Positions 1 to 45,449 of a stretch of 45,449 bases of DNA are shown here, one piece after another. Below the pieces are notes generated by a model. It saw only the letters and a list, made by a program, of their open reading frames with translations. It was not told the origin of the DNA and did no database searches. The translations under genes and the position numbers were made by a program. The DNA comes from Rhodospirillales bacterium (GTDB lineage Bacteria; Pseudomonadota; Alphaproteobacteria; UBA828), in the NCBI GenBank assembly GCA_028818565.1, contig JAPPNV010000029.1, positions 1-45,449 of the forward strand, in the 5' to 3' direction. Position 1 is the stretch's first letter. Every line of letters begins with the position of its first letter.

Positions 1-172
1 AGACCAGCCACCAGACCTCGTGCAGGCCCAAGCGCTTGAGCGCCAGCAGGCTGATGTGACGATGCCCCTCATGGGCCGGGTTGAAGGAGCCGCCGAGCAG
101 GCCGACCTTGCGGCCCGACGGCCGTGCGGGCGAGGCGTCGCCAGGCACCGGCCGCGACCGCCGGCGGCGCAT
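1..172 (-). CDS. nadD: Nicotinate-nucleotide adenylyltransferase, 5' part (runs off window edge)
   Basis: Not in the ORF track. Manual translation from ATG 172 (alternative GTG 178) gives ...[37 protein letters not shown], with the NadD GGSFNPxHxGH motif. Follows proA. Confidence 0.93.
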
Positions 173-186
173 GGGCACGAGAGTGG

Positions 187-1472
187 TCAGGGGCGAACCT
201 GTCCGTTGCCGTAAACCTTGTACTTGTAGGTGGTGAGCTGCTCGACGCCCACCGGCCCCCGCGCATGAAGCTTGCCGGTGGAGATGCCGATCTCGGCCCC
301 CATGCCGAACTCGCCGCCGTCGGCAAACTGGGTCGAGGCGTTGTGCAGCACGATCCCGCTGTCGACGCCCTCCATGAAGCGCTCGGCGGCGGCGGCATCC
401 TCGGTGATGATGCTGTCGGTATGGTGGGAGCCATGCTCGTTGACGTGGGCGATCGCCGCATCGAGCCCGTCCACCACCCCGACCGAGATGATTGCGTCGA
501 GATACTCGGTTCCCCAATCGTCGTCGCCCGCCGCCACAACGCGCGAGTCCATCGCCTGCACGCGTGCATCGCCCCGCACTTCGCAGCCGGCTTCGAACAG
601 CGGCTCGAGGATCGCGGGCAGCGTGTCCGTCACGGCGTCGTCGACCAGCAGGGTCTCGGCAGCGCCGCAAATCCCGGTCCGCCGCATCTTGGCGTTGAAG
701 GTCACGTCGCGCGCCTTTTCCGGGTCGGCGCCGGCATGCACGTAGACGTGGCAGTTGCCATCGAGGTGGGCCATCACCGGCACCCGGCTCTCCGCGAGCA
801 CTCGCTCGATCAGCGAGCGGCCGCCGCGCGGCACGATCAGGTCGAGCACTTCGTCCATGCCGAGCAAGATGCCGACGGCCGCGCGGTCGGTCGTGGGCAC
901 GGGCTGGATGCACCCCGTGGGCAGCCCCGTCTCGGCAAGCGCAGCCCGTAGCGCGGCTGCGATAGCGCGCGAGGAGTGCCAGCTCTCGGAGCCGCCGCGC
1001 AAAATTGCCGCATTACCCGCCATGAGGCAGAGCGCGCCGGCATCGGCGGTCACGTTGGGCCGCGATTCGTAGATGATCCCGATGACGCCGATCGGCACCG
1101 AAACCCGGCGGATGCGAAGCCCGTTGGGCCGCTCCCACTCGCCCAGAAGGCGGCCAAGCGGGTCGTCGAGAGCGGCCACCTGCTCGACACCCGCTGCCAT
1201 GGCTTCGACCCGGCCGGGATCGAGGGCAAGACGGTCAAGCAGGGCGCTGCTCAGGCCGGACGCCTCAGCGGCCGTCATGTCCCTGGCGTTCGCCTCCAGG
1301 ATGGCGGCTTCGTCGCCGCGAATGGCGGACGCTGCAGCCTTGAGCGCACGTCGCCTGTCCTCGGTCGAACTTGCCGCGAGCACCCGCGCCGCCGCGCGCG
1401 CCTCGACGCCGAGCGCATCCATCTCCGCCCGAATGTCGCGGTTCTCGTCGCGGCTCTGCGCCTGGGCGATGC

Positions 1473-1476
<4 letters not shown>
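187..1476 (-). CDS. proA: Gamma-glutamyl phosphate reductase
   Basis: Motifs [19 protein letters not shown], catalytic ICGAAET and [25 protein letters not shown] start overlaps the proB stop. Confidence 0.97.
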
Positions 1477-3667
<2,191 letters not shown>

Positions 3668-3925
3668 TTACGCGCTCGGCTCGACCGAGACGACCATCTT
3701 TCCGCCGCTGCGCCGCGCGAATTTCACTTGGCCGTCGGTCAGCGCAAAGAGCGTGTGATCGCGCCCGATCCCGACGTTCTCGCCCGGGTGCCACTTGGTG
3801 CCCCGCTGGCGCGCGATAATGTTGCCAGGGATCACCGCCTCGCCGCCGAACTTCTTGATGCCAAGCCGGCGACCCGCCGTGTCCCGGCCGTTGCGCGAAC
3901 TGCCGCCCGCCTTTTTGTGCGCCAT
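3668..3925 (-). CDS. rpmA: 50S ribosomal protein L27
   Basis: [15 protein letters not shown]...[23 protein letters not shown]. Confidence 0.98.
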
Positions 3926-4602
3926 CAGCTTTTCTCCTCCGCCGGCTCGTCCGCAGGTGACTCAGCGGTCTCCTCGACCGGCGTGTCGGTCGTCTCGTCT
4001 GCAGAGGGCTCATCCGCCTCGGTCGCCGGCGCCTCGGCTGCCGCATCGGCCGTCTCCTCTGCCATCGGAGCAGCGGCCTCTTCCACCGGCGGCTCGGCAG
4101 GCTCTGGGGTCGCCGCTTCAGCGGGCGCGGGTGCGGTCTCTTCGGGCGTCTCGTCCTTGGCGGCCGGCTTCTTGCGGGTCCTCGGCTTGGCAGCGGCCTT
4201 CGCTCGCGTCGACCTCTTGGGCTTGGCGCCGGTTGCCTCTTCACCTTCCGCCGCCGCCTTCTTCCGCCGGCGCGCCTTCCGCTTCTGCCCTGCCGCCAGA
4301 ATCTCGTCGATGCGGAGCACCGTCAGTTCCTGCCGGTGCCCGCGCTTGCGGCGATGGTTCTTCCGCCGCTTCTTGCGGAAGACGATGATCTTCTCGCCGC
4401 GCGTGTGCTCGACAACCGTGGCCGCCACCCGCGCGCCCTCGACCAGCGGCTGGCCGAGCGAGACGGTCTCGCCGTCGCTCATCGCCAGCACTTCGCCGAG
4501 CTCGATCGCCTCACCGGCCTCGGCCTTCAGCCGTTCCACCCGGATAACGTCGTCCGGCGCGACGCGGTATTGCTTCCCGCCAGAGCGAACCACAGCGAAC
4601 AT
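3925..4602 (-). CDS. rplU: 50S ribosomal protein L21 with long low-complexity C-terminal extension
   Basis: [14 protein letters not shown]...[15 protein letters not shown], then about 120 aa of K/R-rich followed by E/A/P/T-rich tail. ATG 4602 is preferred over 4611. Confidence 0.95.
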
Positions 4603-4649
4603 GACAACCATCCGTTTTGGGGGCGCGGGGCACGTCCCGCGGCGGGCGC

Positions 4650-4677
4650 ACTATAGGCCGGACGTCCCCGGTGTCAA
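4650..4677 (-). promoter_or_regulatory. Sigma70-type promoter of the rplU-rpmA-obgE operon
   Basis: Minus strand TTGACA (4677-4672), 16-nt spacer, TATAGT (4655-4650), about 48 nt upstream of the rplU ATG. Confidence 0.7.
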
Positions 4678-4811
4678 TCGGTGGTAGGGCCTGATCATAT
4701 CCCTCGGGCGCCGGGCGCTCGCGTGGCTACGCCCCTCTCGGCGCGCGGCGCAGTCGCGCCGTTCGGGCCCGACGGCCCGGCTCTCTTCATTCTCTACAAG
4801 CTTGGGGTTTC

Positions 4812-5702
4812 TCAGTCCAGCCATCGCCGGTGCAGCCATAGCCATTGTGCGGGCCGATCCCGGATCCAATCCTCGAGCGTGCGATTGATGGCGACCGTGA
4901 TCGCGCGGATGCGCTCCTCCCGCGTACCCTCCTCAGGCATGGCCAGCTTGGGATACACGGTGACTCGGAACGACGCGCCGGTGAGCCGCTCCACCCTGAC
5001 CGGCCACACCGGGCAGTCGTAGCGCAGCGCGAGAGTCCCCACGGCCGGCGCGGTCATGGCATCGCGGCCGAAGAAGGGGACCGGGATGCCGGTGTTGAGT
5101 TTCTGATCCACCAGGAGAGCGGCGTGCCCGCCGGCGCCGAGCGTGCGCACCAGCTCGCGCGTGCCGTCGTGGCCCTTGGGCACGAGGTGCTGCATGACCG
5201 CACCCCTGATCCGCGAGATCATGCGGTCGACGATCGGGTTGTTCGCCGCCCTGTAGACGACAGTTGCCGGTATTCCGCCCTGCTCCAGCGTGAGCGCTGC
5301 GATCTCCCAATTGCCGATATGGCCCGAGAAGAAGATTCCGCCGGTGGGGGAGCGCTTGGCCTCTTCCAGGTAGGCGCGCCCGACGAGCTCGACCCGCCCG
5401 CCCGGCGCGTCGACAGAAAAGCGGTGGAGATGCGGGTATTCCGCAGCGACACGGCCGAGATGGCGCCACATGCGGCGGGCGCAACGCCGGACCTCGGCGG
5501 GTGAAAGCTCGGGCAACGCGCGAGCGAGATTGTCGAGGCCCTGCCGGTGCACCGGGAGCATCGGTCCGATGGAACCACCCAGAACGGCACCAAGAGCCGA
5601 CGCCCATCCCACAGGCAGCGCGCCGAGAAGCCCGAAGAAGACATGGGCGGCGGCGGCCTCGCAGACGTGCCGCGCCGTGCGCGCCGGCCCCCGCTTAGCC
5701 AC
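4812..5702 (-). CDS. lpxL: Lipid A late acyltransferase (LpxL/HtrB family)
   Basis: HIGNWE (Hx4E), LVDQK and PAQWLWLHRRW motifs; lies in the lipid A operon. Confidence 0.85.
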   Translation of the reverse strand: MAKRGPARTARHVCEAAAAHVFFGLLGALPVGWASALGAVLGGSIGPMLPVHRQGLDNLARALPELSPAEVRRCARRMWRHLGRVAAEYPHLHRFSVDAPGGRVELVGRAYLEEAKRSPTGGIFFSGHIGNWEIAALTLEQGGIPATVVYRAANNPIVDRMISRIRGAVMQHLVPKGHDGTRELVRTLGAGGHAALLVDQKLNTGIPVPFFGRDAMTAPAVGTLALRYDCPVWPVRVERLTGASFRVTVYPKLAMPEEGTREERIRAITVAINRTLEDWIRDRPAQWLWLHRRWLD

Positions 5703-6687
5703 GGCGGCAGCGCGTCACGAGCGGCGCCAGCAGGGATCGCGGCTCGGCCGGGTCGCGCCAGGCGAGAGTGACGGAGAGCGTGCGAACCGCCGCTCTTGAG
5801 TCCAGCGGCAGCCGCACATGGTCCTTTTCGGTCGTGACCGGCACGGCGTCCCGCTCTTTCGCTTGGTCGACGATGGCCGCAATCTCTCCCGGCTTATAGC
5901 GGTGGTGGTCCGCGAAGGCATGCTGCGCGATCACATTGCAGCCGTTTTCTGCCAGCGTCTCGAAGAACTTCTCCGGCCGCCCGATCCCGGCGAAGGCGAC
6001 GATTGGCTGCTCTCGGAGCGTCCGAATTTCGTCGCCAGGCATCAGCGAAGCCTCGATCACGGGCAGGTCGTGCGGCCCGAGCGCCGCGAGTACACCCTCT
6101 CGGTCGACACCGACAAGAACCAACGCATGCGCCCGGCCGAGCCCACAGGCGAGCGGCTCGCGCAACGGCCCGGCAGGCAACAGACGGCCATTGCCGAAGC
6201 CGGCGCCGCCATCCACGACCGCGAAGCAAAAGTCCTTCGCCAGGCCCGGCGTTTGCATGCCGTCGTCCATGAGCAACACGTCAGCGCCTGCGGACGCCGC
6301 AGCGGCGGCTCCCGCCGGCCGGTCGCGGCACAGCCAGGTTGGCGTTTCCCGCGCCAGCAACAACGCCTCGTCGCCGACCGCGTCTGCCGTGTGGTGGGCG
6401 GGATCGACCCTGAGCGGGCCCCGCTCGCTGCCGCGATAGCCGCGCGTGAGGATGTGCGGGCGAACGCCCTCCTCGGCCAGCAGCGCAGCGAGGGCGAGAA
6501 CGGTGGGGGTCTTGCCCGTACCGCCCACCGTGAAGTTGCCGACGCAAATCACCGGACGCTCGGCTTTCGACGGCCGAGCCAGAGCGGCGTGGCTCCGCGC
6601 GCCCAGGCGATAGAGCCAGGAGAGCGGCGTCAACGCGGCGGCGGCAACACCGCCGCTCTCAGCCGCCCAGAAATTCGGCGCGCGCAT
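5695..6687 (-). CDS. lpxK: Tetraacyldisaccharide 4'-kinase
   Basis: VGNFTVGGTGKTP, GDEALLLA, MDDGMQ, LLPAGPLRE and TTEKD. ATG 6687 (alternative GTG 6696). Confidence 0.95.
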   Translation of the reverse strand: MRAPNFWAAESGGVAAAALTPLSWLYRLGARSHAALARPSKAERPVICVGNFTVGGTGKTPTVLALAALLAEEGVRPHILTRGYRGSERGPLRVDPAHHTADAVGDEALLLARETPTWLCRDRPAGAAAAASAGADVLLMDDGMQTPGLAKDFCFAVVDGGAGFGNGRLLPAGPLREPLACGLGRAHALVLVGVDREGVLAALGPHDLPVIEASLMPGDEIRTLREQPIVAFAGIGRPEKFFETLAENGCNVIAQHAFADHHRYKPGEIAAIVDQAKERDAVPVTTEKDHVRLPLDSRAAVRTLSVTLAWRDPAEPRSLLAPLVTRCRRG

Positions 6688-7972
6688 CGTCGCCACTGGG
6701 TTCGAGGTGATCGCGGATCAGGTCGAGCGTCGCTTCGGCCGCACCGGCGAGCGCAGCCGCGGCCTCGCGCGCGGCGGCCGCGCGCGAGGATTGCGCGCTC
6801 TCTTCTTCGAGCAAGGCGCGCACGGCACCGGCGAGCGCATCCGGGTCGCTCACCCGGTGGAGCGCATCGGCGTCCTCCAATGCGGCGTATGCCTCAGCGA
6901 AATTCTCCGTGTGCGGGCCCGCAATGAGCGCGCAATCGAGCCGCGCCGGCTCCAGCGGGTTGTGCCCACCGTGGGGCGCAAGCGAGCCGCCGATGAACGC
7001 GATATCTCCGAGGCGGTAGACCAGGCCGAGTTCGCCCAGCGTATCGACGAGGTAGACGGCGGTCGACGGTGTGATCGCGCCATTCGCCGAGCGCCGGGCG
7101 GTGGCGAGGCCACTGCGCTCCAGCATCTCAGTTACTAAGGCGCCCCGCTCCGGGTGACGCAGCGCCAGGATCGTCAGCAAATCGGGGAAGATTCGACGCA
7201 AGGCAGATGCCGCCTCGGAAATGGCCGCCTCCTCGCCCTCGTGGGTGCTCGCCGCGATCCAGCGAGGCCGCCCGCCGATGGCCTGCTTGAGGTCTTTGAC
7301 GGCATCCACGTCAGCCGGCAGAGGCGGTGCGTCGTTCTTGAGGTTTCCGCGAACCGCGACGTTGCGCGCGCCGAGCGCGCGAAAGCGTGCCGCATCTGTC
7401 TCCGTCTGCGCCAGGACGCCGGTGAAGGCTGCGAGCAGGGGTTGGCACAAGTGCGGCGCTCGCCGCCAGCGCTCGCCGGAACGGGCGGACATGCGCGCAT
7501 TGACCAGCAGCATGGGGATACCGCGCCCGGCGGTCTCCAGGATGAGGTTGGGCCAAAGCTCCGATTCCACCCAGACCGCAAGGTCCGGTCGCCAGTGCCC
7601 GGCGAACCGCCGCACCGCGGCAGGCCGGTCGACCGGCGCAAATTGATGGATAACCCCGACCGGAAGTCGCTCGTCCAGTAGCCGCGCGGATGTGACGGTA
7701 CCGGAGGTAATCAAGACGTGAACGTCGGGAAACGCTTCGCGCAAGCGCTCGACCAGCGGCAGCAAAGACAGGCTCTCGCCGACGCTCACTGCATGCATCC
7801 AGACCAGCCTGCCATCGGGACGCGGCATGCCAGGCCGACCGAGCCGCTCACTGAAGCGGGCGCGGTCTTCCTTGCCTCGGCGTCGACGGTGGGCAAGCCA
7901 GGCGTGGACGACCGGTGTGGCGAGCACGCTTGCACAGCGATAACTGCGCGGCGTGATCAGAGCCTCGATCAT
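6659..7972 (-). CDS. waaA: 3-deoxy-D-manno-octulosonic acid (Kdo) transferase
   Basis: WMHAVSVGE, ESELWPN, ASTHEGEE and GGHNPLEPA. Confidence 0.95.
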   Translation of the reverse strand: MIEALITPRSYRCASVLATPVVHAWLAHRRRRGKEDRARFSERLGRPGMPRPDGRLVWMHAVSVGESLSLLPLVERLREAFPDVHVLITSGTVTSARLLDERLPVGVIHQFAPVDRPAAVRRFAGHWRPDLAVWVESELWPNLILETAGRGIPMLLVNARMSARSGERWRRAPHLCQPLLAAFTGVLAQTETDAARFRALGARNVAVRGNLKNDAPPLPADVDAVKDLKQAIGGRPRWIAASTHEGEEAAISEAASALRRIFPDLLTILALRHPERGALVTEMLERSGLATARRSANGAITPSTAVYLVDTLGELGLVYRLGDIAFIGGSLAPHGGHNPLEPARLDCALIAGPHTENFAEAYAALEDADALHRVSDPDALAGAVRALLEEESAQSSRAAAAREAAAALAGAAEATLDLIRDHLEPSGDDARAEFLGG

Positions 7973-8721
7973 TGGCGCGCCACGGCCGGCGCCGCACCGG
8001 CGCGGCGTTCGCGCGTTCGCGCGACCTCTCCGGCTGGCTCGATTGGCTCCGCGCCCACCATTCGATCGGCTTCGGCGGTAAGCTCGTTGAGCCGCTCTTC
8101 CAGGGTCAGGCGCGCGCTCTCCCGCGCGGACTCATCGGCATCCGCAGCGACATGGAGCGGCGGCCCCCACAGATAGGCGCCGCGGCCGAAGGGCAGGGCG
8201 ATCACGAAGCGATCCCAACTGTTTGCCGCCGCGCGCCGCGAGACTGCATAGGTGTATGGCACGATTGGCGCGCCGGAGAGTCGCGCCAACGCGATGATTC
8301 CAGGCTGAACGCGCATCCGGGGGCCGCGCGGCCCGTCCGGGCTGATGGCAACATAGCCGCCCCCCTTCAGCACGCGGAGCGAGGCACGACCTGCCGCCAT
8401 GCCACCCCGCGTGCGCGAGCCGCGGATCGGCACCACGCCCACATGCCGTGTTGCGCGCGCAATGCTTTCGCCGTCACGGTGGCGGGAAATCATGACGTGA
8501 ATCGGCGTACCCTTCGGCCAGCCATGCGGCGCCAGCATCAGCCGACCGTGCCAGAAGGCGCAGATAAAAGGTTGGCCCGCGCGTATCAGCGCTTCGGCGT
8601 CCTCGCGACCGCGAATCCGCCAGCGGGTCGTGGCGAAGACGAAGCTCGCAAACCGCGCGTAGAGCCAGACGAGCACAGCGCGCCCGAACCGGCTCTGCGA
8701 AACGCGCTTGCCGAGAGACAT
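7969..8721 (-). CDS. DUF374 / lysophospholipid acyltransferase-like protein (LpxJ-like)
   Basis: FWHGR, ISRHRDGE, IRGS, SPDGPRGP and SWDRF motifs; sits between msbA and waaA. Confidence 0.85.
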   Translation of the reverse strand: MSLGKRVSQSRFGRAVLVWLYARFASFVFATTRWRIRGREDAEALIRAGQPFICAFWHGRLMLAPHGWPKGTPIHVMISRHRDGESIARATRHVGVVPIRGSRTRGGMAAGRASLRVLKGGGYVAISPDGPRGPRMRVQPGIIALARLSGAPIVPYTYAVSRRAAANSWDRFVIALPFGRGAYLWGPPLHVAADADESARESARLTLEERLNELTAEADRMVGAEPIEPAGEVARTRERRAGAAPAVARQ

Positions 8722-8723
8722 GC

Positions 8724-10526
8724 CTATTCGGCGGCCATGCCCGCGGTAAACTGCACGGCATGAAGCCGCGCATAGACCCCGCCCGCTGCCAGCAGCGAGC
8801 GATGCGAGCCCGTTTCCGCGAGTCTGCCGCCCTCCAGGACGTAAATCCGGTCAGCCTCCTGGACCGTGGAGAGACGGTGGGCGATGACCAGGGTCGTGCG
8901 GCCCTGCATCAGGCTACGCAATGCGGTCTGAACCTGCCGCTCGGATTCGGCGTCAAGCGCGCTGGTCGCCTCGTCGAGCAGCAGGATGGGAGCATCCTTG
9001 AGCATGGCGCGGGCGATGGAGAGCCGCTGCCGCTGCCCGCCGGAGAGTTTGACCCCGCGCTCACCGATGATCGTGTCGTAGCCGTCGGGCAGCTCCCGAA
9101 TGAAGCGATCGGCGCCCGCCGCTTGCGCGGCAGCCACGATGTCGTTTTCGCTGGCGTCGATACGCCCGTAGGCGATGTTGGCGCGGACGCTCTCGTCGAA
9201 CAGCACCGCCTCCTGGCTCACCAGCCCCACCGCGTCGCGCACGCTCTCGATCGTCGCCGTGCGGACGTCGATCCCGTCGATGCTGACCGTCCCTTCGTCC
9301 ACGTCGTAGAACCGGGGGATCAGGTTCAGCACGGTGGATTTCCCTGCGCCGGAAGGGCCGACGAGCGCGACCGTCTCTCCTGCCGGGACATTCAGGCTCA
9401 CTTCGAGAAGGGCATGCGTGCCGTTCGGGTAGGAAAAGCTCACGCCCTCCAGCGCGATGGCACCGCCCGTGACCTTGAGCGGGCGTGCATCCGGGGCCTC
9501 GGCGACGCGGGGCTCGGTGTCCAACAGGTCGAACACGCGCTGGCTGGCGGCGAGGCCTTCTTGCAGGCTGGCGTTGAGATTGGCGAGCGCCTTGAGCGGC
9601 CGATAGGCGAGCAGCATGGCTGTGACGAAGGCGAAGAAGGCGCCGGGCGTGAGCGCGCCCTCGATCACCTGCCAGCCGCCATAGAGGATCAGCAGGGCGA
9701 TGAATAGGCCACCGAGCGTTTCCATGATCGGCGTCGCGGCGGCGCGCACGCGCTGCTGCTTGAAGATCAGGCGGAAGACGCTCTCGATCAGGCGGTCGGT
9801 GCGCGCGGATTCGAAGCGCTCGCGGTTATAGGCCTTGACGTGGCGCGCGCCCTGAAACGTCTCGTTGAGCCGCGCGGTGAAGAGGCCGAGCTCGTTGAGG
9901 GCGGAGGTCGAGACCTTGCGCATGCGCCGGCCGATCTTCGAAATCGGGTAGATCGCGACGGGGAAGACCACACAGGCGATCAGCGCAAGCTTCCAGTCCT
10001 TCTCGAACATCACGCCGACCAGGAACAACAGGGTCAGCGAATCCTTGACCATGCCGGTGAGCGCGTTCGAGACGGCGTTGCGCATCATGTTGACGTCGTT
10101 GGTGAGCCGCGAGACCAGCCGGCCGGACGCCGTGTCCTGGAAGAAGGCGAGGTCGAAGCGAAGGATGTGGGCAAAGACCCGGCTCTGCAGGTCGGCGATG
10201 ATGCGCTGCCCGACGAAGGCCATCAGCACCGCTTGCCCGTAAGTGGCGGCACCCCGGATCAGCGTGATCCCGATGACCGCGATGGGCACCACGATGAGCA
10301 GCGTGCGGTCCTTCTCAAGGAAGATCTGGTCCAGCACGGGCTCCATGAGGTAGGCAAGCGCTGCCGTGGAGCCGCCTGCGAACACCATGCAAATCCCCGC
10401 GAGGAGCAAGCGGCCCACATGGGGGCGCACGTGATCGCGCACGAGGCGCACCAAGAGGTGCCTCGTCGAGCCTGGTCGCTGGGGCGGGTCAGGTCGTTCC
10501 ACGGCTTTCGCCCAGCACTGGGGCAA
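8724..10526 (-). CDS. msbA: Lipid A export ABC transporter (MsbA-like, fused TMD and NBD)
   Basis: Multiple TM segments, Walker A GPSGAGKS, signature LSGGQRQR, Walker B LLLDEATSALD; heads the lipid A operon. The true start may be GTG 10502. Confidence 0.85.
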   Translation of the reverse strand: MPQCWAKAVERPDPPQRPGSTRHLLVRLVRDHVRPHVGRLLLAGICMVFAGGSTAALAYLMEPVLDQIFLEKDRTLLIVVPIAVIGITLIRGAATYGQAVLMAFVGQRIIADLQSRVFAHILRFDLAFFQDTASGRLVSRLTNDVNMMRNAVSNALTGMVKDSLTLLFLVGVMFEKDWKLALIACVVFPVAIYPISKIGRRMRKVSTSALNELGLFTARLNETFQGARHVKAYNRERFESARTDRLIESVFRLIFKQQRVRAAATPIMETLGGLFIALLILYGGWQVIEGALTPGAFFAFVTAMLLAYRPLKALANLNASLQEGLAASQRVFDLLDTEPRVAEAPDARPLKVTGGAIALEGVSFSYPNGTHALLEVSLNVPAGETVALVGPSGAGKSTVLNLIPRFYDVDEGTVSIDGIDVRTATIESVRDAVGLVSQEAVLFDESVRANIAYGRIDASENDIVAAAQAAGADRFIRELPDGYDTIIGERGVKLSGGQRQRLSIARAMLKDAPILLLDEATSALDAESERQVQTALRSLMQGRTTLVIAHRLSTVQEADRIYVLEGGRLAETGSHRSLLAAGGVYARLHAVQFTAGMAAE

Positions 10527-10613
10527 TGCCTAAACGCTTGAAATCAGTCCAATAGCATGGCGAAGCCGCAGGCTCCAGCCGGGGCATACGGGATGAGGCC
10601 GCGCCGTCGGTGC

Positions 10614-11963
10614 TCAGCGGCCCGCCACGGTCATGCCATCGATGCGCACGGTCGGGCTGTCGACCCCATAGCGGAACTCAAGATCGCTGGCTGGTGTGAG
10701 GTGGCGGAACATCTCCCTGAGATTGCCGGCGACGGTGACCTCGCTCACCGGATAGGCGATCTCGCCCTGCTCGATCCAGAAGCCTGCCGCACCCCGGCTG
10801 TAGTCGCCTGTCACCATGTTCACGCCCATGCCGATCAGTTCGGTCACGTAGAGACCGCTGGTCACGCCGCCGATCAGGGCCTCTGCGCTCTCAGCGCCGG
10901 GTTCCAGCCAAAGGTTGCTGCATGAGGGCGAAGGCGGCCCGCTGGTCCCGCGCGAGGCATGGCCGGTGCTGGCAAGGTCGAGCTGGCGCGCGGAGCGGCT
11001 GTCGAGCAGCCAGGTTTGCAGCACGCCGTCAGCGACGATCGCACGCCGTTCCGTCGCCACGCCCTCACCGTCAAAGGGTCGTGAGCGCAGCCCCCGCGCC
11101 CGATGCGGGTCGTCCACGACGGTGGAGCCGGACGCGAACACCGCGGTCTCCAGCGCGTCCTTCAGGAAGCTGGTTCCGCGCGCGATCGACGGGCCGGAGA
11201 TTGCGCCGGCAAGGCGGGAGAGCAGCCCGCCCGAGATCCGAGTGTCGTAGACCACCGGCACCTGGCCCGATCGCGCCTTGCGGGCGCCGAGGCGGCGCAC
11301 CGCGCGCTCTCCGGCGCGTCTGCCGACGGCCGTGGGGTCTTCCAGATCGGCTTCGTGCACCGCCGACGACCACCAGTAGTCGCGTTCCATCCCGGTGCCT
11401 TCTCCGGCCAGCGCCGCGGCGCTCACCGAATACCGACTGCTCGCGTAGCCGCCGGCGAAGCCGTCGCTGGTCACGAGCATCGCCTCTGACCGGCCCCAGC
11501 CGGCTCCAGCGCCTTCGGAGTTGGTGACACCGGCGACGGCGCGGGCCGCGTCCTCGGCCGCCAGTGCTCGCTCCATCAGTTCGTCCGGGCCGGGCTCCCC
11601 CGCATCGGCGAGGTCGAGGGAGGGCCAGTCCCGGGCGAGCCGCGCCGGATCGGCGAGTCCGGCATAGGGGTCCTCCGGCACCGCCCGCGCCATGGCGATC
11701 GCCCGCTCGGCGAGAGGTGCGAGCGCGCCTTTCGAGATGTCGGTGGTGGAAACGTTTGCCTGCCGGGCGCCGACAAAGACGCGCAAGCCGAGGTCGCGGC
11801 TCTCCGCCCGGGTGAGTTCCTCCGGCTCGCCCAGGCGACATCCAGCGTCGAGCGTGCTGCTCTTCAGCAGCACGGCGTCGGCGGCGTCAGCGCCGAGACG
11901 ACTTGCCAAGGCGATCAGCCCCTGCAGCAGGTCCAGGGGCTCGGCGGCTTCAGAGATTGCCAT
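10614..11963 (-). CDS. pmbA: TldD/PmbA family protein (PmbA/TldE type)
   Basis: NSEGA, ERDYW, SRPFDGEG and C-terminal TGDYSRGAAGFWI...EVTVAGNL. Start reassigned to ATG 11963 to avoid overlapping msrA. Confidence 0.88.
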   Translation of the reverse strand: MAISEAAEPLDLLQGLIALASRLGADAADAVLLKSSTLDAGCRLGEPEELTRAESRDLGLRVFVGARQANVSTTDISKGALAPLAERAIAMARAVPEDPYAGLADPARLARDWPSLDLADAGEPGPDELMERALAAEDAARAVAGVTNSEGAGAGWGRSEAMLVTSDGFAGGYASSRYSVSAAALAGEGTGMERDYWWSSAVHEADLEDPTAVGRRAGERAVRRLGARKARSGQVPVVYDTRISGGLLSRLAGAISGPSIARGTSFLKDALETAVFASGSTVVDDPHRARGLRSRPFDGEGVATERRAIVADGVLQTWLLDSRSARQLDLASTGHASRGTSGPPSPSCSNLWLEPGAESAEALIGGVTSGLYVTELIGMGVNMVTGDYSRGAAGFWIEQGEIAYPVSEVTVAGNLREMFRHLTPASDLEFRYGVDSPTVRIDGMTVAGR

Positions 11964-12012
11964 CAGCGCAGAAGTACGGTCGCGGGCTCTCGCAGAGAAT
12001 CGGCGACGCCGG

Positions 12013-12486
12013 TCAAACGCGGAAGAGGCCGGCGTGGATGCGCCGGTTCTTCTCGAAGTACTGCTGGTGGTAATCCTCGGCCATCCAGAATTCCGCGGCA
12101 GGCTCAATTTGAGTCGCGATGGGGTGCCCCGCAGCCACGAGCTTCGCCTGGCTCGCTTCTGCGGCCTCTTTCTGCGCCTCAGAGCGGTAGAAAATGACCG
12201 TGCGATACTGGGTGCCGATGTCGGGCCCCTGGCGGTTCACCTGGGTCGGGTCGTGGACCTGCCAGAAGAGCCCCAGTAGCTGCTCGTAGCTCACCCGCTC
12301 GGGGTCGAAGACGACCCGCACCACCTCCGCATGGCCGGTCTGGCCGCTGCACACGTCGTAGTAGCCAGGCTCGGCCGTGTGGCCGCCAGCGTAGCCGACC
12401 GCAGTCTCGACGACGCCATCGACCCGGCGAAACGCGGCCTCGACGCCCCAGAAGCAGCCCGCTCCGAATATCGCCGTCTCAGTCAT
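12013..12486 (-). CDS. msrA: Peptide-methionine (S)-S-oxide reductase
   Basis: GCFWG active site, [23 protein letters not shown] and [11 protein letters not shown] 12486. Confidence 0.95.
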
Positions 12487-12569
12487 CTCGCCCTCATACC
12501 CGTTTCTTCCTTGTGTGTTAGATAGCACCTCGCGGAGATGCGGCAAACAAAAGCGGCAGGAGTCACGGC

Positions 12570-13832
12570 ATGGTGAACGGAATTGAGACGGCGAGCGACT
12601 ACGAGGCCTACCGCAAGCGGGTCTTCGACTTCCTCTGGCGGGAGGTCGAGCCCCGGGCGAGCGAGATGGAGCGCACGGGCAAATTCCCGCAGGACGCGCT
12701 CTTCCCGCAGTTCCGCGACCACGGCCTCTTCGGAGCGGTCATTCCGGAGGAATACGGCGGTATCGCGCTGAGCTGCACCCAGTACCTGCCGCTGCTCGCC
12801 GAGTTCTCGAAGGTCTCGGGCGTTGTCCGGGTGCTGCTGCACGTCCACAACACGAGCGCGCGGGCGATCGTCGCCTACGGCACCGAGGCGCAGAAGAGGG
12901 CGCTGCTGCCGGCGCTCGCGACCGGCAAGCAGTCGCTCACCTTCGCCATCACCGAGCCCAATTCCGGGAGCGGCATGGATGTCGGCACCCATGCCAGGCG
13001 CGAGGGCGACCACTGGATCGTGAACGGCGCGAAGCACTACATCACCAATGCCGACTTCGCGACCGGCCACCTGATCTGCTGCCGCACCGGCGCGCGCGGC
13101 GACCGCCGCGGGCTCACCGCGCTGGTAGTGCCCACCGGCGCACCCGGCTTCACCATCGAGCCCATGCCCGACATGATGGGCAACAATGGACCGCCCCACG
13201 GCATCCTGCGCTTTCAGGACACGCCGGTGCCGGCGGATAGCATGGTGGGTGCCGAGGGCGACGGCCTCGACGTCTTCCTCGGCGAGCTGGAGCCGAGCCG
13301 CGTCTTCGTCGCCGCGAGCTCGCTCGGCACCGCCGAGCGCGCGCTGGAGATCGCCCTCCACTTCGCGGGCGAGCGTATCACCTTCGGCCGGCCCATCGCC
13401 GCGCGGCCGTCGGTGCAATCGGAGCTCGCCGACATGGCTCGCGACGTCTATGCGCTTCGCCTCATCCTGGACGATGTGGCCGCCAAGATCGACCGCGAGG
13501 AGCCGTGCGCGGTGGAGGCCTCCATCGCCAAGCTGTTCGGGCTCGAGACCGTGATGCGGGTGACCGACAAGGCGATGGACGTGGTCGGCGGGCGCGCCTA
13601 CTTCACCGACTACCCCTATCCGCTGGAGCGGCTCTACCGCGAATGCCGGATCAACATGCTGGAGGAAGGCACGCCCTCGATCCAGCGGCTGGTCATCGCG
13701 CGCAGCCTGCTCCGTCAGCCGGTGCCGCTCGATATCGGCACGCTTGGCGCGCCCTATCAGCCGGCGGGCACCGATCCGGCTCTCGGCGACCGGCCGCCGC
13801 ACGACCTCACTTACGCCCACGCGGAGGAATAG
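12570..13832 (+). CDS. Acyl-CoA dehydrogenase family protein
   Basis: [28 protein letters not shown] and [16 protein letters not shown] upstream. Confidence 0.88.
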
Positions 13833-13856
13833 CGGCGTAACGATGCTCTGCGGGGG

Positions 13857-14480
13857 TCAGAGCGCGGGGCCGTGGTCCGCGATCAGGCGCTCGGCCTCGG
13901 CCAGGTCGTCTTCGCGGTTGGCGTTGAAGAACGGGTCTACCGGAGCACAGGGGAAGGCGACCTCCACCAGTCTGTGACTTGCGGTCCAGCGGTCGATCTT
14001 GCGTTCGCCCTGCTCCACCAGGGCGTCGCGCAAGTCGGCGCGGAGCTCCACCGGCCAGAGCCCGAACACCGGATGCGTCCGCCCGCCCGAGGCGGCGCAG
14101 GCAAGATCGGCGCCCGCAAGGTCGCGGGCCTCCACCATCGCCTCGACCAGATCACGCGGCAGGAACGGCGCATCGGTAGCGAAACTGGCCACCAAGGGGT
14201 GGTGGGGTGCGTGTTCCGCCGCCCAGTCGAGCGCGGTCAGGATACCGGCGAGCGGGCCAGCGAAACCTTCCACCACATCGGCCACCACCGGCAGGCCGTA
14301 TGACGCGAAGCGCGCGGGATCGCCGTTGGCGTTGAGGATCAGCGGGCCAACCTGGGGGGCTGTGCGCGCAATCACCCGCGCGAGCAGAGTCTCGCCGGCA
14401 AGGGGCCTCAGGCACTTGTCGCCGCCCCCCATGCGCCGCGCCAGGCCGCCGGCGAGCAGCACTCCCGCAACTGCCGTCAT
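13857..14480 (-). CDS. mobA: Molybdenum cofactor guanylyltransferase
   Basis: [32 protein letters not shown] and FFNAN. ATG 14480. Confidence 0.93.
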
Positions 14481-14639
14481 GGGCGGCACACCACCCGCTG
14501 TTGTTGCCCCAAGACTTCTGACATTCGCCGATGGTCGCCGGTTTGCTCGCGCTTGAAAAGCGCTCAGGCTCAATCCATCTCACGCTGTAGGGAGCGCACG
14601 CCTCCATGGCATACTGACGTCCAGATGGGGAGACTGCCG

Positions 14640-14936
14640 ATGCAGACCGACAGCCATATTCTGGACGACGTGGCCCGGGTCGCCACCGGGGCGATGGGGG
14701 CTGCGAGCGGCCTCAAGGGCGAGCTCGATGCCATGGTCAAGCGGCGCCTCGAAGGGATCCTGGCAAGCATGGATCTGGTCCCGCGGGACGAGTTCGACGC
14801 CGTGAAGGAGATGGCGGCGCGCGCCCGAAGTGAGAGCGAGGCGCTGGCCGAGCGCGTCGCCCAGCTCGAAGCGAGGCTCGCGGCGGCCGGAGCCGCGTCG
14901 CAGGCCGGCGCCGGGGAGGCAGACGATGGACGATAA
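14640..14936 (+). CDS. Accessory factor UbiK / BMFP-family coiled-coil protein
   Basis: MQTDSHILDDVARVATGA...MDLVPRDEFDAVKEMAARAR...LEARL; the LVxRxEF motif is typical of the family. Confidence 0.8.
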   Translation: MQTDSHILDDVARVATGAMGAASGLKGELDAMVKRRLEGILASMDLVPRDEFDAVKEMAARARSESEALAERVAQLEARLAAAGAASQAGAGEADDGR

Positions 14937-15228
14937 GACCCAGATCGAGCTGGAGGCCGCCGCCTTTCGCACCCTCGTCGCGCATCTGCGCGAGCGCACG
15001 GACGTGCAGAACATCGAGTTGATGAACCTCGCCGGCTTTTGCCGCAACTGCCTCTCCAAATGGTACCGCGCCGCCGCCGAAGAGAAAGGCCTCGACATGG
15101 ACCTGGAGGAGGCGCGACAGCTGGTCTACGGCATGACCTACGCGGAGTGGAAGGAGCACTTCCAGACCGAGGCGACGCCCGAGCAGAAGGCCAAGTACGC
15201 CGAGGAGGCCGCGAAGCACGGCTTCTGA
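14926..15228 (+). CDS. DUF1244 family protein
   Basis: ELEAAAFRTLVAHLRERTDVQNIELMNLAGFCRNCLSKWY...VYGMTYAEWK. GGAGG SD before ATG 14926. Confidence 0.85.
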   Translation: MDDKTQIELEAAAFRTLVAHLRERTDVQNIELMNLAGFCRNCLSKWYRAAAEEKGLDMDLEEARQLVYGMTYAEWKEHFQTEATPEQKAKYAEEAAKHGF

Positions 15229-15341
15229 TTGGCCCAATCTGTCTTCTCAGTCGCCGGGCGCTCGCTGCGCTCGTCAGTGCCACCGCTGGACGACGCAACC
15301 AATTTCAAATGGGTGTTTGGTCTTGGGGCGATGGCGGCGTA

Positions 15342-15650
15342 TCAACCCGAAGCCTGCATTCGGTCGCTGTCATGCAACGAAGGCAGGCGTGCAATATCCG
15401 CGCCGTGCTTCTGCTCGGCGCGTCTCAACTCGTAGAGCTTTTGCAGGTTGAGCCAGAATTCCCCCGACGTCCCGAAGAAATGCCCCAGCCGCAGTGCCGT
15501 GTCGCCGGTGACGGCGCGGCGGCCGTTGAGGATTTCGGTAATGCGATTCACCGGCACCTCGATCCGCCGCGCGAGTTCCGCGGCGCTCATTTCGAGGGCG
15601 TCGAGATCCTCACGCAGCGTCTCACCCGGATGAATAGCCTCGCGAGACAT
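15342..15650 (-). CDS. higA: HigA family addiction-module antitoxin (HTH)
   Basis: MSREAIHPGETLREDL...RITEILNGRRAVTGDTALRLGHFFGTSGEFWLNLQ. GAAGGAAG before ATG 15650. Confidence 0.92.
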   Translation of the reverse strand: MSREAIHPGETLREDLDALEMSAAELARRIEVPVNRITEILNGRRAVTGDTALRLGHFFGTSGEFWLNLQKLYELRRAEQKHGADIARLPSLHDSDRMQASG

Positions 15651-15664
15651 GTCGTGCTTCCTTC

Positions 15665-15946
15665 TCAATGATAGTCGACGATTTCCACCTTGGCCGGGCC
15701 AGGGCTTCCCTCCGGCCATTCGAAACAGATGCGCCACTGGTCGTTTATCCTGATACTCCACTGCCCCTTGCGACGGCCCCTCAGGGCTTCAAGCCGGTTG
15801 CCGGGGCGCATAAGGTCACGCAGTCCCGTGGCCGCGTCGAGCTGGTCCAGCTTGCGCGACGCGGTGCGAGCGAATCCAGAAAAGGCTGGCACCCTGCGGC
15901 CACGATAGAAGTCCTCCGTTCTCTTGTTCGCAAAACCGACTATCAA
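15665..15946 (-). CDS. higB: HigB (RelE/ParE superfamily) toxin
   Basis: PGNRLEALRGRRKGQWSIRINDQWRICFEW...VEIVDYH; toxin-before-antitoxin order; TTG start. Confidence 0.92.
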   Translation of the reverse strand: MIVGFANKRTEDFYRGRRVPAFSGFARTASRKLDQLDAATGLRDLMRPGNRLEALRGRRKGQWSIRINDQWRICFEWPEGSPGPAKVEIVDYH

Positions 15947-15978
15947 CGTGCTTTTGTACGTCCGTGGCCACCGTTTTC

Positions 15979-16016
15979 AGCGTAAGGAGAAAATCCGCGT
16001 TACGTCAAGCATAATG
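15979..16016 (-). promoter_or_regulatory. Putative higBA promoter with overlapping imperfect palindrome (candidate HigA operator)
   Basis: Minus strand TTGACG (16008-16003), 18-nt spacer, TACGCT (15984-15979). CGTTACG-N5-CATAATG (15998-16016) overlaps the -35. Confidence 0.55.
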
Positions 16017-16184
16017 CCGGCGCCGAGCCTTCAGGCACTTTTCATCTGCTCGGCCGGCGGTTTGGCCCTATTCAGATCTAATGCCCGGTGGCTGCCGGTT
16101 GCGGTTGTACGTCCGGCGCCTGTAGTAAGAACGCCAACGAGGGCATGACGCCCCGCACAACTTCCTTCGAGAGCGAGGCCGTCG

Positions 16185-17273
16185 ATGACGAAACCGGTCG
16201 GCATCGGGTTCCTGGGTTCGCAGTTCGTGAGCGGAATTCACGCCCGCGCGCTGGTGCGCAACCCCCATGCGACACTCATCGGCGTGGCGTCGCCCACACC
16301 CGGCAATGCCGGGACCTTCGCCCAGACTTATGGCCTGCCCCACCACTGGACCGACCACCGCCCGCTGCTCGCGCGCGACGATATCGACATGGTGGTCATC
16401 GGCACGCCCAACGACACCCATTGCCCGCTGGTGCTGGACTGCGCGGCTGCCGGCAAGCACGTCGTGCTGGAGAAGCCGATGTGCCTGAGCATGGCCGAGG
16501 CCGACAGCATGATCGCCGCCTGCGCCGATGCCGGCGTGCTCTTCATGTATGCGGAAGAGCTGTGCTTCGCGCCCAAGTACATGCGCTTGAAGTCTCTACT
16601 CGACGCCGGTGCGCTCGGCCGCCCCACTCTCGTCAAGCAGTCCGAGAAGCATGACGGCCCTCACGCGCCCCACTTCTGGGATGTCGAGCGCGCAGGCGGC
16701 GGCGTGCTGGCGGACATGGGCTGCCACGGCATCGCCTTCGCCCGCTGGATGCTGGATCGCGCGCCGATCGTCTCGGTCTACGCCCAGCTTTCGACGCAGG
16801 TGCACGGCGACAAGACCAGGGGCGAGGACAACGCGCTGCTTATCCTGGAGTTCGAAGGCGGCTGCTTCTTCCTCAACGAGACCAGCTGGACCAAGCTCGG
16901 CGGCATGGACGACCGGGCCGAGGTGCACGGCTCCGAAGGAGTGGCTTACGCCGACCTGCTCCACGGCAACTCTATCGAGACCTACAGCAGCGGAGGCTAC
17001 GACTACGCGGTGGAGAAGGCGGGCGGCACCCAGGGCTGGAGCTTCACCATCTACGAGGAGGAGTGGAACTACGGCTTCTGGGGCGAGTTCGACCACTTCG
17101 TGGATTGCGTGCAGAACGGTACGGCGCCGCTAGTGACCGGGGAGGACGCGCGCGCGGTGCAGGAGGTGCTGTTCGCGGCTTACGAGTCCGCGCGCACCGG
17201 CGCCAGGGTCGCGCTGCCGTTCAGGTCCAGCGCGGCCAAGCCCTGGGATCTGTGGCAGGGCGGCGCGGGCTAA
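16185..17273 (+). CDS. Gfo/Idh/MocA family NAD(P)-dependent oxidoreductase
   Basis: GTPNDTH, GKHVVLEKP, GGGVLADMGCH. Confidence 0.9.
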   Translation: MTKPVGIGFLGSQFVSGIHARALVRNPHATLIGVASPTPGNAGTFAQTYGLPHHWTDHRPLLARDDIDMVVIGTPNDTHCPLVLDCAAAGKHVVLEKPMCLSMAEADSMIAACADAGVLFMYAEELCFAPKYMRLKSLLDAGALGRPTLVKQSEKHDGPHAPHFWDVERAGGGVLADMGCHGIAFARWMLDRAPIVSVYAQLSTQVHGDKTRGEDNALLILEFEGGCFFLNETSWTKLGGMDDRAEVHGSEGVAYADLLHGNSIETYSSGGYDYAVEKAGGTQGWSFTIYEEEWNYGFWGEFDHFVDCVQNGTAPLVTGEDARAVQEVLFAAYESARTGARVALPFRSSAAKPWDLWQGGAG

Positions 17274-17277
17274 ACCG

Positions 17278-18006
17278 GTGCGCGTTACTGTCCTGCCGGA
17301 CCGGGAGGCGCTGGATCGGGAAGCGGCGGCGCTCATTTGGGAGGCGGCGGAGGCCAAGCCTGACCTCTTGATCTGTCTCGCGAGCGGGGGGACGCCGACC
17401 GGCACCTACGCGTTGCTGACCGCTGCGCCCGAGCGGCTCGGGAGAGCGCGCTTCATCCAGCTCGACGAGTGGGCGGGCCTCGGCCCGGAAGATCCCGCGA
17501 GCTGCGCCAACTACCTGGAGCGCACGGTGCGCGGTCCCCTCGCAGTGTCACCAGAGCGCTGGACCGGATTTTGCGGCGATGCGCCCGGTGCAGCCGCCGA
17601 GTGTCAGCGGGTGGCAGCAGCGCTGGAGGATGCGGGGCCCATCGACCTCTGCATTCTGGGGCTCGGGCTGAACGGTCATCTGGCGCTGAATGAACCGGCC
17701 GAATGCTTCGATCCCTTCTGCCACGTCGCCACGCTTGCGGCGCAGTCTCGCACCCATCCGATGCTGGTCGAGACCGCCGCTCCGGTCCGCCAAGGGCTGA
17801 CGCTCGGTCTGGGCGACATCCTGCGCTCCCGCCGCATCCTGCTGATGGTATCCGGCGGCGCCAAGAGGGCACCCCTCGCGCAGCTTGCGGCCCGGCGTGT
17901 CACGCCGACGCTGCCCGCGTCGTTCCTGTGGCTCCACGGAGACGCCCACTGCCTCTGCGACCGGGAAGCGGCGAAGGACACCGGCCTCGAGGGTGCGGGC
18001 CAATGA
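17278..18006 (+). CDS. Glucosamine/galactosamine-6-phosphate deaminase-isomerase (NagB/AgaI family)
   Basis: LASGGTP, QLDEW, LGLGLNGHLALNEP and PASFLWLH. GTG start. Confidence 0.85.
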   Translation: MRVTVLPDREALDREAAALIWEAAEAKPDLLICLASGGTPTGTYALLTAAPERLGRARFIQLDEWAGLGPEDPASCANYLERTVRGPLAVSPERWTGFCGDAPGAAAECQRVAAALEDAGPIDLCILGLGLNGHLALNEPAECFDPFCHVATLAAQSRTHPMLVETAAPVRQGLTLGLGDILRSRRILLMVSGGAKRAPLAQLAARRVTPTLPASFLWLHGDAHCLCDREAAKDTGLEGAGQ

Positions 18007-18914
18007 GCCGCTACGCCCTCGGCGTCGACATCGGTGGCACCAAGATCGCCGTCGGCGCGGTCGATGGAACAGGCGCGGTGCATGCGCGGCGGACCATTGC
18101 GACCGACGCCGAGGCGGGCTTCGAGGCAGGGCTTGAGCGGCTCACCCGGGCCATCGACGAGACCCTGGCCGAGGCGAGCATCGATGTTGCTACGCTTGCA
18201 GGCATCGGCCTCGGCTGTCCCGGCCCCTTCGACGAAGCGAGCGGACGGATTGAGAATTTCTACACCCTCCCGGGTTGGGAGGGGAACGACATCGTGAGCC
18301 CGCTCGTCGCCTGCTTCGACACGCCGGTGCAGCTCATCAACGACGCGGATGCGGCGCTGCTGGGCGAGGCGCTGGCCGGCGCGGCCCAAGGCGCCCGCGT
18401 CGCGCTGATGCTGACCATCGGCACCGGCATCGGCGGCGCGGCGCTGATCGACGGCGCGATCCTCAGGGGTGCGGCGCGCGAGCATCCTGAGATCGGCCAT
18501 CTGATCGTCGACCCGACCGGGCCGGAGTGTTACTGCGGCAACCGAGGCTGCCTCGAATCCCTCGCCGCAGGGCCCGCGCTCGCGCGCGCGGGCGCGGAGT
18601 TCGGCTACGCGGATGCCGAGGCCGTCTTCGCCGCCGCCGAAGCCGGGGCGGACTCCGCCAAGGCGATCATCGTCCGCAGCACGGACGCGATGGAGACGGC
18701 GGCCTGGAGCCTTGTGCATACCCTCCTGCCCGAGGTGCTCCTCATCGGGGGTGGCATCGGCGAGCGCCACTTCGCGCTCTATCGCGAGGCTGCCGAGCGT
18801 GCCATCGCGCGCGCCGTGCTCCCTCCCGCCGGCGCGATCCGCGTGGTCAAGGCTGCGCTCGGCAACGATGCGGGCATGGTGGGCGCCGCGGCGTTGATGC
18901 TCGACGATGCCTGA
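18003..18914 (+). CDS. ROK family sugar kinase
   Basis: GVDIGGTK, NDADAA, GTGIGG and Zn motif EIGH...CYCGNRGCLE; no N-terminal HTH. ATG 18003 overlaps the previous TGA. Confidence 0.9.
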   Translation: MSRYALGVDIGGTKIAVGAVDGTGAVHARRTIATDAEAGFEAGLERLTRAIDETLAEASIDVATLAGIGLGCPGPFDEASGRIENFYTLPGWEGNDIVSPLVACFDTPVQLINDADAALLGEALAGAAQGARVALMLTIGTGIGGAALIDGAILRGAAREHPEIGHLIVDPTGPECYCGNRGCLESLAAGPALARAGAEFGYADAEAVFAAAEAGADSAKAIIVRSTDAMETAAWSLVHTLLPEVLLIGGGIGERHFALYREAAERAIARAVLPPAGAIRVVKAALGNDAGMVGAAALMLDDA

Positions 18915-18983
18915 TCTCCATCGGGTTCAGGACTGGGTCGATCCCAGCTTGACACCGGCGCTGCGGACTACGCATCTCGGCTG

Positions 18984-20630
18984 ATGAGCAACTCTTCGGT
19001 TCGAAAAGTGAGCGGAAGCGGTCGGCGCTCCGCTGTTGCGCCCGACTTCGATGCGATCGTGGTTGGAGCGGGCTTTGCCGGGCTCTACATGCTCCATCGG
19101 TTGCGCTCGATGGGGCTCTCGGTGCGCGTCTTGGAGCAGGGCGGCGGGGTCGGCGGCACTTGGTACTGGAACCGTTACCCTGGCGCCCGCTGCGATCTCG
19201 ACAGCGTCGAGTATTCGTACCAATTCTCCGATGCGCTTCAGCAGGAGTGGCGGTGGAGCGAGCGCTTCGCCGCCCAGCCGGAGATTCTGCGCTACCTGGA
19301 GCATGTGATGGACCGGTTCGACCTCCGCCGGGACATCCGCTTCGGCACGACTGTCACCGAGGCGGCCTTCGACGAGGCGGCGGGGTGCTGGCGCATCGCC
19401 ACCGGTGACGGCACGCGGCTCAGTGCCACCTACTGCATCATGGCGACCGGGTGCCTCTCAGTCCCCAATCGGCCGGCTTTCGATGGTTTGGACCGATTCG
19501 CCGGCGAGTGGTACCACACCGGCGCCTGGCCTCATGACGTAGTTTCTTTCACCGGCAAGCGTGTCGGCATCGTCGGTACCGGCTCATCGGCAGTTCAGGC
19601 GATTCCCGTGATTGCGGCTGCGGCACGCCACCTCACCGTCTTTCAGCGCCAGGCGAGCTACAGCATCCCGGCTCGCAATGCGCCCCTGGGCGAGGCGGAA
19701 TACGCCGCCATCAGGGAACGATACGGGGAGCTGCGCCGCCAGGCGCGAAATACGCCGAGCGGATGCTGGTGGTCGGCGAACCTTGTCGCTGCCGCGGAGA
19801 TGAGCGCCGAGGAGCGCGAGCGGGAGCTTGAGGCCCGATGGCGGACGGGCGGCCTCTGCTTCTACGGCGTCTTCAAGGACGTTCTGGTCAATACCGAGGC
19901 GAACGATATCGCCGCCGAGTTCCTCCGCGGCAAGATCCGCGCGCAGGTCCGCGTTCCCGAGGTAGCCGCCCTGCTGACCCCTCGCTCCGTCGTCGGCTGC
20001 AAGCGCATCTGCCTCGACACCGACTATTTCGCGACCTTCAACCGGCCCAATGTCACGCTGGTCGATGTCAGTGCGGCGTCGATCGAGGAGATCACGCACA
20101 CCGGCCTGCGCACCGGCGGCGACCATTACGAGCTCGACACGATCGTCTTCGCCATCGGCTTCGACGCGATGACCGGGCCGCTGCTGCGCATCGACATTCG
20201 CGGTAGAGGCGGGCAGTCACTGAAGGCGAAGTGGGCCGACGGACCGCGCACCTACCTCGGTCTTGCGATCGAGGGGTTCCCCAACCTTTTCACGATCACG
20301 GGGCCGACCAGCCCTTCGGTGCTCGCCAGCATGGTTCCCGCCATCGAGCAGCACGTGGAGTGGATCGCCGACTGCATCGCATATGCACGTGCACACGCCC
20401 GTCCGCGCATCGAGGCGACAGGCGAGGCAGAAGCCGAGTGGATTGCCCATCACGACGAGGAGGCGGGCCACACGCTCTTCCCCGCCTGCAATTCCTGGTA
20501 CGTCGGCGCCAATGTCGACGGCAAGCCGCGCCAGGTGATGCCCTACACGGCCGGGTTCTCGGCTTACGTCGAGAAGTGCGATGCGGTTGCCGCCAACGAA
20601 TACGAGGGATTCTCGCTGAGCGCCGCGTGA
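18984..20630 (+). CDS. Type I Baeyer-Villiger monooxygenase (CHMO/PAMO/steroid monooxygenase-like), copy 1
   Basis: GAGFAG, GGTWYWNRYPGARCD, fingerprint FAGEWYHTGAWP, GTGSSA and catalytic KR (CKRICLD). Confidence 0.93.
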   Translation: MSNSSVRKVSGSGRRSAVAPDFDAIVVGAGFAGLYMLHRLRSMGLSVRVLEQGGGVGGTWYWNRYPGARCDLDSVEYSYQFSDALQQEWRWSERFAAQPEILRYLEHVMDRFDLRRDIRFGTTVTEAAFDEAAGCWRIATGDGTRLSATYCIMATGCLSVPNRPAFDGLDRFAGEWYHTGAWPHDVVSFTGKRVGIVGTGSSAVQAIPVIAAAARHLTVFQRQASYSIPARNAPLGEAEYAAIRERYGELRRQARNTPSGCWWSANLVAAAEMSAEERERELEARWRTGGLCFYGVFKDVLVNTEANDIAAEFLRGKIRAQVRVPEVAALLTPRSVVGCKRICLDTDYFATFNRPNVTLVDVSAASIEEITHTGLRTGGDHYELDTIVFAIGFDAMTGPLLRIDIRGRGGQSLKAKWADGPRTYLGLAIEGFPNLFTITGPTSPSVLASMVPAIEQHVEWIADCIAYARAHARPRIEATGEAEAEWIAHHDEEAGHTLFPACNSWYVGANVDGKPRQVMPYTAGFSAYVEKCDAVAANEYEGFSLSAA

Positions 20631-20687
20631 GCTGCGCTCCTTCCCGGCGGCGGGGCCTGATGGCCGGGTGCGAAGCAAGGACGATTC

Positions 20688-20707
20688 GCGCTAAACTCCG
20701 TTAGCGC
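20688..20707. promoter_or_regulatory. Inverted repeat upstream of BVMO copy 2 (candidate operator)
   Basis: GCGCTAA-actccg-TTAGCGC ends 19 nt before ATG 20727 and contains a TAAACT -10-like hexamer. Confidence 0.4.
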
Positions 20708-20726
20708 AGGCAAGCGGCCACGGGCC

Positions 20727-22373
20727 ATGAGCACCTCTGCGACAGGGAGCAAGACCGGGAACGGCGGGCGCGGCGCGACAGCGCCGGACCTGGATGCGGT
20801 TGTCGTAGGCGCCGGATTTGCAGGCCTCTACATGCTCTACCGGCTGCGCGGAATGGGGCTTTCGGTCCGCGTCTTCGAAAAGGGCAGCGGGGTCGGTGGC
20901 ACCTGGTACTGGAACCGCTATCCCGGCGCCCGCTGCGACACCGACAGCGTCGAGTATTCGTACCAGTTCTCCGACGCGCTCCAGCAGGAGTGGCGCTGGA
21001 CCGAGCGCTTCGCCACGCAGCCGGAGATCCTGCGCTATCTGGAGCATGTCGCGGACCGGTTCGATCTTCGCCGCGACATCCGGTTCGAGACCGCCGTCAC
21101 CGAGGCGGCTTACGACGAAGCGGCGGGATGCTGGCGGATTGCCACCGACGACGGCACCCGGCTCTCTGCCACCTATTGCGTCATGGCCACGGGGTGCCTC
21201 TCGGCGGTCAACCGCCCCGAGTTCGACGGTTTGGAGCGTTTCGAGGGCGAGTGGTACCACACCGGCGCCTGGCCTCACGAGGCGGTCTCTTTCTCCGGCA
21301 AGCGCGTCGGCGTCGTCGGCACCGGCTCCTCCGCGATCCAGTCGATTCCGGTGATCGCGGCGGAGGCCAGCCACCTCACCGTCTTCCAGCGTCAGGCGAA
21401 CTACACCATCCCCGCCCGCAATGCGCCGCTTGACCCGGTGGAATACGCCGAAATCAGGGAGAATTACGGGGAGCTGCGGAAAGAGGCGAAGAAGACCCCG
21501 ACAGGCTGCTGGTGGACCGTGAATCCGGCCACCGCCGACGAGATGAGCGCCCGCGAGCGTCGGCGCGAGCTGGAAGCCCGGTGGGCAAAGGGCGGGCTCT
21601 GCATGTACAGCGTCTTCGCGGACGTGCTGATGGACGACGAGGCCAACGGAATCGCAGCGGCCTTCGTCCGCGAGAAGATCCGCGAGTTGGTACACGACCC
21701 CGAGGTGGCGGCGCTGCTCTCGCCGCACTCCCTCATCGGATGCAAGCGAATCTGCCTCGATACCGACTACTACGCGACCTTCAACCGGCCCAATGTGACA
21801 CTGGTCGATGTCAGCGGCGCACCGGTCGAGGAGATCACGCGGACCGGCCTTCGCACCGGCGGCGAGGATTACGAGCTGGATACAATCGTCTTCGCCATCG
21901 GCTTCGACGCGATGACCGGGCCGCTGCTGCGGATCGACGTCCGCGGCAGGGGCGGGCGGACGCTGAAGTCAAAGTGGGCCGATGGCCCGCGCGCCTATCT
22001 CGGGCTTGCGATCGAGGGATTCCCAAACCTGTTCACGATCACGGGGCCTGTCAGCCCCTCGGTCCTGACCAACATGGTCCCCGCCATCGAGCAGCACGTC
22101 GAGTGGATCGCCGACTTCATCGCTCACGCGCGCGCCTGCGGGCGGCCTCATATCGAGGCGAGCCTGGCGGCGGAGGACGCGTGGCTCGCCCATCACGACG
22201 AGGTCGCGAACGGCACGGTCTTCCCCGGCTGCAACTCCTGGTACGTCGGCGCCAATGTCGCCGGCAAGCCGCGCCGTGTGATGCCCTACACTGGCGGCTT
22301 CCCCGCCTACATCGAGAGGTGCGAGGAAGTGGTCGCCAACGGCTATGAGGGGTTCACGCTGACCGCTGCGTGA
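20727..22373 (+). CDS. Type I Baeyer-Villiger monooxygenase, copy 2 (tandem paralog)
   Basis: Same motifs as copy 1 (FEGEWYHTGAWP) and the same 548-aa length. Confidence 0.93.
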   Translation: MSTSATGSKTGNGGRGATAPDLDAVVVGAGFAGLYMLYRLRGMGLSVRVFEKGSGVGGTWYWNRYPGARCDTDSVEYSYQFSDALQQEWRWTERFATQPEILRYLEHVADRFDLRRDIRFETAVTEAAYDEAAGCWRIATDDGTRLSATYCVMATGCLSAVNRPEFDGLERFEGEWYHTGAWPHEAVSFSGKRVGVVGTGSSAIQSIPVIAAEASHLTVFQRQANYTIPARNAPLDPVEYAEIRENYGELRKEAKKTPTGCWWTVNPATADEMSARERRRELEARWAKGGLCMYSVFADVLMDDEANGIAAAFVREKIRELVHDPEVAALLSPHSLIGCKRICLDTDYYATFNRPNVTLVDVSGAPVEEITRTGLRTGGEDYELDTIVFAIGFDAMTGPLLRIDVRGRGGRTLKSKWADGPRAYLGLAIEGFPNLFTITGPVSPSVLTNMVPAIEQHVEWIADFIAHARACGRPHIEASLAAEDAWLAHHDEVANGTVFPGCNSWYVGANVAGKPRRVMPYTGGFPAYIERCEEVVANGYEGFTLTAA

Positions 22374-22390
22374 GTAACCGCAGCAAACTC

Positions 22391-22831
22391 CTAAGCGTCC
22401 TCGCGACATCCCGGCGGCGGATCGCAGGGCTCGGTGCCCATGTCGGCAGGCACGGAGACTTCGATCAGGTCGAACGTCTCCGAGGTCGCGATCTCGTTGT
22501 GCGGTGTGCCGCCCGGGATGTAGAGCGAATCCCCTTCCTCGATCCGGATGGTCTCGTTCTCGAAGGCGAGGTCGATCCAGCCGTTCAACATGTAGACGAT
22601 CTGCCCCTCGCAGATGTGCGTGTGCCAGCCGGTCGGCCGCGTAAGTCCGGATTTGGCCGTGGTGATCTGCGCGCGGATGCGCCCGCCGCTCGCCGCCGTG
22701 ACGCCGAGGTCACGGTAGGTCATGAAGTCGCGCCGCCCCGGCACGAAGGTGGGGTCGTCCTTCCTGACGAGGGTAAAAGGCGGCTCTGGCGTGGCCGGGC
22801 TTGCGGCCGCAGCAGTCTGGGCCTTGGTCAT
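22391..22831 (-). CDS. Cupin domain protein
   Basis: GWHTHICEGQIVYMLNG...GDSLYIPGGTPHNE cupin motifs. AGGAG SD. Confidence 0.85.
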   Translation of the reverse strand: MTKAQTAAAASPATPEPPFTLVRKDDPTFVPGRRDFMTYRDLGVTAASGGRIRAQITTAKSGLTRPTGWHTHICEGQIVYMLNGWIDLAFENETIRIEEGDSLYIPGGTPHNEIATSETFDLIEVSVPADMGTEPCDPPPGCREDA

Positions 22832-22959
22832 GGCGTGGGCTCCTCTCCGCCGGGCGGTAGCCGAGTATGGTAGGAAGCACCGGCTGGCGTGACAAGGCGG
22901 TCGCCGCGGTTCGGCGTGCCGCTACGATCCGAAACCGTCTCGATTGCGCGGCGCCCGCT

Positions 22960-23526
22960 TTACTGTGTCCGGGGTCGCTGCGACTCCCCGAGCTGGGCGG
23001 GAGTGAGCTGGAACCCGACCAGCGTTTCGTAGCTCACACCGAATTCCCCCGGCCCCAGGGGGATCCACTGCTCGATCTCCTCCACCGTCTGCGCGCTCGC
23101 GCTGTCGGCCTCGAAGGCGATCTGCGCCGTGAAGACCTCTTTGGCGATGATTTGACGGGTCGGGTCGGCAATTGCGACGAAGAAGGGCACGCTCACCCGG
23201 TCGCTCGCGGCCGCGGGCCCGCGCGTTGCGCGGATCGGCAGCGCGAACGTCACCTCCACGCCGCCGCCCTGGTCGCCAACATCGTAATCGCAGTCGGAGC
23301 TCACGCTGCGAAGCTCCAACACGAAAGCCACGTCGGACGCTTCGCGCCCCGGCCCGTCGCCGTAGAGAGTGAGTAGGCGCGCTTCCTTCAGAATGCTGAC
23401 CCTGGGGCAGGGCGGCGGATCGGCGAACGGGTTGCAGCCGGCAAGCGCGACCAGCACGCTGGCGGCGAGAAGTGTCGCCCCGAGGCGTGCCGCCCGGTAA
23501 CGCCGCTGCCGAGACCCGTTGACCAC
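22960..23526 (-). CDS. Conserved hypothetical lipoprotein
   Basis: Basic n-region, hydrophobic h-region and lipobox LAGC, followed by PPPCPRVSIL. Start placed at GTG 23526 (uncertain) to avoid overlapping the CDGSH gene. Confidence 0.7.
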   Translation of the reverse strand: MVNGSRQRRYRAARLGATLLAASVLVALAGCNPFADPPPCPRVSILKEARLLTLYGDGPGREASDVAFVLELRSVSSDCDYDVGDQGGGVEVTFALPIRATRGPAAASDRVSVPFFVAIADPTRQIIAKEVFTAQIAFEADSASAQTVEEIEQWIPLGPGEFGVSYETLVGFQLTPAQLGESQRPRTQ

Positions 23527-23552
23527 GGGCTGTCCTGTTGGCGGACGCGTAC

Positions 23553-23792
23553 TCAGAGCGTGTTGTGAGTACCGTCGCAGTGCGGCTTGCTCCCGGTCTG
23601 CTTGCAGCCGCAGAGCCACGCGGTCTCGCTCTCCTCGGCGGTGAAGACGATCGGGCGGATATCGGTCACCTTGTGGGAGCCGTCGCAGAATGGCTGGGTC
23701 GCGCTCAAGCCGCACGCGCACCAGAAGTATTTCTCCCCGGCAACGAGCTCGGTTTCGTAGGGTTCCGCCTGGGCGACGACGGGTTCGCTCAT
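23553..23792 (-). CDS. CDGSH iron-sulfur domain protein (two motifs, MiNT/CISD3-like)
   Basis: WCACGLSATQPFCDGSH and LCGCKQTGSKPHCDGTH. ATG 23792. Confidence 0.92.
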   Translation of the reverse strand: MSEPVVAQAEPYETELVAGEKYFWCACGLSATQPFCDGSHKVTDIRPIVFTAEESETAWLCGCKQTGSKPHCDGTHNTL

Positions 23793-23942
23793 GGTGGGCT
23801 GCCTCGACAGTCGTAAGGGTCCGATCAAGTGAGACTGTAGCCGCGCACCCTGCGGCGAACAAGGCTGCCCAAGGGCACCGCTTGATCAGCGCCGGGGTCG
23901 CGAGCTAGTGTGCGCCGCTCTTGATTGGGGGCGTGGGGTGCC

Positions 23943-24965
23943 ATGACAGCCGTACCGGGTTTCGTTGAACTGATCGGAAACACGCCGCTGATCCGCCTGC
24001 ACGGCCCCTCCGAGGCCACCGGCTGCGAGATCCTCGGCAAGTGCGAGTTCCTGAACCCCGGCGGCTCGGTCAAGGACCGGGCTGCGCTCTTCATCGTGCG
24101 CGATGCCGAGCGGCGGGGCGTGCTGAAGCCCGGCGGGACCATCGTCGAGGGCACTGCCGGCAACACCGGCATCGGCCTCGCGCTCGTGGGCAATGCGCTC
24201 GGCTACCGCTCGGTGATCGTGATTCCGGAGACCCAGAGCCAGGAAAAGAAGGACATGCTGCGGCTCTGCGGCGCGGAGCTGATCCAGGTGCCGGCGGTCC
24301 CCTATCGCGATCCCAACAACTACGTGAAGTATTCGGGCCGTCTTGCCGACGAGCTTGCCGAGACGGAGCCGAACGGCGCGGTCTGGGCCAACCAGTTCGA
24401 CAACGTGGCCAACCGCCAGGCCCATGTCGAAACGACCGGGCCCGAGATCTGGGAGCAGACCGGGGGCAAGGTCGACGGCTTCATCTGCGCTGTCGGCACC
24501 GGCGGCACGCTCGCCGGGGTCGGTATGGCGCTCAAGGAGCGCAAGCCCTCGGTGACGATCGGCCTCGCGGACCCCATGGGCGCGGCGCTCTACAACCACT
24601 ACGCACACGGTGAGCTCAAGGCGGAAGGCAGCTCCATCACCGAAGGGATCGGCCAGGGTCGGATCACCGACAACCTCGAAGGCGCACCGATCGATGTGCC
24701 GTTCCAGATCCCGGATGCGGAGGCGCTGCCCGTGATCTTCGATCTGGCGCAGAACGAAGGCCACGTCATGGGCGGCTCGACCGGGATCAACATTGCCGGT
24801 GCGATTCGGCTGGCCCGGGAGATGGGCCCCGGACACACCATCGTTACCGTGCTCTGCGACTACGGCACCCGCTATTTCAGCAAGCTCTTCAACGCCGCGT
24901 TCCTGCGCGAGCGCGACTTGCCGGTACCGCCCTGGCTCGATGACGCTCCCGATGTCGCCGACTGA
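23943..24965 (+). CDS. cysK: Cysteine synthase (PLP-dependent O-acetylserine sulfhydrylase family)
   Basis: IGNTPL, NPGGSVKDR (PLP lysine), EGTAGNTG and GTGGT. Confidence 0.88.
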   Translation: MTAVPGFVELIGNTPLIRLHGPSEATGCEILGKCEFLNPGGSVKDRAALFIVRDAERRGVLKPGGTIVEGTAGNTGIGLALVGNALGYRSVIVIPETQSQEKKDMLRLCGAELIQVPAVPYRDPNNYVKYSGRLADELAETEPNGAVWANQFDNVANRQAHVETTGPEIWEQTGGKVDGFICAVGTGGTLAGVGMALKERKPSVTIGLADPMGAALYNHYAHGELKAEGSSITEGIGQGRITDNLEGAPIDVPFQIPDAEALPVIFDLAQNEGHVMGGSTGINIAGAIRLAREMGPGHTIVTVLCDYGTRYFSKLFNAAFLRERDLPVPPWLDDAPDVAD

Positions 24966-25671
24966 GCCGCTGTTTCGCACCGAGCCCTACGCGCGCACCT
25001 GCGAGGCACAAGTCAGCGCGGTTGACGGCGATACGGTGCGTCTCGACCGCACGGTCTTCTACCCCGAGGGCGGCGGCCAGCCCGGCGATACGGGGATCTT
25101 GCGCACAGACGACGGCACCGAGTTCGCGGTGCGCGATACGCGCAAGGGCGAAGACGCCGATGACATCCTCCATCTGATCGACCCTGACACGCCACCGCCT
25201 GCGCCGGGAAGGCGTGTGATTGCCGAGGTTGACTGGGAGCGCCGCTATCGCCACATGCGCATGCATACCTGCTTGCATTTGCTGAGCGCCGTGATCGATG
25301 CACCGGTGACTGGCGGGCAGCTTTCGGCAGAGAAGGGGCGCCTCGACTTCGATGTCGATACCAAGCTGGAAAAGGCTGCGATTCAGGAAGAGCTCAACGC
25401 GCTCATCGCGCGGGACTTCCCAGTTGCCGCGCGCTGGATCAGCGACGAAGCGCTCGCAGCGCAGCCGGAGCTGGTCAAAACCATGCGGGTGAAGCCCCCC
25501 ACTGGCCATGGGCGGGTCAGAGTGATCGATGTCGAGGGGATCGACCTGCAGCCTTGCGGCGGCACCCATGTCGCGCGAACCGGCGAGATCGGGCCGGTCA
25601 CCGTCCGCAAGATCGAGAACAAGGGCCGGCACAACCGGCGCGTCACGCTCGCGTTCGGAGAACCGGCATGA
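24952..25671 (+). CDS. Alanyl-tRNA editing protein AlaX (trans-editing)
   Basis: FYPEGGGQPGD, HxxxH (MHTCLH) and CxxxH (CGGTH) Zn motifs. ATG 24952 overlaps the end of cysK. Confidence 0.92.
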   Translation: MSPTEPLFRTEPYARTCEAQVSAVDGDTVRLDRTVFYPEGGGQPGDTGILRTDDGTEFAVRDTRKGEDADDILHLIDPDTPPPAPGRRVIAEVDWERRYRHMRMHTCLHLLSAVIDAPVTGGQLSAEKGRLDFDVDTKLEKAAIQEELNALIARDFPVAARWISDEALAAQPELVKTMRVKPPTGHGRVRVIDVEGIDLQPCGGTHVARTGEIGPVTVRKIENKGRHNRRVTLAFGEPA

Positions 25672-26537
25672 GCGGGGACGAGACGCCACTGATTGTGCCC
25701 CCGAGCTGGCTCGCCGCCGATTTGGGCGCGGATAACGCCGTTCGAGTGCTTGACGGCTCCTGGCACCTGCCGCCGCTGGGACGCGACCCAGCCGCCGAGT
25801 TCATGGAAGCGCACATTCCGGGCGCCGCCTTCTTCGACATCGACGGCATCTGCGATCCGGATTCGTCACTGCCCCACATGCTGCCGTCGCCGGAACTCTT
25901 CGGGCGCAGCGTCTCGGCGCTGGGCGTCAGCAATGGCACACACGTCGTCGTCTATGACACCGTGGGCCTCTACAGCGCGGCGCGGGTGTGGTGGATGTTC
26001 CGCGTGTTCGGGCACGAGCGTGTCTCGATCCTCGCCGGCGGCCTGCCGCGCTGGCAGGCGGAAAGTCGCCCGGTCGAGAGCGGCGAGGCTGCAATCGCGC
26101 CGGGTTCGTTCACGGCGCGGGCGCCGGACGAGACGCTGGTCCGCTCCTTCGAGCAGGTCCGTGCAACCTTGAGCACCGGCAGCGCGCAGATCGTGGATGC
26201 CCGCGCCGTGGCCCGCTTCACGGGCGAGGACCCGGGGCCGAGGCCCGATCTCCCGCGCGGTCACATTCCTGGTAGCCGCAACGTGCCCTTCGACGTCGTT
26301 CTCGACGATGACGACGCTACGCTGGGCGACACTGCGGCGATCCGACGCGCCTTCGCCGACGCCGGCGTCGATCCTGCCCGGCCGGTCATCGCCACCTGCG
26401 GGTCGGGCATTACCGCATGCACACTCGCGCTCGCACTCATCGCAATTGGCGCCGAAGAGGTCGCCGTCTACGATGGTTCCTGGAGCGATTGGGGCGGCCG
26501 CGCGGACGCGCCGGTAGAAAGCGGCGGTCCCGCCTAG
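25668..26537 (+). CDS. sseA: 3-mercaptopyruvate sulfurtransferase (tandem rhodanese)
   Basis: HIPGAAFFDID, SAARVWW, active loop CGSGITA and YDGSWSDW. ATGA overlap with alaX. Confidence 0.92.
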   Translation: MSGDETPLIVPPSWLAADLGADNAVRVLDGSWHLPPLGRDPAAEFMEAHIPGAAFFDIDGICDPDSSLPHMLPSPELFGRSVSALGVSNGTHVVVYDTVGLYSAARVWWMFRVFGHERVSILAGGLPRWQAESRPVESGEAAIAPGSFTARAPDETLVRSFEQVRATLSTGSAQIVDARAVARFTGEDPGPRPDLPRGHIPGSRNVPFDVVLDDDDATLGDTAAIRRAFADAGVDPARPVIATCGSGITACTLALALIAIGAEEVAVYDGSWSDWGGRADAPVESGGPA

Positions 26538-26549
26538 GCGCGATTATCG

Positions 26550-27539
26550 ATGAAGCGGCGACAGACCACCCTCTCCATCGTAGCCGCAATGGTGGCGGCT
26601 CTGATGTGGGCAGCAGCGAGCGGGGCTGAAGAACCGGAGCCTGTGGCTGGCGGGGCTGCGGCGCTTGAGACAGAGAGTGAGACACAATCGGGTGACATGA
26701 TCGGCGCGCTGCGCCATGTCGTCACCGCCCACGAAGATACTTTGCTCGACCTCGCGCGCGCCAACGGCCTCGGTTATGTCGAGATGATCGCGGCCAACCA
26801 GGGCATCGACCCCTGGGTTCCTGGCGAAAACACGCCGATCATTCTGCCGACCGCGCACGTCCTGCCGGATGCCGAACGCCAGGGCCTCGTCGTCAACCTG
26901 GCGGAGCACCGCCTGTACTACTTCGGGCCGGACGGCGCCGAGCCACAGACCTTTCCGCTCGGCGTGGGCAGGGAAGGGTGGGACACGCCCCTCGGCAGCA
27001 CCGAGATCGTGCGCAAGAAGGAAAGGCCGACCTGGTTCCCGCCCGAATCGATCCGTGCCAAGAAACCGCATCTACCCAAAACGGTGCCGCCGGGCCCGTA
27101 CAATCCGCTTGGCAGCCACGCGCTCTATTTCGATTGGCCAAGCTATCTCATCCACGGCACGAACATGCCGTGGGGAGTCGGGCGGCGGGTGAGCCACGGT
27201 TGTATTCGTCTCTATCCCGAGGATATCGCGCGGCTCTTCGAGATCGTGCCGGTCGGCACGCCGGTTCAGGTCATCAGTCAGGCGATCAAGATCGGCTGGT
27301 ACGACGGTGAGCTCTATGTGGAGGCGCACCCCGAGGCCGAACAGGCGGACGAGCTGGAATGGACCGGGCAAATTGAGAGCGTCGACGCGCACTCTCGCGC
27401 CGACGCCCTGTATCGGATCAAGACTCAAGTCGATGCCACCCAGGCCCGGCTGGACTGGCACCTCATTCGCAAGGTTTTCGAAGAACGGTCCGGTGTCCCT
27501 GTCCAAGTCACCGTGGACCGGTCCGTAACTCCCAGTTAG
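26550..27539 (+). CDS. L,D-transpeptidase, ErfK/YbiS/YcfS type
   Basis: Signal peptide, LysM-like segment (DTLLDLAR...ANQGIDPWVP), catalytic IHGTN...SHGCIRL and C-terminal LYVEAH domain. Confidence 0.92.
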   Translation: MKRRQTTLSIVAAMVAALMWAAASGAEEPEPVAGGAAALETESETQSGDMIGALRHVVTAHEDTLLDLARANGLGYVEMIAANQGIDPWVPGENTPIILPTAHVLPDAERQGLVVNLAEHRLYYFGPDGAEPQTFPLGVGREGWDTPLGSTEIVRKKERPTWFPPESIRAKKPHLPKTVPPGPYNPLGSHALYFDWPSYLIHGTNMPWGVGRRVSHGCIRLYPEDIARLFEIVPVGTPVQVISQAIKIGWYDGELYVEAHPEAEQADELEWTGQIESVDAHSRADALYRIKTQVDATQARLDWHLIRKVFEERSGVPVQVTVDRSVTPS

Positions 27540-27547
27540 CCAGCGCT

Positions 27548-27569
27548 GGGCGGCGTGAAGGAGCCGCCC
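27548..27569. terminator. Hairpin between the convergent ldt and lipoprotein genes
   Basis: GGGCGGC-N8-GCCGCCC in the 37-nt gap between two stop codons. No U-tract. Confidence 0.4.
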
Positions 27570-27576
27570 GCCGGCT

Positions 27577-27885
27577 CTACTTGCGCATCCCCTTCTGGAA
27601 AATGCGGTCGGCCTTGTCCGCAGCCGCCTGCGCTGCCTCGGCTGCTGCTTCTGCTGCTGCTGCCGCTGCCGCTGCGCTCTGGCTGGCCTCGTCCACGGCC
27701 GCTCTGAGCTCATCGACGGCAACCAGGGCCTGATTGGCGGTTTGCATGGCTTCCGTGGCCATCGCCTCGGCGCCCGCTATGGCAGCGGCTGCCTGTTCCC
27801 GCTCGGCGGCGGACTGGCACCCCGCAGCAACGGCCAGCGGAAGAGCGACAATCGCAATCCGAAGCGCCCACGATCTCTTGAACAT
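27577..27885 (-). CDS. Lpp/OprI-like alanine-zipper lipoprotein with C-terminal Lys
   Basis: Signal peptide ending AVAAG-C, Ala-rich helical body, and C-terminus KADRIFQKGMRK resembling the OprI end. Strong SD GGAGGAGG (27895-27888). Confidence 0.82.
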   Translation of the reverse strand: MFKRSWALRIAIVALPLAVAAGCQSAAEREQAAAAIAGAEAMATEAMQTANQALVAVDELRAAVDEASQSAAAAAAAAEAAAEAAQAAADKADRIFQKGMRK

Positions 27886-28054
27886 AGCCTCCTCCCGGCT
27901 GCAGTAGGTCGCTGCGGAGTTGACGGCGATTCGGGCAATAGTGTCAAGGTGACTCTCCCAAAAAAGGGGCGATACGCTCAGTCATTTGCCTCCGAAACGA
28001 CAAATTGGGCGGTCGTGCTTTACGGGCGCGCTTGGAAGCCATTACTCTCTTGAT

Positions 28055-28636
28055 ATGACATCCTCATCCCCGTGCCGGCCGGAGACGCTTGTCGAACGTG
28101 AGGGGTCCGAATCGCCGGTCCTGTTCGATGCGGTGCTCGCGCCCAATCGCTCGCTCGGACGCGCCGGATTCATCGCGGTGATGGCCGGCGTCATCGTCAT
28201 CAGCATCGGGCTCGGCGTCTTCTTCCTGCTCCAGGGTGCGTGGCCGGTGCTGGGCTTCTTCGGCCTCGATATCGCCCTGCTTTATATCGCGTTCCGGCTA
28301 AGCTACCGCTCCGGCCGCCTGCGGGAGACCATCCGCGTCAGCGCAGACGAGGTCGTGGTCAGGCGCATTGCGCCCAACGGCCGCACGATGGAATGGCGCT
28401 TCAACCCCTACTGGCTCCGCGTCGCCCTCGACGATCCAGTCGAGCACCACAGCCAGATTACCCTTACCACGCATGGCCGCTCGCTGGTCATTGGCCCGTT
28501 CCTTGCGCCAGAGGAGCGCGCAACTCTGGTACAGGCGCTGCGTGACGCCTTGGGAGAGGCCAACCGGCGCTATGCCGGTGCCCCGCTGGAGGAGCAGGAG
28601 ATCGAGGCCAGCGAAGCGGCTACCCGGCGAAGCTAA
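28055..28636 (+). CDS. DUF2244 family integral membrane protein
   Basis: LFDAVLAPNRSL, GAWPVLGFFGLD, FNPYW and GPFLAPEER. Confidence 0.85.
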   Translation: MTSSSPCRPETLVEREGSESPVLFDAVLAPNRSLGRAGFIAVMAGVIVISIGLGVFFLLQGAWPVLGFFGLDIALLYIAFRLSYRSGRLRETIRVSADEVVVRRIAPNGRTMEWRFNPYWLRVALDDPVEHHSQITLTTHGRSLVIGPFLAPEERATLVQALRDALGEANRRYAGAPLEEQEIEASEAATRRS

Positions 28637-28645
28637 GAGGCGCTT

Positions 28646-29140
28646 CTAACCAATCGGCGGGGTGTGCACCGTCATCTTGCCGCGCATCGCCGCCGGTGTT
28701 TCGTCTTCGGAGACCTCGCCCGTCGCATTCGCCTGATAGGCGCGCGCGTAGGCGATGACATCGGTCGCATTCTCCGGCGTCAAATGGCTGAAGCGCACGT
28801 GGTGCTTGCCAGCAGAGCGGAAGCCCACATTGCACGGGCTCTTGCAACCGTTCAGGCAATAGACCGCGCGAAGATTGAGCGCCTCGGGCAGGGGCTCTGC
28901 CTCGATCAGGTCGCGCACCGCCTCCAGCAGGAAGGTGCCCTGGCGCTTGCCGTCGCGCTCACGCGCCGATTCCGACCAGACGCAGGAGCGGCAGACATAA
29001 AAGGTCGCCGGCGCGGCGCTGGCCGCCGCCGCCCGCCCGGCGCGAGCGGTTCGCCTGGCGTCAGCCGGCCGAGCCTTGCCCGCACCCTTGCGGGAACGCG
29101 TCTGTGCGCTCCCTCGCTTGCCCTGCTTTCGCGTCGCCAT
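28646..29140 (-). CDS. DUF1636 family predicted metal-binding protein with basic N-terminal extension
   Basis: VCRSC and CLNGCKSPC Cys motifs; C-terminal PAAMRGK. Confidence 0.75.
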   Translation of the reverse strand: MATRKQGKRGSAQTRSRKGAGKARPADARRTARAGRAAAASAAPATFYVCRSCVWSESARERDGKRQGTFLLEAVRDLIEAEPLPEALNLRAVYCLNGCKSPCNVGFRSAGKHHVRFSHLTPENATDVIAYARAYQANATGEVSEDETPAAMRGKMTVHTPPIG

Positions 29141-29148
29141 GTCCCCGC

Positions 29149-29922
29149 CTAACTGAAGCTGTAATAGAGATTCAGAATTAATCCGTTGACCTGCGTCGGC
29201 TTCTCGATCGGGGTCCAGTGACCGCAACCGGGCAGCACTGCAACGCGGGAGCCCTTGATTCGGTTGCTCAACGCCTTCACCGCCGGCGGCGGCGAGACGC
29301 CGTCCTCGTCGCCGGTGATCAGCAGGGTCGGGCAGCGGATGCTGGCGAGGTCCGCGCTCGTGACTGCGGCGAGCGCCTCGCAGGTGCGCGCGTAGCCCTC
29401 CGCATCCTGGCCCATGAGAATCTCGCGGACGAAGGCGGCCGACGCTGGGTAGTGGGCTCTGGTGTCGGCCGAGATCGCGATCTCCACCAGGGTGTCCGCG
29501 ATCGGCGTCATGCCATTCTCGCGCGCCACGGCCGCGCGGTCGCGGATCGCCTGGCGGGCGGGTTCGGGCGGCTCGGCCAGCGGGCCGAGGAGCGCAAGGC
29601 TCTTCACCCGCTCAGGCTGCTCGGCGGCGATGTGCTGGCAGACGATCGTGCCCATGGAGTGGCCGCAGAGATGCGCGGTCGAAATTTCCAGCTCATCCAT
29701 GACCGCGACCATGTCGGCGGCGAAAGAGGCGATGGAGAGATCGCCCGTGGCGGGCGAGCGGCCCGAGCCTTCGAGGTCGGGCCGGACTACGCGGAAGTAC
29801 CGGGCGAGCGGACCCACCTGCGGGTACCAACTGTTGCTGGTGCCGCCGAGGCCGTGGACCATGACCACCGCGTCGCCGTCGCCATGCTGCTCGACCGCGA
29901 TGTCCTTGCCGTTGATCTCCAT
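29149..29922 (-). CDS. Alpha/beta hydrolase (PcaD/enol-lactone hydrolase-like)
   Basis: HGLGG oxyanion motif, GHSMG nucleophile, GDEDGV and GHW. ATG 29922. Confidence 0.85.
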   Translation of the reverse strand: MEINGKDIAVEQHGDGDAVVMVHGLGGTSNSWYPQVGPLARYFRVVRPDLEGSGRSPATGDLSIASFAADMVAVMDELEISTAHLCGHSMGTIVCQHIAAEQPERVKSLALLGPLAEPPEPARQAIRDRAAVARENGMTPIADTLVEIAISADTRAHYPASAAFVREILMGQDAEGYARTCEALAAVTSADLASIRCPTLLITGDEDGVSPPPAVKALSNRIKGSRVAVLPGCGHWTPIEKPTQVNGLILNLYYSFS

Positions 29923-30027
29923 CCCTTCGCTCCGAAATCGCGCACCCACGCCGTCAACGAGCCCAGCACATAGCACGCGGCGGCGCTGGCCGGATAGGCG
30001 TATTGCACCGCCGGCCCGGTGACGCGG

Positions 30028-31725
30028 TCAATCCGGGTGCGGCGTCTCGATCCTCTCGTATCGGGCGAGCGGCTCAAAGAACCGCTGGCCCTCGCTCTCG
30101 CCGGGCTTCGGCGGTTCCGGCGCCGCCAGCTCCTGCGCGGCGAAGAGGCGCGCGACCACCGCCTTGCGCGCATCGCCGGCGCCCCAGTCCGTGGCTGCCT
30201 CCTCAACCAGCAGGGCAGCGGCCAGGCCCTTGGCCATGCGGTCCATCAGCCGGTGGGCCTGACGCTGCGCCTCGGCTTGGTCGTCACGGATCAAGGCCGT
30301 CAGCGCAGCCACCTCCCGCCGGGCCTGAAAGATCAGCGCGCGCGCCCGCACGAAGGCCGAGTGGTTGGCGACGAAGGGCATGTTGAGAACGGCGTCGAGC
30401 CTGCCGTGAAAGGCGGCGAGCCCCGGCGAGTCCGCGCCCGCCAGACGCAGCACTTCCAGCGCCTGGATGTTGGGCGGCCCTTCCCACACGGTGAGCACCT
30501 GGGCATCGCGGTAGAGCCTGGCCGTGGGGTATTCCTCGGTGTAGCCGTTGCCGCCCAGGATTTCGATCGCACGGCTGGTCGTAGTGATCGCCCATTCCGC
30601 CGTGAGATACTTGGCGAGCGCGGTGACGAGCCGCATCCAGGGCTGCTCCGCCGGTGTCTGCTGTGCTTCGTCGAACGCGCGCGCCGCGGCGAAGGCCAGC
30701 GCCACGCTTGCTTCCACACGCACCTGCATTTCGACCAGCTGGTCCTGCACCATCGGGTATGCGGTGAGGCGGTGGCCGAACGCTTCGCGGGCCTCGGCAT
30801 GGGCGAGCGCCTCGGCGAACGCGCGCCGCTGAATGCCTGCCGACGCCATCGCGTTGTGGATGCGGCTGTAGCCGAGCGCCGCCATCATGGTCTTCAGCCC
30901 GTCCGGCGGCGGCGCCACTTCCACCGCATAGGCGCCATCCAGCTCGATCTCCCCGGTCGCGAGACCGCGGGTGCCGAGCTTGTCCTTGAGCCGCCGGATC
31001 CGGTAGCGGTTGGACGCTCCATCGGGATCACGCGCCGGCACCAGGTAGAGGCCGAGCCCGGAGCCGCTGCCCCCTGCCCCCTCGGGCCGGGCGAGAGTGA
31101 GCGCGAGCCCGCCGTCGACATTGCTGGCGAACCACTTGAGCCCGCTGAGCCGGATGCCTTCGTTGGTGCGCCGCGCCGTGGTCCGGGTGGCGCCGACGTC
31201 GCTGCCGCCCTGCTTCTCCGTGACCCAGGTGCCGCCGGTCAGTGCCTTGCCGTCCGTGCGCACAAGCCGGGGCAGGTAAGCATTCCGCACCGTCTCCGGC
31301 GCGAACCGGTCGAGCACGTGGGCGACCGCGCCGGTCAGAGTCACCGGGCAGTGAATCGAGATGTCGGATTGCGCGAGCAAGTAGCCCATCGCGAAGGTCA
31401 GCGTGTAGGGGCGCCGCGCCCCACCGTAGTTGAGCCCGACGATGCCCCGCTCGTAGACCTCGCGGTGCGCCGCGGCGCAGAGCGGATTGTGGCGGACCAC
31501 CGAACGGGGGCGGCCATCCTCGTCCAGGGTCTCGAGAACCGGCGGCGCGAAGCGGTTGGTGTAGTCGGCCTGTTCGTCGACGGCGGTTGCCACCCAGCTG
31601 CCGAAGCTGCTCAGCCGCTCGGCGTCGTCCTCGGTGAGCCACGGCGCGCTGCGGCGCAGAAGGCTCTGAAGATTCCGGTCCGCCTGGTAGGCGTTGCCGC
31701 CGAGACCGCCATTCCGGTCCGTCAT
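30028..31725 (-). CDS. AidB-like acyl-CoA dehydrogenase
   Basis: TEKQGGSDV, GLKWFAS, LKDKLGTR and VWEGPPNIQ. ATG 31725. Confidence 0.85.
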   Translation of the reverse strand: MTDRNGGLGGNAYQADRNLQSLLRRSAPWLTEDDAERLSSFGSWVATAVDEQADYTNRFAPPVLETLDEDGRPRSVVRHNPLCAAAHREVYERGIVGLNYGGARRPYTLTFAMGYLLAQSDISIHCPVTLTGAVAHVLDRFAPETVRNAYLPRLVRTDGKALTGGTWVTEKQGGSDVGATRTTARRTNEGIRLSGLKWFASNVDGGLALTLARPEGAGGSGSGLGLYLVPARDPDGASNRYRIRRLKDKLGTRGLATGEIELDGAYAVEVAPPPDGLKTMMAALGYSRIHNAMASAGIQRRAFAEALAHAEAREAFGHRLTAYPMVQDQLVEMQVRVEASVALAFAAARAFDEAQQTPAEQPWMRLVTALAKYLTAEWAITTTSRAIEILGGNGYTEEYPTARLYRDAQVLTVWEGPPNIQALEVLRLAGADSPGLAAFHGRLDAVLNMPFVANHSAFVRARALIFQARREVAALTALIRDDQAEAQRQAHRLMDRMAKGLAAALLVEEAATDWGAGDARKAVVARLFAAQELAAPEPPKPGESEGQRFFEPLARYERIETPHPD

Positions 31726-31844
31726 GGGTGCGCGACCTTTTGAACCGCAGGCGGTGCCTGCGGAGGTATAGTCCGCAATGTTACTCTCACTTTGATCCGC
31801 GCGGCGCAACATGTGCGATGCCTCCGCGGGGTATAAGGCAGGTG

Positions 31845-32618
31845 ATGGCGAGACTGGCGGGCAAGGTAGCGATCGTGACCGGGGCGACCAGCGGGCTCGG
31901 CGCCGCGTCGGCAGTGCGCATGGCAGACGAAGGCGCTGCGGTGCTGGTGACAGGGCGGGATGAGAGGCGCGGTCAGGCGATCGCCGACTCCATCGCCACA
32001 GCAGGCGGCACGGCCCGGTTCCAGACCCTCGACGTGACCGACGAGGCCGCCTGGAAGCTGACCGTCGAGAGCGTGGTGTCGGAGCATGGCCGGCTCGACA
32101 TTCTCTTCAACAACGCCGGCATCACGCGCGCCGAGCCGATTGCTAGTGTCTCGCTGGAGACCTGGAGGCGGATCATGGCGGTCAACGCCGACGGGGTCTT
32201 TCTCGGCACCCGAAGCGCGATCCCCGCGATGCGCGACTCAGGCGGCGGCTCCATCATCAACATGTCGTCTGTGCTCGGCATTGTCGGCACGGCGCATCTC
32301 GCCGCCTACACCGCGTCGAAGGGCGCGGTGCGCTACTTCACCAAGTGCGTGGCGCTCGAGTGCGCGCGCGACGGCAGCGGCGTCCGCGTCAACTCGATCC
32401 ACCCCGCCTTCATCCACACGCCGATGATGGACGAGACCGCGACCCGCATGTTCGGAGACCCGGCCGCGGGTCCGGAGGAATTCGGCAAGCTGCACCCGAT
32501 AGGCCATGTCGGCGAGCCCGACGACATCGCCAACGGCGTGGTGTACTTGGCTTCGGACGAGTCCAAGTTCGTCACCGGCACCGAACTGGTGATCGACGGC
32601 GGCTACACGGCGGAATAG
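31845..32618 (+). CDS. Short-chain dehydrogenase/reductase (cyclic alcohol or hydroxysteroid dehydrogenase-like)
   Basis: TGATSGLG, NNAG, S...YTASK and VIDGG. ATG 31845 (alternative GTG 31842). Confidence 0.9.
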   Translation: MARLAGKVAIVTGATSGLGAASAVRMADEGAAVLVTGRDERRGQAIADSIATAGGTARFQTLDVTDEAAWKLTVESVVSEHGRLDILFNNAGITRAEPIASVSLETWRRIMAVNADGVFLGTRSAIPAMRDSGGGSIINMSSVLGIVGTAHLAAYTASKGAVRYFTKCVALECARDGSGVRVNSIHPAFIHTPMMDETATRMFGDPAAGPEEFGKLHPIGHVGEPDDIANGVVYLASDESKFVTGTELVIDGGYTAE

Positions 32619-32645
32619 GCGCGCCGCCCGCCGGGGAGATCGGAC

Positions 32646-33428
32646 ATGGCAGACGACTTCAAGGTGTACTGGCAGCCTGGGTGCTCCAGCTGTCTCCGGG
32701 CCAAGGAGTTCCTGGCCACGCGCGGGATCGCCTACGAATCGATCAACGTCCGCGCCAGGCCGGAGGCGATGGAAGAGCTCGCCAATCTCGGCGCCCAGTC
32801 GGTGCCGGTCGTCGTGCAGGGGAAACGCTTCGTCTTCGCCCAGGACCTGGGCGACCTCGCGCGCTTCATCGGCGTGGAGTTCGACCGGCGCGCGTTGCCG
32901 CCTGCGGAGCTGGTGCAGAGAATCGACCTGATCCTCGCCGCGACCCAGCGCTATCTCGCCCAGTTCCCGGCCGCCGACCTCGACGAGGGGCTACCGGGAC
33001 GCGAGCGCAACATCCTCGATCTCGGCTACCACATCTTCGTGATTCCGGCGGCCTTTCTCGATTCCGCCCACGGCGCGCGGCTCACTTTCGACTATTTCGA
33101 GCGCACGCCCGGCCCCGACATGCGGAGCGCAGCCCGGGTCGCGGCCTACGGCCAGACCGTGCGCGACGCGCTCGCATCCTGGTGGCACGCGGCCGACGCG
33201 GGGCGCCTCGGCACGCTCGACACCTACTACGGCATTCACCCGACGGAACGCGTGCTGGAGCGGACCGCATGGCACGCGGCTCAGCACGCCCGCCAGCTCA
33301 TGGCGCTCCTGGAGCAGCGGGGCATCGTGCCGGACGGCCCCCTTGGCGAAGCCGATCTCGACGGCCTGCCGCTGCCCGAAGGGGTCTACGACGACGAGGT
33401 GAAGCTGGACGCCGACGCGGGCGGCTAA
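32646..33428 (+). CDS. Glutaredoxin-like (CSSC) domain fused to a DinB-like helical domain
   Basis: WQPGCSSC and SVPVV (cis-Pro motif) in the N-terminal domain; GYH...WHAAQH His pattern in the C-terminal domain. GGGGAG SD. Confidence 0.7.
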   Translation: MADDFKVYWQPGCSSCLRAKEFLATRGIAYESINVRARPEAMEELANLGAQSVPVVVQGKRFVFAQDLGDLARFIGVEFDRRALPPAELVQRIDLILAATQRYLAQFPAADLDEGLPGRERNILDLGYHIFVIPAAFLDSAHGARLTFDYFERTPGPDMRSAARVAAYGQTVRDALASWWHAADAGRLGTLDTYYGIHPTERVLERTAWHAAQHARQLMALLEQRGIVPDGPLGEADLDGLPLPEGVYDDEVKLDADAGG

Positions 33429-33455
33429 TCCAGGCGCGAGCGCGTCTCCCGCCGG

Positions 33456-34058
33456 CTACCAGCCGCCGGTTTCGAGCCAGCGGTCGATCATCTCCAGCCG
33501 GTCGTGCCCCCAGAACATCTCGTCGCCGACGAAGACGGTGGGCGAGCCGAAGACGCCGCGATCGAGTGCGGCATCGTTCTCGGCGCGCAAGCGGTCCTTG
33601 ATAGCCTGGTCCTGCACTGCCGCCACCAGCGCATCGCCGTCCACGCCCAGCGCCTTCGCCGCCGCGACCACCGTCTCCGGCTGGCTCAGGTCGCGGTTCT
33701 CGACGAAGTAGCCGCGATAGAGCGTCTGGGCGAAATCGCGGGCCGTGGCGGCGTCGCTATCCGCCAGCCAGTAGTAAGCGCGGCAGGCGGCGATGCTGTT
33801 GACCGGGAAGTTGTCGGGCACGTTGAAGGTAATGCCGTGCAGGCGCGCCGAGCGCAGCATGTCGTGCTGCGAGTACGGCCCCTTCATGGGCTGGTTGACC
33901 AGGGGGCTGCCGCCGATCTTCTGGAACACGGCGCCCAGCAGCATCGGCCGCCACGTTGCGCTACGCCCGTGCTTCGCCGCGATCCCGTCGATCCGCTCGG
34001 ACGCGAGGTAGCCGTAGGGCGACGAAAAGTCGAAATAGAAGTCGAGACTCTCGCTCAT
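33456..34058 (-). CDS. 2-hydroxychromene-2-carboxylate isomerase / GST-kappa (DsbA-like)
   Basis: DFYFDFSSPYGY and RGVFGSPTVFVGDEMFWGHDR. Confidence 0.9.
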   Translation of the reverse strand: MSESLDFYFDFSSPYGYLASERIDGIAAKHGRSATWRPMLLGAVFQKIGGSPLVNQPMKGPYSQHDMLRSARLHGITFNVPDNFPVNSIAACRAYYWLADSDAATARDFAQTLYRGYFVENRDLSQPETVVAAAKALGVDGDALVAAVQDQAIKDRLRAENDAALDRGVFGSPTVFVGDEMFWGHDRLEMIDRWLETGGW

Positions 34059-34062
34059 CGCC

Positions 34063-35214
34063 CTACTCCCGTGCGAGCGCCCGGCTGATCACCAGCCGCT
34101 GCACGTCGCTCGTGCCCTCGTAGATAGTGCAGACGCGCTGGTCGCGATAGATGCGCTCCACCGGGAAGTCGCTCAGGTAGCCGTAGCCGCCGAGCGTCTG
34201 GATCGCCTTGGAGCAGACCCGCTCGGCAGTCTCCGAGGCAAACAACTTGGCCATCGAGGCTTCCTTCAGGCAGGGCTCGCCGACATCGCGCAGCCGCGCG
34301 GCTTGAAGCGTCAAGAGCCGCGACGCCTCGATCTCCGTCGCCATGTCGGCGAGGCGGAAGCCGACCGCCTGATGCTCGATCAGCGGCTTGCCGAAGCTGG
34401 TGCGCTCCTTGGCGTAGGCCAGCGCTGTCTCGTACGCGGCGCGCATGGCGCCGATGGCCTGGGCCGACACCCCGATGCGGCCGCCCTCGAGATTGCCGAG
34501 CGCGATGGCATAGCCCTGCCCGGGCTCCCCCAGCATCAGGTCGGGGGTGAGCCGCACGTCCTCGAAGACGATCTGGCAGGTGTCGTGGGCGCGCTGGCCC
34601 ATCTTGGTCTCGTGGCTCGCGACCGTGTAGCCCTTCGACCCTGTCGGCACGAGGAAGCAGCTGATGCCCTTCTTGCCGGCGTCGGGGTCGGTCACGGCGA
34701 AGACCATCGCGACGTCCGCCCGGGAGCCGCTGGAGACGAACTGCTTGGTGCCGCTCAGCCGGTAGCCGTTGCCGTCCGGCACGGCGCGGGTGCGCAGGTT
34801 GGATGCGTCGGAGCCCGCCTGCGGTTCGGTCAGGCAGAAGCAGCCCAGCATGTCGCCGCGTGCGAGCGGGCGGAGGAAGCGCTCCTTCTGCTCCTCGGAG
34901 CCGCCCTTGAGTATGCCGGCGCAGACCAGCGAGTTGTTGACGCTCATCGCCGTCGACGTGCCGACATCGCCGGCCGCGATCTCCTCCATGGCGAGCGCGT
35001 AGGCCACGTGATCGGCGCCGGCGCCGTCCCACTCCGGCGGCACCAGCATGCCCATGAGCCCGAGCTGGCCCATGCGGGGGAGGATGTCGTCGGGGTAACC
35101 GCCGTTCAGGTCCCACCGGCCGGCATGGGGGGCGAGCTCGCCCTCGGCGAAGTCGCGCGCCATGTCGCGGATCATCCGCTGCTCGTCGGTGAGGAAGATG
35201 CCGTTCGCTGCCAT
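34063..35214 (-). CDS. Short/branched-chain acyl-CoA dehydrogenase
   Basis: FCLTEPQAGSDA, LEGGRIG and IYEGTSDVQR. ATG 35214. Confidence 0.9.
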   Translation of the reverse strand: MAANGIFLTDEQRMIRDMARDFAEGELAPHAGRWDLNGGYPDDILPRMGQLGLMGMLVPPEWDGAGADHVAYALAMEEIAAGDVGTSTAMSVNNSLVCAGILKGGSEEQKERFLRPLARGDMLGCFCLTEPQAGSDASNLRTRAVPDGNGYRLSGTKQFVSSGSRADVAMVFAVTDPDAGKKGISCFLVPTGSKGYTVASHETKMGQRAHDTCQIVFEDVRLTPDLMLGEPGQGYAIALGNLEGGRIGVSAQAIGAMRAAYETALAYAKERTSFGKPLIEHQAVGFRLADMATEIEASRLLTLQAARLRDVGEPCLKEASMAKLFASETAERVCSKAIQTLGGYGYLSDFPVERIYRDQRVCTIYEGTSDVQRLVISRALARE

Positions 35215-35225
35215 GGCCTTGGCCC

Positions 35226-35825
35226 TCAGAGCCGCTCGAAGGCGGCGTCCACCGGCGTGCACGCGACGCCGTTGATCGGGAGGATGTCCTGCGGGCAGCA
35301 GGAGAACGCAAGCACGAGGTCCATCTCCGCCCGCAGCACCACGTAGTCGCCGGGGCTCGCCACGCCGGGCTCGAAGGAGACCGAGCCACCCTCGCCCACG
35401 GGGATGTTCATCCACATGTTCCAGGGGGAGGGCGTCTTCGGCGCCTTGAGACCCAACGCCGCCAGCCCGGCATGGAGGTTGTCCTCGCAATTGTCGTGAT
35501 CGTCGCCCGCGCCCAGCAGGATGTAGCGCCAGCGGTCGCAGGCGGCGATCAGCGTGTCGTGGATGCCGGGCGAGGTGTCCTCCACCAGGGTGAGGATGGG
35601 CCGGCGCTTGTTGGTGACCATGGTATCGCCGGGCCGGGGGAAGACGCCGCCGATGGCGACACGGGAGTGCTCCATCGACATGCACTCCGCCATGTCGTCG
35701 GCGTTGAAGGCCCAGGTATCCACCACCTGGGTGCCGTGGGTGTTGATGAGGCGAAGCTGCTCGCCGGCAGCGAGCTTGGTGGCCCGGCCGCGCCGGGCCG
35801 GAATGGTCTCGCGCCCGCCCGCCAT
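35226..35825 (-). CDS. DUF1989 / urea-carboxylase-associated family protein
   Basis: GTQVVDTWAF, HDTLIAACD, NCEDNL and SCCPQD. ATG 35825. Confidence 0.85.
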   Translation of the reverse strand: MAGGRETIPARRGRATKLAAGEQLRLINTHGTQVVDTWAFNADDMAECMSMEHSRVAIGGVFPRPGDTMVTNKRRPILTLVEDTSPGIHDTLIAACDRWRYILLGAGDDHDNCEDNLHAGLAALGLKAPKTPSPWNMWMNIPVGEGGSVSFEPGVASPGDYVVLRAEMDLVLAFSCCPQDILPINGVACTPVDAAFERL

Positions 35826-35835
35826 CGCCAGCGCC

Positions 35836-37023
35836 TTAGTGGAGGCGCTCGACGGCCAGCGCCGTCGCCTCGCCGCCGCCGATGCAGAGCGCCGCAGCAC
35901 CCTTGTCGAGGCCGTATTTCTCCAGCGCCGCCAGCAGGGTGATGACGATGCGGGCGCCGGAGGCGCCGACCGGATGGCCGAGCGCACAGGCCCCGCCGTG
36001 CACGTTCACCTTCTCGTGGTCCAGGTCCAGGTCGCGCATCGCTGCCATGGCGACCACCGCGAAGGCCTCGTTGACCTCGTAGAGGTCCACGTCGTCCGCA
36101 TCCCAGCCGACTTTCTCGAACAGCTTGCTGAGCGCCGGGCCCGGCGCCGTGGTGAACCAGGCGGGCGCCTGCGCGTGCGTTGCGTGACCGTGGATAACCG
36201 CAACCGGTGTGAGCCCGCGCTTCTCGGCCTCGGAGCGCCGCATCAGCACCAGCGCGGCGCCGCCGTCGGAGATCGAGCTGGAATTGGCGGCGGTCACCGA
36301 GCCGTCCTTGGCGAAGGCCGGGCGCAGCGTCGGGATCTTGTCGAGATCGGCGGTGAGCGGCTGCTCGTCTTGGCTGACGACGGTCTCGCCCTTGCGGTGC
36401 TTGACCGTGACCGGCGTCACCTCGCCGTCGAAGGAGCCGTCCTCGATCGCCGTCTTCGCGCGGGTGAGCGAGGTTATGGCGAACTGGTCCTGCTGCTCGC
36501 GCGTGAACTGGTAGCTGCGCGCCGTCTCCTCGGCGAAGTGGCCCATCAGCTTGCCCTTGTCGTAGGCGTCCTCCAGCCCGTCGAGGAACATGTGGTCCTG
36601 CACCTTGCCGTGGCCCATGCGGTAGCCGCTCCGCGCGCGGTCCAGCAGGTAGGGCGCGTTGGTCATGCTCTCCATGCCGCCAGCGACGACGATGGCGCCG
36701 GAGCCGGCCGCGATCAGGTCGTGGGCGAACATGGTGGCCTTCATGCCTGACCCGCACATCTTGTTGATGGTGGTGCAGCCGACGTGCTCGGGGATTCCGG
36801 CGCCGATGGAAGCCTGGCGCGCCGGCGCCTGCCCCTGACCGGCCGAGAGGATGTTGCCCATGATGACCTCGTCGACCTCGTCGGCGGCGACGCCTGCGCG
36901 GCTCAGCGCGGCTTCGATCGCGGCGGAGCCCAGCTCGGGCGCCCGCGCGTCCTTCAATGCACCCTGAAACCCGCCCATGGGCGTGCGCGCCATCCCGACG
37001 ATGACGATCGGATCATCCATCAT
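35836..37023 (-). CDS. Acetyl-CoA C-acyltransferase (thiolase)
   Basis: [19 protein letters not shown] and CIGGG. Confidence 0.95.
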
Positions 37024-37173
37024 GCCTTGTCTTCTCCCGGCTTCGGCGCGCCAATGCTGCGCCGCAGCACACTACATAGTGCCTGCCCTGGCGAATATCC
37101 AGCCTGCGAGCCGGCCTTCCCCGCGATGGATGCCGGCTGAGTCTCGCCAACGAGCAAGACAAGGCATTCATGC

Positions 37174-37249
37174 GGGATTCATTGGGATTCAGTGGGATAT
37201 TCCGGGATGGAGCGAGGATATAACGGCGTCTCCAGCGGGATATCCCGCT
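37174..37249. repeat. Four GGGAT direct repeats at 10-bp period plus a 16-bp perfect palindrome
   Basis: GGGAT at 37174, 37184, 37194 and 37204; AGCGGGATATCCCGCT at 37234-37249. Confidence 0.8.
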
Positions 37250-37406
37250 CACAGGCGGTCGGGCGCGAGAACCCCAGGATCGCCCGCTTTCCGCCCGATG
37301 CGCGGCTTTGCATGACACGTCGCATGTCGGCAGTCTGCCCCGGGCGTCCACGCTCGTCCACCGGACCATCGTGCGCTGAGCGCGCGCGGCGATGTCTGGG
37401 CCGGTG

Positions 37407-38837
37407 TCAGGCGTAGATTGGCGGTCGTTCCTGGGCCCAGGGCTGCGCCTCCTCGAGCTGGGAGGCGAGGGCGATCAGCAGCCCGTCGGCAGCGTAGCGC
37501 GCGACCAGCTGAACGCCGAGCGGCACCCGGTCCTCGCTCAGCATCGCCGGCATGCTCATCGCCGGTTGACCGGTGCCATTGTAGATGTGCGTGAAGGGCG
37601 TGAAGGCGCGCATGCGCTCCCACACCTCGTCGCCCGGATTGTCGGCGAACAGAAATCCCAATGGCGGCGGCGGGGTGGCCGTGCCGGGGGTCACCAGGAC
37701 GTCGTAGGTCTCGAAGAACGGCCCCACCTGCCGGCAGATCCGGTTGAGCTCGTAGAGTGCCCGGCACAGGTCGCGGCTCGAGCTCCGGCGCCCCTCTTCG
37801 AGCACCCAGAGATTGACGCGCTCCAGCGTATCGTTGTCGAGCGGGCGCCCCATGTGCGACGCCATGTCCTCCATGAATGTGGCGCAATGCGCCGCCATGA
37901 TGGTCACGAACGCAGCGGCGAAGCCCGGCGCATCGTAGTCGGGCGCCGCCTCCTCCACGTCGTGGCCCAGCGACGCCAGCACCCTGGCCGTCTCCGCAAC
38001 GGCCCGCTTGCAATCCTCGTGAACCGGATCGCCGCTCGCGGCGACGTCGGTGACCGCGATGCGGAGCCGGCCCGGATCGCGCCCCACCTCCTCGAGAAAG
38101 GGCCGCTCGGGCGGCGGCGCGAAGTAGGGATCGCCGACGGAGGGGCCTGCGGTGCAATCGAGCATGGCCGCCGTGTCGCGGACGCTGCGGGAAACGATGT
38201 GCTCGCTCACCATGCCACCCCAGATTTCGCCGTAGTCAGGGCCTGCCGGGTTGCGCCCGCGGGTCTGCTTGAGGCCGACCAGGTGGCAGCAGGTGGCGGG
38301 GATCCGGGTCGAGCCGCCGCCGTCATTGGCATGGGCCATCGGCACGATGCAGGCCGCCACGGCTGCAGCGGAGCCGCCGCTGGAGCCGCCCGCGGTGAGC
38401 CCGAGCTTCCACGGATTGTGGGTCGGGCCGGTAAGCACGGGCTCGGCGGAGGCGTTCATGCCGAGCTCGGGTGTGTTGGTCTTGCCGATCGTCACGATGC
38501 CGGAGGCCTTGAAGCGCGTGACGAGGTCGCTGTCGTAGTCTCGCGTGAAGCCGTCGGTCAGCCGGCATGCCCCGCCGGTCGGGATGCCGGCGTAGGAGAT
38601 CATCAGATCCTTGGCGAGGAAGGGCACGCCGTGGAACGGCCCGTCCGCCGGGCCTTCGCGCAGGACTGCCTCCGCATGGGCCTCCATCGTGTGGATGACC
38701 GCGTTGAGATCGGGGTTGAGCCGCTCGATCGCATCGAAGGCGGCGGCGACAAGCTCGCCCGGCGAGACCTCGCCCTGCCGCACCAGCGCCGCCAGCCCCA
38801 GGCCGTCGTACTGCGCGTATTCCTGAAAACCCGCCAT
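37407..38837 (-). CDS. Amidase signature family protein
   Basis: [17 protein letters not shown] and [10 protein letters not shown] (Lys-Ser-Ser triad). ATG 38837. Confidence 0.92.
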
Positions 38838-38889
38838 CCTTCGTCTCCCGTTTTCTCCGGTACAGCGTCGGGGGCCGGTCGGCTCGTCC

Positions 38890-39888
38890 TTACGCGTCGC
38901 GCTCCAGGAGGCGGCGAACGATGCGGCGGGCGGCAGCACCGGGGGTGAGCGTCTGCGCCGCCACCTCGGCCTCCAGCGCCGCGACCGCGGGCGCCAGCCG
39001 CTCGTCGGCGTGAAGCGCGGCTACGAGCGAGTCCTCGACCTCGCGCCAGAGCCAGGCGGCGGCCTGGGCGGCCCGCTTGGCCTCCAGCGCGCCGTCCTTC
39101 GCCATCGCCGCCCGGTGCCTCTCCACCGCGTCGGCGATCTCGTCGAGGCCGGTTCCTTCCACTGACGAGCAGGCGATGACGCAGGGCGTCCACGGCCCTT
39201 CGCCTGCGTGGAGCGAGAGCGCAGCCTCGAAGTCCGCCTTGGCGTGGGCGGCGGGCCCTTCGAGGGCGCCGTCGGCCTTGGTGACGACGACAATGTCGGC
39301 GCGCTCGACCACACCTCGCTTGATGCCCTGCAGCTCGTCGCCGGCGCCGGGCTGCACCAGCAGCATGTAGAGGTCCGTCATGTCGGCGACAGCGGCCTCG
39401 GACTGGCCGACGCCCACGGTCTCCACCATCACGAGGTCGAAGCCCGCCGCCTCGCAGGCGAGCATGACATCGCGCGTGCGCCGGGCGACGCCGCCGAGCG
39501 TGCCGCCCGTCGGCGAGGCGCGGATGAAGCTCCTCTCGCTCCGCGCGAGCTCCGGCATCCGCGTCTTGTCGCCCAGGATCGAGCCGCCGGAGCGCTCGCT
39601 GGAAGGATCGATCGCGAGCACCGCGATCCTGCGGCCGGCCGCGATGGCGCGGATGCCGAAGGCTTCGATGAAGGTCGACTTGCCAACGCCTGGCGCGCCC
39701 GAGATGCCGAGGCGGACGGCCCTGCCCGCGTGCGGCACCAGCGCCTGGAGCAGGTCCTCCGCCGCTTCGTAGTCTTCCTCCCGCGTGGATTCGATAAGCG
39801 TGATCGCCGTGGCCAGCGCGCGTCGGTCGCCGGCGAGGATATCCGCCACCGGCGGCGCCTGGCCGGGGCCGTGCGGGCGCGCGGTCAT
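38890..39888 (-). CDS. meaB: Methylmalonyl-CoA mutase-associated GTPase
   Basis: GAPGVGKS, DPSS..SGGSILGDKTRM, ETVGVGQSE and GDELQGIKRG. ATG 39888 overlaps the upstream TGA. Confidence 0.95.
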   Translation of the reverse strand: MTARPHGPGQAPPVADILAGDRRALATAITLIESTREEDYEAAEDLLQALVPHAGRAVRLGISGAPGVGKSTFIEAFGIRAIAAGRRIAVLAIDPSSERSGGSILGDKTRMPELARSERSFIRASPTGGTLGGVARRTRDVMLACEAAGFDLVMVETVGVGQSEAAVADMTDLYMLLVQPGAGDELQGIKRGVVERADIVVVTKADGALEGPAAHAKADFEAALSLHAGEGPWTPCVIACSSVEGTGLDEIADAVERHRAAMAKDGALEAKRAAQAAAWLWREVEDSLVAALHADERLAPAVAALEAEVAAQTLTPGAAARRIVRRLLERDA

Positions 39889-41777
39889 GGCGCCGGGTCC
39901 TCCTCGGCCACGGCCGTCGCCTCCCCGGCGCGGCTTTCCTCGTCGGCAAGCCGTTGCTCTAGCTCCTCCCTGAGCTCGGCAGTCTCCTGCTGACGCCACC
40001 ACATCTCGGCGTAGTGGCCGTCCCGCACCAGCAGCTCGGCGTGGCGCCCGCGCTCGACGATGCGCCCGCCGTCCAGCACCAGGATCTGGTCGGCGTCGAT
40101 GACCGTGGAAAGGCGGTGCGCGATCATGAGCGTCGAGCGGTCGCGGCTGACCTCCCGCAGACTCGCCTGAATCTCCTTCTCCGTCTGCGAATCGAGCGCC
40201 GATGTGGCCTCGTCGAACAAGAGAATACGGGGATTCTTGAGGATCGTGCGCGCAATCGCCACCCGCTGCTTCTCGCCGCCCGAGAGCTTGAGGCCGCGCT
40301 CGCCGACCATGCTCTCGTAGCCGTCGGGGAGTGCTGAGATGAAGTCGTGGATATGGGCGAGCCGCGCCGCCTCCTCCACCTCGTCCGCGCTCGCGTCGGG
40401 CCGGCCGTAGGCGATGTTGTAGTAGATCGTGTCGTTGAAGAGCACCGTGTCCTGCGGAACGATGCCGATGGCTGCGCGCAGGCTCTCCTGGCTCACGTCG
40501 CGCACGTCCTGGCCGTCGATTCTGACGCTGCCGGCCTCGATGTCGTAGAAGCGGAAGAGGATGCGCGAGATGGTCGACTTGCCGGCCCCGCTCGCGCCCA
40601 CGATGGCCGTCGTGGTGCCGGGCGGCACGCGGAAGGTGATGCCATCGAGGATGCCGCGCCGCTCCTCGTAGCGGAAGCGCACGTCCTCGAACTCGATGGC
40701 GCCGGCGGTGACTTCGAGCGGCGGCGCGTCCGGCGCGTCCTCGATCTCGCGCTCCACCGAGAGGATGCCGAACATCGCTTCCATGTCGGTGAGCGACTGC
40801 TTGATCTCGCGATAGACGAAGCCGAGGAAATTCAAGGGGATATAGAGTTGCAGCAAGTAGGTGTTGACCAGCACGAAGTCGCCGATGGTCATCGTGCCGG
40901 CGGCGACCTCGTAGCCCGCCATGATCGTGATGCCGGTGAGCCCGGTGGCGATGATGATTCCCTGGCCGATGTTGAGCAGCGAGAGGCTGGTCTTGCTCTG
41001 CACCGCCGCCCGTTCGTACTGCCGGCGGGAGATGTCGAAGCGCTGCGCCTCGTGCATCTCGTTGCCGAAATACTTGACCGTCTCGTAGTTGAGCAGGCTG
41101 TCGATCGCCTTGGTGTTGGCCTCGCTGTCCTTCTCGTTCATGCGCCGGCGGTACTTCAGGCGCCACTCGGTGACCGTGAGGGTGAAGGCGATAAAGGAGC
41201 CGATGGTGACGAAGGTGATCGCAGCGTACGTGATGCCGTAGAGGACCCAGAGGATGCCGCAGACCATGGTGACCTCCACCAGGGTCGGCAGGATGTTGAA
41301 CAGCATGAAGGTGAGAACGAACTCGATCCCCTTGACGCCGCGCTCGATGGCGCGGCTCAGGCCCCCGGTGCGCCGCTCGATATGGAAGCGGAGCGAAAGC
41401 TCGTGGAGATGGTTGAAGACCTGCAGGGCGACGGTGCGAATCGCGCGCTCCCCGACCTTGGCGAAGACCGCATCCCTGAGCTCCCCGAAGGCGACCGTGA
41501 GCACCCGGAGCGCGCCGTAGGCGAGCAGGATCGCCACCGGCACGACGATGACCGCCGCCGTCTCGCCCGAGAGGATATCGACCGCATCCTTGTAGAGGAT
41601 CGGCACATAGACGTTCGCCACCTTGGCGCCGATGAGAAGCAGGATCGCCAGCAGCACACGGCCCCGCATCTCCAGCGAGCCGCGCGGCCAGAGATAGGGC
41701 AGCAGCGTGCGAATGGTGTGCAGGTGCGAGCGTTCCCCCGCACCCTGCACGCGGGCCTCGCGATCGAGAGCAACCAT
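39885..41777 (-). CDS. Atm1/HMT1-like ABCB half-transporter
   Basis: LSLRFH..RRTG, DSLLNYETVKYF, PLNFLG.VYREI, GASGAGKS and LSGGEKQR. Confidence 0.92.
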   Translation of the reverse strand: MVALDREARVQGAGERSHLHTIRTLLPYLWPRGSLEMRGRVLLAILLLIGAKVANVYVPILYKDAVDILSGETAAVIVVPVAILLAYGALRVLTVAFGELRDAVFAKVGERAIRTVALQVFNHLHELSLRFHIERRTGGLSRAIERGVKGIEFVLTFMLFNILPTLVEVTMVCGILWVLYGITYAAITFVTIGSFIAFTLTVTEWRLKYRRRMNEKDSEANTKAIDSLLNYETVKYFGNEMHEAQRFDISRRQYERAAVQSKTSLSLLNIGQGIIIATGLTGITIMAGYEVAAGTMTIGDFVLVNTYLLQLYIPLNFLGFVYREIKQSLTDMEAMFGILSVEREIEDAPDAPPLEVTAGAIEFEDVRFRYEERRGILDGITFRVPPGTTTAIVGASGAGKSTISRILFRFYDIEAGSVRIDGQDVRDVSQESLRAAIGIVPQDTVLFNDTIYYNIAYGRPDASADEVEEAARLAHIHDFISALPDGYESMVGERGLKLSGGEKQRVAIARTILKNPRILLFDEATSALDSQTEKEIQASLREVSRDRSTLMIAHRLSTVIDADQILVLDGGRIVERGRHAELLVRDGHYAEMWWRQQETAELREELEQRLADEESRAGEATAVAEEDPAP

Positions 41778-41989
41778 GGGGCAGTAAATCCGATGGCTCG
41801 CCCCGCCGCCGGCGGGGCTCAGAGCGCGTTACGTGCGCTTGTCACATAAGCACGAAGCGGGGGCGGATCAAATGCCGGCGCCCGAACGACCCCGCCGTGA
41901 CACTTGTCAGATCGCGCCTGGCACGACCGTGACGGTGGTGGGAGCAGACGGGAGCGAGGCTCCGCGTTGCGCTGTCCGAATCACGCCTC

Positions 41990-42019
41990 GCGGGAGCGTG
42001 GGGATGACCACGCTCCCGC
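41990..42019 (-). terminator. Strong hairpin downstream of the small peptide gene
   Basis: Perfect 12-bp stem GCGGGAGCGTGG / CCACGCTCCCGC with a 6-nt loop, starting 12 nt after the TGA at 42034-42032. No U-tract. Confidence 0.6.
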
Positions 42020-42031
42020 AGGGCCGGCCGA

Positions 42032-42223
42032 TCAGCACGGGATGCCGGGCAACAGGCAGGCGTGCGCCGGCGCCGATCCGCCGATCATCACGACGGTCGT
42101 GGCGACGACCGCGATCGCCCCGATGAAGGCGAACAAGGCGGCGTGACGCAGCCGGATTTTCCTGTGCGGGCTCCCCACGCGTTGTTCGTTCTTGCGGTTG
42201 GTGGCTTGCTCCTGCGCGTTCAT
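42032..42223 (-). CDS. 63-aa precursor: signal peptide plus C-terminal CLLPGIPC (hypothetical secreted peptide)
   Basis: SD AGGAGGT 4 nt before ATG; n-region HRKIRLRH, h-region AALFAFIGAIAVVATTVVMIGG, c-region SAPAHA; downstream hairpin and AT-rich upstream region. Confidence 0.72.
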   Translation of the reverse strand: MNAQEQATNRKNEQRVGSPHRKIRLRHAALFAFIGAIAVVATTVVMIGGSAPAHACLLPGIPC

Positions 42224-42300
42224 CGTTACCTCCTGGTTGCTTCCGTTTCACCTGTCGGCGTCAGCCGGCACTATGCCGAACCGGAGGTTACGTGGAGGCA

Positions 42301-42360
42301 CAGAGGCATAATATCCAATACTTATTTTGTCTCTGAATTATAAGATATTCATATCTAATT
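42301..42360 (-). promoter_or_regulatory. AT-rich promoter/operator region of the peptide gene
   Basis: 15 of 60 bases are G+C. Minus-strand TATAAT at 42342-42337. Inverted repeats CAGAGgCAtAAT-N11-ATTtTGtCTCTG (42301-42335) and AGATAT-tc-ATATCT (42343-42356). Confidence 0.55.
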
Positions 42361-42461
42361 GGCCGAACTCGGGGGCGATTGAGCAGCCAGAGCGACGGAA
42401 ACCGGGAACTGCCTGCGCCGCTATTGCCCGCAGGAAGCGACGCATCCAACCGAGTGCCAGT

Positions 42462-42488
42462 CAGCCGCCGGGCGCGCCCCGGCGTCTG
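42462..42488 (-). terminator. Hairpin after the mutase stop codon
   Basis: CGCCGGG-cgcgc-CCCGGCG extended by CAG/CTG, 12 nt past the stop at 42501. No U-tract. Confidence 0.35.
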
Positions 42489-42500
42489 TTCCTGCGATCG

Positions 42501-44645
<2,145 letters not shown>

Positions 44646-44839
44646 GGGTCTGGGCTCCCACTCTCCCAGGCGCCCGTGCTCGGTCTTGCATCCTTCGGGC
44701 AAGGGTAGACGGCGGGGGCCGCCCGCCGCAAGGCGCAGGGCGGCCGTGGCCGCCATTTTGCCCCTGTGAACCGCCGCGCCTTTTCGGGTAAAAGAAGGCG
44801 CCCACTAGGTGCCGCGGCAACAGGAGGAACTCCCCGCAC

Positions 44840-45449
44840 ATGAGCAGTCTACAATTCGAGGCGCCCGAGACGGTCGAGGATGCCGTCCGGCTCCTCGCCG
44901 ATGCCGACGGAGAGGCCATGCCGCTCGCCGGCGGCACCGACCTCCTGGTTCAGCTGCGCACCGATTTCGTCCGGCCCGGCCTCATCGTCGACTTGAAGCG
45001 CATCCCGGCGCTCATGGACGTGACGGTGAACGGCGATGATATCCGCGTCGGCGCGGCGGTTTCCGGCGCGACGCTGGGCAAGAACGAGGCCGTGAAGGCG
45101 GCGTGGCCCGGGGTGGTGGAGGCGCTTGAGCTGATCGGCTCGACCCAGATTCAGGGCCGCGCCTCACTCGGCGGCAACCTCTGCAACGGCTCGCCGGCTG
45201 CCGACAGCGTGCCCGCGCTGATCGCCGCCGGTGCCGTGTGCGAGGTCGCGGGCCCCGGCGGCACCCGCTCCGTTCCGGTCGAGGACGTGATAACGGGGCC
45301 CGGCCAGCTTTCCCTCGGCCCCGGCGAGATCGTGGTCTCCCTCGTCATGCCGAAGCCGCCGCCCCGCTCGGCCGACGCCTACCTGCGCTTCATTCCGCGC
45401 ACCGAGATGGACATCGCCGTGGTCGGCGCCGGCGTCGCGCTCACGCTCG
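44840..45449 (+). CDS. Xanthine/CO dehydrogenase family FAD-binding medium subunit, 5' part (runs off window edge)
   Basis: Not in the ORF track. Manual translation gives MSSLQFEAPETVEDAV...LAGGTDLLVQ...IGSTQIQGRASLGGNLCNGSPAAD. AGGAGG upstream. Confidence 0.9.
   Translation, partial: MSSLQFEAPETVEDAVRLLADADGEAMPLAGGTDLLVQLRTDFVRPGLIVDLKRIPALMDVTVNGDDIRVGAAVSGATLGKNEAVKAAWPGVVEALELIGSTQIQGRASLGGNLCNGSPAADSVPALIAAGAVCEVAGPGGTRSVPVEDVITGPGQLSLGPGEIVVSLVMPKPPPRSADAYLRFIPRTEMDIAVVGAGVALTL

Follow-up and report, generated by a model that had tools for sequence, protein, structure and literature searches.

The Phr/CSF precursors of Bacillus (RNPP systems) are small, carry the active peptide at their C-terminal end and have no dedicated modifying enzyme. 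A signal peptide carries Phr precursors across the membrane, and the peptides need a second cut. PhrF is a pentapeptide, and oligopeptide signals are presented as typical of Gram-positive bacteria and acyl-homoserine lactones as typical of Gram-negative bacteria (PMC3601957). The phr genes adjoin the rap receptor gene, and Phr peptides are linear and polar. Hok-type type I toxins are small membrane peptides encoded on patchy intergenic modules with long leaders. MgrB needs its periplasmic Cys. It is a 47-residue inhibitor of PhoQ, described as having one hydrophobic helix preceded by basic residues, and a short C-terminus in the periplasm that bears Cys (PMC8404706). Chryseobasins/ChrA, bufferins and DAG-RiPPs are RiPPs whose precursors combine a signal peptide, a C-terminal Cys motif and export by a general pathway; these precursors are given as 50-160 aa or larger, are encoded next to an MNIO enzyme and bear CPxCGxG or another motif, and the ChrA-like precursors, with CPxCGxG at the end, have either SPase I-type or SPase II-type signal peptides (PMC13056109). 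From sponges, the gombamides, chujamides and microcionamides are described as short hydrophobic proteinogenic peptides with a single disulfide, several of them Pro-rich; they are 7- to 12-residue peptides, often with pyroglutamate or C-terminal decarboxylation (PMC12426817, PMC4052314).

In this study, we analyse a small gene in a window of 45,449 nucleotides (the whole stretch of DNA under study) from a Rhodospirillales bacterium. A first-pass annotation had described it as a stand-alone gene for a secreted, Cys-flanked octapeptide. We confirm that the ORF represents a real, conserved family of protein-coding genes, beyond chance. We give an even chance to the reading, based on sequence patterns and a structure model, that its product is a Sec-exported precursor which signal peptidase I would cut after Ala55, releasing the hydrophobic octapeptide CLLPGIPC. 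A Phr-type Gram-positive pheromone precursor may serve as the closest working analogy: the family has the small size, the C-terminal position of the candidate peptide and the lack of a dedicated enzyme in common with it. However, the host is a diderm alphaproteobacterium, the family shows no sequence similarity to Phr, its neighbours differ at every locus, unlike phr genes with their adjoining receptor gene, and an A-x-A site stands directly before the hydrophobic, Cys-flanked last eight residues.

A conserved small gene in a stand-alone block

The ORF lies on the reverse strand at 42032..42223 and encodes 63 aa, from an ATG start to a TGA stop codon (42032..42034). Homologues in the same genus were found at nine loci in 7 of 21 genomes (E 2e-21 to 2e-9), including a second copy in the window's own genome, G000 (G000:C104:19238-19423); two copies per genome occur in G000 and G004. 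None of 23 genomes from other genera of the same family was matched. A class-wide sample of 401 genomes gave, besides G000, just five weak matches (E 2e-5 to 8e-4), all within longer open frames, which we took for hydrophobic chance matches. A profile search of 1.84 billion representatives returned nine matches, and a profile word search of a 5.8-billion collection returned 98 proteins. Out of 99 proteins gathered, 95 are distinct and intact, which is a lower bound for the family; two copies with frameshifts (P0024, P0072) were left out, as were two chimeric ORFs (P0023, P0093), in which foreign N-termini precede the 3' half and whose contigs measure 587 and 921 nt. The 95 proteins are 51-74 aa long, each named only 'hypothetical protein', and come from MAGs labelled Rhodospirillales, Rhodospirillaceae, Alphaproteobacteria or Defluviicoccus sp. 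The first-pass annotation had suggested searching for relatives around its signal-peptide-and-Cys pattern; the profile searches give at least 95 intact proteins of one plan. It had also regarded homologues continuing well past the Cys as a sign of a truncated or frameshifted gene; apart from the four copies left out above there are none. Longer or fused relatives were likewise not found in the protein searches, which by the tool's own caveat is weak evidence.

The reading frame is open in 15 of 15 homologous loci, with GC3 of 0.73-0.90 and GC2 of about 0.5. The DNA is GC-rich, and its other frames are frequently open too, as would be expected if the conserved element were non-coding and the ORF a mere by-product. 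We regard this explanation as barely credible: besides the open frames and their codon-position composition, the tail shows more synonymous than non-synonymous changes, the protein remains conserved, and its stop position fixed, among relatives with leaders about 30% identical, and Rfam gives no match. It is the open frames, the genus homologues and the mainly synonymous tail changes which place the ORF beyond chance.

When window positions 41500-42800 were compared by blastn with the nine loci, only 41979-42390 matched, at 74-86% identity, and the flanks were unrelated. This conserved block (41979..42390, reverse strand) holds a promoter-like region, the leader, the ORF and a hairpin, and supports a stand-alone gene of about 400 nt from promoter to hairpin. 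In the window, a methylmalonyl-CoA mutase gene lies upstream and an ABC exporter gene downstream. The neighbours of family genes differ locus by locus; instead of the mutase/ABC pair, other loci have a PLP decarboxylase, an aldo-keto reductase with DUF6064, HTH and Macro, an SDR, a molybdopterin oxidoreductase, a glycerol-3-phosphate-dehydrogenase-like gene, an ABC permease or MscS. Only the copy with the CFLGIPCW-type tail has a fixed place (seven loci), between a PhoX-like gene, which we take to be PhoX from its sequence, and a gcvT-like gene; in both loci scanned with Rfam, this latter gene has a tandem glycine riboswitch ahead of it. No modifying enzyme, transporter or receptor gene was linked to any of the family loci examined, and with neighbours varying in this way the first-pass statement that no receptor or modifying gene is adjacent holds throughout. 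A double-glycine leader served by an ABC/C39 exporter was considered and rejected: the neighbouring ABC protein has only the ABC_membrane and ABC_tran domains, and this neighbour is not conserved.

The segment 41874..42507 is absent at this site in related organisms. Among four runs compared, a joint 41873->42508 is present on one contig each in runs X4 and X5, and a joint 41882->42505 on one contig of run X4, these contigs being of unknown kind; they run from the end of the mutase gene straight into the upstream region of the ABC transporter gene. No convincing direct or inverted repeats were found at the ends of the 634-nt segment. Among DNA runs, the stretch is best represented in one labelled sponge metagenome, which may be the window's own source. 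Among the 22 runs holding the stretch no RNA run is listed.

The block has the look of a complete transcription unit, as first described, with a promoter-like site, a Shine-Dalgarno element, the ORF and a hairpin, which together make up one conserved block. Upstream of the ORF an AT-rich stretch has a GC content of 0.42-0.46, compared with about 0.7 in the surroundings. It contains a sigma-70-like site, TTCAGA-18-TATTAT (42337..42308), the sole such site of the region (shuffle mean 0.1). The -10-like hexamer TATTAT is at 42308..42313 on the reverse strand and its partner TTCAGA at 42332-42337; the TAT core of the hexamer recurs among the genus loci and is absent from the distant clade described below. 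The 5' leader predicted from this site would extend over 42224..42307 (reverse strand). For the leader, no consensus structure was found among 13 loci. No Rfam family passed its gathering cut-off in the region; a hit to sul1 at 41775-41822 (E 0.29), which scored 21.3 bits where 36.2 are required, was dismissed as chance-like. The Shine-Dalgarno element AGGAGGT (42228..42234, reverse strand) is placed 4 nt 5' of the ATG, and an AGGAGG-like element is present at the same place in the genus loci.

On the other side of the ORF, a GC-rich hairpin (41985..42024, reverse strand; arms 41985-42001 and 42008-42024) begins 8 nt past the stop. Its core consists of 13 perfect pairs with -35.4 kcal/mol (z -3.65), and equally good folds occurred in 0 of 200 shuffles; comparable hairpins were seen at six of seven loci folded. 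A terminator scan of the region found none, since no T-run (U-tract in the transcript) stands behind the hairpin. The hairpin is probably the 3' end or a stabiliser of the transcript.

Plan of the proposed precursor and constraint on its tail

The n-region of the 63-aa precursor (codons 1-27, 42143..42223; all precursor parts on the reverse strand) consists of 27 polar residues, is variable within the family and is basic at its end (R-K-I-R-L-R-H). It is followed by 22 uncharged residues with G-G last (codons 28-49, 42077..42142), which could be an h-region or a membrane span, by the c-region S-A-P-A-H-A (codons 50-55, 42059..42076), which has Pro at -4 and whose -1 and -3 residues are small, and by the putative mature product CLLPGIPC (codons 56-63, 42035..42058). 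The ORF, the Shine-Dalgarno element, the AT-rich upstream region, the hairpin and this layout were all found where the first-pass annotation had placed them. An AF2 model of the precursor (mean pLDDT 64) has a helix at 20-48 which stops at G-G and leaves the tail as coil. Against Pfam (E up to 10) the precursor gave just a weak BTP match (E 0.063, under the cut-off), against NCBIfam nothing relevant, and in the ESM Atlas a single unnamed cluster (0.78, under the lead threshold).

All 95 proteins are built alike: the N-terminus is polar and variable, and behind it come a hydrophobic stretch, an A-x-A-like site (mostly P-A-x-A), exactly eight residues and the stop. The layout of n-, h- and c-region ending in A-x-A with an eight-residue tail, first noted for a single gene, thus holds across the family. 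The n-region measures 14-40 residues; the uncharged stretch has a median of 23 residues and a range of 9-25. Before the tail, Ala is found at position -1 in 94, at -3 in 91 and Pro at -4 in 90 of the 95 proteins, and position -6 is S, P, T or A in all of them. Position -2 is H (48), N (26), Q (20) or Y (1), and position -5 is free (E 66, A 24, five others once each). The tail is CLLPGIPC in 58 of 95 proteins, with the conservative variants CLLPGFPC and CLFPGIPC in three each; other types are CFLGIPCW with its relatives and CLIF[DE][VY]IC (four proteins).

In a leader-only tree a distant clade of 23 proteins, with unrelated N-termini and hydrophobic stretches, is split off with support of 100/99. 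It keeps the window's tail type, mostly CLLPGIPC, with two CLFPGIPC. Conversely, the CLIF tail is found on two different leader backgrounds of this tree. The tail is also kept in P0096, where E-Q interrupts the hydrophobic span and only nine uncharged residues remain, and in P0019 and P0074, which have internal deletions. Over nine loci, pN/pS falls from 0.79 in the N-terminus to 0.62 in the hydrophobic stretch and 0.34 in the c-region and tail (codons 50-64 of the alignment), so that purifying selection is strongest at the C-terminal end; between the window and locus L002 codons 50-63 differ by five synonymous changes and one non-synonymous change. With the lowest pN/pS there, the A-x-A site and the eight residues behind it are the constrained part. 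The rest of the precursor behaves like a vehicle; the delivery part drifts and the cargo does not.

Signal peptidase I substrates obey a -3/-1 rule. The alternation of conserved positions -1, -3, -4 and -6 with free positions -2 and -5 is as this rule predicts. The window's protein has the basic n-region followed by an h-region, the small residues at -1 and -3 and the helix breaker between -4 and -6 which mark a signal peptide. For comparison we used the N-termini of this genome's periplasmic binding proteins, 26 of 28 of which were recovered; their signal peptides end in A-H-A, A-Q-A or A-K-A types and have an uncharged stretch of 10-26 residues (median 17). At 22-25 residues the uncharged stretch of the window's protein is above this median and within this range. 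The genome encodes signal peptidase I (gene adjoining rnc), four DsbA-family matches and one DsbB. Together, the A-x-A pattern, the genome's own signal-peptide sites, the machinery and the AF2 model argue for Sec export and a cut after Ala55. The polar n-region, the 22-residue h-region and S-A-P-A-H-A would target the precursor to the inner membrane (Sec), signal peptidase I would cut after Ala55, and CLLPGIPC would be freed on the periplasmic side. R-R precedes the hydrophobic stretch in 52 of 95 proteins, so Tat export was considered as well; it was rejected as a family feature, the window's own protein having R-L-R-H and some clade members R-K or R-H.

The uncharged stretch is long for a signal peptide that is cleaved; it would suffice for a membrane span and could therefore be an uncleaved anchor. 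The main rival reading takes the product as a small bitopic membrane protein (N-in, C-out) whose tethered 14-residue periplasmic tail with the Cys pair modulates a membrane protein, e.g. a sensor kinase or transporter, in an MgrB-like mode. We consider it possible, if doubtful. A hydrophobic stretch of 22-25 residues with basic residues ahead of it and the modelled helix 20-48 could span the bilayer, and within the genus the span is strongly conserved (V40, T42, V44, I47, G48 and G49 invariant in alignment A1). A tethered, Cys-bearing periplasmic tail has a precedent in MgrB, which the precursor resembles in size class, single helix and C-terminus as far as that protein is described in PMC8404706. 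But the near-invariant Ala at -1 and -3 with a free -2 would have no obvious reason in an uncleaved tail. Moreover, the span is replaced wholly in the distant clade and is interrupted or shortened in P0096, P0019 and P0074 while the tail is kept, and its pN/pS clearly exceeds that of the tail. Pfam and NCBIfam scans place the precursor in no small-protein family, that of MgrB included; there is no homology to MgrB, and, unlike there, the A-x-A is nearly invariant and the span replaceable across clades. Two further features of the precursor were counted against cleavage: the n-region of 27 residues is unusually long, and the hydrophobic stretch itself is well conserved in the genus.

The same constraint bears on the idea that a small mobile intergenic module encodes a membrane peptide resembling type I toxins, with translation controlled by a cis-encoded RNA. 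The protein is small and hydrophobic, and its gene comes with a promoter of its own, a leader of some 80-130 nt and a hairpin, which would suit such a module, as would the two copies in G000 and G004, the patchy occurrence in 7 of 21 genus genomes and the absence from this site in relatives. In contrast to Hok-type toxins, however, constraint is strongest on the exported eight-residue tail and the cleavage-like A-x-A site and not on the span. A search of the opposite strand found no promoter-like site for an antisense element, the leader has no consensus structure, and the N-terminus is polar over 27 residues. We therefore judge a toxin of this kind to be highly improbable.

A further question is whether the first tail residue would be lipidated. 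As a miniature lipoprotein, the precursor would be modified by Lgt at Cys56 and cut before Cys56 by signal peptidase II, and the lipidated octapeptide would stay in the membrane. Cys directly follows Ala in 84 of 95 proteins, among them 64 of 64 of the window's type, and LspA is present in the genome. The canonical lipobox is [LVI][ASTVI][GAS]C. The P-A-[H/N/Q]-A found before the Cys differs from it by the polar -2, Pro at -4 and Glu at -5. In addition, 11 of 95 proteins have Gly at +1 and yet keep A-x-A, which fits signal peptidase I and not II. Short lipidated peptides made via the lipoprotein pathway are now described (PMC13056109), but for this family we hold such a product to be quite improbable.

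Cysteines and possible modification of the tail

For the released octapeptide, the preferred reading includes a further step: DsbA/DsbB could close the terminal Cys pair into a C-x6-C ring in the periplasm. The predicted peptide has a GRAVY of 1.69, and its oxidised form would have about 813 Da. The calculated [M+H]+ values are 813.3997 (oxidised) and 815.4154 (reduced) for CLLPGIPC, and 936.4106 and 938.4263 for CFLGIPCW. Both Cys are kept in 64 of 64 proteins of the window's tail type, even on otherwise unrelated leaders, so that a disulfide ring is plausible for this type. It does not extend to the whole family. In 11 of 95 proteins, all of the sister CFLGIPCW type, the first Cys is replaced by Gly, and one Gly-type protein has lost the second Cys too. 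On well-supported branches of the leader tree the Cys/Gly label underwent at least three changes (gains or losses), a count to be read with the caveat that P0025, one of the 11 Gly rows, is on a long branch. Because of the Gly-type tails, the most general conserved element is not the Cys pair but [LF]-[LF]-(P)-G-I-P-C, with Cys at or next to the C-terminus. Of the first-pass interpretation, the stand-alone unit, the n/h/c layout with its eight-residue tail and the lack of a linked receptor or modifier have stood, and the disulfide as an essential feature has been weakened to one that fits the window's tail type.

ChrA-like precursors as described in PMC13056109 have a similar layout, with a signal peptide and a conserved motif of two Cys at the C-terminus, and discrete tail types on exchangeable leaders would be in keeping with a RiPP-type precursor whose C-terminal Cys motif is modified, either ahead of Sec export or following it, by an enzyme whose gene lies elsewhere. 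Such a modification seems improbable to us. No modifying enzyme adjoins any locus examined, and a search of G000 (92% complete) for the MNIO class (PF05114), the one enzyme class covered, gave 0 matches. The tails CLLPGIPC, CFLGIPCW and CLIF[DE][VY]IC differ from CPxCGxG. Compared with those RiPPs, the family thus has no adjacent enzyme and its genome no MNIO, and the mature part would be only eight residues long.

Promoter motif and possible role of the octapeptide

If export and cleavage by signal peptidase I take place as proposed, the octapeptide would be the functional product, most likely an extracytoplasmic ligand (signal or effector) of a partner encoded elsewhere. Export, cleavage, the disulfide and any ligand role are in this sense what we infer from the family. 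A bipartite promoter-like motif, CTTAT-N17-GTATTGG (42315..42344, reverse strand), offers a hint at the context in which the gene may be expressed. In the form CTTAT-N16-17-GTATTGG it is conserved upstream of family genes, the distant clade included. Short-motif searches counted five matches in G003 (reversed control 1), four in G013 (1), three in G019 (0), one in G001 (1) and none in G004 (1), where both family genes have variant first halves of the motif. In G013 it precedes two tandem genes with RTX calcium-binding repeats (PF00353, E 1e-42 and 7e-55), and the same pair is found in G003; in G019 it precedes a Memo-AMMECR1 fusion gene, and in three genomes an ORF-less unit of about 330 nt. 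In G000 it occurs only at the two peptide genes and the ORF-less unit. Since the motif also precedes RTX-repeat genes, it hints at a possible co-regulation of the peptide genes with secreted proteins. A Ros/MucR homologue is present; that it might act on this AT-rich promoter is speculation on our part.

The invariant cargo on unrelated leaders, the few discrete tails, the patchy cassettes and the promoter motif common with RTX genes speak for a specific molecular partner and against a generic membrane effect. The predicted octapeptide would match the single-cystine chemotype of the sponge peptides; this likeness is a lead only, for the sponge peptides have other sequences, vary in length and often carry the modifications named above (PMC12426817, PMC4052314). 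A search of literature text for the octapeptides or their parts, in one- and three-letter code, found no paper; supplements may list related precursors.

We put forward, as a tentative and on balance unlikely proposal, that sponge-associated Alphaproteobacteria make diffusible, hydrophobic, cystine-closed octapeptides from stand-alone mini-genes by Sec, signal peptidase I and Dsb alone, and that the pherotype-like tails serve as cell-cell signals or host-directed factors. Annotation pipelines call such genes hypothetical proteins only. If the octapeptide is released, it would be among the smallest gene-encoded exported products of a Gram-negative bacterium, made without a dedicated enzyme or transporter. 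If the wider proposal is true, a diderm would be using peptide signals in the Gram-positive manner, and bacteria would be a source of the single-cystine chemotype known from sponges.

Second family copy and tail length

The genome that holds the peptide gene carries a second family member on the plus strand (G000:C104:19238-19423, corresponding to positions 1539-1727 of excised locus L021), whose C-terminal tail reads CFFGIPCF. It is flanked by a gene of PhoX-like appearance and, on the other side, by a tandem glycine riboswitch (Rfam RF00504, 60.8 and 41.3 bits) which precedes gcvT. This placement between the PhoX-like gene and the gcvT side is kept in seven loci of relatives, the riboswitch being identified in both loci that were scanned with Rfam. 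Among the loci read, the sole exception in tail length is L022 (G004:C3:1568201-1568386, in another genome of the genus). Here a TAG stop stands where the CFLGIPCW type has its terminal Trp, and the tail is therefore reduced to seven residues, CFLGIPC.

Promoter-like motif and AT-rich upstream region

The promoter-like motif of the peptide genes, CTTAT-N16-18-GTATTNG, is also found upstream of two tandem genes encoding RTX calcium-binding repeats, of a Memo-AMMECR1 fusion gene and of a unit some 330 nt long that contains no ORF. This unit terminates in a hairpin carrying a T-run, and Rfam gave no match to it. Sites at such non-peptide units are located in G013 (L059:1-30 and 1501-1530), G003 (L058/L060), G019 (L053:1501-1530 and L056) and, on the minus strand, in the window's own genome (L048, G000:C84, about 2548).

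Overlapping the promoter-like region of the window, GC content falls to 0.42 at 42290-42360, as compared to about 0.7 for the genome. Ros/MucR proteins are AT-rich DNA binders of Alphaproteobacteria; the genome encodes one homologue (G000:C378:18573-18941).

DsbA-family genes

The stretch 33480-34046 on the minus strand, some 8 kb away from the peptide gene, matches the DsbA family (PF01323, E 9e-40), and three further matches lie elsewhere in the genome. Assigned at family level, the product of 33480-34046 may be either an oxidase of the periplasm or a cytoplasmic member of the isomerase type.

Foreign N-termini and presence or absence of the segment among relatives

In two ORFs, P0023 (83 aa, 587-nt contig) and P0093 (92 aa, 921-nt contig), an unrelated N-terminus precedes the last ~30 residues of a family protein. 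Precomputed Pfam assigns PF00198 (2-oxoacid dehydrogenase acyltransferase) to P0023 and PF00296 (luciferase-like) to P0093. Such ORFs may reflect insertion of the block into a gene, erroneous gene calling or chimeric assembly.

Contigs of related organisms bridge the peptide-gene segment, joining 41873 to 42508 with 19 other nucleotides between (two runs) or, in one contig, 41882 to 42505. Relatives thus differ by an insertion or a deletion of this segment, 41874-42507 of the window.
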